64,000 bases of DNA from an uncultured Gemmatimonadales bacterium. GTDB lineage: Bacteria; Gemmatimonadota; Gemmatimonadetes; Gemmatimonadales; GWC2-71-9. Every line of letters starts with the position of its first letter. Positions within the stretch are counted from its first letter, which is position 1. Location: assembly GCA_963828735.1 (NCBI GenBank), contig CAWHFW010000001.1, positions 64,001-128,000 on the forward strand, in the 5' to 3' direction. Both the position numbers and the translations under genes were made by a program. Below the pieces are notes generated by a model. That model made no database searches. It saw nothing but the letters and a program-made list of their open reading frames with translations, and was not told the origin of the DNA. Of this stretch, positions 1 to 64,000 are shown one piece after another.

Positions 1-91
1 CGCGTTCGCCGGGTTGAGCCACGCGGACCTCGGATTCACGGGGCGGGTCCTGCCCGCGGCCGCGCCCGCGCCGCAGGAGGCCGCCCGATGA
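1..91 (+). CDS. nuoG: 3' end of probable NADH-quinone oxidoreductase subunit G (partial, runs off window start)
   Basis: Frame 2 reads AFAGLSHADLGFTGRVLP...AAR* with TGA 89-91 overlapping the nuoH ATG (ATGA). It sits directly upstream of nuoH. Confidence 0.55.
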   Translation, partial: AFAGLSHADLGFTGRVLPAAAPAPQEAAR

Positions 92-1308
92 CGCCGGAGA
101 TGAAGGGCTTCATCCTGCTGAGCGCGCTCAAGATGCTCCTGGTGTTCACCGTCGTCATGATCGGCGTCGCCCTCCTCACGCTGATGGAGCGCAAGGTGAG
201 CGCCTGGATGCAGAACCGCCGGGGCCCCAACCGGGTGGGCTGGGCCGGCCTGCTGCAGCCGGCCGCCGATGGTCTGAAGAACATCCTGAAGGAAGAGACC
301 TACCCGGCGCTCGCGAACCGCGGCCTCTTCTTCCTCGCGCCCGCGCTGTCGTTCATTCCCGCGCTGCTCCTGTCCGCCGTGATCCCGTTCGCGGCGCCGC
401 TGCCGCTGGACTTCGACTTCACGCTCGGACCCCTGGGTCGCTTCGTGCACCACGGTCTGATGCCGATGGTCGTGGCCGACCTCCCGATCGGCTTTCTCTT
501 CGTCCTCTCGATCAGCTCGATGGGGGTCTACGGGATCGCGCTCGCGGGCTGGTCGTCCAACAGCAAGTACGCCCTGCTCGGCGGCCTCCGGGCCAGCGCG
601 CAGATGATCAGCTACGAGATCGCGATGGGGCTGAGTCTCATCCCGGTGCTGCTCATGAGCGGCAACGTGAGCTTCGGCGCGATCATCCACGAGCAGCAGA
701 TCGGTCTCTGGTACGTGCTGCCGCTCTTCCTTTCGTTCTTCGTGTTCCTGATCTCGGGCTTCGCCGAGACCAACCGGCTGCCGTTCGACCTGCCCGAAGC
801 CGAATCCGAGCTGATCGCCGGGTACCACACCGAATACAGCGCGATGAAGTTCTCGTTCTTCTTCATCGCCGAGTACGCCAACGTGGTGACCGTGTGCGCC
901 ATGGTGACCACTCTGTTCTTCGGCGGCTGGGACATCCCCGGGCGCTGGGACGAACAGGGCGGCCTGCTCCAGACGCTGGCCACGGGCGGGTTCTTCTTCC
1001 TCAAGCTCATGTTCTGGATCTTCTTCGTCATGTGGATCCGTTGGACCCTGCCGCGGTTCCGCTATGACCAGCTCATGGCGCTGGGCTGGAAGGTGCTCAT
1101 GCCGCTCGCGCTGGCCTACATCATGGTCATCTGCACGGCGATCTACGGCATCGAGCACGTGGCCGGCATCACCGATCCGAAGGCGCGCTCGCTCGCGCTG
1201 TTCGGAGTGAACGTGGTGCTCGGGCTCTTCGTGTTCGGAGTGCTCGACAGCGGCGTCTTCATCCGCGGCTCCGGCCGGCGGCAGGCCACTTACGAGGTGA
1301 CGGGCTGA
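88..1308 (+). CDS. nuoH: NADH-quinone oxidoreductase subunit H
   Basis: ERKVSAWMQNRRGPNRVG, QPAADGLK, ETNRLPFDLPEAESEL and WTLPRFRYDQLM motifs. GGAGG RBS upstream. Confidence 0.97.
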   Translation: MTPEMKGFILLSALKMLLVFTVVMIGVALLTLMERKVSAWMQNRRGPNRVGWAGLLQPAADGLKNILKEETYPALANRGLFFLAPALSFIPALLLSAVIPFAAPLPLDFDFTLGPLGRFVHHGLMPMVVADLPIGFLFVLSISSMGVYGIALAGWSSNSKYALLGGLRASAQMISYEIAMGLSLIPVLLMSGNVSFGAIIHEQQIGLWYVLPLFLSFFVFLISGFAETNRLPFDLPEAESELIAGYHTEYSAMKFSFFFIAEYANVVTVCAMVTTLFFGGWDIPGRWDEQGGLLQTLATGGFFFLKLMFWIFFVMWIRWTLPRFRYDQLMALGWKVLMPLALAYIMVICTAIYGIEHVAGITDPKARSLALFGVNVVLGLFVFGVLDSGVFIRGSGRRQATYEVTG

Positions 1309-1814
1309 TGGCCATCGGCGTCAAGGTCATGAAGCGTCCCGAGCGCGAGGTCAGCTACGTGCGGGCCACGCTCAAGGGCATGGCGCTCACCTTCAAGCAC
1401 ATGTTCGAGCCGAAGGTGACGATGCAGTACCCCGAGGAGAAGAGCACCACCGATTGGAGCATCTCGCAGCGATGGCGCGGCACCCACCGGATGCTGACCG
1501 ACGAGCAGGGCCGCTCCAAGTGCGTCGCGTGCGGGCTCTGTCCCCAGATCTGTCCGGCCAACTGCATCAAGCTGGTGCCCGGCGAGGACGAAGAGGGGAA
1601 CCGGTACCCGCTGATCTACGAGATCGACGAGTTCCGCTGCGTCTTCTGCGGGTACTGCCAGGAAGTGTGCCCCGAGGAGGCCATTCACGTGGGCGTGCAC
1701 TTCGAGAATGCCGAGTACACCCGCGGCCGGTTCGTGTACGACCTGGAGCGGCTCCAGGCGCAGACCCATGCCGTGTCCACGCTGTGGGACCCGACCGATC
1801 CACGGGGCGAGTAG
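1308..1814 (+). CDS. nuoI: NADH-quinone oxidoreductase subunit I (2x[4Fe-4S])
   Basis: VTMQYPEE, CVACGLCPQICP and CVFCGYCQEVCP ferredoxin motifs. Confidence 0.97.
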   Translation: MAIGVKVMKRPEREVSYVRATLKGMALTFKHMFEPKVTMQYPEEKSTTDWSISQRWRGTHRMLTDEQGRSKCVACGLCPQICPANCIKLVPGEDEEGNRYPLIYEIDEFRCVFCGYCQEVCPEEAIHVGVHFENAEYTRGRFVYDLERLQAQTHAVSTLWDPTDPRGE

Positions 1815-2372
1815 ATGACCCAGTTCGTGTTCTACCTGTTCGCCTTCGCCGCGGTGCTCGGCGCGGCGATGTGCATCCTCCAGCGGAACGCGGTGGTGTC
1901 GGCCATCTGGCTGATGAGCACGATGTTCTCGCTCGCGGCCATCTTCGTCCTGCTCGGCGCCGAGCTGATCGGGATCCTCCAGATCCTGGTCTACGTCGGC
2001 GCCATCCTCGTGGTCTTTCTGTTCGTCATCATGCTTCTCAACCTGACCCACGCGACGTCCGACATGCGCGGCCCGGGGGCGCTCGGCGCCACGGTGGTCA
2101 TCGTCGGGCTCCTCGTGGTCGAGCTCGCCGCGCTCTGGCGCTACACGCCGCAGCGGCTCGCGGCCGACATCGCGCAGGCGCCGATGCTGGCCAATCCCGC
2201 GAGCGTGTTCGCCGCTGGTGAGGTGACGCGGCAGGAGACCGCGGCGCGCGGGGTCGTGGGCGCCCTGGCCGCGCCCCTGTTCCAGGTCTATCTGGTGCCG
2301 TTCGAGATCACATCGATCCTCCTCCTCGCCGCCATCGTCGGCGCGGTGGTGCTGGCCAAGCGGAGGATCTGA
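1815..2372 (+). CDS. nuoJ: NADH-quinone oxidoreductase subunit J
   Basis: [21 protein letters not shown] and [19 protein letters not shown] motifs. Confidence 0.95.
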
Positions 2373-2680
2373 TGCCCCCCACCACGTTCCTCGGCCCGTC
2401 GCTCGGGCTCTCGGCCATCCTGTTCAGCCTGGGCGTGGCCGGCGTGCTGCTCCGCCGGAACGCGATCGTGGTGTTCATGTGCGTCGAGATCATGCTCAAC
2501 GCGGTCAATCTCGCGTTCGTCGCGCTGGCCCAGCTGCACGGCGCGAGCGGCTACATCATGGTGCTCTTCGTCATGACCGTCGCGGCGGCGGAGGCGGCGG
2601 TCGGCCTGGCGATTATCCTCGCGGTCTTCCGGCACAAGCAGTCGGTGGATCTCCAGAACATCAACCTGCTGCGGGGCTGA
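2372..2680 (+). CDS. nuoK: NADH-quinone oxidoreductase subunit K
   Basis: [20 protein letters not shown] and [12 protein letters not shown] motifs. Confidence 0.96.
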
Positions 2681-4653
2681 TGACCTTCACCCACGTGGTC
2701 TGGCTCGCCGTCGCGCTTCCCGTCGCGGGGTTCCTGCTGAATGGGGCGCTCTCCCTGTGGCGCCCTCAAGCCAAGGGCGCGGTCTCCGTCATCGGACCGG
2801 GCGTCCTCCTCGCCGCCTTCGCTGTCGGGCTCGGCGTCTTCCTCGAGCTCTGGCGGGAGCCGCCCCACGCCCCGATCATCGTTCGCCTCTGGTCGTGGCT
2901 GCCGGTGGATCGGCTGCAGGTGGATCTGGCCTTCCAGGTGGACCAGCTCTCGGTGGTGATGCTGCTCATCGTCACCGGCGTCGGGAGCCTGATCCACCTG
3001 TTCAGCGTCGGCTACATGCGGGAAGATCCGGGATACGCGCGCTACTTCGCGTACCTGAACCTCTTCATCGTGTTCATGCTGGTGCTGGTGCTCGGGTCGA
3101 GCTTCCCGGTGATGTTCATCGGCTGGGAAGGCGTGGGTCTCTGCTCCTACCTGCTGATCGGGTTCTGGTTCTCGGAGAAGGCCAACGCCGACGCCGGCAA
3201 GAAGGCGTTCATCATGAACCGGATCGGCGACTTCGGGTTCCTGGTGGCGATGTTCTTCCTCTGGCGCGTCTTCGGGAGCCTCGACTTCACCTACGTGACC
3301 GAGCACGCCCCCGACATGCTGACGCCGGGCGGCGCCGTCGTCACGGCGATCACCCTGTTCCTGTTCCTCGGCTGCACGGGCAAGTCCGCGCAGATCCCGC
3401 TCTACACCTGGCTGCCCGACGCCATGGCCGGCCCGACGCCGGTGTCGGCGCTGATCCACGCGGCCACGATGGTGACGGCCGGCGTCTACCTGGTGGCGCG
3501 GACCAACGTGCTGTTCGCGCTCGCGCCGGTGTCCAGCACGGTGGTGGCTGGCATCGGGGCCCTGACGGCGCTTTTCGCCGCGACAATCGGTCTCCGGCAG
3601 TACGACATCAAGAAGGTGCTCGCCTACTCCACGGTCTCGCAGCTCGGCTACATGTTCATCGGCGTCGGGACCGGGGCCTACGCCTCGGGCATCTTCCACC
3701 TGACCACCCACGCCTTCTTCAAGGCGCTCCTGTTCCTCGGCTCGGGCAGCGTGATCCACGCGATGCACCATGCGTATCACGCCACCCACTCGCACGAGGA
3801 CGCGCAGGACATGCGGAACATGGGCGGGCTCCGGCGCTACATGCCGGTCACCTTCTGGCTCATGATGATCGCCACCCTGGCGATCGCCGGGATCCCGCCG
3901 TTCTCCGGGTTCTTCTCCAAGGACGAGATCCTCGCGGCGGCCTTCGCCCGCGGGGCGGATACGCCCATCTACTACGTGTTCTACGGGATGGGCGTCCTCG
4001 CGGCCCTCCTCACCGCGTTCTACATGGCGCGCCTGATGGCCATGACCTTCCTCGGGGAGAACCGCACCGGCGAGCGCGAGCGCGGCCACCTGCACGAGGC
4101 GCCCTGGATCATGACGGGACCGCTGCTCGTGCTCGGTGTGCTGAGCGCGGTGGGCGGGGCGCTCAACCTGCCTCACCTCGTCGGTGGGCACTCGGCACTC
4201 GAGCGCTGGCTCGAGCCGGTGATGGAGCCCGGCCTCCGGCTCACCCACCTGGTCATGCCGTCCGGCTCGACCGAGCTGGCCCTGGTCGGCGCCGCGGTGG
4301 CGATCGGCGCGTTGGGCCTCTGGCTGGGCTTCCGGGCCACGCTCGCCGGCTCCATCCCGCCCGCGCACGACGCGCCGGAGGAGACGGGCTTCGCCCTGGT
4401 GCTCAACCGCAAGTACTACGTCGACGAGCTGTACGACGCCCTGGTGGTGCGGCCGGTCGCCTGGCTGTCGCGCGTGGTGCTGTGGCGCGGGGTGGACCAG
4501 CAGATTGTCGACGGCGCAGGAGTGAACGGCGCGGCGTTCCTCTCCCGACTGGCGGGCAGCGGGCTCCGGCTGCTGCAGACCGGTCAGGTGGGGGTCTACG
4601 TGGTGCTCTTCCTCGTGGGCGCGCTGTGGATCCTGCGCGCCGTGATCAGGTAA
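2680..4653 (+). CDS. nuoL: NADH-quinone oxidoreductase subunit L
   Basis: True start is the ATG at 2680 (TGATG overlap with nuoK). GWEGVGLCSYLLIGFW, GKSAQIPLYTWLPDAMAGPTPVSALIHAATMV and HAFFKALLFL motifs. Confidence 0.97.
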   Translation: MTFTHVVWLAVALPVAGFLLNGALSLWRPQAKGAVSVIGPGVLLAAFAVGLGVFLELWREPPHAPIIVRLWSWLPVDRLQVDLAFQVDQLSVVMLLIVTGVGSLIHLFSVGYMREDPGYARYFAYLNLFIVFMLVLVLGSSFPVMFIGWEGVGLCSYLLIGFWFSEKANADAGKKAFIMNRIGDFGFLVAMFFLWRVFGSLDFTYVTEHAPDMLTPGGAVVTAITLFLFLGCTGKSAQIPLYTWLPDAMAGPTPVSALIHAATMVTAGVYLVARTNVLFALAPVSSTVVAGIGALTALFAATIGLRQYDIKKVLAYSTVSQLGYMFIGVGTGAYASGIFHLTTHAFFKALLFLGSGSVIHAMHHAYHATHSHEDAQDMRNMGGLRRYMPVTFWLMMIATLAIAGIPPFSGFFSKDEILAAAFARGADTPIYYVFYGMGVLAALLTAFYMARLMAMTFLGENRTGERERGHLHEAPWIMTGPLLVLGVLSAVGGALNLPHLVGGHSALERWLEPVMEPGLRLTHLVMPSGSTELALVGAAVAIGALGLWLGFRATLAGSIPPAHDAPEETGFALVLNRKYYVDELYDALVVRPVAWLSRVVLWRGVDQQIVDGAGVNGAAFLSRLAGSGLRLLQTGQVGVYVVLFLVGALWILRAVIR

Positions 4654-6233
4654 TGACGATGGCCGCTTTCCTCCAGTCCATCGGGTACGGCGAGTGGATC
4701 CTCCACGCGCTGGTCCTGCTCCCGCTCATCGGCGTCGTTCCGGTGCTGCTGGGCAGCGAGCGGTCGGCGAAGGTCACGGCGCTGGTGATCACCGTCCTCG
4801 AGTTCGTCCTCTCGGCCGGACTCTGGTGGGGGCTCGAGCGCGGCCGCGGGACGTTCCAGCTGATGGCCAACCTGGACTGGATTCCCTCCTGGGGCATCTC
4901 GTACCGCGTCGGCATCGACGGGATCTCGCTCGTCATGGTGCTGCTCACCACCGCGCTCATGCCGCTCAGCGTGCTCGCGAGCTGGCAGTACATCACGACG
5001 CGCGAGCGCGGCTTCTACGCCCTCATGCTCACGTTGCTCACCGGGATGGTCGGCGTGTTCCTCGCGCTCGACATGTTCCTGTTCTACGTGTTCTTCGAGA
5101 TCATGCTCATCCCGATGTATTTCATCATCGGGATCTGGGGCGGGACCAACCGGCTGTACGCGGCGATCAAGTTCTTCGTCTACACCATGGCCGGGTCGCT
5201 GCTCATGCTGGTGGCCATCGTGGTGCTGGTGTGGAAGGTCCGGAGCGGCACGGGGCTGCTCTCGTTCTCGTACGACTTTCTGCTCCAGAACGCGTCGGCG
5301 GCCGGCGGGGCCGCGCCCTGGCTCTTCGCCGCGTTCGCGCTCGCGTTCGCCATCAAGGTGCCGATCTTCCCGTTTCACACCTGGCTGCCGGACGCCCACG
5401 TCGAGGCGCCCACGGCGGGCAGCGTCCTCCTGGCCGGCGTCATGCTGAAGATCGGCACCTACGGCTTCCTGCGGTTCGCCGTCCCGTTCTTCCCGCAGGT
5501 GGCCTTGAGCCCCGTGGTGAGCCACATCATGGTCGTGCTGGCGGTGATCGGCATTATCTACGGCGCGCTGGTCGCGATGGTGCAGCCCGACATCAAGAAG
5601 CTGGTGGCCTACTCGTCCGTGAGCCACCTGGGCTTCGTGATGCTGGGCATCTGGGGCATGACGCTCCAGAGCGTTCAGGGCGCCCTGATGGTGATGATCA
5701 GCCACGGCTTCTCCACCGGGGCGCTGTTCCTCCTGATCGGCATGCTGTACGAGCGCCGCCACACCAGGCGCATCGAGGACTACGGCGGCATCGCCCGGGT
5801 GGTGCCGGTCTTCTCGCTGATTCTCACCGTCGTGGCGCTCTCGTCCATCGGTCTTCCGGGGCTCAACGGCTTCATCGGCGAGTTCCTCGTCCTGCTCGGC
5901 AGCTTCACCGCGTTCCCGTGGGCGACCGGGCTCGCGACCACGGGCGTGATCTTCGCCGCGGCCTACCTCCTGTGGGCCCTTCAGCGGGTCATCTTCAACC
6001 GCCTCGACGACCGCGAGAACGAGCACCTGCACGATCTCACCCCCAGGGAGCTCGCCGTCATGCTCCCGCTCGTCGTCGGCATCGTGTGGCTCGGCCTCTA
6101 TCCCAAGCCGGTCCTCGAGCGCATGGAGCCCTCCTCGAAGCGGTTCCTCGAGGCCGCCGCGCCGGGTGTCGGGCCGACGACGGCCGGGGCCGCGCTCCGG
6201 TCGAGCGCGCAATTGTCGGAGGGCGGCCGATGA
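4653..6233 (+). CDS. nuoM: NADH-quinone oxidoreductase subunit M
   Basis: Start ATG 4653 (TAATG overlap) or 4659. GIDGISL, FAIKVPIFPFHTWLPDAHVEAPT and KKLVAYSSVSHLG motifs. Confidence 0.97.
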   Translation: MTMAAFLQSIGYGEWILHALVLLPLIGVVPVLLGSERSAKVTALVITVLEFVLSAGLWWGLERGRGTFQLMANLDWIPSWGISYRVGIDGISLVMVLLTTALMPLSVLASWQYITTRERGFYALMLTLLTGMVGVFLALDMFLFYVFFEIMLIPMYFIIGIWGGTNRLYAAIKFFVYTMAGSLLMLVAIVVLVWKVRSGTGLLSFSYDFLLQNASAAGGAAPWLFAAFALAFAIKVPIFPFHTWLPDAHVEAPTAGSVLLAGVMLKIGTYGFLRFAVPFFPQVALSPVVSHIMVVLAVIGIIYGALVAMVQPDIKKLVAYSSVSHLGFVMLGIWGMTLQSVQGALMVMISHGFSTGALFLLIGMLYERRHTRRIEDYGGIARVVPVFSLILTVVALSSIGLPGLNGFIGEFLVLLGSFTAFPWATGLATTGVIFAAAYLLWALQRVIFNRLDDRENEHLHDLTPRELAVMLPLVVGIVWLGLYPKPVLERMEPSSKRFLEAAAPGVGPTTAGAALRSSAQLSEGGR

Positions 6234-7732
6234 ACCGCATCGACCTCGGCACTCCGTGGGGCGTGACCCTCGCGCTGCTGCCGGAGATCGTCCTGTCCGG
6301 CTGGGCCCTCGTGGTTCTCCTGGTCGTGAGCTGGCGTCATCACGGGGCGGCGGACAGTCGCCTCGCGGGCTGGCTCAGCTTCGCGGGCGTCGTGCTCAGC
6401 TTCGCCGCGCTCGCATCCCTCTGGGTGAGCGGCGCCACGCCCGACGGCCTGGCCCAGATGGTGGCGCTCGATTCGTTCCGCTACGGCGTGGCCGCCATCG
6501 CGCTGCTCAGCGCGGGCGCCACGATTCTCCTCTCGCTGGGGTACCTCGAGCGGGAGCGGCTGCTGGCGCCGGAGTACTACCCGCTCGTGCTGTTCGCGAC
6601 CGCCGGCATGATGTTCCTCGGCGGGGCGGAGGACCTCATCGTCCTGTTTCTCGGGCTCGAGGTCATGTCGGTCGCGGTCTACGTGCTCGCCGGCTTCAAC
6701 CGGGCGAACGCGTTCTCGGCCGAAGCGGCGCTCAAGTATTTCCTGATCGGGGCGTTCGCGTCGGGTTTCCTGCTCTACGGCATCGCGCTGGTCTATGGCG
6801 CCACCGGCACCACCAATCTCTCGCTGGCGGGGGCGCAGCTCGGGGGCAAGCCGCTCAGCCTGATGGCGTCGCTCGGGCTCGGGCTTCTGATCATCGGGTT
6901 CGCCTTCAAGGTGGCGGCCGTACCGTTCCACATGTGGGCGCCGGACGTGTACGATGGCTCGCCGACGCCCGTCACCGGCTTCATGGCCACCGGCGTCAAG
7001 GCGGCCGCGTTCGCCGCGCTCGTGCGCGTGCTGATGGAGGCGTTCCCCTCGGCCATCGCGACCTGGCAGCCGATCGTCGCCGGCCTCGCGATCGCATCGA
7101 TGGTGCTGGGCAACCTGGTGGCGCTGGCGCAACGTCCACTCAAGCGGATGCTGGCCTACAGCTCGGTCGCGCACGCGGGTTATCTGCTCGTGGCGGCCTG
7201 GCCGGGCACGGCGGTCGGCGCCGGCTCGGTGATGCTGTACCTCTTGGCCTACAGCCTGACGTCCCTCGCGACGTTCGGTCTCCTCGCCGCGCTCGGCCGC
7301 GGGGGCGAGCGCGAGGTCGGTCTCGACGATATCGCCGGTCTCGCGTCCGCGCGTCCGTGGATGGCCTTCGCCCTCACCGTCTGCATGCTCTCGTTGCTCG
7401 GGTTTCCGGGGACGTTCGGCTTCATCGGCAAGTGGTACATCATCTCCGCCGTGGTGGCCGAAGGCCACTATCTGCTCCCGGTTATCCTGGTGCTCACCAG
7501 CGTCGTGAGCGCGGGCTACTATCTGCCGGTGATCATGGCGATGTACATGAAGCCCGCACCCGCCGGGGACCGGTACGCGGGCCTTCGCCTCGCGCCGGCC
7601 GCGTTCGGGGCCATCACGCTCACGGTCGCCGCGGTGCTGCTCTTCGGGTTCTGGCCAGGGGCCGTGCTCGACCTGGCCGGGCAGACCGGAACGACGCTCA
7701 CGCAAACGGGCGTGCCGATCGCCGGACCGTGA
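6230..7732 (+). CDS. nuoN: NADH-quinone oxidoreductase subunit N
   Basis: ATGA overlap with nuoM. EAALKYFLIGA, FKVAAVPFHMWAPDVYDGSPTP and KRMLAYSSVAHAGY motifs. Confidence 0.97.
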   Translation: MNRIDLGTPWGVTLALLPEIVLSGWALVVLLVVSWRHHGAADSRLAGWLSFAGVVLSFAALASLWVSGATPDGLAQMVALDSFRYGVAAIALLSAGATILLSLGYLERERLLAPEYYPLVLFATAGMMFLGGAEDLIVLFLGLEVMSVAVYVLAGFNRANAFSAEAALKYFLIGAFASGFLLYGIALVYGATGTTNLSLAGAQLGGKPLSLMASLGLGLLIIGFAFKVAAVPFHMWAPDVYDGSPTPVTGFMATGVKAAAFAALVRVLMEAFPSAIATWQPIVAGLAIASMVLGNLVALAQRPLKRMLAYSSVAHAGYLLVAAWPGTAVGAGSVMLYLLAYSLTSLATFGLLAALGRGGEREVGLDDIAGLASARPWMAFALTVCMLSLLGFPGTFGFIGKWYIISAVVAEGHYLLPVILVLTSVVSAGYYLPVIMAMYMKPAPAGDRYAGLRLAPAAFGAITLTVAAVLLFGFWPGAVLDLAGQTGTTLTQTGVPIAGP

Positions 7733-7760
7733 GGGCGCCGAGGCGGGCACACGTGGCGCC

Positions 7761-9131
7761 ATGAACGCCCCGAAATCCATCTTCCGCCAGTACGACATCC
7801 GCGGCCTCGTCGGCTCGGAGCTCACGCCCGAATTCGCCCGCGGTTTGGGGCGCGCCTTCGCGTCGGTGGCGTGGGAGCGGCTCGGCCGAGCGCCCACTCT
7901 CGTCGTCGGTCGGGACAACCGCCCATCGGGCGAGGCGCTCGCGGCCGGGGTCAGGCGGGGGATCGTCGAGGCGGGCGCCACCGCGGTGGATGTCGGCACG
8001 CTCCCGACGCCGGCCCTGTATTTCGGCGTCGCCGCCCTCGGCTCCGATGGCGGCATCCAGGTCACCGGCTCGCACAATCCCCCCGAGTTCAACGGCTTCA
8101 AGATGGTCCTCGGCGGCGAGGCGTTTCACGGCGATGAGATCCTGGGCCTCTGGGAGATCATCGTGACGGAGCGCTGGCGGAGCGCCACCGGGCGCGAGAC
8201 GAGCGACGGCTCGGTCCTCGGGCGGTATCGCGAGGGCATCGTCTCCCGCCACCGGTTGGCGCGCCCCGTCCGCGTCGTGGCCGACTGCGGGAACGGGGCC
8301 GGCAGCCTCGTCGCCGTCTCGACCCTCGAGGCCCTCGGCGCCGAGGTCACGCCGCTCTTCTGCGAGTCGGACGGCACCTTTCCCAATCATCATCCCGATC
8401 CGACCGTGCCGGAGAATCTCCGCGATCTCCAGGCCGAGGTGCGGCGCACGGGCGCCGAGCTGGGCATCGCCTTCGACGGCGACGCGGACCGGATCGGCGC
8501 GGTGGACGAGACCGGCCGCATCATCTACGGCGATCAGCTCCTCGTCATCCTCGGCCGCGATGCGGTCGCCCGGTTCGGCGCCGGCACGCCGGTCATCTTC
8601 GATGTCAAGTGCTCGGAGGTGCTCCCGGCCGCCCTGACGCGCGCCGGGGCGCGACCCATCATGTGGAAGACCGGGCATTCGCTCATCAAGGCGAAGATGA
8701 AGGCGGAGGGCGCGCCGCTCGCCGGCGAGATGAGCGGCCACATGTTCTTCGGCGGAGACTACCTTGGGTTCGACGACGCGCTGTTCGCGGCCGCGCGCCT
8801 GCTCGAGATCGTGAGTCGCCGGCCCTTCGGTCTCGCGGCCCTGCTCGAGGACCTGCCGCGCACGACCGCCACGCCCGAGATCCGGGTCGATGTGCCCGAG
8901 GAGCGGAAGTTCGATCTCGTGCAGCGGGCCGTGGCGCACTTCTCGTCGCGGTACCCCGTCAACACCATCGACGGCGCGCGGATCACCTTCCCGAACGGCT
9001 GGGGGCTGCTCCGCGCGTCGAACACCCAGTCGATTCTCGTGCTCAGGTTCGAGGCCACGGATCAGGAGTCGCTGGACGCCGCCCGCCGCGAGGTCGCCGA
9101 CTGGCTCGCGGGGCAGGGCGTGCGGGCGTAG
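7761..9131 (+). CDS. Phosphomannomutase/phosphoglucomutase (AlgC-like alpha-D-phosphohexomutase)
   Basis: IFRQYDIRG, TGSHNP (phospho-Ser), FDGDADR (metal binding), GEMSGH and RASNTQ motifs. Confidence 0.93.
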   Translation: MNAPKSIFRQYDIRGLVGSELTPEFARGLGRAFASVAWERLGRAPTLVVGRDNRPSGEALAAGVRRGIVEAGATAVDVGTLPTPALYFGVAALGSDGGIQVTGSHNPPEFNGFKMVLGGEAFHGDEILGLWEIIVTERWRSATGRETSDGSVLGRYREGIVSRHRLARPVRVVADCGNGAGSLVAVSTLEALGAEVTPLFCESDGTFPNHHPDPTVPENLRDLQAEVRRTGAELGIAFDGDADRIGAVDETGRIIYGDQLLVILGRDAVARFGAGTPVIFDVKCSEVLPAALTRAGARPIMWKTGHSLIKAKMKAEGAPLAGEMSGHMFFGGDYLGFDDALFAAARLLEIVSRRPFGLAALLEDLPRTTATPEIRVDVPEERKFDLVQRAVAHFSSRYPVNTIDGARITFPNGWGLLRASNTQSILVLRFEATDQESLDAARREVADWLAGQGVRA

Positions 9132-9134
9132 CGC

Positions 9135-11588
9135 ATGTCGCGCCGCGGACGTCGCCTCGCCGCGCTGTTCGCGGGCCTCGTGGTCCTGCTGTTCGCTGGA
9201 CGGTGGACCTCCGGCATCCTTGCGGACCGATGGTGGGCGGGCGAGGTGTCGCCCGCGGCGGTGGACTTCCTCACCGACTGGAACCTGCTGCGCGGGCTGC
9301 TCTCGCTCGCGGGGGTGGTCATCGCCGGCGCGTGGTTCATCGGCCACCTCGTGGCGGTGTACCGCGCCGTCGGGTCGGTCCAGGTCCGTCGCAGCGTGGC
9401 GAATCTGGAATTCCGCGAGGCGCTCACACCCGGAGCCCTTCTCGCCATCGCGGTCGCCGCCGGGGCGGTGCTCGGCGTGCTGGTCGGCAAGGGGGCGGGC
9501 ACGCACGCCGCCGAGGTGGCGCTTGGCTGGCAGGGCGTCACCTACGGCGTGCTCGAGCCGCTCCTCCAGCGGGACATCGGACTCTACGTCGCGCAGGTGC
9601 CTCTCTGGCGCGAGGCGCAGCGATTCGCGTTCCTGCTCGTCATGCTCGGGCTGGCCCTGGTCTTCGGCCTCTACGTCATCGTCGGCGCCATCCGGTGGCT
9701 CGACGGTCGTCCCGCCATCAACAACCACGCACGCACCCACCTCGGTTGGCTGCTCGTCGCCCTGGCGCTCACGCTCATGTGGGGCTACCTGCTCGAGCCA
9801 TTCGAGCTCGTGGCGGCTTTCGAGGGTCTGCCGGATCGGGCGGTCTGGCGCGGCACGACGTTCGTCGCGCCGCTCCTGGCCGGCGTGGCGCTCGCCACCG
9901 CGCTGCTGTCGGCGGTCTGGGCCGTTCGCGCGCGGCATTCGCTGGCTGCGGCGGGCTGGATCGTGCTGCCCGTCGCATCGCTGGTCGGCCACTGGCTCGT
10001 GCCGCCCGCGCTCGGCGGCGAGGGCGAGCCGGTCGTGGAGCGGCGGACGGTGGATCAATTCGAGCGCCTGGCGTACGGCCTCGATGCGTTGAGCGAAGGC
10101 GCGACGATGACGCGGAGCCGCCTGTCGCCGCCCTCGGTGCCGTCGCTCTGGACCCCGACCATGGCCACACGCCTGCTCGCCGCCGACTCGATCGATATCG
10201 TCGACGCGGACCCCGCGCTCCTCACCGTCGCGGGGCATGCGCGGCCCGTCTGGCTCATCGGCCGGACGCTTCCCGGCGGGCGCTTCGTCCTCAATGCTCT
10301 CGCGGACGACCGCACGGGCCCGGCCGGCGAGGCGCTGTACTACCGTCCGCAGGATTCGCTGCCCCAGCCGCTCGTCGTGCCGTGGCTGGACCTCGGCACC
10401 GGCGGCTTTCACGGTCACTCGCCTGCCTACCGCCTCGGACGGGACGACGATTCCGGCGTGTCGCTGGATTCGTGGCCGAGGCGCGTGCTGCTGGCATGGG
10501 CGCTTCAGGCGCCCGAGCTGCTCGGTCCATTGGACGGCGGCGCCCGGGTGGATTGGGCGCTCGCGCCGGCGGCGCGCCTCAGGGAGCTCATCCCGTTCGC
10601 GACGTGGGACGATCCGGTGGCGCGCGTCGTGGATGGAGAGCTGGAGTGGATCGCCGACGGGTATCTGCCCGCCGAAGCGTTTCCGCTCGCCTCGCGCGTG
10701 GACTGGGGCGGACACCGGATCGCCGGGCTCCGCGGCGCGCTGGTGGGGCTCGTCTCGGCACAGAGCGGCACCGTCCGGGTGTTCCTCCGCCCGGGCAGCG
10801 ACGCGCTGGCTGCCTCGTGGGCCGCGATCGCCGCGGGCGTGATCGAGCCGGCATCCTCGATGCCCGAGGGGGTCTGGCGCGCGGCGCCGTACCCCGCGGA
10901 GCTCTTCCGCGTACAGGCGCGGCAGCTCGAGCGCTCACCCCGGCGGCTGGGCACGCTGAGCGGTCGCACCGGCGCCGAGATGACCGAGCTGCCAAAGATC
11001 GACGCCGCGTGGGCCGACGACACCACGGGTCCCGTGCGGGTGGTCGCGTTCGAGCTGCCGGGCGAGCGCCGCCTGAGCGCGCTCCTGGTCGCGAGCCACG
11101 AGGACGAGACCGATGTCCTTCGTCTGGCGCGGCTCGACTCGGCCTCCGCGGTGTCGTCTCGGAGCGGCCTGGAAAGCCGCTGGGCCCGATTCCCTACCTA
11201 CAAGGCGTTGAGCGACTCGATCCAGGACGACGGGGGCCGGCTCGAACGCGGACCCGTTCGATTCGACCTGGGCTCCGACGGAGTCGTCGCCTACCAATCA
11301 CACTTCGGCGCGCCGGCCAACGGCCGGCCGGCGCTCGTGTGGGTCACCGTGGCCACCGGCGACCGGTTGGGCGCCGGGCATTCGATGAAGGAGGCTTGGA
11401 GCAACCTCCGCGGCACCACGGTCCCCGCCATCGCCGGCCAGGCCCAGACCACCCGGCTCGACGACGCCCGGCGCTATCTGCTCCGGGCCGACTCGGCGCT
11501 GCGCGCGGTCGACTGGGATGCCTTCGGCCGCGCCTGGAACGGGCTCCGCCGCGCGGTCGGGCTGCCCTCGGATTCGACGGTCCCGTGA
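9135..11588 (+). CDS. UPF0182-family membrane protein (divergent)
   Basis: N-terminal TM helices with D-x-WW, 'EPLLQRDIGLYV..VP', 'ARTHL', 'AYGLD', 'PFATWDDPV..VVDGELEWIADGY' and 'YPAELFRVQ'. C-terminal 'ALRAVDWDAFG' as in UPF0182 proteins. Confidence 0.7.
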   Translation: MSRRGRRLAALFAGLVVLLFAGRWTSGILADRWWAGEVSPAAVDFLTDWNLLRGLLSLAGVVIAGAWFIGHLVAVYRAVGSVQVRRSVANLEFREALTPGALLAIAVAAGAVLGVLVGKGAGTHAAEVALGWQGVTYGVLEPLLQRDIGLYVAQVPLWREAQRFAFLLVMLGLALVFGLYVIVGAIRWLDGRPAINNHARTHLGWLLVALALTLMWGYLLEPFELVAAFEGLPDRAVWRGTTFVAPLLAGVALATALLSAVWAVRARHSLAAAGWIVLPVASLVGHWLVPPALGGEGEPVVERRTVDQFERLAYGLDALSEGATMTRSRLSPPSVPSLWTPTMATRLLAADSIDIVDADPALLTVAGHARPVWLIGRTLPGGRFVLNALADDRTGPAGEALYYRPQDSLPQPLVVPWLDLGTGGFHGHSPAYRLGRDDDSGVSLDSWPRRVLLAWALQAPELLGPLDGGARVDWALAPAARLRELIPFATWDDPVARVVDGELEWIADGYLPAEAFPLASRVDWGGHRIAGLRGALVGLVSAQSGTVRVFLRPGSDALAASWAAIAAGVIEPASSMPEGVWRAAPYPAELFRVQARQLERSPRRLGTLSGRTGAEMTELPKIDAAWADDTTGPVRVVAFELPGERRLSALLVASHEDETDVLRLARLDSASAVSSRSGLESRWARFPTYKALSDSIQDDGGRLERGPVRFDLGSDGVVAYQSHFGAPANGRPALVWVTVATGDRLGAGHSMKEAWSNLRGTTVPAIAGQAQTTRLDDARRYLLRADSALRAVDWDAFGRAWNGLRRAVGLPSDSTVP

Positions 11589-11590
11589 GC

Positions 11591-11619
11591 TTGATCGGCC
11601 GTGATGCAGGGGCTAGGTT
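11591..11619 (+). promoter_or_regulatory. Putative sigma70-type promoter for arcC-sucCD operon
   Basis: TTGATC (11591-96), 17 nt, TAGGTT (11614-19) in the short intergenic gap. Confidence 0.45.
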
Positions 11620-11646
11620 CGGGGGCTTTTTCCCGAGGGCGAGCGC

Positions 11647-12588
11647 GTGAAGACGGCGGTCGTGGCCCTGGGCGGCAACGCGTTGGCGCGCGCCGATGTC
11701 CCCGCCACGGTGACGAACCAGTTCCGGCACGCGCGCGAGAGCATGGCGATGGTCGTCGAGCTGGCCAGGGCCGGCTGGCGCATCGTGCTGGTCCATGGCA
11801 ACGGCCCGCAGGTGGGCGACGAGCTGGTCCGGAACGAGATCGCGGGGCGCCTGATCGAACCGCTGCCCCTCGGTGTGCTGGTCGCGGAGACGGCCGGGTG
11901 GATCGGCTACATGCTGCAGCAGTCCCTGCAGAACGCGCTCGCCACCGCGCGGGTGGACCGCGACGTGGCTACCGTCGTGACGCAGACGCTGGTGGACCGC
12001 TACGATCCGGCGCTCGGCCGCCCCACCAAACCGATCGGGCGCTCGCTGACCGAGCCGGAGGTGGCGCGCCTTCGCGAGGCGGGGCGATCGGTCGGTCGCG
12101 ACGGCGCTGGCGACTGGCGGCGGATGACCACGAGTCCGAGGCCGCTGGGGATCGTCGAGCTGGGCGTGGTGCGGCACTTGGTGGAGCGGGGAACCATCGT
12201 GATCGCGGCGGGTGGCGGTGGCGCCCCGGTCTACGAGGATCCGCTGCTCGGCCTCGAGGGGGTGGACGCGGTCGTGGACAAGGATCGCGTCGCCGGCATT
12301 CTCGCCGCGCAGCTCGGGGCCGACGTGTTGATGATCCTGACGAACGTGGACGCCGTGTTCGAGGGGTGGGGCACGCCCGCGGCTCGACCGATCCGACGGA
12401 TGAGCGTTGCCCGCGCGGTCGAGCTCGTGGCATCCGGCGGGCTGGACGAAGGCGGCATGAAGCCGAAGGTCGAGGCGGCGACGGAGTTCGCGCGCTCGAC
12501 CGGTGGGCGCGCCATCATCGCGCGATTGAGTGACGGCCCCGCGGCGCTTCGCGGCGAGACCGGAACGACCATCACGAGGGAACCGTGA
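11647..12588 (+). CDS. arcC: Carbamate kinase
   Basis: VVALGGNAL, HGNGPQVG, PTKPIG, GVDAVVDKD, ILTNVDAV and GGMKPKVEAA motifs. GTG start. Confidence 0.92.
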   Translation: MKTAVVALGGNALARADVPATVTNQFRHARESMAMVVELARAGWRIVLVHGNGPQVGDELVRNEIAGRLIEPLPLGVLVAETAGWIGYMLQQSLQNALATARVDRDVATVVTQTLVDRYDPALGRPTKPIGRSLTEPEVARLREAGRSVGRDGAGDWRRMTTSPRPLGIVELGVVRHLVERGTIVIAAGGGGAPVYEDPLLGLEGVDAVVDKDRVAGILAAQLGADVLMILTNVDAVFEGWGTPAARPIRRMSVARAVELVASGGLDEGGMKPKVEAATEFARSTGGRAIIARLSDGPAALRGETGTTITREP

Positions 12589-13724
12589 ACCTGCACGAGT
12601 ACCAGGCCCGCGCGCTGCTCAAGGCGGCCGGCATTCCGATGTTCGAGGGCGACGTCGCCTCGACGCCCACTGAGGCCGAGGCCATCGCCCGGCGCATCGG
12701 CGGCACCGTCGTCATCAAGGCGCAGGTGCACGCGGGGGGTCGCGGCAAGGCCGGCGGCGTGAAGCTCGCGCGTAATCCCGCTGAGGCGGCGGACGAGGCG
12801 GCCCAGATCCTTGGCATGACGATCAAGGGGCTCACCGTCCACAAGGTGCTGGTCGTCCCGGCGGCCGAGATCGCGACCGAGAGCTACGTGGGCCTCATCA
12901 TGGACCGCGAGACGCAGCGGCCCGTGTTCATGGTGAGCTCCGCCGGCGGCGTCGACATCGAAGAGGTCGCGGCCAAGACGCCCGAGAAGATCGTCAGGCT
13001 CGCCGTGGATCCCACGTACGGCCTCTTCCCGCACCAGGCGCTCCGGCTCGCCTTCGTGCTCTACCGCGATTTCGCGCAGGTCAAGGCCGCTGCGAAGATC
13101 ATGGAGCAGCTTTACTCGGCGTTTGTCGACAACGGCGCGTCGATCGCGGAAATCAATCCGCTGGTGACCACGCCGGACGGACGGGTGCTGGCCCTCGACG
13201 CCAAGGTCGTCATCGACGACAACGAGCTGTTCTGGCGCCCGGACCTCGGCGTCCTCCGCGACGACTCCGCCGAGGAGCCGAGCGAGGCCGCCGCGCGGCG
13301 CGCGAACCTGTCCTTCATCAAGCTCGACGGCAACGTCGGCTGCGTGGTGAACGGCGCCGGCCTGGCGATGGCCACGATGGATCTGGTCAAGTACTACGGC
13401 GGGGAGCCGGCCAATTTCCTCGACATCGGCGGCAGCTCGAGCCCCGAGAAGGTCATCAACGCGCTCAAGATCATCACCGCCGATTCCCACGTGAAGGCGA
13501 TCCTCTTCAACATCTTCGGGGGAATCACCCGGACCGACGACGTCGCCAACGGCATCGTCGCGGCCACCAGCCAGTTCAAGGTGAACGTGCCCATCGTCAT
13601 CCGGCTCACCGGCACCAACGAGGTCGAGGCGATTCGCATCCTCGAGGGCGTCGGCATGCGCGCGCTGAGCGACATGGATCAGGCGGTCCAGCAGGTGGTC
13701 GAGCTGGCGCGGGGGGCCGCATGA
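12585..13724 (+). CDS. sucC: Succinyl-CoA synthetase beta subunit
   Basis: [38 protein letters not shown] and ANFLDIGG motifs. Confidence 0.97.
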
Positions 13725-14593
13725 GCATTTTCGTCGACGCCAAGACGCGCCTCGTGGTCCAGGGCATCACCGGCCGGGAGGGCTCGTTTCACGCTCGCCA
13801 GATGCTGGAGTACGGCACTGCGCTCGTAGCCGGCGTGACGCCCGGGAAGGGTGGCCAGACCTTCGAGGGAAAGGTCCCGGTGTTCAACACCGTGGACGAG
13901 GCGGTCCGCGCTACGGGCGCCAACACCTCGGTCATCTACGTGCCGCCGATGGGCGCCGCCGCGGCGGTCGTCGAGGCGGCGGATGTGGGGCTCCCGCTCA
14001 TCGTGTGCATCACCGAGGGAATTCCGGTGATGCACATGAGCCGAGCCATGCCCTTCGTGCGGAGCCGCGGCGTGCGGCTCATCGGGCCCAACTGCCCCGG
14101 ACTCATCGCGCCCGGCGTCCGGGCCAAGGTCGGTATCATCCCGGGCAACATCTGCACGCCGGGTCGCGTGGGAATGGTCTCCCGCAGCGGGACGCTCACC
14201 TACGAGGTGGTCAACCACCTCACCCGCGCCGGCATCGGCCAGAGCACCTGCGTCGGCATCGGCGGCGATCCGATCATCGGCACGAACTTCATCGACTGTC
14301 TGCAGGCGTTCCAGGCCGATCCCGACACGGACGCGATCGTGATGATCGGCGAGATCGGAGGCACCGACGAGCAGAACGCCGCTGCCTTCGTCAAGGAGCA
14401 CGTCACCAAGCCGGTCGTGGGCTTTATCGCCGGACAGACCGCGCCCAAGGGCCGCCGGATGGGCCACGCGGGCGCGATCATTTCGGGCTCGTCCGGAACC
14501 GCCGAGGAGAAGCTCGCCGCGTTCGAGGCGGCCGGCATCGGGATCATGCGGCGGCCCGTTGACGTGGTGGAGCAGCTCCGGTCGAGGATGTGA
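13721..14593 (+). CDS. sucD: Succinyl-CoA synthetase alpha subunit
   Basis: [32 protein letters not shown] and RMGHAGA (phospho-His) motifs. Confidence 0.97.
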
Positions 14594-15492
14594 GGCTCGC
14601 CGACCTTCTCAGTCCGGTACGGGTGGTGGTGCCGCTCCCGGCCGCCACGCTCGAGGAGGGACTGCGGGTGCTGGTGGCCGCCTGCGTGGCCGACGGGCGG
14701 GTGGCGGACCAGCCCGGCCTCGAGGAGGCGATCCGGGAGAGCTGGCCCGAGGATACGGTGAGCCTGGGCCCGCACGCGTGGCTGCCGCACTTCCGGACCG
14801 ACGCCGTGCGGGGGCTCGTGGTGGCCCTGGGAATCGCCGACGCCCCGATCGTCGCGGGCGGGCGCGAGCCGGCCGGGGCGGTCCGCGGGGCCGAGCCGAG
14901 GATGATCCTGCTCATCGTGGCGTCTCCGCGGGACACGGCGGCCTATCTCCAGACCGTGGCGGCGTTCGCCCACGCGCTCGCGCGGACCGAAGTGGCGGAG
15001 GCGCTGCTCGCATCCCGCTCGAGCGCCGAGGTGCTGGCGCTGCCGGCATTGCGGGACCAGGAGCTCGAGGGCCAGCTCCGCGTCCGCGACGTCATGCGCT
15101 CGGAGATCGTGGCGCTCCGGCCGGATGAGACCCTGGAGGCCGCGACCCGGCGGCTGGAGCGATTGGGCGCGGACGCGTTGCCGGTGGTCGGCGACGGCGG
15201 CCAAGTGGTCGGCATGCTGTCGTACCGCGAGCTGTTGCGTCACCTCGCGCCCGCCTATGTGCAGCGCGTGACCGGAGCCGCCGCCGCGAGCCCGCCGGAT
15301 CCACGCTCGGTGCTGGTGCGCGACGCGATGGCGCGGAGCGTGTTCTGCGTGTCGGAGGACCAGACGGTGGCCGACGTCGCGCATCTCCTGACCAGCCGGG
15401 ACGTCGAACGGGTGCCGGTCGTTGCCGATGGTGTGTTGCGGGGCTTCCTGAGCCGCGCTGATCTCGTTCGGCGGCTGCTCGGCAGCCGCTAA
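14590..15492 (+). CDS. PTS EIIA(Fru/Ntr)-like domain fused to a CBS-domain pair
   Basis: N-terminal MRLADLLSP...EAIRE...[14 protein letters not shown]...ALG...LIV resembles PTS_EIIA_2 with its His retained. C-terminal VRDVM...LPVV..VGML / VRDAM...[14 protein letters not shown] is two CBS repeats. Confidence 0.75.
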
Positions 15493-15513
15493 CACTCACG
15501 CAGTGGAGGGGCT

Positions 15514-15945
15514 GTGGCCGGATCGCTGACGCTGGGAATCGTGAAGCCGGATGCCATCGAGACGGGCAAGACGGGGCACATCCTGGCACACCTGCAGGAG
15601 GCGGGCTTCACGCTCCGCGCTGCGCGCCTGGTCCGCCTGAGCCGGGCGGAGGCCGGGGCCTTTTACGCCGTTCATAGCGAGCGCCCCTTCTACGCCGATC
15701 TCGTCGCCTTCATGACCAGCGGGCCGTGCCTTCCCATGGCCCTCGAGCGGTCGGACGCCGTGGCGAACCTCCGGGAGGTCATCGGCGCGACCGACCCTGC
15801 CGAGGCGGCCGCCGGCACGATTCGAAAGCTGTACGCCGAGTCGAAGGGACGGAACGCGATTCACGCGTCGGACAGCGACGAAAACGCTCGCCGCGAGGTG
15901 GCGTTCTTCTTTCCCGAGGCCGAGCTCGCGGGGCTATGGGGCTGA
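15514..15945 (+). CDS. ndk: Nucleoside diphosphate kinase
   Basis: TLGIVKPDA, FYAVHSERPF, FMTSGP, GATDP, GTIR and NAIHASDS motifs. GGAGG RBS, GTG start. Confidence 0.96.
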   Translation: MAGSLTLGIVKPDAIETGKTGHILAHLQEAGFTLRAARLVRLSRAEAGAFYAVHSERPFYADLVAFMTSGPCLPMALERSDAVANLREVIGATDPAEAAAGTIRKLYAESKGRNAIHASDSDENARREVAFFFPEAELAGLWG

Positions 15946-15964
15946 TTCTCCGGAACGGCGTGAC

Positions 15965-15993
15965 TTGACCCAAGTTGTTGTCCCAGCTACTTT
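15965..15993 (+). promoter_or_regulatory. Putative sigma70-type promoter for yceD-rpmF-fab operon
   Basis: TTGACC (15965-70), 17 nt, TACTTT (15988-93). The ATG lies 8 nt downstream with no SD. Confidence 0.6.
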
Positions 15994-16001
15994 AAGCGGC
16001 T

Positions 16002-16481
16002 ATGCTGCGAGTGGATATTCGGGACCTCCAGCGAGGGCCCGTCCGGACCGATGGGGTGCTCGATTCCCACGATCCGGTGTTCGAAGGACTGGCGCTCGGC
16101 CTCAGTGAGCCGGTGACCGTCACCGGCCAGCTGCAGGCTACCGGCGACGGAGAGTATCTCTGGCGGGGGCACGTCCACGGGGTCGTACGCGGGGAGTGCC
16201 GTCGCTGCCTCACCGATGTGCTGGACGACGTGGACATCGATGTGAACGCCGCGGTGTTCACCACCGATCCCGACGCCGCCGACGATCCGGATTTCTATCC
16301 GCTCTCCGAGCGGGCGACCACCGTGGACGTCACCGAAGTGGTGCGCGAGGAGCTCGCACTCGCCGCACAGGCCGACCTCCTGCTGTGTCGGGAGGACTGT
16401 GCCGGACTCTGTCCCACGTGCGGGGCGGACCTGAACGCGGGACCGTGCGGCTGTCGCACCGACCCCGCCGAACCTGTTTGA
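16002..16481 (+). CDS. yceD: DUF177/YceD family protein
   Basis: CRRCL and [18 protein letters not shown] motifs. Canonical position before rpmF. Confidence 0.9.
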
Positions 16482-16488
16482 GGACATC

Positions 16489-16671
16489 ATGGCAGTCCCG
16501 AAGCGTCGGACCTCGAAGAGTCGGAAGCGTCTGCGTCGTGGCCATCACGCGGCGCCGAGCATGGCGACCCAGGCCTGTCCGCGCTGCGGCTCGCCCAAGC
16601 TGTCCCACCGGGTGTGCGATTCCTGCGGCTATTATCGCGGCAAGAAGCAGGTCGAGGTCGAGGACGCCTGA
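16489..16671 (+). CDS. rpmF: 50S ribosomal protein L32 (Zn-ribbon type)
   Basis: [17 protein letters not shown]...CPRCG...[10 protein letters not shown]. Confidence 0.97.
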
Positions 16672-16673
16672 GC

Positions 16674-17687
16674 GTGATTCGCGTCGCCGTGGACGCGATG
16701 GGGGGCGACAAGGCGCCGCAGGCGGAGGTCGCCGGGACGCTCGAGGCACTCGCGAGCCTGCCTGAGTCCTTCGTGGTACAGCTGGTCGGTCGGAGCGAGG
16801 TCATCGAAGCCGAGCTGGCCAGGCATGCGGGGGTGGATCGAACCCGCATCGAGATCCACGAGGCGCCCGACGTCATCGGCATGGGCGAGAAGCCCCTGGC
16901 CGCCGTCCGGAAGAAGCCCAATTCGAGCCTCGTGGTCGGCCTCACGATGCAGAAGCAGGGCCGATCCGACGCGTTTCTGTCCGCGGGCAACACCGGCGCC
17001 ACGCTCGCCGCATCGACCGTGCTGCTCGGCCTTCATGACGGGGTCGAGCGTGCCACGGTCGCCACGCTGTTTCCCACCGGCCGCGAGCCCGTGCTGGTGC
17101 TCGACGGCGGCGCCAACCTCGACTGCACTCCAAAGGAGCTGGTGGGGTTCGCCCACCTGGGCTCGGTCTACGCGCGCGACATCCTCGGACTGCCCAAGCC
17201 GGTCGTCGGGCTGCTCAACATCGGCGAGGAGGAGGAAAAGGGCACGGCGATCGTGCGCGAGGCGCACCAGCTCCTCAAGCGGTCTCCCGGTCTGACCTAC
17301 GCCGGGAACATCGAGGGGCGGGACATCCTGCCCGATCTCCAGCGCCGCACCCACGTGGACGTGGTCGTGTGCGATGGCTTCGTCGGCAACGTGGTGCTCA
17401 AGTTCTACGAGTCCGCTGGCCGCCTCTTCGTCGGGCTCCTGCGGGAGCGTGTGCCCGACATTTTCGAGCGGCCGCCAGTCCGCGAGCTCGTGAGTCTCCT
17501 GGACTACTCTTCGTATGGCGGCGCTCCGTTGCTCGGCGTCCGCGGCGTCTCCATCATCTGCCACGGCTCTTCCAGTCCCAACGCCATCCGAAACGGCGTC
17601 CGCGTGGCCCTCCAGGCGGTCACGTCGGGCCTCAACGCGCACATCGCGGCCGAGTTCGCGCAACGCGAGCCCGCGGCGCGCACATGA
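16674..17687 (+). CDS. plsX: Phosphate acyltransferase PlsX
   Basis: VAVDAMGGD, SAGNTGA, LLNIGEEEEKG, GNIEG, DGFVGNVVLK, GGAPLLG and HGSS motifs. Start GTG 16674 or CTG 16668. Confidence 0.95.
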   Translation: MIRVAVDAMGGDKAPQAEVAGTLEALASLPESFVVQLVGRSEVIEAELARHAGVDRTRIEIHEAPDVIGMGEKPLAAVRKKPNSSLVVGLTMQKQGRSDAFLSAGNTGATLAASTVLLGLHDGVERATVATLFPTGREPVLVLDGGANLDCTPKELVGFAHLGSVYARDILGLPKPVVGLLNIGEEEEKGTAIVREAHQLLKRSPGLTYAGNIEGRDILPDLQRRTHVDVVVCDGFVGNVVLKFYESAGRLFVGLLRERVPDIFERPPVRELVSLLDYSSYGGAPLLGVRGVSIICHGSSSPNAIRNGVRVALQAVTSGLNAHIAAEFAQREPAART

Positions 17688-18676
17688 TTCCGCGACCGTT
17701 CGCCGAGGTGGCGAGCGTCGGCGTGGCCGTGCCTCCCGACATCGTCACCAACGAGGACCTGAGCCGGGTCCTCGACACCTCCGACGAATGGATCGTCGAC
17801 CGCACCGGCATCCGGGAGCGCCATATCGCCCGACCCGAGCAGACGGTGGCCATGCTCAGTCAGGAGGCGAGCGAGCGAGCCATGGCCGCCGCGGGCGTGA
17901 CGGCGTCGGACCTCGACACCATCGTCCTGGCCACCGCCAGCCCCGACCGGCTGCTCCCGTCCACCGCGTGCGACCTGCAGGCGCTCCTCGGCGCCGAGCA
18001 CGCCGCGGCGTTCGACATCGGGGCGGCGTGCCCGGGGTACGTGTACGCGCTCACCGTGGCGGAGGGCCTCATCGCGTCGGGTCAGAGCGAGACCGTGCTC
18101 GTGGTCGGGGCCGAGAAGCTGTCCACCATCACCGACTTCCAGGACCGCTCCACCGCGATTCTCTTCGGCGACGGCGCCGGGGCCTCGGTGGTGCGCCGAT
18201 CGTCGGCCCCCGGCCGCGGCATCCTCTCCACCTTCATCAAGTCCGACGGGCGCCTCGCGCCGCTGCTCTACCGGCCCGGCGGCGGCTCGGTCGACCCGAT
18301 CAGCGAGAAGGTCGTCTGCGAGCGGTCCCACTACATGAAGATGGCGGGGCGCGAGGTCTTCAAGGCCGCCGTGCTCGCCATGGCCAACGCGTGCGACGAG
18401 GCGCTCACCCGGGCGGGGGTCACGGCCGATCAGGTCGACCTGCTCGTGCCGCATCAGGCGAACCTGCGCATCATCGAAGCTACCGCGAAGCATGCCGGCC
18501 TTCCGATGTCCAAGGTCATGGTGAACGTCGATCGGTACGGTAACACGTCCTCGGCCTCCATTCCGCTCGCGCTCGAGCAGGCGGTGGCGGAGGGCCGGGT
18601 TGGTCCGGGATCGGTCGTGCTCGTCGTGGCGTTCGGCGCCGGGTTCACCTGGGGAAGCGCGGTGATCCGGTGGTGA
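17684..18676 (+). CDS. fabH: Beta-ketoacyl-ACP synthase III
   Basis: TSDEWIVDRTGIRER, AAC (catalytic), LFGDGAGA, PHQANLRI, GNTSSAS and FGAGFTWG motifs. Confidence 0.95.
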   Translation: MIPRPFAEVASVGVAVPPDIVTNEDLSRVLDTSDEWIVDRTGIRERHIARPEQTVAMLSQEASERAMAAAGVTASDLDTIVLATASPDRLLPSTACDLQALLGAEHAAAFDIGAACPGYVYALTVAEGLIASGQSETVLVVGAEKLSTITDFQDRSTAILFGDGAGASVVRRSSAPGRGILSTFIKSDGRLAPLLYRPGGGSVDPISEKVVCERSHYMKMAGREVFKAAVLAMANACDEALTRAGVTADQVDLLVPHQANLRIIEATAKHAGLPMSKVMVNVDRYGNTSSASIPLALEQAVAEGRVGPGSVVLVVAFGAGFTWGSAVIRW

Positions 18677-19596
18677 GCGTGCTGATGTGCCCGGGGCAGG
18701 GCGCCCAGCGCGTCGGCATGGGTCGGGACCTCGCCGAGCGGTTTCCCGCGGCGCGGGACACCTTCCAGGCCATCGACGACGCGCTCGGCGTCGCGCTGTC
18801 GCGAATCATGTGGGAGGGGCCCGAGGACGATCTCACCCTGACGCACAACGCCCAGCCCGCGATCCTCGCGCACTCGGCCGCGGTCTGGTCGGTGGTGAAG
18901 GGCCGTGTGGGCCCGATCGGCGCGGCGGCCGGCCACAGCCTGGGCGAGTACAGCGCCCACGTCGCCGCCGGCGCGGTGGACGCGACGGTCGCGGCCGCGC
19001 TGGTGCGGCGCCGGGGAGAGCTCATGTACGCCGCCGGCCGGGCCCGGCCTGGCGCGATGGCGGCCGTGCTCGGGCTCGCGACGGAGCAGGTGGACCAGGC
19101 CTGCAACGAGGCCTCAGGATCCGACGGCGTCGCCGTCGCCGCCAACCTGAACGCGCCCGACCAGACCGTCGTCTCCGGGGATCCCGCGGCCGTGACGCGC
19201 GCGGGCGACGGCTGCAAGGCGCGCGGCGCCAAGCGGGTCATTCCGCTCAAGGTGAGCGGCGCGTTCCACTCGCCGCTCATGGCGCCGGCGGTGGACGGCC
19301 TCCACGATGCGCTCACGGGCGTTGGCTTCGCGAACCCGGCGTTTCCGGTCATCGCCAACGCGAGCGGCGAGGCGGTGCGCACCGGCGTCGATGCCAAGCG
19401 CCTCCTCGTGGATCAGCTGACGGCGCCGGTCCGATGGGTGGCCTGCATGCAGACCGCCGCAGCGCTCGCCCCCGGCGCGACGTTCGTCGAGATCGGCCCT
19501 GGCAACGTCCTGTCCGGGCTCATCAAGCGGATCGTACCTGGCGCCGCCACCATCACGCTCGGGACCGCCGACGAGGTGGAGAAGTTCCTCGGATGA
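18670..19596 (+). CDS. fabD: Malonyl-CoA:ACP transacylase
   Basis: PGQGAQ, QPAI, GHSLGEY, VSGAFHSPLM, QLTAPVRW and EIGPG motifs. Confidence 0.96.
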   Translation: MVSVLMCPGQGAQRVGMGRDLAERFPAARDTFQAIDDALGVALSRIMWEGPEDDLTLTHNAQPAILAHSAAVWSVVKGRVGPIGAAAGHSLGEYSAHVAAGAVDATVAAALVRRRGELMYAAGRARPGAMAAVLGLATEQVDQACNEASGSDGVAVAANLNAPDQTVVSGDPAAVTRAGDGCKARGAKRVIPLKVSGAFHSPLMAPAVDGLHDALTGVGFANPAFPVIANASGEAVRTGVDAKRLLVDQLTAPVRWVACMQTAAALAPGATFVEIGPGNVLSGLIKRIVPGAATITLGTADEVEKFLG

Positions 19597-19606
19597 TACG
19601 CACGGC

Positions 19607-20347
19607 ATGAGGACCATCGACCTGAGCGGCAAGGCCGCCTTCGTCACCGGTAGTACGCGGGGGATCGGCCTTGCGATCGCGCGAGCCCTCCACGGGGCGG
19701 GGGCCAAGGTCGCCGTGGTCGGCCGGGAGCAGGCGCGGGCGGCCGCCGTGGCCGCCGAGCTGGGGGACCGCGCGGTCGGGGTCGGGTGCGACGTGGCGAA
19801 GGGCGATCAGGTCGACGCCGCGATCGGCGCGGCGGAGCAGGCCCTCGGCCCGATCGACATCCTGGTCAACAACGCCGGCCTCACGCGCGACAACATCCTG
19901 CTCCGCCTGTCGGAGGCGGACTGGGACACCGTGCTCGACGCGAACCTCAAGGGAGCGTTCCACACGACGCGCGCGGTCATCAAGGGCATGATGAAGCGTC
20001 GGTCCGGGCGGATCGTGAACATCACGAGCATCGTGGGGCTGACGGGGAACAAGGGACAGGCCAACTACGCGGCAAGCAAGGCGGGATTGATCGGATTCAC
20101 GAAGTCGGTGGCCAAGGAGTACGCAAGCCGCGGCGTGCTCGTCAATTGCATCGCGCCTGGGTTCATCGAGACCGACATGACGGCCGCCTTGCCCGATGAG
20201 GCGAGGACCACATTATTACAGGACATTGCCCTGGGCCGCTTGGGGCGCCCGGAGGATGTCGCGAACGCTGTGCTCTTTCTGGCCTCCGACCTGGCGGCGT
20301 ACGTGACTGGCCAGGTCCTGGTGGTCGATGGTGGGATGGTCATCTGA
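19607..20347 (+). CDS. fabG: 3-oxoacyl-ACP reductase
   Basis: [33 protein letters not shown] and VDGGM motifs. Confidence 0.96.
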
Positions 20348-20381
20348 CCTCCGTACGCGGGAAACTCCAATCGAGGACCAC

Positions 20382-20621
20382 ATGAGCAACGTCGAAGAGA
20401 AGGTCAAGGACATCATCGTCGAGGAGCTGGGCGTCGAGCGCGAGAAGCTCACCAGCGAGGCGAGCTTCATGGAGGACCTCGGCGCCGACAGCCTCGACAC
20501 GGTCGAGCTCGTGATGGCGTTCGAGAAGGAGTTCGATATCGACATTCCGGACGAGGACGCCGAGAAGCTCCGCACCGTGGGCGACGCCATGAACTACCTC
20601 CACGAGAAGATCGGGAAGTAG
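20382..20621 (+). CDS. acpP: Acyl carrier protein
   Basis: [20 protein letters not shown] motif. GAGG RBS before ATG 20382. Confidence 0.97.
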
Positions 20622-20622
20622 C

Positions 20623-21864
20623 TTGTCGCATCGTGTTGTGGTCACCGGGCTCGGCCTGGTGACCCCCGTCGGAACCGACGTCGAATCGACCTGGAATGCG
20701 CTGCTCGCCGGCACGCCCGGCGCCGCGCCGATCACGAAGTTCGATCCCCAGAAGCTGTCGGTCCGGTTCGCGTGCGAGGTCAAGGGCTTCGATCCGCTGA
20801 AGTACATCGACCGGAAGGAGGCCCGCCGGTACGATCTCTTCGCGCAGTTCGCGCTCGCCGCGGCACATCAGGCCGTCACCCAGGCCGGCCTGGAAGGCAA
20901 GTTCCCGTCGCCCGAGCGAACCGGCGTCGTCATCGGCAGTGGCATCGGCGGGATGCAGACGTATGAGGACAACTGCACCGCCTACGTCCTGAAGGGGCCC
21001 GACCGGGTGTCCCCCTTCTTCGTCCCCATGTTCATTCCGGACATCGCGGCCGGGCTCGTGAGCATCCGGTACGGGCTCAAAGGACCGAACTATGCCACGG
21101 TGTCGGCGTGCGCCTCGTCCGCGCACGCCATCGGCGATTCGTTTCACATGATCCGGAACGGTGTCGCTGACGCAATGGTGACCGGCGGCTCCGAGGCCGC
21201 CATCACCGGGCTCACCGTCGCGGCGTTCGCCAACATGAAGGCGCTGTCGAGCCGGAATGACTCGCCCGCGACCGCGAGCCGTCCATTCGACCAGGACCGC
21301 GACGGCTTCGTGCTGGGGGATGGCGGGGCGATCGTGGTACTCGAGAGCCTCGAGCATGCCGAGCGCCGCGGCGCTCGGATTCTTGGCGAAGTGCTGGGGT
21401 ACGGGTCGAGCGGCGATGCCTACCACATCACCTCCCCGGCCGAGCACGGTGAAGGTGCCCAGAGGGCGATGCAGTCCTGCCTGACGGACGGCCGGATCGA
21501 TCCGAAGGACGTGGACTACATCAATGCCCACGGAACCTCCACCGAGCAGGGCGACGTGGCCGAGACCGAGGCGGTCAAGGCGGTGTTCGGCGAGCAGGCC
21601 ACGAAGCTGGTCTTCGGCTCCACCAAGAGCATGACCGGCCACCTGCTCGGCGGGGCGGGCGCGCTCGAGTTCGGGGTCTCGCTGCTGGCGGCGACCTGCG
21701 GCGTCATTCCCCCGACCATCAACCAGTTCACGCCCGACCCACGCTGCGATCTCGATTGCGCGCCCAACAGGAAGGTGGAGCGGTCGGTGAAGGTGGCGCT
21801 CTCGAACTCGTTCGGCTTCGGCGGGCACAACGTGACGCTCGCGGTCAAGAGGTGGGAAGCGTAG
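20623..21864 (+). CDS. fabF: Beta-ketoacyl-ACP synthase II
   Basis: RVVVTGLG, SACASS, SRPFDQDRDGFVLG, YINAHGTST, KSMTGHLLG and SNSFGFGGHN motifs. TTG start. Confidence 0.96.
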   Translation: MSHRVVVTGLGLVTPVGTDVESTWNALLAGTPGAAPITKFDPQKLSVRFACEVKGFDPLKYIDRKEARRYDLFAQFALAAAHQAVTQAGLEGKFPSPERTGVVIGSGIGGMQTYEDNCTAYVLKGPDRVSPFFVPMFIPDIAAGLVSIRYGLKGPNYATVSACASSAHAIGDSFHMIRNGVADAMVTGGSEAAITGLTVAAFANMKALSSRNDSPATASRPFDQDRDGFVLGDGGAIVVLESLEHAERRGARILGEVLGYGSSGDAYHITSPAEHGEGAQRAMQSCLTDGRIDPKDVDYINAHGTSTEQGDVAETEAVKAVFGEQATKLVFGSTKSMTGHLLGGAGALEFGVSLLAATCGVIPPTINQFTPDPRCDLDCAPNRKVERSVKVALSNSFGFGGHNVTLAVKRWEA

Positions 21865-21871
21865 GCATCGA

Positions 21872-23023
21872 ATGACGACTCGGCGGGAACCGATGCCGGC
21901 CGACGCGCGCGCTCCGCGCTCCGCCGGCGTCGTCATTTTGGCAACCCTGGCGGTCTTCGCGGCGCTGTATGCCGGGCGCGAGCTGCTGGTTCCGATCGCC
22001 CTCGCGGTGCTCTTCACTGGCCTGCTGCGACCCGTGGTCCGCGTGCTGGAGCGGGGCGGCCTGTCGCCGGCGTTGGGTGCCACGGCGGTGATGGTGCTGC
22101 TGCTCGGCGTCACGGTGGTGGGCTTCGCGGCGCTCGCCGGGCCGATCCGCGCGTGGGTCGCGCAGGCACCCGACACGTTCGAGAAGGCACAGGAACGGCT
22201 CCAGGGCCTGCGGAAGCCGCTGCAGACAGTGACCCACGTGGTGCAGAAGCTCGAAGGCGGCGCGACGGGAAGCCAGGATCCGCCCCCCGGCAAAGCGCCT
22301 GCCGACTCGGGAGAAGCGCCCGCACGGCATCAGGGTGGGGAGGCGAGTCCGCCAGCGGGCGGCGGCATGACGGGGAGCTCGGCCATCCCTGCGATCGCCG
22401 CCCGGGTGTTCGGCACCACCACCGCGGTCGTTGCCACGGTCGTGGAGGTGCTCCTGCTGACGTTTCTTCTCCTGGCCTCGGGTGACACCTTCCTCACTAA
22501 ACTGGTCCGGGTGCTGCGGCTTCGGCGGGAAAAGCGGGACGCCGTGGAGATCGCCGGCGAGACCGAGCGGGTGGTCTCGCGCTACATGCTCGTCACGGCG
22601 CTCATCAACCTGGGGCAGGGCGCGCTCGTGGGCGTCGCCATGGCGGTGTTGGGCCTTCCGAATCCGCCGCTCTGGGGGCTGCTCACGTTCGGCCTGGAGT
22701 TCATTCCGTTTCTCGGCGGCGCGGCGATGGTCATCCTGTTGACCCTCGCCGGCCTCGCCAGCTTCGATTCCATCGGGCACGCATTTCTTCCGCCGATCGT
22801 CTACCTGACGATCACCACGCTCCAGAACAACCTCGTGAGTCCGATGGCCTACGGAAGCCGGCTGCGCCTGAATCCGGTCGCCGTGTTCGTCGGCGTGCTG
22901 TTCTGGTATGCCCTGTGGGGGGTCCCGGGAGCGTTTCTCGCGGTGCCGATCCTGGCCAGTCTCAAGATCGTCGCGGACCACGTCGATTCGCTGTCCCCAC
23001 TGGCGGAATTTCTCGGGGAGTGA
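21872..23023 (+). CDS. AI-2E family transporter
   Basis: Multi-TM protein with LLVPIALA, EFIPFLG, QNNLVSP...GSRLRLNPVAVF and WGVPGAFLAVP motifs. Confidence 0.88.
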   Translation: MTTRREPMPADARAPRSAGVVILATLAVFAALYAGRELLVPIALAVLFTGLLRPVVRVLERGGLSPALGATAVMVLLLGVTVVGFAALAGPIRAWVAQAPDTFEKAQERLQGLRKPLQTVTHVVQKLEGGATGSQDPPPGKAPADSGEAPARHQGGEASPPAGGGMTGSSAIPAIAARVFGTTTAVVATVVEVLLLTFLLLASGDTFLTKLVRVLRLRREKRDAVEIAGETERVVSRYMLVTALINLGQGALVGVAMAVLGLPNPPLWGLLTFGLEFIPFLGGAAMVILLTLAGLASFDSIGHAFLPPIVYLTITTLQNNLVSPMAYGSRLRLNPVAVFVGVLFWYALWGVPGAFLAVPILASLKIVADHVDSLSPLAEFLGE

Positions 23024-23053
23024 CCGGGGGCGGTTCGCGTCAGCGCCGACGCG

Positions 23054-23653
23054 TCAGCTAGCCTCACGCTCGCGGGCCGGCGCGGGCCTGAAGTCGACCG
23101 CCAGCGTCAGCAGGAAAGCTCCCATGCGCTCCGCTTCCGCGACCGTGAGGTCGCGTGGAACGACGACCTGGGCCAGGAGGTCCGAGCGCAGCGGATAGTC
23201 GAGCGCCATGCTGTTCGAGGGCTGGCGCGCACCTCCGGACCTAGGCCGGGGGGGACCACCCATTGCGGCGCCATCCGCGGTTCCCGGCGCCGGGTCGAGC
23301 CGCCGCCGCGCCTCCGCTCGTCCGGATCGCACCGGAGATCGGAACGCGTAGCTGCCCGGATCGTCCATCCACCTGCCGAACTCCTCGATGGCGCGGTGGA
23401 CGCGCCTCCGATACTCGCCCACGGAGGCCGGGGACAGCCGGCCGGGGTAGCGGTTGAGAAAGTTCTTGAAGGTCGCCTCCACGTCGATCCGCCTGACGTC
23501 CTCCTCCTCCGCGGGGGACAGATCCTCCAACACCTTCATCGTCGCTACCCGCCACCCCTGGGCCGTCGCAGGGTGTACCAACCCTTTCGCGACGACGAAC
23601 TCGATGAACCGCGCGAGGGCGGCGCGGGAATAATCGGGCTGAGTTCCCACCAC
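23054..23653 (-). CDS. Hypothetical protein, possibly DNA-binding (helical N-domain, low-complexity linker, small C-domain)
   Basis: Open frame with good codon usage. GGGAG RBS before GTG GTG (23653/23650). Sequence DYSRAALARFIEF..KGL..ATAQGW...SVGEYRRRVHRAIEEF and C-terminal YPLRSDLLAQVVVPRDLTVAEAERM. Confidence 0.7.
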   Translation of the reverse strand: MVGTQPDYSRAALARFIEFVVAKGLVHPATAQGWRVATMKVLEDLSPAEEEDVRRIDVEATFKNFLNRYPGRLSPASVGEYRRRVHRAIEEFGRWMDDPGSYAFRSPVRSGRAEARRRLDPAPGTADGAAMGGPPRPRSGGARQPSNSMALDYPLRSDLLAQVVVPRDLTVAEAERMGAFLLTLAVDFRPAPAREREAS

Positions 23654-23690
23654 GGCTCCCGGATCAAGATTCCTCCAATCTATTGGTCTC

Positions 23691-23937
23691 GCGTTGGGCG
23701 GCAAGCGTTTGTGGATAGATGTAGACAAACAAAACGCGGCCCCGGCCCGGTGTGGACTGCTGTTCATAAATCCAATGCCTGCACTTGCCCAGCAGAGCCG
23801 CCGACAACGCCATCAAACGCATCCAAACGCCGGCGGATGCGCGGGTGCCTCGAGCGGGCCGATTCAAACGCGCATCAAACTAGAGGCAACGCCGGTCGCG
23901 GGAGGGCAAACAGCGATGGCGGCGGGGTCAACGTTGA
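23691..23937. repeat. Array of short (C/A)AACGC repeats, partly 10-11-bp phased, plus palindromes
   Basis: AACGC ends at 23810, 23820 and 23830. CAAACGC/CAAAC/CAACGC at 23865-71, 23876-80 and 23887-92. AAACGC at 23732-37. Inverted copies GCGTTG 23691-96 and GCGTTT 23705-10. Perfect palindrome TCAACGTTGA 23928-37. Confidence 0.6.
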
Positions 23938-24358
23938 ATCGGACAGGCGAACTTGGAAGTCCTTGCGGCTATGGGCATACCCCCTATGTGCCGCGAAGCT
24001 GTCCGGACGCTGCGAAGGTGCGGACCACCGGCGGGCAGGGGAGTAGCTGGAGAAGGGGTGGGGAAGCCGCTTGGATGGGAGGATGGCCCGAAAGCGCCCT
24101 GATGGCGGTTCGACACAATCGATCGGCAGCGGCTGCTCGGGTGCGGGAGACCCAAGTGCAGAAGCGATGTGCTCGCGCGTGGGCTGGGACAAGGCGCGCA
24201 CTCAGGTTCGGACCGCACGGGCGATCGACGTCGTCTACCCTCGCCGCGCGACCTCCAACTTCGGGGGCCCATCCAGCTCCCCGGCTGAGCGCTGGCCCCG
24301 GCGCCGCCGAATTGACTAGATTTGCGCTGTGTTACCCGCGCTCTCCCAAGGAGATAGG

Positions 24359-25555
24359 ATGTCCGAGGGTATGGCTGCCTTGGAGCTGAGGGATCCCGAC
24401 CTCCAACCCGTCGCCGAGAAAGTGCTCGCCGGCGTCCGGCTGGACGCGGCCGACGGTCTTCGCCTGTATGCGACGAGCGACCTGCTCGGCCTGGGCCGCC
24501 TGGCCGAGGTCGCCAACGCTCGGCGCAACGGCGATCGCGTGCTCTTCTCCGCGAATCAGCACATCAATCCGACGAACGTCTGCGTACTTCGGAACACCTG
24601 CGTCTTCTGCTCGTTCGCGCGCATGCCGAAGGAGGAGGGGGCGTATACCCGGTCGCTCGAGGAGGTCTTTCACGAGGCGGAGCAGGCACGCGGCATGCCC
24701 ACGCGCGAGTTCCACATCGTGGGCGGGCTCCACCCCAAGCTCCGGCTGAGCTACTACACCGACATGCTGCGCGGGCTCAAGGAGCGCCATCCGGACGTGC
24801 ACATCAAGGCGCTTACCGCGGTGGAGATCGCGCACCTGGCGCGGATCGAACGGGTGAGCGAGCGCGATGTGTTGCTCGCGCTGCGCGAGGCGGGCCTCAC
24901 CAGCCTTCCGGGCGGCGGGGCGGAAGTCTTCAGCACGGCGGTGCGCGCCACGATCGCCGAGCGGAAGCTCACCGGCGAGGAATGGATCCGGGTGCACCGC
25001 ACTGCGCACGAGCTCGGCATCCCGACCAACTGCACGATGCTCTACGGCCACGTCGAGACGGCCGAAGACCGCATCGCGCACCTTTCGATGCTCCGCGCGC
25101 TCCAGGACGACACCAGCGGCTTCCTCACCTATATCCCGCTTGCCTACCATCCGGACCACAACGAGCTGGGCGAAGAGCTCGGTCGGGTGGGCACCGCCAC
25201 GACGGGGTACGAGGATCTCAAGAACATCGCCGTGGGGCGGCTGTTCCTCGACAACGTCCCTCACATCAAGACGCATTGGCCGATGGTGACGCCGTTCCTC
25301 TCCCAGATCGCGCTCAGCTTCGGGTGCGACGACGTCGAGGGCACGGTGGTCTACGAGCGGGTGTATCACGAGGCGGGCGCGCACACCCAGATGCACATGC
25401 CCTACCTCGAGCTGGTCCGGCTGATCCGCGGCGCGGGCAAGCGGCCGGTGGAGCGCGACAGCCTGTATCGGCCCGTGCGCGACCAATTCGACGATCCGCC
25501 CCCCGAGCCGACGGTCCGGCGGGGCGCCGCGCTGCCGGTGGTGCACGCCGCATGA
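24359..25555 (+). CDS. mqnE: Aminodeoxyfutalosine synthase (radical SAM)
   Basis: HINPTNVCVLRNTCVFCSF, HIVGGLHP, KALTAVEI, LPGGGAEVF, TMLYGHVE and GTVVYERVYHEAGA motifs. AAGGAG RBS before ATG 24359. Confidence 0.88.
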   Translation: MSEGMAALELRDPDLQPVAEKVLAGVRLDAADGLRLYATSDLLGLGRLAEVANARRNGDRVLFSANQHINPTNVCVLRNTCVFCSFARMPKEEGAYTRSLEEVFHEAEQARGMPTREFHIVGGLHPKLRLSYYTDMLRGLKERHPDVHIKALTAVEIAHLARIERVSERDVLLALREAGLTSLPGGGAEVFSTAVRATIAERKLTGEEWIRVHRTAHELGIPTNCTMLYGHVETAEDRIAHLSMLRALQDDTSGFLTYIPLAYHPDHNELGEELGRVGTATTGYEDLKNIAVGRLFLDNVPHIKTHWPMVTPFLSQIALSFGCDDVEGTVVYERVYHEAGAHTQMHMPYLELVRLIRGAGKRPVERDSLYRPVRDQFDDPPPEPTVRRGAALPVVHAA

Positions 25556-26373
25556 GGCTCGGGCGGATTCCCTGGATCAACTGCTACCCGGTCTACGGAG
25601 CGATCGACCGCGGCCTCGTGCGCGTCCCCGCCGAGCTGGTCACGGGCACCGCGTCCGAGCTGAACGATCTGCTGGCCGCGGGCGAGCTCCAGGTGAGCGT
25701 GGTCTCGGCGGTGGAATACGCGCGCAACGCGGCCGCCTATCACCTGCTGCCCGACCTCGCCATCACCTGCGATGGGCCCGTGCACAGCGTCGCGCTGTTC
25801 TCGCGCCGCCCGGTCGACGCGCTCGATGGGTGTACGGTGCTGCGGACCGCGTCGTCGCGCACGTCGGTGCTGCTCCTCGATCTCATCGCCCGCCACCGGT
25901 GGGGCGTGAGCCCCCGGTACGCGACGGCGCGTGCGGAGGCCTCGGATCTCGACGCGTTGTCCGGCCTGCCGCACGAGGCGGTGCTCGTCATCGGCGACGC
26001 GGCGCTCCTGCTCGCCGCGGAAGAGCGCTATCCGGTGCGGGTGGATCTCGGCGGGGAATGGAAGGCGTGGACGGGGTTGCCCTTCGTCTTCGCGGTGTGG
26101 GCGGCCCGCCGGGACGCCGGAATCGACGCGGTGCAGGCGGTGCACCGTCGTCTGCTCGAGTCACGAGCGTGGGGGTTGGCCCATCTCGACGCCCTCGCCG
26201 CGGCCGCCGCGCGGAGCACTGGAGTCCGGGAGTCCGTGTGTCGCGCCTACCTCGGCGATCTGGACTACGCGCTCTCCTACCGCCACCTCGCGGGGCTCAC
26301 CGATTTCTTCCGTCGGCTGGCGCAGGAGGGGTTGGTGCCGGACGGATCGCTTTCCTTCATCTCGGCCGCCTAA
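25552..26373 (+). CDS. mqnA: Chorismate dehydratase (MqnA family)
   Basis: RLGRIPWINCYPV, GPVHSVALFS, SSRTSV, LVIGDAAL and DLGGEWKAWTGLPFVFAVW motifs. ATGA overlap with mqnE. Confidence 0.9.
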   Translation: MRLGRIPWINCYPVYGAIDRGLVRVPAELVTGTASELNDLLAAGELQVSVVSAVEYARNAAAYHLLPDLAITCDGPVHSVALFSRRPVDALDGCTVLRTASSRTSVLLLDLIARHRWGVSPRYATARAEASDLDALSGLPHEAVLVIGDAALLLAAEERYPVRVDLGGEWKAWTGLPFVFAVWAARRDAGIDAVQAVHRRLLESRAWGLAHLDALAAAAARSTGVRESVCRAYLGDLDYALSYRHLAGLTDFFRRLAQEGLVPDGSLSFISAA

Positions 26374-26433
26374 CCGCGCCGCTGCCGGGATTGGGACGAC
26401 GAGATCAAGCATCACCTGCAACCGGTTGATCCC

Positions 26434-27492
26434 ATGAGCGCTGTCGATCGCAGTTCAAGTGAATTCAAGGCGTTTCTCGGGCTCTACCAACGCGCCCCGC
26501 TCCTCGAGCTCGGCCAGCTGGCCGACGCGGAGCGCTGGCGGCGCCATCCCGACCCCGTCGTCACCTACATCATCGACCGGAACATCAACTACACCAACGT
26601 CTGCGTCGCCGACTGCCAGTTCTGCGCGTTCTACCGCCGACCCAAGGACGACCAGGGTTATGTGCTCAGCTTCGAGCAGATCGGCGCCAAGATCGACGAG
26701 TGCAAGGCCATCGGGGGCGTCCAGATCCTGCTTCAGGGCGGTCACAACCCGTACATCCCGTTCGAGTGGTACCTCGACCTCATGCGCTACATCAAGCGCC
26801 ACCACCCGATCCACATCCACGGGTTCTCGCCCTCGGAGGTCGTGTTCTTCAGCGAGCGGTTCGGTCATTCGGTGGCCGACGTGGTGCGTGAGCTCAAGGC
26901 CGCCGGGCTCGACAGCATCCCGGGTGGCGGTGGCGAGATCCTGGTGGACCGGATTCGCGAGCGCGTGGCGAAGAAGAAGGCGCAGACCGAGGAGTGGCTC
27001 GGCGTCCAGGAGGAGGCGCACCGGCAGGGAATGAAGACCTCCGTCACGATGATGTATGGCCTCGGCGAAAGCGACGAGGACCGGATCGAGCATCTGTTCC
27101 GCGTGCGTGAGGTCCAACGGCGCACCGGCGGCTTCACCGCGTTCATCTGCTGGCCGCTTCAGCCGGAGGGCACGCCTGGCATGTCGCACTATCAGAAGAC
27201 CGACGCGGTGACCTACCTCCGCACGCTCGCCATCGCGCGCATCGTGCTCGACAACGTGCCCAACCTTCAGTCCTCGTGGGTCACGATGGGACATAAGGTC
27301 GGCCAAGTGGCCCTGCGTTTCGGCGCGAACGATTACGGCAGCCTCATGATGGAGGAGAACGTCGTGTCGGCCGCGGGGACGACCTACCGCACGACGCTCC
27401 AGGAGATCGACCGCCTCATCGGCGACGCCGGCTACCGTCCCATGCGCCGCCGCCAGGACTACAGCGTGATCGAGGAGCCGGTGGCCGCGTGA
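26434..27492 (+). CDS. mqnC: Cyclic dehypoxanthine futalosine synthase (radical SAM)
   Basis: VTYIIDRNINYTNVCVADCQFCAFYR, LLQGGHNP, FTAFICW, QSSWVTMG and GSLMMEENVVSAAG motifs. Confidence 0.92.
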   Translation: MSAVDRSSSEFKAFLGLYQRAPLLELGQLADAERWRRHPDPVVTYIIDRNINYTNVCVADCQFCAFYRRPKDDQGYVLSFEQIGAKIDECKAIGGVQILLQGGHNPYIPFEWYLDLMRYIKRHHPIHIHGFSPSEVVFFSERFGHSVADVVRELKAAGLDSIPGGGGEILVDRIRERVAKKKAQTEEWLGVQEEAHRQGMKTSVTMMYGLGESDEDRIEHLFRVREVQRRTGGFTAFICWPLQPEGTPGMSHYQKTDAVTYLRTLAIARIVLDNVPNLQSSWVTMGHKVGQVALRFGANDYGSLMMEENVVSAAGTTYRTTLQEIDRLIGDAGYRPMRRRQDYSVIEEPVAA

Positions 27493-27965
27493 CCCGGGTG
27501 GGCATCGGGTACGACTCGCATCGGTTCACCGCGGGCCGCCCGCTCATCCTCGGCGGCGTCACCATCCCCCACGCTCAGGGCCTTGCCGGCCACTCGGACG
27601 CCGACGCGGTCGCGCACGCGCTGACCGATGCCATCCTCGGCGCGGCCGGCGCGGGCAACATCGGTCAGCTCTTTCCCGATGCCGATCCGCAATGGAAGGA
27701 CGCCGACTCGATGGAGTTGTTGCGCACGGCGCATGAGCTCGTGCGCGGTCGCGGCCTGACGCTGACGCAGGCCGATTGCTCCGTGATCACCGAACAGCCC
27801 AGGTTGGGCCCCCACTTGGGCGCCATGGCCGCCGCGCTGGCCTCCCGGCTGGGGGTGGAGTCAGGGGCGATCAGCGTGAAGGCGAAGACGAACGAAGGCA
27901 TGGGCTTCATCGGCCGCGGAGAGGGCCTCGCCGTCATCGCCGTCGCGGTGCTGGAGGTCCGCTGA
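27489..27965 (+). CDS. ispF: 2-C-methyl-D-erythritol 2,4-cyclodiphosphate synthase
   Basis: RVGIGYDSH, GHSDADAVAHALTDAILGA and KAKTNEGMGFIGRGEG motifs. Confidence 0.95.
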   Translation: MTRVGIGYDSHRFTAGRPLILGGVTIPHAQGLAGHSDADAVAHALTDAILGAAGAGNIGQLFPDADPQWKDADSMELLRTAHELVRGRGLTLTQADCSVITEQPRLGPHLGAMAAALASRLGVESGAISVKAKTNEGMGFIGRGEGLAVIAVAVLEVR

Positions 27966-29032
27966 TCGAGTCCCTGCTGGACTGGGTCTCACACCTGCCA
28001 CCCGCCGCCGTCTACGCAGTCCTCGCGCTGCTCGCGGCGGTGGAGAACATAGTGCCGCCGGTGCCGAGCGACGCCGCCGTCGCGCTCGGTGCGTTCCTCT
28101 CACACCGCCACGTCACCACGCCGCTCGCCGTGTTCCTCGTGACCTGGACCGCGAACCTGCTAGGCGCGGCCGGTGTCTACCTCGCGTCGAGACGCTATGG
28201 CCGGAAGCTGTTCGCCTCTCCCACCGGCCGCCGCCTGCTGGCGCCGCGCTCGCTCGCGGTGATCGAGCGTGGATACCTGCGGTTCGGCGTCCTCGGCATC
28301 TTCATCGGTCGCTTCCTCCCCGGCATCCGCGCCGTCGTGCCCCCCTTCGCGGGCCTGATCGGCCTCGGTGCCATGCGGACCCTCGTGCCGACGAGCATCG
28401 CCTCGGCGATCTGGTACGGAGGCATCACGCTCATCGGGGCGCTCATCGGCGCCGAATGGGGCCGCATCACGACGGTCATCGCCGGCGTCAACCGGACCCT
28501 GGGACTCGTGACCCTGGGCGTGGTCGTGGTGGGTGGGACGTGGTATCTGTGGCGCGCGAGGGCGCGGCGGCGGGAGCCTGTGTGGCACGCCACGCGTGAG
28601 GCGCTGGATCCCGCCGCCCCGTCGTTCCTGGCCGGCACCGACATCGCCGAAGGGTCGGCACGACAGGCCGCGGCGCTCGTCGTGCTCGAGCTTGCGTACG
28701 CCGACCCCGTTCTCACCGCCGACGACCGGCAGGTGATCGCGGACCACCTGCACGCGCGCTGGGGGCTCGCCCCATCCCGCACGCCGCCCGCTCCACCGCC
28801 CGAGCACGAGCGCCGCACGCGATTCGCCAACTACGCGCGCCGGCTCGGCAAGCGGGTCGGCCGTGCGGAGCGGCTGGAATTGGTGGAGCGGATGTGGAGC
28901 GTGGCGTTCGCCGACGGCGCCATCGGTGCGCACGAGGCGCGGCTCATGCACCTGGCCGCGGAGCTGCTGGGGATCGGGCCGGCCGAGCTGGCCGACGTGT
29001 CGCGGCGCGCTCGGGCGCCGGACGGCGCGTGA
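27962..29032 (+). CDS. DedA-family membrane protein fused to a C-terminal TerB-like domain
   Basis: ENIVPPVPSD and GRFLPGIRAVVP..AG (DedA). C-terminal LELAYAD...ERLELVERMWSVAFADGAIGAHEARLMHLAAELLGI (TerB-like). Start uncertain (CTG 27962). Confidence 0.8.
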   Translation: MIESLLDWVSHLPPAAVYAVLALLAAVENIVPPVPSDAAVALGAFLSHRHVTTPLAVFLVTWTANLLGAAGVYLASRRYGRKLFASPTGRRLLAPRSLAVIERGYLRFGVLGIFIGRFLPGIRAVVPPFAGLIGLGAMRTLVPTSIASAIWYGGITLIGALIGAEWGRITTVIAGVNRTLGLVTLGVVVVGGTWYLWRARARRREPVWHATREALDPAAPSFLAGTDIAEGSARQAAALVVLELAYADPVLTADDRQVIADHLHARWGLAPSRTPPAPPPEHERRTRFANYARRLGKRVGRAERLELVERMWSVAFADGAIGAHEARLMHLAAELLGIGPAELADVSRRARAPDGA

Positions 29033-29949
29033 CCGCCACCGATGTGCGCGACCGGGCCGCGCGCGATTTCTGGCTCGAGGGCTTTCGCGACTATCTCGCG
29101 ATCGAGTCGGGTCACAGCGAGAACACGGTCGAGGCGTACCTGCGTGATCTCCGGCGACTCGCGGAGTTCGCGGCCTCCAGGGGCGTGCGCGACCCGGGTC
29201 AGGTGACCCGACCCCTGCTGCGGGACTTCGTCTACCTGCTCAAGGACCTGGGTCTCAGCGCGGCCACGATCCGACGCGAGGTGTCCGCCGTTCGGACCTA
29301 CTACGCCTTTCTCGTCGGCGAAGGCCGTGTGGCGGCCGATCCGAGCGATCGCCTGGAAACGCCCCGGCGCGGCCGCGTCCTCCCGGACACGCTCTCGGTC
29401 GGGGACGTGGAAGCGCTGCTGGCCGCTCCGCACCTCGACGAGCCCCTGGCCTGGCGGGACCGCGCGCTGCTCGAGCTCGGGTACGGCGCCGGGCTCCGGG
29501 TGTCGGAGCTGTGCGGCCTCTCGACCACCGACCTCCTGCTCACCGAGAATCTCGTTCGCGTCTTCGGCAAGGGCGGGAAGGAGCGGCTCGTGCCCATCGG
29601 CCGCACGGTGATCGGGGCGGTCTCCGTGTACCTGCATCAGCTCCGGCCCGAGCTCGACCGGGGAAAGAGCGCCGGCCGCGTGCTGCTCAATGCCCGGGGC
29701 CAGCCGCTCTCGCGCGTGGGTGCGTGGGGGATCGTGAAGCGCGCGGCCGCCCGGGCCGGCATTCGCAAGCGGGTCTCGCCGCACACCCTCCGGCACAGCT
29801 TCGCCACCCACCTGCTCGAAGGGGGGGCCGACCTGCGCGCGGTCCAGGAGATGCTGGGACACGCCGACCTTTCGACGACCCAGATCTATACCCACGTGGA
29901 TCGGGAGTACCTCCGATCGGTGCACAAGCAATTCCACCCGCGCGGCTGA
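29029..29949 (+). CDS. xerD: Tyrosine recombinase XerD
   Basis: SENTVEAYLRDL, RDRALLELGYGAGLRVSE, GKGGKERLVP, SPHTLRHSFATHLL and LGHADLSTTQIYTHV...HPRG. The catalytic R-H-R-H-Y set is intact. Confidence 0.9.
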   Translation: MTATDVRDRAARDFWLEGFRDYLAIESGHSENTVEAYLRDLRRLAEFAASRGVRDPGQVTRPLLRDFVYLLKDLGLSAATIRREVSAVRTYYAFLVGEGRVAADPSDRLETPRRGRVLPDTLSVGDVEALLAAPHLDEPLAWRDRALLELGYGAGLRVSELCGLSTTDLLLTENLVRVFGKGGKERLVPIGRTVIGAVSVYLHQLRPELDRGKSAGRVLLNARGQPLSRVGAWGIVKRAAARAGIRKRVSPHTLRHSFATHLLEGGADLRAVQEMLGHADLSTTQIYTHVDREYLRSVHKQFHPRG

Positions 29950-31352
29950 GGCTGCGCGCCGCGAGCGCCGCGGTCGTGCTGCTCGGCCTGGGCGCCTGCG
30001 CGCGCTACGAGCCGCAGCCACTCGACCTGACCGGCCATCCGGCCGAGTATCGGGCCCGTCGCCTCGACGATCCGCAGCTGCTCGCGTGGGTCGCTCGCTG
30101 GTCGTCTCCGCCTGACAGCGGCCGCTGGAATGCGCGCCAGCTCGCGCTCGCGGCGCTCGGACTTCGCGCCGAGCTGATCCGGGCCCGGGCGGACTGGCGC
30201 GTCGCGGTGGCGGCCGAGCAGAGCGCCGGTGCGCGCCCTCAGCCGGGCGTCGCGGGCAGCGTCGAGCACGCGGTCTCCGGAAGCGACGGTCAGTCGCCCT
30301 GGGTCGTCTCGCTGACGGGCCTCTTCAGCATAGAGCTCGGTGGCAAGCGCGGCGCACGTGTCCAGCAGGCCCGCGCCCGGACGGCGATCGCCGAGGCCGA
30401 GCTGCGATCGACCGGGTGGCACATCGCGCGTGATGCGCGCTCGGCGGCGCTCGCGGTGATGGCGGCCGAGGCCGATCTGGGCGGCGCGCGCCGTGAAGCC
30501 GAAGCGCTGCTCGACGTCGAGACCCGAGAGCGCGCGCGGTTTCTGGAGGCGTCGCTCTCGAGCGCCGAGCTGGCCCGCACGAGTACCGAGGTGCAGGCAG
30601 CCCGGACTGAGGCAGCCACGGCCGAGGCGACCGTGCTCGCCGCCCGCGTCGAGTTGGCCGGGGTCCTCGCACTCCCGGGGCGGGCGCTCGATTCGGTGGA
30701 GGTGGTGGGAGACAGCGCACTGGGGTGCGCCCCACTGGAGCGACTAGGGACCGACTCTCTGGAGGCCCTTGCGCTGACCCGACGCTCCGAGATCGGTCGC
30801 GCGCTCGCCGAGTACGCCGCCGCAGAGGCCGATCTTCGTCTCGAGGTGGCGCGCCAGTATCCAGACCTGGACCTCGGACCCGGATTCATCTGGGACCAGG
30901 GTGTGCACCGCTGGACGCTTGTGCTCGCGCTGCCGAACCTCCTCGGGTTCCGGAATCGTGCTCCGATCACCCAGGCGGAGACCGCCAGGTCGGCGGCCGC
31001 GGCGCGCGTCGCCGAGCGACAGGACGAGCTGCTCGCCGAGGTCGAGGCGGCCGCGGTCCGCTGCCGCGGAGCGGCGCTGGAGCGGGCGGCTGCCGACTCG
31101 CAGGTCGCCGTGACGGAGCGGGCGCTGGCGGTGGCGCGGTCCGCCTACCAGCGCGGCGAGACCTCCGGCCTGGAGCCGGCGCTCGCGGGCCTGTCCGTGG
31201 TACGCGCGGAGCGGCTTCGTCGGGCCGCGCTCGCTCGCGCGGCGAGGGTGGCGGAGGCGCTACGGTGGGCCGTGGGCGACTGGGTCGACAGCGCTCCGGA
31301 GTCCTGGCCGGATCCCCGGGTGGATCAACTGTCTGAAGGAGCGTCGAGATGA
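29946..31352 (+). CDS. TolC/CzcC-family outer membrane efflux lipoprotein
   Basis: Lipobox LGLGAC, IELGGKRGAR, ARQYPDLDLGPG and AYQRGE motifs with Ala-rich helices. Start uncertain (CTG 29946/29952). Confidence 0.82.
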   Translation: MRLRAASAAVVLLGLGACARYEPQPLDLTGHPAEYRARRLDDPQLLAWVARWSSPPDSGRWNARQLALAALGLRAELIRARADWRVAVAAEQSAGARPQPGVAGSVEHAVSGSDGQSPWVVSLTGLFSIELGGKRGARVQQARARTAIAEAELRSTGWHIARDARSAALAVMAAEADLGGARREAEALLDVETRERARFLEASLSSAELARTSTEVQAARTEAATAEATVLAARVELAGVLALPGRALDSVEVVGDSALGCAPLERLGTDSLEALALTRRSEIGRALAEYAAAEADLRLEVARQYPDLDLGPGFIWDQGVHRWTLVLALPNLLGFRNRAPITQAETARSAAAARVAERQDELLAEVEAAAVRCRGAALERAAADSQVAVTERALAVARSAYQRGETSGLEPALAGLSVVRAERLRRAALARAARVAEALRWAVGDWVDSAPESWPDPRVDQLSEGASR

Positions 31353-32342
31353 GCCTGCGGCGTGTCGTGGCGGGCCTGATGGCAGTCGTCCTGGCGATGG
31401 CGCTGGTGGTGCTCTATCGCGGCCATCGGCGAGAGGTGGTGCAGGAGGCCGAGCGGCAGGCGCCGGTGATGGCGCCCAGCCGGGTGAGCGGGGACAGCGA
31501 GGCGGCCGTGGTCACGCTCGCGGCGGGCGAGCGCCGCCGCGTGGGGATCGAGCTCGCGGTGGTCCGCTCGACCTCGGGCGGAGCCGAGAGCCGCATGCCG
31601 GGTGAGGTGGTACCGGAGACCGAGCGGGCGGCCGTGCTCCGTGCACCGGTCGCCGGCCGGTTCACGCTGCCCGACGGTGCGCGCTGGCCCGCACTCGGAG
31701 AGCGCGTGGCGGCCGACGTGCCGCTGGCGCAGGTGTCCGACGCACGGCCGCTCGCGCTGCCGATCGGCGGCGTGGTGACGCGCGTCGGCGCCCAGCCGGG
31801 CGCGCTGGTGGAGGCGGGGCAGGCGCTGCTCGAGGTGGCGGACTACAGCCACCCACTGGTGCGGGTGGCCTGGCTCGACCCCGCGGGGGGCGCCCCACCG
31901 GCGCGCCTCGCCGTCGGACCGGGATCCGCCTCCGGAGCGACGAGGTGCCGGCACGCCTCGTCGGGTCCCGCGCCCGAGGCCGATCCCGTCACTCGCCGCG
32001 CGGCCTATCTCTACCGCGCGGAGCGCGCCTGGCCCGGAGCGACTCCCGGTACGCCGGTCGTCGCGTTCGTGAGCGCCCGCCTCCCGCGGCGAGGGAAACG
32101 CCGGAGCGTTCGTGCCCGACGCCGCCGTCGTCCAGTGGGACGGGCTCGCTTGGGCGTATCGCGCGCGCGGGTCCGATCGGTTCGAGCGGGTGCGCGTCGG
32201 GACGGACCGTCCGGCTCCCGGCGGCTGGATCGTGGACGCGCCGCTCGCGCCGGGGGACTCGGTAGTCGTGCGCGGTGCCGAGGAGCTCCTGTCCGAGGAG
32301 TTCCGCGCCCGAGTCACCGTAGGCGACGAGTCGGGCGAGTGA
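31349..32342 (+). CDS. RND periplasmic adaptor (CzcB-like), frameshifted in this sequence
   Basis: N-terminal anchor, LRAPVAG and LPIGGVV lipoyl halves, DPVTR. The C-terminal VPDAAVV...VVVRGAEELLSEE is in another frame (32112-32342). Confidence 0.75.
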
Positions 32343-32358
32343 GCCCGGCGTCACGCGC

Positions 32359-35300
32359 ATGCTGACCGGGCTCGTCCGGCAGTCGATCCGTCATCGCGGC
32401 GTCGTCATCGGCCTCGCGCTCGCGCTGATAGTCTACGGCGCGGGCGTGGTCGCGAACGCCCGTCTCGACGTCTTCCCGGAGTTCGCCCCACCGCAGGTCT
32501 CCATCCAGACCGAGGCGCCCGGGCTCTCGCCCGAGCAGGTCGAGGTGCTCGTCACCAAGCCGCTCGAGGATGCCATCAACGGCGTGGAGGGCATCGCCGC
32601 CGTCCGCTCGCAGTCGATCCAGGGCCTCTCCGTCATCACCGCCGTCCTCGCGGAGCACGAGGACATCTATCGTGCGCGACAGGCGCTCGCCGAGCGGCTG
32701 GTGGAGGCGACGGGCCGGCTGCCCGCCACCGTCGAGCCGCCGGTCCTGACGCCGCTGACGTCCTCCTCGAGCACGGTCCTCGTCGTCGGCGTGACCTCGA
32801 CCACGCGATCGCTGATGGAGCAGCGCACGTTCGTGGACTGGGTCATGCGGCCACGCCTGCTCGCGACGCCGGGGGTGTCGAAGGTCGCCGTGTTCGGCGG
32901 CGAGGTCCGCGAGCTCCAGGTGCAGCTCGACCCCGAGCGGCTGCAGGCTCTACGGCGTCGGCGTCGGAGGAGGTGGCGGAGGCGGCGCGCCAGGCGACCG
33001 GCGTTCGCGGCGCCGGCGTTATCGACGGCGCCAATCAGCGCATCACGGTGCGAGCGGAAGGGCAGGCGGTCACGCCGGACGCGCTCGCGCAGGCAGTCGT
33101 GCGCGAGCGGGACGGATCCGTGCTCCGGCTCGCCGATCTCGGCCGGGTGGTCGGAGGCGCCCGCGACGCGGTTCGGCGAGGGAGGCGTGGACGGCCGGCG
33201 CGGGCTCGTGATCGTCGTCTCGGCGCAGCTCGGCGCGAACACGAAGGTCGTGGCAGAGCGCGCCGAGGCGGCGCTCGCGCGACTGGAGCCCAGGCATGCG
33301 CGCGCAGGGCCTCACGCTTCGGCCCGACATCTTCCGGCCGTCGGAGTTCATCGACCTCGCGCTCCGCAACATCGTCACCTCGCTTCTGCTCGGCGCGGTG
33401 CTCGTGGCGGTGGTGCTGCTGATCTTTCTCTCCGACGTGGGCGCCGCGGCCATTTCGCTCACGGCGATCCCGCTGTCGCTGCTCGCCGCCCTCATCGTGC
33501 TCGATCGGCTCGGCTTCGGCATCAACACGCTCACGCTGGGCGGCCTGGCCATCGCGCTCGGCGAGGTGGTGGACGACGCGATCATCGACGTCGAGAACAT
33601 CGCGCGGCGGCTGCGCGAGAATCGCCGGTCCCGCCGAGCCGCGGAGCGCGGCGCGCGTCGTGCTCGAGGCGTCGCTCGAGGTCCGGAGCAGCGTCGTGTA
33701 CGCCACGTTCGTGGTGGCGCTGGTATTCGTCCCGGTCCTCACCTTGACCGGGGTGCAGGGCGCCTTGTTCCGGCCGCTCGGACTGGCGTACATCCTGGCG
33801 ATCCTCGCCTCGCTGCTGGTGGCGCTCACGGTCACGCCGGCGCTGACGCTGCTGCTCCTCGGCGGCCGCGGTCACCGGGCTCACGAATCGGTCCCGCTGG
33901 CCTGGCTCAAGGCACGCTACGCCCGAGCGCTCCACTGGCTCGCCGACCGGCCCGGCACGGTGGGCGCGGTCGCGGCGCTCGTCTGTGTCGCGGCGGTGGC
34001 GACGCTGCCGTTCTTCGGCGCCACGTTCCTCCCGGAGTTCCGCGAGGGTCACTATCTGGTCCACATGTCGGCCGTGCCGGGCACGTCGCTCGACGAGTCC
34101 TTTCGCCTCGGGGCGCAGGTGACCGAGGCGCTCAAGCGCGACCCGAGAGTCCGCGCGGTCGCGCAGCGAATCGGCCGTGCGGAGCTCTCGGAAGACACCT
34201 GGGGCACGCACTACACCGAGTTCGAGGTGGATCTGGTGCCGTTGACCGGTCGGGCGGCCGAAACCGTGCAGGACGACCTGCGGCGAATCCTCGCGACGTT
34301 CCCGGGCGTCAACTTCGCCATCCGGGGGTTCCTCGCCGAGCGCATTGAGGAGACGCTCACCGGCTCCACGGCCGAGCTGGTGGTGCGCGTGTACGGTGAC
34401 GATCTCGACAGCCTCGACGTCGCGGCCCGGCGGGTGGCCGAGGCGCTCGCGCGGACGCCCGGCGCCACCGATGTGCAATACGACCCGCCGCCGGTCGCGC
34501 CGGACGTCACCGTGCGCCTCCGGCCGGACGACCTCCCGCTCTACGGCCTCCGCGCCGACGCGGTGCTCTCCACGATCGAGACGGCGACCCGCGGCGCGAG
34601 GGTCGCCCAGACGTTCGAGGGCAACCGCGCGACGGACGTCGTGGTGACCCTCATGCCCGAGCACCGCGCCCGGCCCGAGGACCTGCTGGCGCTGCCCGTC
34701 ACGTCGGCGAGCGGGCGTCAGGTCGAGCTTGGGCGCATCGCCGACATCGCGCGCACCACCGGCCGTTTCGTGATCGCCCATGTAGGCGCGCGCCGCGTGC
34801 AGACGGTCACGGCCAACGTGAGCGGCAGGGACCCCGAAGGGGTCACGCGCGACTTCGAGGAGAGCCTGGGCCGGAGCACGGTGCTGCCGGCGGGTGTCTA
34901 TGCGGAAGTCGGCGGCACCGGCACCGCGCAGCGAGCCGCTCGGCGCGAGCTCCTGCGCGACAGCCTGCTCGCGGCCGCCGGAATCGTGATGCTGCTCTGG
35001 GTCGCGTTCGGCGAGTCGAGCCGGTTGCTCCTCGTGCTCGCGAACCTGCCGTTCGCGCTCGTCGGAGGCGTCCTCGCGGTGTTCGCGACCGGTGGGTTGT
35101 TGAGCCTGGGCTCGCTGGTGGGCTTCGTTACGCTGTTCGGCATCGCCACGCGAAACGCGGTGATGCTGATCTCGCACTACGACCATCTCGTCGCGGTGGA
35201 GGGCGCGCTCTGGGGACGCGACGCGGCGATTCGCGGGGCGCTGGAGCGCCTGGGGCCCATCCTGATGACCGCGCTGGTGACCGCGCTGGGACTCTTGCCG

Positions 35301-35459
35301 CTGGCGCTCGGCAGCGGCGATCCCGGCCGCGAGATCGAGGGTCCAATGGCCATCGTGATTCTCGGCGGGCTTCTCACGTCCACCGCGCTCAGCCTGTTCG
35401 TGCTGCCGCCACTCGCGCTTCGATTCGGCCGGTTCGATCGAGCGGTGGTGGAGGAGTAG
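32359..35459 (+). CDS. CusA/CzcA-family (HME) RND transporter, frameshifted in this sequence
   Basis: [64 protein letters not shown] and [11 protein letters not shown] motifs, spread over several frames between 32.9 and 33.7 kb. Confidence 0.85.
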
Positions 35460-35465
35460 GCACCC

Positions 35466-37181
35466 TCAGGTCGGAATCTCGGCGCTCGCCGGATCCGTCG
35501 CCTCGAAGACACGTCCCAGCCACCGCAGCATCGCTGCCACCTCGACCGCGATGCCGCCGAGCAACACCACGACACTCGGCACGATCGCCCACCAGCCGAT
35601 TTCGCCCCGCGCGAGGGTGAACAGTGCCATCGCAAGCCCTGCCGGGACGGCCAACGCCACGCCCAGCAAGGCGGTGTATCCGACGATCATGAGCATGTTC
35701 TGCCCCAGCGCCTCGACGCCGCCGGGCCGGCCGCTGCCGAGGTGGACCCAGGTGGGGTAGAGCAGGGCCGCGCCGTTCTGGATCAGGAGGCCGAGGTAGT
35801 TGATGCCCGGGAGGCAGGCGAGGGCGGTCACCAGCGCCGCAGTCCGCGTCGTGAGGTCCGGCTCCATGCCGACGTTGCCCAGGAAGGCGAAGTAGGCCAC
35901 GAGCAGCAGCCCGATCTGGAGCGCGGTAAGGACCACGGCGGAGGCGGCTGTTTCGGCGGCCACCACCGCGCGTCCCGCGAGGGGGTAGCTCCGCAGCATG
36001 TCAAGCTTGAGCAGGTCGCTGCGAAGATCGTTTCGAATCCACTGCGGACCGATCACGATCGCGAGCCCGGCCCAGGTCGCGGCGAGCCACCCGACCACCT
36101 CGGCGACGGCCCCGACGACCTGGAACGACGACAACCCCGCCAGAACCGCCGCGACGAGGATGGCCATCGCGATGTTCCGCGCGCGCCGGGTGCGCACGAC
36201 CGCGAGCAGGTTTTTCCAGAGTATCGCGCCCGCCGGCCAGCCGATGGGCGCGAGGCGCAGCAGGGCAGGCGGCTTGCGGTGCGCGAGGGGCGGCATCGCC
36301 GGCCCGCGGGAGGCCGCGCGCCGCGCGCGCAGCAGGGACGCTTCGGCGGCCGCTTCCTCGAACGCGGTGTCCGCCCGGATGACCCAGACATAGTGAAGCA
36401 CCAGCAGCCCGAGCGCGGGGCCGACCGCGCGTAGCCAATCGCCGAGGGTGTGCGCGGCCAGCGGCCGCACCATCGCGCGAAACGGCGCGAGCAGCACCCG
36501 GGGGACCGGTCTGGTGGACGCGTCGGCCAGGGCATCGAGAAAGGTGGTCAGTCCGCCCGCCCAGCCCGCGGCGAGGTCAGGCAACGCATCCTGGACGCTC
36601 CACACCAGCCCGACCAGCAGGACGCCCAGCAGTGCGAGCGACACGAGCCGGTGGCGCAGGGCGATGCGCCCATGCTCGAGCAGACTGGTGCGCACGAAGG
36701 ATGCGCCCAGGCGGTGGAAGGAGATCGTCGTGAGCAGGACCCAGATCGACAGCGCGCGGAGCCACGGCGAGGCCCCGAAGCGCTCGCGCGCGAGGATAAG
36801 CGTCCAGAGGAGCGAGTTGAAGAGGATGACGACCTGGTTTCTCAGCAGCTTGTACTGGACGAGGCCGCGTCGTGTCACGGGTCCCGAGAAGAGGAACGTG
36901 ACCTCGGCGGGACTGAAGGCGAGCACGCGGCGCTCGACGCCGAACACCCAGCCCCAGAGCAGCGCGCCGACCACTCCGATCGCGCCCATGAGCTCCAGCC
37001 ACCGGGCACCGACCAGGACCTGGGGTGGCCGGTCGGGCCGCTGCTCCACCGACACGATCCACAGGTACGAGAGCCCAAGCACCAGCGCTGCCAGATAGCG
37101 CGGGCTCCGGAGCTGGCGGACCTGCCGCGCGATGCGATTGTACGTGGAGCGCCACGCCAGGTAGGTGAAGACCCGGATCAC
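35466..37181 (-). CDS. Putative ABC exporter membrane subunit
   Basis: GTG start 37181 overlaps the ATPase stop. Many TMs, with FSPAEVTFLFSGPVTRRGLVQYKL, FEEAA, WKNL and RNDLRSDL motifs. Confidence 0.75.
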   Translation of the reverse strand: MIRVFTYLAWRSTYNRIARQVRQLRSPRYLAALVLGLSYLWIVSVEQRPDRPPQVLVGARWLELMGAIGVVGALLWGWVFGVERRVLAFSPAEVTFLFSGPVTRRGLVQYKLLRNQVVILFNSLLWTLILARERFGASPWLRALSIWVLLTTISFHRLGASFVRTSLLEHGRIALRHRLVSLALLGVLLVGLVWSVQDALPDLAAGWAGGLTTFLDALADASTRPVPRVLLAPFRAMVRPLAAHTLGDWLRAVGPALGLLVLHYVWVIRADTAFEEAAAEASLLRARRAASRGPAMPPLAHRKPPALLRLAPIGWPAGAILWKNLLAVVRTRRARNIAMAILVAAVLAGLSSFQVVGAVAEVVGWLAATWAGLAIVIGPQWIRNDLRSDLLKLDMLRSYPLAGRAVVAAETAASAVVLTALQIGLLLVAYFAFLGNVGMEPDLTTRTAALVTALACLPGINYLGLLIQNGAALLYPTWVHLGSGRPGGVEALGQNMLMIVGYTALLGVALAVPAGLAMALFTLARGEIGWWAIVPSVVVLLGGIAVEVAAMLRWLGRVFEATDPASAEIPT

Positions 37182-37915
37182 TCCCGCGCTCCGCCCTCTG
37201 GAGTGATGAGCGCCAGGAACACGTCCTCGAGGCGACGGCCGCTCAACGCCGGCCGGCTCGCGACGATCTCGGCCACGGTGCCGAGCGCCACGGCCTGTCC
37301 GCGGTTCATGACGAGGATACGCGTGCAGATCTCTTCGACCAGGTGCAGCAGGTGCGAGCTCAAGATCACCGCCGCGCCGGCCCCGGCGCGGCGGACGATC
37401 GTTGCCTTCATCCGGCGAATGCCCACGGGGTCGAGGCCGGTGAGCGGCTCGTCGAGCAGGAGGGCCCGCGGACCGTGCAGGAGCCCGCACGCGATGGCGA
37501 GCTTCTGCTTCATGCCCCGCGAGAGCTCGCCCGGCAGGGCGGCGCGTTTCTCGCCCAGCTCGAGCTCCTCGAGCAGGATAGGGATGCGCGCGTTGATGTC
37601 GGCCACCTGGTAGAGGCGCCCGACGAAGCGGAGGTGCTCCTCGACGGTGAGGTAGTCAAACAGGTGCGGCTCGTCGGGGATGAAGGCGAGGAGGGATTTC
37701 GCCGCGACCGGCGCCGTGGACAGGTCGTGCCCGCCTATGCGGATCCGCCCGCGTGTCGGAATGATGATCCCCGCGATGCTCCGGATCGTCGTCGTCTTCC
37801 CGGCACCGTTGGGGCCCACCAGGCCGAGCACCTCGCCCGGCTCGACCGAGAAGGTGAGTCCCCGCACGGCCGCGAGCTCGCCATACTGCTTCTCTAGTCC
37901 GTCGACTTCGATCAC
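37178..37915 (-). CDS. ABC transporter ATP-binding protein
   Basis: GPNGAGKTT, LSRGMKQK, LLDEPLTGLDP and SSH motifs. Confidence 0.93.
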   Translation of the reverse strand: MIEVDGLEKQYGELAAVRGLTFSVEPGEVLGLVGPNGAGKTTTIRSIAGIIIPTRGRIRIGGHDLSTAPVAAKSLLAFIPDEPHLFDYLTVEEHLRFVGRLYQVADINARIPILLEELELGEKRAALPGELSRGMKQKLAIACGLLHGPRALLLDEPLTGLDPVGIRRMKATIVRRAGAGAAVILSSHLLHLVEEICTRILVMNRGQAVALGTVAEIVASRPALSGRRLEDVFLALITPEGGARE

Positions 37916-38054
37916 GGCCGCCTCCGGCCAGGGAGGGGGTGCCGGACCGGGGCCGGCGGGTGAAACTTTCGACGGGAGTTGGACGTCTCTCGTTGGAACA
38001 TAGTCCCCTGACGGGGTGTGAATTCCCCGGTGCGGCCCTGGGAGGCCGATCCCT

Positions 38055-38780
38055 ATGCGTAGCTATTGGCTGCGAATCCTGCTGGGCGCCTTTGCCGTGT
38101 TCGCGATCGGCATGCTCGGGATCACGATGGTCCGGCGGGGCCGGAACAAGGTGGAGGCGGTCTTCGCGGGCGCCGGGCCGCTGACCATCCCGACCCCGTT
38201 CGTGCCCTTCCAGCTGGGCGGCGACAAGCTCGGTACGATCGACCACCTCGTGGTCAACCGCGAGGCCCCCAAGAAGGTGTCCTCGATCGAGCTTCAGGTG
38301 AAGCTCGACGACCCGCTGGTCGCCCAGGGTCTGGCCGGGTGCCGGTTGGCGGCCAACGTCGAGTCGGACTCCACGAAGCCGCACGACGTCAACATTCACG
38401 TGAACCGGCTGAACGAGAAGGCCTTCTTCTTCTGCGCCGCCAGCGATTCGGGATTCGAAGAGTTCGGCTCGGTCGTGCTCATCCCGGGCGACATCACGCT
38501 GCCGCTGCTCGTGCCCGAATCGCTCGCCGGGCAGCTCCGGAGCGGCCACTGGTCGGACGACGACGACTCGACGGCGGACGCGATGGCCGAACGGGCGGAG
38601 TCGATCGCGGACCGCGCGCAGGAGATTGCGGATTCCGCTGCGGAGCAGGGCCAGCACGACGCGGCGATCGCGATTGCGCACTCGAAGCTGGGGGATTCGC
38701 TGCGCGCGGAAGGCAAGCGCCGCGCGGACTCGCTGCACAAGGCGCTCGGTCGGATGGCGGACTCGGCGAAGCCGCGCTAG
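38055..38780 (+). CDS. Hypothetical single-pass membrane protein (possibly MCE/MlaD-like) with C-terminal helical tail
   Basis: GGGAGG RBS, N-terminal TM, typical codon usage. Confidence 0.65.
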
Positions 38781-38791
38781 CTTCGGGAACG

Positions 38792-39394
38792 ATGCTTCTC
38801 GTCCTCGACAACTACGACAGCTTCACCTACAACCTCGTTCAGTACGCCGGTGAGCTCGGCGCGGAGCCGGTGGTCTACCGGAACGACGCGCTGAGTGTCG
38901 AGGCCGCACTGGCGCTCGATCCCGCAGCCATCGTCATCTCACCCGGACCATGCACCCCCCGCGAAGCCGGCATCAGCGTGCCCCTCGTCCGCGCCGCCGC
39001 GGCGGCCGGCGTGCCAGTGCTCGGCGTCTGCCTGGGTCACCAGGCTATCGGGGAAGCGTTCGGCGGCCAGGTCGTGCGCGCGGACCGCCTCATGCACGGC
39101 AAGACGACGATGGTGGCTCACACCGGTCATGCGGTCTTCGAGGGCCTGCCTTCGCCGTTCGAGGCGATGCGCTACCACTCGCTGGTCGTGGCGCCGGAGC
39201 GGATGCCGGCGGAGCTGGAGGTGACAGCCTGGTCCTCGGACCGCACGCCCGGCAGTGAGGTCATGGCTGTCTGTCACCGTACACTCCCGGTGTACGGCGT
39301 CCAGTTCCACCCGGAGTCCGTCGGCACCGGTCACGGGAAGCGCATTCTGGCGAATTTCCTTTCCGCAGCAATGGTTCCGCTCTCACCCGTCTGA
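38792..39394 (+). CDS. trpG: Anthranilate/aminodeoxychorismate synthase component II (glutamine amidotransferase)
   Basis: [32 protein letters not shown] and QFHPES motifs. TrpG versus PabA cannot be distinguished here. Confidence 0.9.
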
Positions 39395-39397
39395 TCG

Positions 39398-41614
39398 ATG
39401 CGCGCTCGCATCCTCGGATTCGGCCTCGCGGCTCTCGTCGGATGCGGAAAGGATGACGAGTCCGCCCCTCCCCCGACCGTCGGCACTATCGAGATCTCGC
39501 CCTCCTCACCTACGCTCCCGGCCGGTGCTACCCTACAGCTCGCCGCTACACTGAAAGACGCGGACGGAAACGTCCTCAGCAGCCGGACCGTCACCTGGGC
39601 GTCCACCGTCCCCGGGGTGGCCGACGTGTCCACGGGCGGCTTGCTCGGTGCTCACGCAGCTGGACAGGCCACGATCAGCGCCACCGCCGACGGGGTGAGC
39701 GGGACCACGGCGGTCACCGTGCTGACATCGGTGGTCTCCGTGGTCGTCGCGCCCACTCCTGCGGCCGTCGCCCCGACGCGGGTAGTTCAGCTCACCGCCG
39801 TGCTTCGGGATGAAGCGGGCGACATCCTGGCTGATCGGGCGATTGCGTGGAGCAGCTCGGCGCCGGCGATCGCAACCGTCGACGCCGATGGGCTCGTCAC
39901 GGGCGTAACAGCGGGAACGGCGACCATTACCGCGACGGCCGAGGGAGTGCTGGGCAATAGCGTGGTCGTGGTGGATCCGGCCGCCGCGGTTGCGACGGTC
40001 GAGGTTGCGCCGCCGGCCGTGATCGTCTCGCAGCATGGAACCGTGCAGCTCACGGCCACGGCGCGGAACGCCGCGAACGAGGTGCTCCTCGGCCATCCCG
40101 TGCAGTGGGCAAGCGGCGACGACGGCAAGGTCTCGATCTCATCTACGGGCCTTGTTGAGGGACTGGCCGTGGGCGGCCCGATCACGGTAACCGCCGCTGC
40201 CGAGGGGATCTTTGGCACCGCCTTGGTGACCATCACCGCTCCCGCAGTCGCCTCCGTGACGCTGACGCCGGGCGATCTCACCTTCGTCCCGGGCGGCGCG
40301 CTACACTTCGTCGCGCAGGTGCGGGACATCAGCGGCAACATCCTCACCGACCGGACCGTCGCCTGGAGCAGCTCGGCGCCGAGCGTCGTCTCGATCGGCA
40401 CGGCGCTGCCCTTCGATCCGGATGCGGGCTACCCGGTGACCGTGACGGGCCTATCCGAGGGTTCGAGCACGCTCACCGCCACTGTGGACGGCGTATCCGG
40501 AGACGCCACCCTCACCGTCCAGCGTGTCTCGTTCGCGAGTGTCTCCGTGGGACACACGCTGACCTGCGCCCTCGACACGGGAGGACGCGCCTTCTGCTGG
40601 GGCACGGGAGGAACCGGAGAGCTCGGGGCGGGTGACATCCCTGGCCTGGACGGAAACCAGGATGCTCCTCTCCTCGCGCAGCCTTCACTCGTGTTCAGTG
40701 CGGTATCCGTGGGCGGGGGATCTCCGTGTGGACTGGCCGTCTCGGGAGAGGGTTGGTGCTGGGGTGCGGCGCTGTTCGGAGGGCTGGGCGTCGACCCGCT
40801 GCCCGGCGCGTGCAATCCCAACCTCCCACTCACCCCCTGTTCCACCCAGGCGGTCACGGTCGCGGGTGGCCTCGCCTTCACGCGCCTCACGGCGGGCGGC
40901 ACTGACACGTGCGCGCTGACTTCCGGCGGGGCCGCCTACTGCTGGGGCGCCAACCACTGGGGACAGATCGGCAACGCCGCGAGCAGCATCTGCGCGAGCT
41001 ACCCCTGCAACTTGACGCCGACTCAGGTCGTCGGCGGTCACCTGTTCGAGGAGATCGCGGTTGGCCTGCTCCACGCCTGCGGTCGAATTGCCGACGGATC
41101 CGTGTACTGCTGGGGCAAGAATACGGACGGCCAGCTCGGCAATCCGGCGGCCGGCGAATCGAGCGGCACTCCAATCCTCGTGGCCGGCGGCATCGCGTTC
41201 GCGCACGTCACCGCCGGCGGGAACCACACCTGCGGGCTCGATGGCAACGGCACGGCCTATTGTTGGGGCAGCAACATTTTCGGCGAGCTCGGCACCGGCT
41301 CCTCGAGTCAGAGCGCCGGGAGCCCGCAGGCCGTCTTCGGCGGCATCACCTTCACGTCGATCACCGCCAGCATTTACACCACATGTGGAACGGCCTCGAG
41401 CGGTGCCCGGTGCTGGGGGAGCGGGGACTACGGCACGCTCGGCACCGGGTCGTTGTCCTCGAGCAGCATTCCCGCGCTGGTGAGTGGTGGCCGTGATTTC
41501 ACTACACTCTCGGCCGGAAGCTATCGTACCTGCGGAATCACCGGCGGCGGGCGCCTCCTGTGCTGGCCGGCGGGCGACGTCCTGACCCCTGTCGAAGTCA
41601 TCGGGCAACTGTAG
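39398..41614 (+). CDS. Surface lipoprotein with ~4 Ig-like (Big_2) domains and an RCC1-repeat beta-propeller
   Basis: Lipobox LAALVGC. Repeated QLxA..D..G..L..R.V.W.S......V...G.......G...I.A units. Repeated CWG...GELG / HTCG RCC1 units. Confidence 0.85.
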   Translation: MRARILGFGLAALVGCGKDDESAPPPTVGTIEISPSSPTLPAGATLQLAATLKDADGNVLSSRTVTWASTVPGVADVSTGGLLGAHAAGQATISATADGVSGTTAVTVLTSVVSVVVAPTPAAVAPTRVVQLTAVLRDEAGDILADRAIAWSSSAPAIATVDADGLVTGVTAGTATITATAEGVLGNSVVVVDPAAAVATVEVAPPAVIVSQHGTVQLTATARNAANEVLLGHPVQWASGDDGKVSISSTGLVEGLAVGGPITVTAAAEGIFGTALVTITAPAVASVTLTPGDLTFVPGGALHFVAQVRDISGNILTDRTVAWSSSAPSVVSIGTALPFDPDAGYPVTVTGLSEGSSTLTATVDGVSGDATLTVQRVSFASVSVGHTLTCALDTGGRAFCWGTGGTGELGAGDIPGLDGNQDAPLLAQPSLVFSAVSVGGGSPCGLAVSGEGWCWGAALFGGLGVDPLPGACNPNLPLTPCSTQAVTVAGGLAFTRLTAGGTDTCALTSGGAAYCWGANHWGQIGNAASSICASYPCNLTPTQVVGGHLFEEIAVGLLHACGRIADGSVYCWGKNTDGQLGNPAAGESSGTPILVAGGIAFAHVTAGGNHTCGLDGNGTAYCWGSNIFGELGTGSSSQSAGSPQAVFGGITFTSITASIYTTCGTASSGARCWGSGDYGTLGTGSLSSSSIPALVSGGRDFTTLSAGSYRTCGITGGGRLLCWPAGDVLTPVEVIGQL

Positions 41615-41758
41615 TCCGCGCCAGTAGCCTGGTCACCATCGATGCTGGCGCCCATCAGTGGCCCGACGATGCAGCAACCGTGATCATCGGACAGTAACTC
41701 ATTGCCGGGCGCGACGATACGGCCACCACCCCGCTGCGCTCGGTCTGCGGCACGCGTT

Positions 41759-41787
41759 TTGACTCGCCTTTCGCACTCGATTACTTT
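41759..41787 (+). promoter_or_regulatory. Putative sigma70-type promoter for kdsB-pyrG-kds-lpt-rpoN operon
   Basis: TTGACT (41759-64), 17 nt, TACTTT (41782-87). ATG at 41793. Confidence 0.6.
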
Positions 41788-41792
41788 TGGTG

Positions 41793-44201
<2,409 letters not shown>

Positions 44202-44202
<1 letters not shown>

Positions 44203-45002
44203 TGGGCTGGACGTTCGCGCGCGCGCCGTTTCTCATCGCGGGGCCATGCGTCGTCGAACCGGGCGACGTGCTTCCGCGAGTCGCGGAAGCGCTGGCGAGA
44301 ATCAGCGCCGCGCGAGGATTGTCGGTGTGTTTCAAGGCGAGCTTCGATAAGGCGAACCGGGCGCGCGGGGACGCGCCGCGCGGCCCCGGCCTCGAAGAGG
44401 GGCTTCGGGTGCTCGAACGGGTGCGCGCGGCGAGCGGCCTTGCCGTGCTGACCGACATCCACGAGTCCGGCCAGGCGGCGCCTGCCGCGGAGGTCGCGGA
44501 CGCGCTCCAGATCCCGGCCTTCCTTTCGCGCCAGACCGACCTGCTCGTGGCCGCGGGGCGCACGGGCCGCCCGGTGAACGTCAAGAAGGGGCAATGGATG
44601 CAGGCGGACGCGATGGCGGGCGCGCTCGACAAGGTGCGGAGCGGCGGCAGCGCGGATGTCGCGGTCACCGAGCGCGGAACCTTCTTCGGCTACGGCGACC
44701 TCGTGGTGGACGTGCGGAATTTCGCGCGGCTTCGCGCGGCCACGGGCGCGCCGGTGATCTTCGACGCGACCCACGCCGTGCAGCAGCCGGGGCAGGGGAC
44801 GGGCGGTGCCAGCGGAGGGCAACGCGAACACATCCCGGCGCTGCTCGCGGCCGCGGCCGTGGCGGGTGCCGACGGCTTCTTCCTCGAGACGCATCCCGAT
44901 CCCGCCACCGCGCTGAGCGACGCGGCCACCCAGTGGCCGCTCGATCGACTGGACGCGTTGGTGGCGCGGACGCTCGATCTGTGGAGGCGGGCGCATGATT
45001 GA
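44202..45002 (+). CDS. kdsA: KDO 8-phosphate synthase
   Basis: IAGPCVVE, FKASFDKANR, QIPAFLSRQTDL, NVKKGQ, ERGTFFGY and DATHAVQ motifs. Confidence 0.95.
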
Positions 45003-45549
45003 GCCAGCGCTGGCCCGGCGAATCCGCCTCCTCGCGCTGGACGTGGACGGCGTCCTCACCGACAACGGGATCTTCGTGGGCCCGATCGACGGACAGCCGG
45101 TCGAGCTCAAGCGGTTCGACATTCAGGATGGCCTGGGCCTCGTGCTCATGCGGACCGCGGGCATCCCGGTGGTGTGGGTGAGCGGCCGCCACTCCGAGGC
45201 CACGACGGCGAGGGCGCGCGAGCTTCACGTGGACGAGGTGCTGCAGGTCCGCGGGCCCGAGAAGCTCGAAGCGTTCGCGTCGCTGCTCGAGCGGTGGCGA
45301 ATCGGCTGGGCGGAGGCGGCATTCGTCGGCGACGACCTGGCCGACCTGCAGGTGCTGCGGCGGGTCGGGCTTCCCCTGGCGGTCGCGAACGCGGTCGACG
45401 AGGTGAAGGCCGTCGCGGCCTACGTGACGCGGGCCCGCGGGGGACACGGCGCGGTGCGTGAGATCGTCGACGGGCTGCTCAAGGCGCGAGGAGTCTGGGA
45501 AGACCTGCTCGAGCGATACTTCACGGAGCCCGCGATCCGTGCCGTTTGA
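44995..45549 (+). CDS. kdsC: KDO 8-phosphate phosphatase (HAD)
   Basis: LDVDGVLTD, KRFDIQDG, GDDLAD and GGHGAVRE motifs. Confidence 0.92.
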   Translation: MIEPALARRIRLLALDVDGVLTDNGIFVGPIDGQPVELKRFDIQDGLGLVLMRTAGIPVVWVSGRHSEATTARARELHVDEVLQVRGPEKLEAFASLLERWRIGWAEAAFVGDDLADLQVLRRVGLPLAVANAVDEVKAVAAYVTRARGGHGAVREIVDGLLKARGVWEDLLERYFTEPAIRAV

Positions 45550-46504
45550 CGATGCCGGGCTTGTGGCCCTGGGGCGGCGGGTGGTGGAGCTCGAGGCCTC
45601 GGCCATCCGGAGCGTCGGCGCTCGCCTCGATGAGCGATTCGCCCGGGCGGTGCGGCTGCTGGCCGACGCGTCGGGACGCGTGATCGTCTCGGGCGTGGGA
45701 AAGTCGGGCCTCATCGCGCGGAAGCTCGCCGCCACGCTGACGTCCACCGGCACGGCAGCGACGTATCTCCATCCGGTGGACTCGCTCCACGGCGATCTGG
45801 GAATCGTCGGGCGGAGCGATGTCGCGATCGTGTTGAGCAAGAGCGGGGAGTCGGAGGAGCTGTTCGGGCTCGTGGGGTCGCTCCAGCGAATGGGGGTGCC
45901 CATCATCGCCATCACCGGGGCGATGGATTCCACGTTGGCGCGGGTCGCCGCCGTGACGCTCGACGGCGGCGTCGCCGAGGAGGCATGCCCGCACGTTCTC
46001 GCCCCGACCACCAGCACCACCGCGGCGCTCGCGCTCGGTGACGCGCTGGCCGTCACCTTGCTCGAGGTGAAGGGCTTTCGGCGGGAGGACTTCGCCGAGC
46101 TCCACCCGGGCGGCTCGCTCGGTCGAAAGCTGCTCCTCAGGGTGCGCGACGTGATGGTCCATCCCGGGCACGTGCTGTCGCCGGACGCGACGATGCGTCA
46201 TGCGGTCGTCAGCCTGGCGCACGATCGCGGACTGGCGCTGGTGGCGGAGCGAGGCCGGCTGGTCGGGGTGCTCACGACCGGCGATCTGACGCGGCTGGCC
46301 GAGCGCGACCCGGGCTTTCTCGATTGCCCGGTGCGCGAGGTCATGACCGGGACGCCCAAGACGGCGGGGCCCGAGGATCTCGCGGCCGCGGCCGTGGGCA
46401 CGATGGAGCGCCACGGGGTCATCGCGCTCCCGGTGCTCGATGATTCGGGCGCGGTAGTGGGCGCGGTGCACCTGCACGACCTGATGCGCGCGGGGGCGGT
46501 ATGA
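45539..46504 (+). CDS. kdsD: Arabinose 5-phosphate isomerase (KpsF/GutQ, SIS+CBS)
   Basis: GVGKSG, HGDLG, SKSGES, EACP..APTTSTT, GDALA and HPGGSLG motifs. GTG start 45539. Confidence 0.93.
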   Translation: MPFDDAGLVALGRRVVELEASAIRSVGARLDERFARAVRLLADASGRVIVSGVGKSGLIARKLAATLTSTGTAATYLHPVDSLHGDLGIVGRSDVAIVLSKSGESEELFGLVGSLQRMGVPIIAITGAMDSTLARVAAVTLDGGVAEEACPHVLAPTTSTTAALALGDALAVTLLEVKGFRREDFAELHPGGSLGRKLLLRVRDVMVHPGHVLSPDATMRHAVVSLAHDRGLALVAERGRLVGVLTTGDLTRLAERDPGFLDCPVREVMTGTPKTAGPEDLAAAAVGTMERHGVIALPVLDDSGAVVGAVHLHDLMRAGAV

Positions 46505-47106
46505 GCGAGCGGAAGGCCCGACGCGGCCATGCCGGCGAATGGGGGCGAAGCGCCGCGCTCTCCGTCCTTGGCGTCGTCGCCGTCTGCTCGGTTCTCTCAT
46601 GCGAGGACCCGGGCGCCCGGCCGACGACGACCGTGCAGGCCACCGACAGCGCCGATCAAGTGCTCGAGGGATTCTCGCACTGGATCACGAAGGACGGCAT
46701 TCGGCGAAGTGAGGTGCAGGCCGACACGGCGTTCTTCTACGAGAACACCCAGGTGACGCAGCTCAAGAACGTGCGGGTGGTGTTCTACGACATCGACGGC
46801 AAGGAAAGCTCCACCCTGACCTCCAAGACCGGCACGTATCGCTGGCAGGACGGCTCCATGCAGGCCAACGGCACGGTGGTGGTGATCTCGCCGGACGGGC
46901 GCAAGCTCCAGACCGACACGCTCAAGTACGACAACGCGACGAACACGATCTCGACCGATACGCATTTCGTCATGGACCGGGGGACGGATCACCTGGAGGG
47001 CGACAGCTTCCGCTCCGACCCGGACTTCCGGAACGTCGTCACCAACAAGCCGGTCGGCAGGGCGGGCGATGGTGTGCTGCTGCCGGGGCAGGACCACTCG
47101 CCGTGA
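46501..47106 (+). CDS. lptC: LPS export periplasmic protein LptC
   Basis: N-terminal anchor/lipobox (VLSC). Beta-jellyroll-type ADTA..Y, LTSKTG, G.VVV...G.KLQTD.L.YD...I.TD sequence. Synteny after kdsD. Confidence 0.8.
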   Translation: MSERKARRGHAGEWGRSAALSVLGVVAVCSVLSCEDPGARPTTTVQATDSADQVLEGFSHWITKDGIRRSEVQADTAFFYENTQVTQLKNVRVVFYDIDGKESSTLTSKTGTYRWQDGSMQANGTVVVISPDGRKLQTDTLKYDNATNTISTDTHFVMDRGTDHLEGDSFRSDPDFRNVVTNKPVGRAGDGVLLPGQDHSP

Positions 47107-48551
47107 GCTCGTTTCGCCGGGTCCGGTTCGGCTGGCGAGCGCCGGGGGCGGCGCTGGCGATGATCGTCTGGCTCCTGCCGAGCCGGGCCGGCGCCCAGGT
47201 GCCGACGCCCAAGCCGCCGGCGGGTAAGCCGCCCGCGGCCCCCGCCGCACCGAAGCCGTCGCCCAGCGCGCCGAAGCCCGCCACGCCCGCGTCGCAGCGG
47301 TGCGTCTTTCAGGTCGACAACGTCGACCGCCAGGGCGCCGTCAACGAGACGCCGACGGGGACGAATTACTTCGCCGGCGGCAATGTCCGGCTGAGCTGTC
47401 GCGGCACGCGGATCACGATGCAGAGCGACAGCGTCGCCGCCTACGCCGGCAACGTCGTGCAGTTCATCGGCAACGTGCACTACCGCGACTCCACGCTCAC
47501 CATGGATGCCGACTTCGGCACGTATTACAAAAGCGGCGAGCGGTGGGAAGCGCGCGGACACGTGAACACCAAGAACCTCCGGACCGGCTCGACACTCACC
47601 GGTCCTTCGCTCGACTACTATCGGGTGGTGAAGGGAGTGCGGGATACGCTCGAGATGTACGCCGTGGGCCGGCCCAAGATCAACTACGTCGAGGCCGACA
47701 GCGTGGGCGGGAGCAAGCTGGAGCCGTACGTGATCGTGGCCGACCGGGTCCGCTTCAAGGGCAACGACCGGATCTGGGCCGGCGGCAAGGCGACAATCGA
47801 CCGGAGCGACTTCGCCGCGCGGAGCGACTCGATGCGCCTGGACACGGGGAAGGGAAGCGACGGCACGCTGATCGGCGGGGAGCCCATCCTGCGCGGGATC
47901 AGTGCCGACAGCTTCCGGCTCATGGGCAAGCGGATCGATCTGGCGCTGCAGCAGCGCGAGCTGAGCAAGGTGTCGGCCAAGGGGCAGGGCCACGCGGTGA
48001 ACCGCGACTGGGACCTCACGGCCGACACCATCGCCATCGACCTCAAGGCGCGGAAGATCGAGCGAACGCTGGCCTGGGGCGCCACCACCCGGCCGTACGC
48101 GGTGTCCATCGCCTACGCGATGCGCGCCGATTCCCTCGCGCTCGACTCGCCCGGCCAGCTGCTGCGGCAGGTGCGCGGCTATCGCAAGGCCTGGCTTGGC
48201 GGCACGGTGGACTCGGCCACGAAGGATCGCGACTGGATGCGAGGGGACACGGTCATCGCCAGCTTCACGCCGTCCGATTCCGCGGGTAAGAAGCGGGCCG
48301 TGCTCAGCCGGATCGAGGCGCGGGCGGCCGCGCAGTCCTATCACCTGGACCGGAACGCGAAAGCGCCGCACCGTCCGTCGATCAACTACGCCCGCGGCGA
48401 TGCGATCGTCGTGACGATGAAGAACACGCCGGAGGGCGGGGTCGACCGCGTGGACATTCGGGGCAAGGTGGACGGCATCCAGCTCGAGGCGGCGGTGGAC
48501 ACGACCGCGACGGCGGCGGACAGCACGAAGCGCCCGAAAGGTGGACGATGA
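47103..48551 (+). CDS. Long LptA/OstA-like beta-jellyroll protein
   Basis: Signal peptide and Pro-rich linker, then repeated GNV.....  / L.AD...Y / G.V beta motifs. Located between lptC and lptB. Confidence 0.7.
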   Translation: MSSFRRVRFGWRAPGAALAMIVWLLPSRAGAQVPTPKPPAGKPPAAPAAPKPSPSAPKPATPASQRCVFQVDNVDRQGAVNETPTGTNYFAGGNVRLSCRGTRITMQSDSVAAYAGNVVQFIGNVHYRDSTLTMDADFGTYYKSGERWEARGHVNTKNLRTGSTLTGPSLDYYRVVKGVRDTLEMYAVGRPKINYVEADSVGGSKLEPYVIVADRVRFKGNDRIWAGGKATIDRSDFAARSDSMRLDTGKGSDGTLIGGEPILRGISADSFRLMGKRIDLALQQRELSKVSAKGQGHAVNRDWDLTADTIAIDLKARKIERTLAWGATTRPYAVSIAYAMRADSLALDSPGQLLRQVRGYRKAWLGGTVDSATKDRDWMRGDTVIASFTPSDSAGKKRAVLSRIEARAAAQSYHLDRNAKAPHRPSINYARGDAIVVTMKNTPEGGVDRVDIRGKVDGIQLEAAVDTTATAADSTKRPKGGR

Positions 48552-49711
48552 GCGCGCCCGAGTGGGTCGCCGCGCTCGGGGACCGGGACCCGTCGGTGGC
48601 CATCGCGCTGGCGGCCATCACCCGGGCGGCCGGCCCGAACGACGTCGCGGGGTTCGGCGACCTCGTCATGAGCTATCGCGAGGCGCACCTCGCCTGCTAC
48701 CAGGGGACCGCGAACCCGCCGGCGCAGGAGATCAGCGGCGACGCGGTGCGCGACCACCTCCGGAAATCGGTCCTGCCCCGGCTCAGCGTCGAAGGCTGGC
48801 TGCTCGACACGTCGGCCAGTGACTGGGAGCCCGTGCAGCCGCGCGTGGCCTGGTGGGGCGTCGGCGGGGAGGACCGCCAGGCCATCTACGGCGCGCTGCT
48901 CGCAGCCGCGCGTCGCGCCGCGCAGCGCTCCAAGCCGCAGGCGCCACAGCGCGCCTCGACGAGCGTGCTCGAGGGCACGCGCCTGGTGAAGACCTTCAAG
49001 GATCGCCGGGTCGTCAACGAGGTGAGCGTCAAGGTGGAGCAGGGGGAGATCGTGGGCCTCCTGGGGCCCAACGGGGCGGGAAAGACCACGACCTTCTACC
49101 TTATAACGGGGTTGATCCGGCCCGACTCGGGCCAGGTGAAGCTCGACGGGCTCGATCTCACCCGTTCTCCGATGTACGAGCGGGCGCGCTCGGGCATCGG
49201 ATATCTGGCGCAGGAACCGTCGATCTTTCGAAAAATGACGGTCGAGGAAAATATTCTCGCGATCCTCGAGACGCGCCGGTTGGGACGGGACGAGCGTCAG
49301 CGCCAGCTGGACCGCATGCTCGACGAGCTGTCCATCAAGCACCTGCGGCGGAGCCGGGCGTACAGCCTGAGCGGCGGCGAGCGCCGTCGGCTCGAGATCA
49401 CCAGGGCCCTCGTCACCGAGCCCAAGTTCATGCTGCTCGACGAGCCCTTCGCGGGCGTCGATCCGATCGCGGTGCACGACATCCAGACCATCGTCGCCGG
49501 ACTCCGCCATCGGGGCATCGGCGTCCTGATCACTGACCACAACGTCGAGCAAACGCTCGACATCGTCGACCGGGCATACATCATGTTCGAAGGAAAAGTG
49601 CAGGCCGCCGGGAAGGTGAGTGACCTCGTGTACGATGACCGGGTGGCGCAGCTCTATCTGGGCCCCACCCTCACCGCGCGTCTGCGCGCCCGCCTGGAGT
49701 CGGTGGCATGA
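48548..49711 (+). CDS. lptB: LPS export ABC ATPase LptB with ~138-aa N-terminal extension
   Basis: GLLGPNGAGKTTTFY, GIGYLAQEPSIFRKMTVEENI, LSGGERRRLEI, LDEPFAGVDPIAV, ITDHNV and YLG motifs. Confidence 0.92.
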   Translation: MSAPEWVAALGDRDPSVAIALAAITRAAGPNDVAGFGDLVMSYREAHLACYQGTANPPAQEISGDAVRDHLRKSVLPRLSVEGWLLDTSASDWEPVQPRVAWWGVGGEDRQAIYGALLAAARRAAQRSKPQAPQRASTSVLEGTRLVKTFKDRRVVNEVSVKVEQGEIVGLLGPNGAGKTTTFYLITGLIRPDSGQVKLDGLDLTRSPMYERARSGIGYLAQEPSIFRKMTVEENILAILETRRLGRDERQRQLDRMLDELSIKHLRRSRAYSLSGGERRRLEITRALVTEPKFMLLDEPFAGVDPIAVHDIQTIVAGLRHRGIGVLITDHNVEQTLDIVDRAYIMFEGKVQAAGKVSDLVYDDRVAQLYLGPTLTARLRARLESVA

Positions 49712-51207
49712 GAACAGGTCTCTCCCAGCATACCAGCATGCGCCAGGAGCTGCGGGTCAATCCGCGGCTCTACCAGGCCATGGACATGCTCTACATGCCC
49801 ATGATGGATCTGCAGCAGCACCTGAAGCAGGAGCTGCTGGCCAACCCGTTTCTGGAGCTGCTGGAGCCGGAAGACGAAGCCCCCGAGCAGAAGGACGCCG
49901 AGCAGGAGAAGGAGCAGAAGGAGAAGGAAGAGGAGATGGATTGGGAGGAGATCCTGCTCAACGGTTTCGAGGTGGGAGGGACGCGCGAGCAGTACGAGCA
50001 GCTCGAGTACACCGAGCCGGTCACCGTCGAGACCAAGGACCTGATCGACTACCTGCGTGAGCAGCTTCAGATGATGACCCTGACGCCGCGACAGCTGCTG
50101 CTCGCGGAGGAGTTCCTGGGCAACATCAACGAGGAAGGCTACCTCGCCGCGTCGCTCGAAGAGATCCTGGGCAGCGTCAACCAGCTCGTGGCGGGCCACG
50201 TCGCGACCGAGGCAGCCGAGGACGATGCCGAGGCCTCGGAGCCCGAGCCCGAGTCCGCGACGGGGCCGGATGCCTCCGCGGCCTACTACACGATGGCCGA
50301 GGCCGAGGAGATGCTGGCCGTCATCCAGCGGCTCGATCCCCCGGGCATCGGGGCGCGGGACCTGCGGGAGTGCCTGTTGATTCAGCTCGGCGAGCAGGCG
50401 GACACCGAGTCGCTCACCTACCGGCTGGTGCACGACGCGTTCCCGGACCTCATCGCCCACCGGTGGAACGATCTCGCCAAGCGGTTCGGCGTCGAGCCCG
50501 CGGCGGTCCAGTCGGCCGCGGACGAGCTGGCCCGCCTGGACCCCAAGCCCGGGCTCAAGCACGCGAGCCAGAGCGACGGCTACATCATCCCGGATCTCAT
50601 CGTCGAGAAGATCGGCGGCCGCTACCAGGTGTTCCTCAACGACACCGGCATGCCGCGGCTCCGGCTGAGCCGCTCGTATCAGGAGATCGCGCGCGACAAG
50701 AAGAAGATGACGCCGGAGAACCGCGAGTTCATCGCGTCCAAGATGAACAGCGCGAACTGGATGATTCAGGCGATCGAGCAGCGCCGCCAGACGATGCTGA
50801 AGGTCATGAACTTCATCGTGGACCGCCAGCGGGAGTTCTTCGAGAAAGGCATCGAGTTCCTCCGCCCGCTCACGCTGCGGGAGGTGGCGGAGGTGATCAA
50901 CATGCACGAATCCACGGTCAGCCGGGTGACCAACGAGAAGTACGTGCAGACGCCGCGGGGCGTGCTGCCCCTCAAGTTCTTCTTCTCGAGCGCGCTGGCC
51001 ACCGCTTCCGGCGAGGACGCGAGCGCGCGCTCCATCCGGGCCAAGCTGCAGAAGATGGTCGGCGAGGAGGACAGCGGGAAACCGCTCACGGATCAGCAGA
51101 TCGTGCACCTGTTCCAGGAACAGGGAATCCAGATCGCCCGGCGCACGGTCGCCAAGTACCGAGATCAGCTCGGGATCCTGCCGGCGCGGATGCGGAAGCG
51201 GGTATGA
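49708..51207 (+). CDS. rpoN: RNA polymerase sigma-54 factor
   Basis: NPFLE, GIGARDLRECL, LRPLTLREVA, HESTVSRVT and RpoN box ARRTVAKYR. Confidence 0.97.
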   Translation: MRTGLSQHTSMRQELRVNPRLYQAMDMLYMPMMDLQQHLKQELLANPFLELLEPEDEAPEQKDAEQEKEQKEKEEEMDWEEILLNGFEVGGTREQYEQLEYTEPVTVETKDLIDYLREQLQMMTLTPRQLLLAEEFLGNINEEGYLAASLEEILGSVNQLVAGHVATEAAEDDAEASEPEPESATGPDASAAYYTMAEAEEMLAVIQRLDPPGIGARDLRECLLIQLGEQADTESLTYRLVHDAFPDLIAHRWNDLAKRFGVEPAAVQSAADELARLDPKPGLKHASQSDGYIIPDLIVEKIGGRYQVFLNDTGMPRLRLSRSYQEIARDKKKMTPENREFIASKMNSANWMIQAIEQRRQTMLKVMNFIVDRQREFFEKGIEFLRPLTLREVAEVINMHESTVSRVTNEKYVQTPRGVLPLKFFFSSALATASGEDASARSIRAKLQKMVGEEDSGKPLTDQQIVHLFQEQGIQIARRTVAKYRDQLGILPARMRKRV

Positions 51208-52160
51208 CCCTTTCCGCCGCCGAGACGGTGGACGTCAGCGTCCTCGTTCCGGCGAAGGACGAGGCGGCCAACCTTCCGGAGTTCCTCCGGCTCTGCGCGG
51301 AGGCGTTGGGCCCGGCCGGCTTCTCGTTCGAGGTCGTCGTCGTGAACGACGGGTCGCGCGACGACAGCGCCAAGGTGCTGCGGGACCTCGAGCGCGCGCA
51401 CCCGTTTCTCCGTGTGGTCACCCATCGCCGGCAGCGCGGCATCGCCGACGCGCTCCGGTCCGCCGGCGACGTCGCCCGCGGCGACGTCTACGTCTTCTAC
51501 CCCGCCGACCTGCAATACCTTCCCGAGGACATCCCGCGGCTCGTGGCGCCGATCCTGACGGGTCGGGCCGACATCGTCACCGGCACCAAGCAGGGGAAGT
51601 ACGAGAAGGCGTTCGTCAGCTCGGTCTACAACACTCTCTGCCGCTGGCTGTTCGGCATTCGCGTGACCGACCTCAATTCCGTGAAGGCGTACCGCCGCGA
51701 GGTCATGGACGGCATCTCCCTCCGCCCCGACTGGCACCGGTACATGGTCGTGATCGCGGCGGCGGACGGGTTCCGGCTCGACTCGCTCCCGGTTCCGCTC
51801 TACGCGCGACGCGCCGGCGAGTCGAAGTTCACCTGGCGCCGCATTCCGGTCGGCATCTTCGACCTGCTGAGCGTCTGGTTTCAGCTTCGCTTCGGTCGAA
51901 AGCCGATGCTGTTCTTCGGGATCGCGGGCGCCACGCTGTTCGTGATCGGCCTGATCGCCGGCATCGTCGCCCTGGTCCTCCGGTTCGGCTACGGCTTCGG
52001 CTTCCGGCCGCTGCTCAACCTGGTCGAGACGATGGTCATCTGCGGTATCGTCTTGTTCGGGTTCGGCCTGCTCGGTGAGATGGTCGCAAGTCTGCAGGAA
52101 GAGACGCGGGCGGTCGCTCGCGCGCTCGATCGACTGGACAAGCCCGATTTGCGGGACTGA
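51204..52160 (+). CDS. GT2 glycosyltransferase, ArnC/GtrB-like with two C-terminal TM helices
   Basis: SVLVPAKDE, NDGSRD, DLNSVKAYRREV, HRY and R.AGESK motifs plus a hydrophobic C-terminus. Confidence 0.88.
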   Translation: MTLSAAETVDVSVLVPAKDEAANLPEFLRLCAEALGPAGFSFEVVVVNDGSRDDSAKVLRDLERAHPFLRVVTHRRQRGIADALRSAGDVARGDVYVFYPADLQYLPEDIPRLVAPILTGRADIVTGTKQGKYEKAFVSSVYNTLCRWLFGIRVTDLNSVKAYRREVMDGISLRPDWHRYMVVIAAADGFRLDSLPVPLYARRAGESKFTWRRIPVGIFDLLSVWFQLRFGRKPMLFFGIAGATLFVIGLIAGIVALVLRFGYGFGFRPLLNLVETMVICGIVLFGFGLLGEMVASLQEETRAVARALDRLDKPDLRD

Positions 52161-52163
52161 CGC

Positions 52164-53306
52164 GTGCGGGTCGTATTCCTGACCCACAACTATCCCCGGT
52201 GGCCCGGGGATCTTTCCGGTGCCTTCCTCGCCACGCTCGCCACGGCGCTCGCGCGCCGCGGCGTGGAAGTGCGGGTCCTCGCTCCGAGCGACGAAGGGCA
52301 GGGGGGCGAGGAGGAGCGCGACGGCGTGTACGTGCGTCGGGTCCGCTACGCGTCCCGCCGCCTCGAGACCCTCGCCTACCGTGGGACGATGGCCGGCGCC
52401 CTCCGGGCGCCGGGCGGATGGCGAGCGCTGGCCGGTCTCTGGCGGGCGCTTCGCCGGGCGGCGAAGGACGAGATGGCCGGTGGCGCCGATCTGGTCCATG
52501 CGCACTGGTGGATTCCCGCGGGGCTGGCGGCACCCACGAACGCGCCGCTGGTGGTCACCGTCCACGGAACCGACGCGGCGCTCCTTCGCGGGTCCCGCCT
52601 GGCGCGCCGCCTCGCTCGGCCCGTGTTCCATCGCGCGCGCGTCGTGACGGCGGTGTCTCGTGAGCTCGCGGGCTGGGTCCAGACGGCGACGGGTCGGCAC
52701 ATCCCGCCAGCGCACGTCCATCCGATGCCGGTGGACAGCAGGTCCTGGCCCTGGACGGCCGGGGGCGGCGGCTCGGTCGTCGTTGCGCGGCTCACCCCCC
52801 AGAAGCGCATCAACCTGGCGATCGAGACGACGGCCTTCCTCGCGTCGTGCGGGCACGACCTGCCGCTCACGATCGTCGGCGACGGGCCCGAGCGCGAGCG
52901 CCTCGAGCGTCAGGTCGAGCGGCTCGGCATCACCGCGTTCGTGCGCTTCGTCGGCGCCGTGCCGCCGTCCGAGGTGACGGGTCATCTCGCCCGCGCCGAT
53001 CTCATGCTCTTTCCCGCCCAAGGGGAAGGCTTCGGCCTGGCCGCGGCGGAAGCGCTGATGGTCGGCGTGCCGGTCGTCGCGTGCTGGGACGGCGGCGGAC
53101 TGCTCGATGTCGTGCCGGAAACGGGCGCCGGCCGGCTGACGCTGCCGTCGGCCGAGGCGCTGAGCGACGCGACCCTGGACCTGCTGCAGGACGGCGATCG
53201 CCTGGCGCTCGCCAGGCTCGTGGGCGAGTCATGGCGGGCAAAGCTGTCGCCGGAACACGTCGCGCAGCTGTGCGAGGGGTGGTATCGCGAGGCCCTCGGT
53301 GCATAG
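52164..53306 (+). CDS. GT4 family glycosyltransferase
   Basis: [31 protein letters not shown] and EGFGLAAAEA (EX7E) motifs. Confidence 0.88.
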   Translation: MRVVFLTHNYPRWPGDLSGAFLATLATALARRGVEVRVLAPSDEGQGGEEERDGVYVRRVRYASRRLETLAYRGTMAGALRAPGGWRALAGLWRALRRAAKDEMAGGADLVHAHWWIPAGLAAPTNAPLVVTVHGTDAALLRGSRLARRLARPVFHRARVVTAVSRELAGWVQTATGRHIPPAHVHPMPVDSRSWPWTAGGGGSVVVARLTPQKRINLAIETTAFLASCGHDLPLTIVGDGPERERLERQVERLGITAFVRFVGAVPPSEVTGHLARADLMLFPAQGEGFGLAAAEALMVGVPVVACWDGGGLLDVVPETGAGRLTLPSAEALSDATLDLLQDGDRLALARLVGESWRAKLSPEHVAQLCEGWYREALGA

Positions 53307-54234
53307 TTCAAGGGTCGGATGGCTGCGGGCGGCGCAGTGGGTGGCGGGCATCGGGATCATCGTCTTCGCCGCGCGCAGCCTGGCGCGCAATTGGGAGGCG
53401 CTGCGTTCGCAACCCCTCGACGTTCAGGTCGCGCCAGGGTGGCTGCTGCTGAGTGCGGTCGGGGTGTGGGCGATGTACGGGATCCTCGTCGTCGCCTGGC
53501 GCACGATGCTCGTCGGGTGGGGCCAGGACCTCGACGGGTGGAGCGCCGCCAGGATCTGGACGGTGTCGAGCCTGGGAAAGTACCTGCCGGGCAAGGTGTG
53601 GGCCGTCGCGGGTATGGCGCTGATGGCGCAGCGGGTCGGCGTCGCACCGTGGGCCGCGACCGGCTCCGCCGTGGTGCTGCAGGTGCTGGCCATCGGTACC
53701 GGTGCGGCCGTGGTAGGACTCACCGGCCGGCGCGCCATCGAGGCGGCACATCCCGGGTCGCAGCTCGCGCTCGTGCTGTTGGGGGTCGGCGCCGCCGCCG
53801 GCGTCGCGCTGCTGCTCTGGCCGCCAGTGCTTCGTCGGCTCCTGCATCTCGCCGCGCCCGATGCCGAGACCCGGGGGGCGCCGCCCGCCGGCGGGATCGT
53901 ATTCGGGATCGTCGCCAATGCGGTCGCGTGGGTTGGCTATGGGCTCGCGCTGTGGTGCCTGGCCCGCGGGCTGCTGCCGGGCGCAGGCCTCCGGCCGACC
54001 CTGGCGATCGCGGTCTTCACGGCGTCGTACCTCGCGGGTTTTCTCGCGCTGTTCGCGCCAGGGGGCCTCGGGGTCCGAGAGGGTCTGTTCATCCTGATGT
54101 TGCAGGGTCCGCTCGGCATCGGCGCGGCGACCACGCTGGCGCTGGCCTCCCGCGTCCTGCTCACCGTAACCGAGTTCGGCGCCGCGGTGCCATTTCTTGT
54201 CTTGCCGCAGGGGAGAGCGCGTGTCGCACCCTGA
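53299..54234 (+). CDS. Lysylphosphatidylglycerol-synthase TM-domain / flippase-like protein
   Basis: LGKYLPGKVW and APGGLGVREG motifs, multi-TM. Confidence 0.8.
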   Translation: MHSSRVGWLRAAQWVAGIGIIVFAARSLARNWEALRSQPLDVQVAPGWLLLSAVGVWAMYGILVVAWRTMLVGWGQDLDGWSAARIWTVSSLGKYLPGKVWAVAGMALMAQRVGVAPWAATGSAVVLQVLAIGTGAAVVGLTGRRAIEAAHPGSQLALVLLGVGAAAGVALLLWPPVLRRLLHLAAPDAETRGAPPAGGIVFGIVANAVAWVGYGLALWCLARGLLPGAGLRPTLAIAVFTASYLAGFLALFAPGGLGVREGLFILMLQGPLGIGAATTLALASRVLLTVTEFGAAVPFLVLPQGRARVAP

Positions 54235-56569
54235 GTCCGAACCCGCCGCCGCGTTCGAGCCCCGCCGACCAGCGGTGCTGGCGGCGGCCGTGTTCCTGGC
54301 GGCCGCGCTCACCCTGTGCTGGCCGATGCTCGCCGGTCGCTGGCTGCTGGGCGACGACCAGTATGTCGCCGGCTACGGCTTTCGTCTGTTCGGCGCCGAG
54401 ATGTTCCGCGCGACGGGGCATATTCCGGAGTGGAACCCGTATCTCTTCGGCGGCCTGCCGTTCATCGCGGCGCAGCACGGCGACATCTTCTATCCGACTG
54501 CGTGGCTCCGGTGGGTGCTGCCGGTGGACTGCGCCATGAACCTCGGGTTCTTCGCGCACATCGTCCTCGCGGGGGCGTGCATGTACGCCTTCGTCCGGGC
54601 CCTGGGCGCGAGCTGGACCGCCGCGGTGATCGGTGGCCTCGCGTACGAGCTCACGGGCATCGTGGCGTCGCTCGTCCGGCCCGGGCACGACGGCAAGCTG
54701 TACGTCTCAGCGCTGGCCCCGCTCGCCTTGCTCGCCCTCCTGCGTGCGATCCGGCATCGCCGCGTGTCGGGGTATGGGCTCCTCGCGCTGGTCATCGGAC
54801 TCTGCATGCTGAGCCCGCACTACCAGATGACCTACTATCTCCTCGTCGCGAGCGCGCTCTGGACCATCTACCTGGCTCTCCTCGACCCCGAGCGGCCCGC
54901 GGGGCTCCGCTGGCCCAGGGAGTTCGCGCTGGCATTCGGCGCCGTCCTGCTCGGCCTCGGAATCGCGGCGATCCAGATCCTGCCCTTTCTCGCCTACCTG
55001 CCGTATTCGCCGAGAGGTGCGGGCGGCCCGAGCACGGGGTGGGACTACGCCACGCTGTTCTCGATGCCGCCCGAGGAGATCGTCACCACCGTACTGCCGC
55101 AGTTCAACGGCGTGCTGGATCACTATTGGGGCCGCAACGTCTTCAAGCTCCATACCGAGTATCTGGGCCCGATCGTCCTCGTGCTCGCGGTGCTCGGTGT
55201 GGGCGATCGCGGCCGCCGGCGGACGGTCCAGGCGCTGGGCGTCATCGGCCTGCTCTTCCTCCTGGTGGCCTTCGGCGGTCACACGCCGTTCTACTACCTG
55301 TGGTACGAAGTCATGCCCATGATGAAGAAGGTCCGCGCGCCGGGCATGGCCTTCTTCCTCGTGGCGCTGCCGGTGGCGGTGTTCGCCGCCTTCGGCACCG
55401 ACCGCCTGCTGCGGCGTGAGGTCTCGTTCCGGGCGCTCGCCACCGCGCTCGGCGTGCTCGCCGGCGTCGCGCTGCTCGGAGTCGTCGGGGTGCTGCAGGC
55501 GGTGGCCACCGTGCTCGCCGGACCCGAGCAGGCTTCGCGGGTGATCGCGAACGCGTCGGCGCTGCAGCTCGGTGCGCTTCGGCTCCTCCTCGTGGTCTTG
55601 ATCGGTGGCGGCGTGCTCTGGGCGGTCTGGCGGGGTCGGATCATCGGCGCCGCCGCCACGGCGGCCCTCGCCGTGGTCGTCATCGGCGATCTGTGGAGCA
55701 TCGATCGGCTGTTCTTCGAGTTCCGCGATCCCGCGGCCGTGACCTTCCGGGACGACGCGGTGACCAGCAGGCTCCGAGCGGAACCCAAGCCGTTTCGCGT
55801 GCTCGATGTCGGCGTGTATCAGGGGTCGTACCTGATGGCGCACGACATCCAGTCCATGCTCGGCTACCACGGGCAGGAGCTGCGATTCTACGACGAGCTG
55901 CTGGGCGGGAAGGGCCAGTGGCGCTATGCCGGGAGCCCGAGCCTCCTCGACCTGCTGGGCGTCCGCTTCCTGCTGTTGCCCGAGAGCCAGCCCGTTCCGG
56001 GATTCCACCAGGTGTTGGGTCCTGTCGAGACGACGCCGGGGCCGCAGGCGGTGCTCTTCGAGCGTGACACCATTCCGGCCTACGCACGGGTTGTGGCCGG
56101 CGCCGCCAAGCTCGCCGAAGATCAGATCCCGCCGACGGTGATCGACCCGCGATTCCCCTACGGGCGCCTCGCGCTCTACGGCGATACCGCGAGCGTGACG
56201 CCGGAGAAGATCCGGCCCGGCCAGATTCCGGACGCGCCGCCGATCGCCGCGGCGGTGTCCGACTGGGCGCCGGGGCGCATGCGCGTGACTCTGTCGGGAT
56301 CGGCCTCGACACCGACGTACTTGCTCGTCGGGGAGAACTGGTACCCCGACTGGCATGCGACGGTGGATGGCAAACCGGCGCCGGTGCTCCGGGGCGACTA
56401 TACGATGCTGAGCGTGGCGCTTCCGCCGGGGGCACGCGAGGTCCGGCTCTGGTTCGCTTCCGCGACCTATCCACGAGGCAAGATGGTCACCGCCGTGGCC
56501 CTGCTCGCGACGCTCGCGTTGTTGGCCACGCCACTCTGGACCCGCCGGCGGAGCTCGGCGAATGCCTGA
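54221..56569 (+). CDS. YfhO-like GT-C membrane glycosyltransferase
   Basis: GDD near the N-terminus, PEWNPYLFGGLPF, FYP, HYQ, YLG, R.P, and C-terminal ENWYPDWHATVDGKPAPVLRGD..MLSVALPPG motifs. Confidence 0.8.
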   Translation: MSHPESEPAAAFEPRRPAVLAAAVFLAAALTLCWPMLAGRWLLGDDQYVAGYGFRLFGAEMFRATGHIPEWNPYLFGGLPFIAAQHGDIFYPTAWLRWVLPVDCAMNLGFFAHIVLAGACMYAFVRALGASWTAAVIGGLAYELTGIVASLVRPGHDGKLYVSALAPLALLALLRAIRHRRVSGYGLLALVIGLCMLSPHYQMTYYLLVASALWTIYLALLDPERPAGLRWPREFALAFGAVLLGLGIAAIQILPFLAYLPYSPRGAGGPSTGWDYATLFSMPPEEIVTTVLPQFNGVLDHYWGRNVFKLHTEYLGPIVLVLAVLGVGDRGRRRTVQALGVIGLLFLLVAFGGHTPFYYLWYEVMPMMKKVRAPGMAFFLVALPVAVFAAFGTDRLLRREVSFRALATALGVLAGVALLGVVGVLQAVATVLAGPEQASRVIANASALQLGALRLLLVVLIGGGVLWAVWRGRIIGAAATAALAVVVIGDLWSIDRLFFEFRDPAAVTFRDDAVTSRLRAEPKPFRVLDVGVYQGSYLMAHDIQSMLGYHGQELRFYDELLGGKGQWRYAGSPSLLDLLGVRFLLLPESQPVPGFHQVLGPVETTPGPQAVLFERDTIPAYARVVAGAAKLAEDQIPPTVIDPRFPYGRLALYGDTASVTPEKIRPGQIPDAPPIAAAVSDWAPGRMRVTLSGSASTPTYLLVGENWYPDWHATVDGKPAPVLRGDYTMLSVALPPGAREVRLWFASATYPRGKMVTAVALLATLALLATPLWTRRRSSANA

Positions 56570-57281
56570 GCGCGCCCTCGTGGTGATCCCGACGTACAAC
56601 GAGCGGGTGAACCTGCCGCTCATCGTGCCCCAGATCCTGCAGCAGGACCGGCGGCTCGAGGTGCTGGTGGTCGACGACAATTCGCCCGACGGCACCGGGC
56701 AGCTCGCCAACGAGCTGGCCGCGGCGGACCCGCGCATTCACGTGCTCCACCGGCCAGGGAAGGCCGGCCTGGGGAAGGCGTACCTGGCGGGATTCCGTTG
56801 GGCCCTGGACCGGGGCTACGATCTCATCTTCGAGATGGACGCCGACTTCAGCCATGATCCCAAGTTCCTGCCGGAGTTCCTGCGGGCCATCGAGCACGCC
56901 GATCTCGTCATCGGCTCGCGCTATCATGCCGGCGTGAACGTCATCAACTGGCCGATCGGACGCCTGCTGCTCTCGGTGGGAGCCAACGAGTACGCCCGCC
57001 GCATCACCGGACTCCCGCTCACTGACTCGACCGGCGGCTTCAAGTGCTTTCGGCGACGAGTGCTCGAGGCCGTCGACCTCGACCGCGTGCGGTCGAACGG
57101 ATATTCCTTTCAGATCGAAATGAGCTTTCGAACCTGGAAGAAGGGGTTCCGCCTGCTCGAGATCCCGATCGTGTTCACGGATCGTGTGGAAGGCCAGAGC
57201 AAGATGAACAAGCGCATCGTGCGCGAGGCCATCTGGATGGTCTGGTGGCTCCGGCTTCAGGCGTTGACGAGGCGCCTGTGA
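56562..57281 (+). CDS. Polyprenol monophosphomannose synthase-like GT2 (Ppm1/DPM1-like)
   Basis: VIPTYNE, VDDNSPDGT, GLGKAY, MDADFSHDP, GSRY, DSTGGFK, GYSFQIE and GQSKM motifs. Confidence 0.9.
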   Translation: MPERALVVIPTYNERVNLPLIVPQILQQDRRLEVLVVDDNSPDGTGQLANELAAADPRIHVLHRPGKAGLGKAYLAGFRWALDRGYDLIFEMDADFSHDPKFLPEFLRAIEHADLVIGSRYHAGVNVINWPIGRLLLSVGANEYARRITGLPLTDSTGGFKCFRRRVLEAVDLDRVRSNGYSFQIEMSFRTWKKGFRLLEIPIVFTDRVEGQSKMNKRIVREAIWMVWWLRLQALTRRL

Positions 57282-58102
57282 GGGGCACGATCGTCTACAA
57301 GATGACCGGGTCGGGGAACGACTTCGTTCTCCTCGATGGCCGCTCGACCGATCCCGAGGAATGGACGCCCGCGCGCGTGGTTCAGCTCTGCGACCGGCGA
57401 CTCGGGGTCGGCGCCGACGGGCTCGTCCTGCTCGCGCCCGAGACCCCGGGCTCGGTCCGGATGGCCTTCTGGAATTCTGACGGGTCCCGGGCCGCCATGT
57501 GCGGGAACGCGGCGCTCTGCAGCTCGCGGCTCGCCGTGCACCTGGAGCTGGTGGATCCGGGCGAGCTATGCCTGCTGACGGACGCGGGGGTGATTCGCGC
57601 CCGTTGCATGCCGGACAGCGACCGGGCCGAGATCCAGCTGCCGGACTTCGAGCTTTCGGCTTCAGCGCCGGCGTTCGATCCCGTGGCGGGCGAGCGATGG
57701 ATGGCCTTCGCCACCGTCGGCGTGCCGCACCTCGTCATTGGTGTGGACGACATCGAGGGGATCGACCTCGTGGGCCGCGGCCGAAGCCTCCGCTACGACC
57801 GTCGGCTCGGCCCCGCCGGGGCCAACGTCAACTTCGTCGCCGAGCCCCATCGGGTCGGCGAGCCGTGGCTCATCCGAACGTACGAGCGTGGCGTGGAGGG
57901 CGAGACCTTGGCGTGCGGCACGGGAACGGTGGCTTCGGGAGTGGCGCTGGCGGCGCGTGGGGAGAGCGCGCTTCCTGTCCGGTTCACCAGCCGCGGCGGC
58001 GAGGAGCTCCAGGTCCGGGCGGACCTAAGCGGCCGGAGCGCTTCAGACGTCTGGCTTGGGGGGCAGGGAAAGCTGGTATTTCGGGCGGTGTGGGAGGGCT
58101 GA
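57278..58102 (+). CDS. dapF: Diaminopimelate epimerase
   Basis: KMTGSGNDF, GVGADG, NSDGS..MCGN, GVPH, NVNF and RTYERGVEGETLACGTG motifs. Confidence 0.95.
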   Translation: MRGTIVYKMTGSGNDFVLLDGRSTDPEEWTPARVVQLCDRRLGVGADGLVLLAPETPGSVRMAFWNSDGSRAAMCGNAALCSSRLAVHLELVDPGELCLLTDAGVIRARCMPDSDRAEIQLPDFELSASAPAFDPVAGERWMAFATVGVPHLVIGVDDIEGIDLVGRGRSLRYDRRLGPAGANVNFVAEPHRVGEPWLIRTYERGVEGETLACGTGTVASGVALAARGESALPVRFTSRGGEELQVRADLSGRSASDVWLGGQGKLVFRAVWEG

Positions 58103-58222
58103 TCAGGATGCTGGGTAGCACCACCGTATCTCTTGTAAGTCAAACGCCAACATTGAATTAACAGCCTCATGATGCTGAGGCCTAGCTTGGCTTCGGACCG
58201 GGCCAGCGGAGAAGGAGGCCAT

Positions 58223-58251
58223 CAGTCCACACTTCTCCACAGTTATCCTCA
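58223..58251 (+). repeat. Three DnaA-box-like 9-mers at exact 10-bp period
   Basis: CAGTCCACA 58223-31, TTCTCCACA 58233-41 and TTATCCTCA 58243-51, versus consensus TTATCCACA. Confidence 0.5.
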
Positions 58252-58256
58252 CTGCG

Positions 58257-58284
58257 ACTTAACATAACATATCTTATACGTCGT
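58257..58284 (-). other. dif: dif site (XerCD chromosome dimer resolution site)
   Basis: The minus strand reads ACGACGTATAA-GATATG-TTATGTTAAGT, the 11-6-11 layout of E. coli dif GGTGCGCATAA-TGTATA-TTATGTTAAAT with the XerD arm 10/11 identical. It lies where gene orientation flips from + to -. Confidence 0.88.
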
Positions 58285-58399
58285 TACTTGTAACCGAGGC
58301 TCGTGGGGTGGCTGGGCCGTGACTCTTGGATCTGACCTTTGTCCTGCCGTCCTCATGACCTCCTGGGGCACGGATGCGGCCGTGATGAGCCCCCAAACG

Positions 58400-58435
58400 A
58401 AAGCGCCGACCGGAATGACCCTGGTCGGCGCTTTT
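58400..58435. terminator. Bidirectional intrinsic terminator
   Basis: AAAGCGCCGACC (58400-11) pairs with GGTCGGCGCTTT (58423-34). Located between convergent dapF and DUF4412 genes. Confidence 0.75.
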
Positions 58436-58460
58436 CCGTGCGTGCCTGCCCGCTGACCCC

Positions 58461-59234
58461 TTACTGCGGCTTCGCTGCCGGCGGCGGGGTCTGCATGCCT
58501 TCGTGCGCCTTCGCCATCATGTCGCTTATGCGGATTTCCTTGTAGCCCGCGGGCGGCGCGAAGACGTCGTCACCGACGACCTTCCGCTCGATCTTGGTCG
58601 CCTCGAGCTGGGTCGACGGCTTGCCGTCCTTGGTGTTGGTGGCCTTGAGGATGCCCTTGTTGCCGCCGACCAATTGCCGGAACTGCTCCATCTGGTCGCG
58701 GGCGGCACCGGTCTGCTGCAGCATTGGGTTGTTGAAGGTCAAGTCCGCGAGAGCGAATCCAACGCCCTCCGCCACGCAGGCATCGCCTTCCTCCTTCTCA
58801 CCCTTCTCTCCAGTGTACACGCCGTGCCACATCTCGCACGGGGCGCCCGCCACGACCTCGGACTTCCCCGTCTTCTCGAACTTGTACTTGGACGGATCCG
58901 TGGCGTGCTGTTGATGCATCATCGGTCCCATCATGGCCTGCATCTGCTTGGCGTCTTCCTGGGTCATCAGCATGTACTGCTTCTTCTCGGGCTCCACGAT
59001 GATCATGGTCTTCGCGTCGTTGTCGATGATCATCGTGCCCTGACTCGAGCCGAACCCGTCGAGCCTCAGCTTGTTCCCCTTCGTCGTCTGGACGAAGGTG
59101 TCCGACTTCCCGCCGCTGCGGTCGCTCTGGAACGTGATCACGCCGTTGAAGCCCAGCTGCGCGGCCGCTCCACCGGGGTGTAGCGCGCCTGCCGCCAATA
59201 GGACGGGGACAACTCTCCAATACCCTCGCGTCAT
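58461..59234 (-). CDS. Secreted DUF4412-domain-like protein
   Basis: Signal peptide (AAAQ), G.KLRLD, I.....K.Y, KTGKSEVVAGAPCE and F.PPAGY motifs. Confidence 0.75.
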   Translation of the reverse strand: MTRGYWRVVPVLLAAGALHPGGAAAQLGFNGVITFQSDRSGGKSDTFVQTTKGNKLRLDGFGSSQGTMIIDNDAKTMIIVEPEKKQYMLMTQEDAKQMQAMMGPMMHQQHATDPSKYKFEKTGKSEVVAGAPCEMWHGVYTGEKGEKEEGDACVAEGVGFALADLTFNNPMLQQTGAARDQMEQFRQLVGGNKGILKATNTKDGKPSTQLEATKIERKVVGDDVFAPPAGYKEIRISDMMAKAHEGMQTPPPAAKPQ

Positions 59235-59594
59235 TCAGGTGCTCCTCTCGTTGGCGCGGCATGAAGTCCCGCGGTTGTACGCCTTCTTCTCGGGTTCGAC
59301 CAGCCGCCAGGGCGCGCCCAGCTCCATCTACCTTCCGAACCTGGGAATCGACTGGTCCGGGAGCCTCGTGTCAACGCCCGCGTGAGGCACGCGGTTTCGA
59401 TCGGCATGGGGTGCTGGGCGGAGGACGGACCCATCCGGGTCGCGAGCGTGCGCGCGAGGCCGGCGGTTCGGCGGAAGCGATTGCGCGGAGAGCGAGCGTT
59501 CCGGGCCATGGAACGGATCGCAGCTTTCGGTCGTAGAGGTCGCCCTCAATATGCGCCTGGAGCGGCCTCGCGCGCCATCAGGGGCCGCAACGAG

Positions 59595-59624
59595 AACGGG
59601 CCAGCCGACAAGGCTGGCCCGTTT
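59595..59624. terminator. Intrinsic terminator hairpin downstream of TPR gene
   Basis: AACGGGCCAGCC-GACAA-GGCTGGCCCGTT, a perfect 12-bp stem. Confidence 0.7.
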
Positions 59625-59647
59625 CCATCAGCGCGGAGGCGCCGGGG

Positions 59648-60310
59648 TTACATCTTGCCGTCTGTCAGCTCTGCCAGGCGCACCTGCGCCTCGGTGAAGC
59701 TCGACGACTTGGGATGCTTCTGGATGATCTCGCGGTAGACCGCGATGGCCTCCTGGGTCTTGGAGCCTTCGCGATAGGCACGTCCGGCGTCGACCAGATA
59801 GCGGGCCTGGAGATACTCCAGGTCGGCCGCTTTCGCGGCACTGGCGAACGCATCCCCCGCGTCCGCCCACTTCTGCGAATTCTCGAGGGCTGCGCCCAGA
59901 AGCCCGTACGCGGGTGCGGCGTACTTGGCGTCGGGCTTGGTGGCCAAAAAGTCCCTGAGCCCCACCGCCGCCAGCTCACTCTGTCCATTCACCATCCGGA
60001 CCTGGTTCAGCGTGATGACAGCCTCGCTGGCCGCGTCCGTGCCCTTGTAGGTCTGCATCAGCTTCTGGAGCTCACTCGACGCCAACGGCAGATTGCCGGC
60101 CTCCGCCGCGGCGCGCGCCTGGTTGAGGCTGCGCGCGGCGAATTCCTCCTTGCGCCGGTTGCTCGACATCACGAACCAGGCTATCAGACCGGCCGCGATC
60201 ACCGCCGCGGCAATCACTACCAGCTGCCGATTCCGGTCGCGGTACCACGGCGCGCCGGCGGGTGGTGGGCTGGTGCGTTCACGGGTCGTCGGTTGTACGG
60301 TCGTCGCCAT
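59648..60310 (-). CDS. Membrane-anchored TPR protein (YfgM-like)
   Basis: Single TM after WYRDRNRQ, 'YKGTDAA', TPR-like helices. Start ATG 60310 or 60316. Confidence 0.75.
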   Translation of the reverse strand: MATTVQPTTRERTSPPPAGAPWYRDRNRQLVVIAAAVIAAGLIAWFVMSSNRRKEEFAARSLNQARAAAEAGNLPLASSELQKLMQTYKGTDAASEAVITLNQVRMVNGQSELAAVGLRDFLATKPDAKYAAPAYGLLGAALENSQKWADAGDAFASAAKAADLEYLQARYLVDAGRAYREGSKTQEAIAVYREIIQKHPKSSSFTEAQVRLAELTDGKM

Positions 60311-60348
60311 GTCCATCCTGCCTAGAGTGATGTGCCCTGCCCTGCCAG

Positions 60349-60422
60349 TGCCCCCGGCGTGACTCGAACACGCGGCCAACAGTTTAGGAAACTGCTGCTC
60401 TATCCATCTGAGCTACGGGGGC
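60349..60422 (-). tRNA. tRNA-Arg (anticodon CCT); CCA not encoded
   Basis: Minus strand GCCCCCG TA GCTC AGATGGATA GAGC A GCAGT TT-CCT-AA ACTGT TGGCC GCGTG TTCGAGT CACGC CGGGGGC A folds into a full cloverleaf. Confidence 0.95.
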
Positions 60423-60551
60423 TGAGCCATGCCGGAAAATAGGTTACCAGCTCGACTTCATGTAGCCTGTGAGATCCCCGTGGCCGCCGCCGGGCCGGAG
60501 TGCGGGGGTATGGTAACCCCTTGGACCACCCCGCGAAAGCCCGGTCCTGGC

Positions 60552-61088
60552 CTAGCGGCGCGCCACGACATAGGTCGCGGCGTCGGTCAGTTTCTCCGTG
60601 CCCCCCAAGCCCGTGATCTCGAGCAGGAAGCTCCATCCCACGAGCTCGGCGCCTAGGCCCAGGACCAGCTGGCCCGCGGCCCGCGCGGTGCCCCCGGTCG
60701 CCAACACGTCGTCCACGATCAGGACCCGGGCCGGGGCCGGCAGACCGTCCCTGTGGCACTCCAGCGCGTCTTTGCCGTACTCCAGATCGTAGGATTCGGT
60801 GACACGCTCCCAGGGGAGTTTGCCCGGCTTCCGCGCCGGGACGAACCCTGCCCCGAGGTTCGTCGCCACCGCGCCGCCGAGGATGAACCCCCTCGCCTCG
60901 ATACCCACCACGTGGGTCACGCCCTGCTCCCGAAACGGGTCCGCCATGGCGTCGACCACGGCGCGGAGCAGCCGACCGTCGCGCAGGACCGGGGTGATGT
61001 CCTGGAAGATGATCCCCGGTTTCGGATAGTTGGGGATGGGCCGGAGCGTGTCCAGGACGTGGCGCGCCAACGGCGTTGCAATCGTCAT
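60552..61088 (-). CDS. apt: Adenine phosphoribosyltransferase
   Basis: [34 protein letters not shown] and [11 protein letters not shown] motifs. Confidence 0.96.
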
Positions 61089-61357
61089 CGGATGTCGAAG
61101 CTCCTGATGGGAAGGGGCGGGTCGTCCACCGAGTCGGAACGGTCGACCCCGGTCACGTGCGCGTTGGCCGGGCCGGCCCTGAGCAGCGCCTCGAGCCGCA
61201 GCAGGGCCGCCTCGTCACCGTTGGCCACCACCTCGACCCGGCCGTCGGCGAGGTTGCGGGCGTACCCCGACAGGTCGAGACCCCGCGCATGCCGGGCGAC
61301 GAACCACCGGAACCCGACACCCTGCACCTGCCCCGCCACGAGGAAGCGCACCGTCAT
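61085..61357 (-). CDS. acyP: Acylphosphatase
   Basis: [26 protein letters not shown] and GP..A.V motifs. Confidence 0.92.
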
Positions 61358-61980
61358 CCAGCCGTCGCCCCCCGCCGGCGCCGCCACCACATGTAGACCG
61401 CCACGAGCACGAGCGTTCCCGGAAGCACGTAGTACAGGAGCGTGTGGTGCACGTACGGCCCGATGGCCCGCTCCACGTCGCCGCCGTGGCGGCCGATCAG
61501 CCAGCCGAGGTACGTAAGGATGCCGCACCAGAGCCCCGCGCCCAGCGCGGTGAAGGCAACGAAGCGGCCCAGCGCCATACGCGACATGCCGGCGGGGATC
61601 GAGATCAGGTGGCGGATGACCGGGAGGAGGCGCCCGACGAACGTGCTGATCTCGCCATGTCGCCGGAAGAAGGCCTCGGTACGGTCCAGCGATCGCTCCG
61701 AGACGAGCACGAACTTGCCGTAGCGCCGGAGCACGGGCTCGCCGACCAGCACGGCCAGCATGTAGTTCACCAGCGCGCCGATCACGCTCCCCAATGTCCC
61801 GGCGGCCACCGCGAGTCCGGCGCTCATGTGGCCCTTGGACGCCAGGTAGCCGGCCGGCGGCATGACCAGTTCGCTCGGCAGCGGCAGCACCGACGATTCG
61901 ATCGCCATCAGGGCGATGATGCCAGGATAGCCCAGGGCGAGCACGCTGTCGGCGAGCCAATGGAAGAATGAAGTCAGCAT
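61354..61980 (-). CDS. DedA family protein
   Basis: [20 protein letters not shown] and [16 protein letters not shown] motifs. Confidence 0.92.
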
Positions 61981-61987
61981 GCGGAGC

Positions 61988-62638
61988 TCATGAGGAGAAT
62001 CCGAATTGGCCGAGCAAGGGCACGAAGCGCACGTCCGCCACGGTACTCGTCTCCAGCTGGTCGCCGACGCGTCGCGCCATGGTCAGGACCTGGCTGTTCC
62101 GGTCGCCGAGGGGGATGACCAGCCGGCCGCCGGCCGCCAGCTGCTCCAGCAGCGGCGTCGGGATCTCGGGTGACGCGGCGGCCACGAGGATCGCGTCGTA
62201 GGGAGCGAAGGGACGCCAGCCGAGGGTGCCGTCGCCGACGAGCACCGTGACGTTGCGGATGCCCGCGCTCTCGAGGGCCACGCGGGCGCTCTGGGCGAGC
62301 GCCGGGATGCGCTCCACGGCGAACACCGCGTCGGCGAGCTGGGCCAGGAGCGCGGTCTGATATCCCGATCCCGCGCCGACCTCGAGCACCCGCTCGCGGC
62401 CGGTGAGCGCGGCCAGCTCGAGGTAGCGCGCCTGCACCCACGGCTGCGAGATCGTCTGACCGCCAGCGATGGGCAGGGCGACGTCCTCGTACGCCCGGTG
62501 GCGCACGCTTTCCGGCACGAAGAGGTGGCGGGGCACCGATCCGATCGCGCTCAGCACCGCGAGGTCGCGAATCCCCTTCTGCCGCAGCGTCTCGACCAGC
62601 CGGGAGCGGTAGCCGCCATAGCCGTCGCCGTCCCTCAT
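61988..62638 (-). CDS. pcm: Protein-L-isoaspartate O-methyltransferase
   Basis: VPRHLFV, GQTISQP, VLEVGAGSGY, GDGTLGW, APYDAI and VRFVPL motifs. ATGA overlap with surE. Confidence 0.95.
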   Translation of the reverse strand: MRDGDGYGGYRSRLVETLRQKGIRDLAVLSAIGSVPRHLFVPESVRHRAYEDVALPIAGGQTISQPWVQARYLELAALTGRERVLEVGAGSGYQTALLAQLADAVFAVERIPALAQSARVALESAGIRNVTVLVGDGTLGWRPFAPYDAILVAAASPEIPTPLLEQLAAGGRLVIPLGDRNSQVLTMARRVGDQLETSTVADVRFVPLLGQFGFSS

Positions 62639-63387
62639 CCCTCCAGCGACCATCCCTTGACCGTCTCCAGCAGCGCGTAGTTCGTGAGGTCCATGTGGAG
62701 CGGCGTGACCGAGACGTACCCTTCGGCCACCGCCAGGTGGTCCGAATTCTCGGTGCCCGTCCAGGTGATCGTCCCACCGCCGATCCAGAAGATCTCGCGG
62801 CCCCAGGGATCCTTCATGCGCGTGAGCGAATCGGAGAAGTACCGGCTGCCGAGCTTGGTGACCTGGATGCCGCGCACCTCGGAGGCCGGGACGCGCGGCA
62901 GGTTGATGTTGAGCAGGGTCTGCTCGGGGAACGCGGGCACGCTCGTGATCTGGCGGACGAGGTGGACCAGCGTCTCGCGGTACGTGCTCATGGTCTCGGG
63001 CTGGCTCCCGCCGGTGAACGAGATGCCGATGCCGGGGACGCCCAGCGTCACCGCCTCCATCGCCGCGGAGACCGTGCCCGAATAGAGCACGTCCTCGCCC
63101 ATGTTGGGCCCGTGATTCACGCCGGAGAAGACGAAGTCCGGGCCCTCGGGCATGAGGGCCTGGATGGCGAGCATCACGCAGTCGGTGGGCGTGCCGTCCA
63201 CCTGCCAGGCCCCGTCGGGCCGGCGGGCGGGTCGGAGCGGGCGATGCAGGGTGAGGGAGTGGGAGGTGCCGCTTTGCTCGCGATCCGGGGCCACCACGGT
63301 GACGGTGCCGACCTCGCGGCAGACGTCCGCGAGCAGAGCGAGACCGGGAGCGAGGATGCCGTCGTCGTTGGTGACGAGGATGTTCAT
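62635..63387 (-). CDS. surE: 5'/3'-nucleotidase SurE
   Basis: MNILVTNDDG, VVAP, GTPTDCV, SGVNHGPNMG..YSGTV and SVTPL motifs. Confidence 0.96.
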   Translation of the reverse strand: MNILVTNDDGILAPGLALLADVCREVGTVTVVAPDREQSGTSHSLTLHRPLRPARRPDGAWQVDGTPTDCVMLAIQALMPEGPDFVFSGVNHGPNMGEDVLYSGTVSAAMEAVTLGVPGIGISFTGGSQPETMSTYRETLVHLVRQITSVPAFPEQTLLNINLPRVPASEVRGIQVTKLGSRYFSDSLTRMKDPWGREIFWIGGGTITWTGTENSDHLAVAEGYVSVTPLHMDLTNYALLETVKGWSLEG

Positions 63388-63752
63388 CCGCGCGACCCGT
63401 CCGTGCGCCCGTCGAGGATCTTCACGATCTCCTCGATGGCGGCCCGGACCTCGGTCGCGAGCTCGGCCTCGAACGCCTTTCGCGCCGACGCGCGCAGCTC
63501 GCCCGTGCGGCGATACTGGTCGATGCGCTGCCGGGCGCCGTCGATGGTGAACTTCTCGGTGTAGAGCAGGTGCTTCACCAGCATGATCAGCTCGACCTCG
63601 CGGCTCTTGTAGACCCGGTTCCCGGAGCGGTTCTTGGCCGGGTTGAGGAAGCGGAACTGGCTCTCCCAATACCGGAGCACGTGGGGCTTGAGGTCGGTGA
63701 GCGCACAGACCTCACCGATGGAATAAAACTCCTGGACCGGCCGGGTGGTCAT
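63384..63752 (-). CDS. MerR-family HTH transcriptional regulator
   Basis: YSIGEV...PHVLRYWESQF..L.P.K..GNRVY...LL....FTIDGA motif. Confidence 0.9.
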   Translation of the reverse strand: MTTRPVQEFYSIGEVCALTDLKPHVLRYWESQFRFLNPAKNRSGNRVYKSREVELIMLVKHLLYTEKFTIDGARQRIDQYRRTGELRASARKAFEAELATEVRAAIEEIVKILDGRTDGSRG

Positions 63753-64000
63753 CGCCACTGCTCCGCCTTGAGTTCGCGTTCCATGAGCTCGGGGACGGCA
63801 TCGCGCGCCGACTTCCCGTCGAACAGCACTTCGCAGACCTTCTGGATGATCGGCAGCTCCACGCCGTGTCGCGCGCCGAGCGCGGCGCCGGCGAGCGACG
63901 TGTTGGCGCCTTCCGCCACCGTCCGGTGCGTCGCGCGGTACCGCTCGAGCGTCTCGCCCTGCGCCAGCGCTACGCCGAGGGCCCGATTCCGGCTCAGGCT
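63749..64000 (-). CDS. gpsA: NAD(P)H-dependent glycerol-3-phosphate dehydrogenase, 3' end (partial)
   Basis: The minus strand reads SLSRNRALGVALAQG...VAEG...VELPIIQKVCEVLF...LMERELKAEQWR*. Confidence 0.85.
   Translation of the reverse strand, partial: SLSRNRALGVALAQGETLERYRATHRTVAEGANTSLAGAALGARHGVELPIIQKVCEVLFDGKSARDAVPELMERELKAEQWR

Follow-up and report, generated by a model that had tools for sequence, protein, structure and literature searches.

The gene spanning positions 14590..15492 on the forward strand of the window (the whole stretch of 64,000 nucleotides analysed in this work) is a real, uncharacterised gene coding for a putative nucleotide-sensing regulator of 300 amino acids, in which an EIIA(Fru/Ntr)-fold domain is fused to a pair of CBS domains. 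We tentatively suggest, with a probability of roughly 45%, that this EIIA-CBS protein is a CBS adaptor which binds an adenine nucleotide, carries an optional EIIA domain and works by attaching to another protein, plausibly SucCD or Ndk. The protein would be a soluble accessory regulator with the CBS pair as its working core; this pair would bind an adenine nucleotide (possibly AMP, ADP, ATP or a dinucleotide such as c-di-AMP), and the nucleotide would change its shape, presumably within a Bateman-module dimer. The protein would then act on its partner through binding and not through phosphate transfer, with SucCD and Ndk, encoded in the same operon, as the most plausible candidates, and the control would presumably run from the EIIA-CBS protein to the enzyme. 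It would probably descend from EIIA(Ntr)-CBS proteins encoded beside ion transporters in other phyla, the EIIA domain having eroded in Gemmatimonadota into an optional module for docking or for a second input. The idea, put forward in the first-pass annotation, that the protein may sense adenylates and regulate SCS or Ndk is plausible; of that interpretation as a whole, the EIIA fold, the CBS pair and the linkage to sucD and ndk stood, and the phospho-His relay from SucD and Ndk did not.

The architecture of the protein emerges from Pfam matches, from its homologues and from an AlphaFold2 model (pLDDT 94.4, alignment of 104 rows). The N-terminal domain (residues 1-157; 14590..15060, forward strand) is matched by PF00359 (PTS_EIIA_2) over residues 7-150 with 34 bits against a cut-off of 27, and in the fold search the model of residues 1-157 resembled the EIIA structures 3oxp (Z 17.4, rmsd 2.4, 145 aligned) and 1a6j (Z 17.2, rmsd 2.1, 146 aligned) and the EIIA-Ntr 4gqx (Z 17.4, rmsd 2.3, 150 aligned). 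The C-terminal half (residues about 160-300; 15067..15489, forward strand) is a CBS pair, or Bateman module, with a helical insert; it is matched twice by PF00571 (91.9 bits) and resembles other CBS pairs at Z about 18. The fusion of a PTS EIIA domain, bearing a His in the AWLPHFR motif, with a CBS pair was therefore read correctly at first pass, and this His is residue 67. With the fruA model, which represents the sugar PTS IIA proteins, the sequence reaches 19 bits against a cut-off of 103.5. Homologues numbered 344 at E<=0.001 among the 8000 candidates scored, those bearing a name being Gemmatimonadales, and the Atlas clusters containing homologues point to Gemmatimonadota; no relative was found among viral contigs. 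The architecture is already auto-annotated in databases, and no study of this fusion was found among the papers listed in searches of the open-access literature.

The CBS pair is the part of the protein that is never missing from intact copies, and, besides its two PF00571 matches, it harbors the nucleotide-site motif Ser288-Arg289-Asp291. In CBS domains the G-h-h-T/S-x-x-D motif binds ribose; the G-h-h-T/S-R-x-D motif of CBS2 keeps its Gly in 90/90, its Arg in 85/90 and its Asp in 66/90 orthologues, and the Asp/Glu of CBS1 is kept in 79/90. Met247, Arg249, Val251, Cys253, Pro276, Gly285, Arg289 and Arg294 are conserved at 90-100% in the same 90 orthologues, and Asp291 at 73%. The stretch including Met247, Arg249, Val251 and Cys253 is specific to Gemmatimonadota and missing in relatives from other phyla. 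Cys253 (window 15346-15348) is kept in 87 of the 90 orthologues and missing from most of those relatives. The mean identity among 81 orthologues is 34% for EIIA, 39% for CBS1 and 52% for CBS2, whereas among 50 relatives from other phyla it is 31% for CBS2 and 35% for EIIA, which argues for a new constraint on CBS2 in Gemmatimonadota. As for the ligand, a diadenylate cyclase is encoded in the genome, so that c-di-AMP can exist. What speaks against a CBS core is that one family, f7, often lacks the Asp of CBS2 as well.

The EIIA domain of the Gemmatimonadota proteins appears to be eroded, optional and lost in several lineages. In the EIIA site a catalytic role is played by the Arg-Glu pair located 16 residues before the His, by a Thr and by an Ala (no paper on the role of the Arg was found in the open-access literature). 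The protein of the window keeps only the PH-x-R half of this site (Pro66-His67 and Arg69), the positions of the Arg-Glu pair, the Thr and the Ala being occupied by Ser51-Trp52, Val57 and Trp64, respectively. Among 81 two-domain orthologues, including one row of family f7 with a doubtful start, the His is kept in 66 of the 67 sequences outside f7 and in none of the 14 within it (a second alignment of f7, read by eye, gave 0/26 rows, 14 of them new), and Arg69 is kept in 65/81. The Pro-His pair occurs in 38/81 orthologues against 50/50 relatives from other phyla, and the Arg-Glu pair in 0/81 against 50/50 relatives and both canonical EIIA proteins of the genome; Thr is not among the four commonest residues at position 57, and a Phe or Trp occupies the position of the canonical Ala, three residues before the His, in 51/81. 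Moreover, in 14 of the 111 orthologue loci examined (families f4, f6 and f7) the slot between sucD and ndk is occupied by a CBS-only protein; nine of these loci, placed on the SucD tree, need four changes, three of which are forced by well-supported branches. No intact EIIA-only gene was seen in the slot among the 111 loci. Hence, the retention of CBS-only forms, the constraint on CBS2 and its motif, the missing Arg-Glu pair and the fixed position of the gene lead us to favor an adaptor with a CBS core. Pure decay of the EIIA domain is nevertheless doubtful, given the retention of His67 outside f7 and of Arg69, and these two residues may take part in phosphorylation or bind a ligand. In a subgroup of f7 (L062-L066, L146, L154, L319-L332) the N-domain is so divergent that Pfam no longer recognizes it, and it has gained a conserved stretch of its own, W-x-x-W-G-L-x-R-P-x-V-N-L-F, which suggests that its function is new. 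For an f7 orthologue without the His the model reached a pLDDT of 88, and the 50 fold-search rows shown for it were all CBS pairs.

An adaptor working by binding would have precedents in DarB, a CBS-only protein that controls Rel via nucleotide-dependent binding (passages of PMC7900238), and in PtsN (EIIA-Ntr), which acts by binding the antiporter YcgO (PMC11808508). A complex prediction including EIIA-CBS, SucD and Ndk, each entered as an alignment, run as one job without SucC, gave a score of 0.00 versus a mark of 0.32, and it speaks neither for nor against binding.

The candidate partners SucCD and Ndk are products of the flanking genes. The EIIA-CBS gene is preceded by sucC (12585..13724; PF08442, PF00549) and sucD (13721..14593; PF02629, PF00549), coding for the beta and alpha subunits of succinyl-CoA synthetase, and followed by the nucleoside diphosphate kinase gene ndk (15514..15945; PF00334, 162 bits), all on the forward strand. 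The motifs RMGHAGA of SucD and NAIHAS of Ndk, pointed out in the first reading, are present in the translations, and Pfam confirms both enzymes. Its other details of the locus hold too: the GTG start of the gene shares GTGA with the TGA stop of sucD, which indicates translational coupling, and 21 nucleotides separate its stop from the start of ndk. Four-base overlaps likewise join sucC to sucD and sucC to the gene upstream of it, so that coupling of this kind is usual here. No internal promoter was found, terminator-like sites are at chance level, and no EIIB or EIIC is linked to the EIIA-CBS gene, the immediate neighbors being sucD and ndk. The gene that overlaps sucC (11647..12588, forward strand; PF00696) is carbamate-kinase-like and presumably an arcC; arginine deiminase pathway genes are absent beside it. 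We used this patchy passenger of the suc block as a control: it occurs in 139 of 301 Gemmatimonadota genomes and, in the genus of the window, in 18/18 genomes against 4/18 for the EIIA-CBS gene. The latter figures rule out a functional tie between the two.

The distribution of the gene across the phylum was assessed with a profile of the EIIA-CBS family (E<=1e-30) in these 301 sampled genomes, one of which (G157) is unpublished. The gene was found in 150 of them, and the 4/18 refers to the other genomes of its own genus; in two families the same search gave 0/16. The 111 orthologue loci are the best matches, picked by score and for spread over families, and they show a fixed linkage: sucD precedes the gene in 111/111 and ndk comes next in 110, the sole exception stopping at a contig edge. 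We also inspected the region around ndk in 60 genomes selected because they gave no strong match; sucD lies within 160 bases of ndk, with no EIIA-CBS gene, in 54, three have a longer sucD-ndk gap without a CBS gene, in one there is no sucD within 1.5 kb, and two hold a divergent copy. On a FastTree SucD tree of 148 loci the presence and absence of the gene require 22 changes, at least seven of which are forced by well-supported branches, and a relocated copy was never found. The fixed position, the patchy presence and the repeated changes on the tree show an old gene that has been passed on at the same site and lost many times; it is dispensable, about half of the sampled Gemmatimonadota keeping it. 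In one locus (L334, genome G092) an internally deleted remnant between sucD and ndk shows loss in progress. In another (L139), integron-integrase-like and nitrilase-like ORFs (labels by eye) stand just upstream of ndk, in the usual place of sucD.

These data bear directly on the alternative that the protein is a nucleotide-sensing regulator of a target encoded elsewhere (an ion transporter, Rel or another enzyme), simply riding in a conserved housekeeping operon. Indeed, the sucC-sucD-ndk-yceD-plsX block is conserved across the phylum and stands without the EIIA-CBS gene too, and the arcC-like passenger, equally fixed and patchy, behaves in the same way; hence, the position may be a matter of inheritance, reflecting ancestry and co-expression and not a partner, which weighs against a partner within the operon. 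The genomic context of the relatives in other phyla points in the same direction. A relative with an intact site retrieved 254 proteins, with Zixibacteria, Planctomycetota and Fusobacteriota among the source names; the Arg, Glu, Pro, His and Arg of the site are invariant in the 50 relatives chosen, a set biased by having been taken from lists retrieved with a canonical-site query. In the 80 genome loci kept from 329 matches, nearly all Zixibacteria-like, a Na/Ca exchanger lies within 1.5 kb downstream in 52 (26 have other genes and 2 are cut). In the best-scoring 24 of 80 metagenome loci, mostly full-length, a CitMHS/ArsB permease is directly downstream in 18, the others having a Na/Ca exchanger (2), another gene (2) or a cut locus (2). 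No sucC, sucD or ndk was found near the relatives in these 104 loci. This context fits the binding of PtsN to YcgO and the control of transporters by CBS domains (passages of PMC10710835). However, with the queries used, neither transporter family was found in the genome of the window or in 16 of the 27 sampled carriers, and none is adjacent to the EIIA-CBS gene; the gene was never found relocated, and the Gemmatimonadota-specific stretch of CBS2 suggests a new partner. We thus consider a target outside the operon possible, although on the unlikely side. An obligatory partnership with CaCA or CitMHS/ArsB transporters is ruled out, these being present in only 11/27 carriers and in 3/13 non-carriers.

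Common descent of the Gemmatimonadota proteins and the transporter-linked ones is likely. The profile of the relatives aligns end to end with the Gemmatimonadota family (299 columns, probability 100), and the CBS cross-scores between the two groups are only modestly above background; with the CBS profile of the relatives, 78.4 bits are reached by an unrelated CBS protein encoded in the genome, against 77.9 for the EIIA-CBS protein. A quick tree of EIIA domains, in which two rows labeled as stand-alone are fragments of the EIIA-CBS family, leaves a single origin unsupported. A nuo operon lies shortly upstream of the Gemmatimonadota gene (window 88-7764) and of the Zixibacteria-like relatives (L159-L238; L258, L262), a nuo subunit cluster occurring in 73/80 and DUF502 in 76/80 relative loci; this common placement is possibly the trace of a shared ancestral position. 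EIIA(Ntr)-CBS genes with a canonical site stand directly before CitMHS/ArsB permeases (frequently with two or three copies where the locus is Fusobacterium-like) or Na/Ca exchangers in L240-L261 and L159-L238. These proteins look like better candidates than the window gene for a transporter switch responding to both the PTS and nucleotides.

A further alternative is that His67 is phosphorylated by EI and HPr, so that the protein would integrate the PEP/pyruvate and the adenylate state as an EIIA-Ntr-like sensor with a built-in nucleotide switch; this is compatible with the CBS-adaptor reading, as a second input. EI and HPr are encoded in the genome, and the His is almost always kept outside f7. 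HPr is present in 282/301 genomes, and 18 of the 19 genomes in which it is missing are members of f7, where the His has been lost; the 8 HPr-less genomes that carry the gene all have His-less or CBS-only forms, none having the His, which leans towards HPr as the donor, if there is any donor at all. Nevertheless, most His-less f7 genomes retain HPr, and the association comes from one lineage, with no independent cases. The remainder of the phosphorylation site is also unfavorable: the Arg-Glu pair is missing throughout, the Thr is uncommon, and a bulky Phe or Trp mostly stands at the canonical Ala. In addition, two stand-alone EIIA proteins, both with a complete canonical site, are already encoded in the genome. 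We are accordingly inclined to regard phosphorylation by the PTS as rather unlikely. On another contig, hpf, hprK, a mannose-class EIIA, HPr and EI cluster with metK and ahcY (G000:C2:170400-176100; labels partly by eye).

The same inventory settles the argument drawn in the first-pass annotation from rpoN. This gene (49708-51207) is indeed without a ptsN neighbor, being directly followed by a glycosyltransferase-like ORF (label by eye), but the observation carries no weight, since the two canonical EIIA genes, HPr and EI are encoded elsewhere. The EIIA-CBS gene belongs to the suc operon, at a distance of 34 kb from rpoN, and the two canonical EIIA genes rule it out as the displaced ptsN of rpoN.

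Direct phosphorylation of His67 by SucD or Ndk, in a PTS-independent energy-charge phosphorelay, is very improbable: it could draw on the fixed slot between two phospho-His enzymes (111/111 after sucD), on the His kept outside f7, on the loss of the HPr-side residues, which could mean another donor, and on SixA, which reaches and dephosphorylates the phospho-His of Ndk (passages of PMC12934123), but in the same passages this phospho-His is apparently inaccessible without rearrangement, about half of the genomes are without the gene, and those relatives whose His site is best preserved sit away from sucD and ndk. In addition, orthologues without the His (kept in 0/14 of f7) and orthologues missing the domain (14/111) persist beside intact SucD and Ndk sites (148/148 loci for the His motif of SucD; 59/59 rows, f7 included, for His117 of Ndk), so that such a relay cannot be the conserved function. 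The first-pass annotation had itself named what would count against its interpretation, namely the lack of an EIIA fold, a His not conserved in orthologues or the lack of linkage to sucD and ndk elsewhere; the fold is adopted (Z 17.2-17.4) and the linkage holds, and the conservation of the His partly fails.

The CBS-adaptor reading has a more ambitious version, in which a transporter regulator has been rewired in Gemmatimonadota into a direct, two-input controller of SucCD or Ndk, the CBS pair reading the adenylate charge and the His site receiving phosphate from HPr or from SucD/Ndk. We judge it improbable; if true, substrate-level phosphorylation in bacteria would be under an AMPK-gamma-like switch and, in the boldest form, phospho-His enzymes of metabolism would feed a PTS domain. 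To our knowledge, no protein dedicated to regulating succinyl-CoA synthetase has been described in bacteria, and the regulation of Ndk has been demonstrated only recently, through SixA (passages of PMC12934123). Control of SucCD or Ndk by the EIIA-CBS protein would thus give a widespread and poorly studied phylum an additional point of control that responds to nucleotides; if the protein is a passenger of the operon, it would be one more uncharacterised CBS protein. In either case, the natural series running from the full site beside transporters to the eroded, His-less, CBS-only and deleted forms represents a test set for EIIA functions beyond that of a phosphocarrier.

As for the known systems, the EIIA-CBS protein shares with EIIA-Ntr (PtsN) the fold, the His with the following Arg and a stand-alone regulatory use without EIIB/EIIC; it differs in having lost the Arg-Glu pair, the Thr and often the Pro, in the fused CBS pair, in not being located at rpoN and in an EIIA domain that is dispensable in several lineages. 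With the transporter-linked EIIA(Ntr)-CBS proteins, for which no characterisation was found in the literature searched, it shares architecture, length and the helical insert in the CBS pair, whereas those proteins keep the full site and are followed by a CaCA exchanger or a CitMHS/ArsB permease instead of ndk. The CBS pair fold is also that of DarB/CbpB (YkuL, 1yav), AcuB (9s4v series) and CBSX1/2, at Z 15-18, and AcuB acts on the product of an operon neighbor; compared with DarB/CbpB, the protein has an extra EIIA domain and falls far below the CbpB cut-off (NCBIfam NF041630, 24.2 bits versus 125). Judging from sequence features, the EIIA-CBS protein thus belongs to neither PtsN nor CbpB, yet it resembles the known CBS and EIIA-Ntr regulators.
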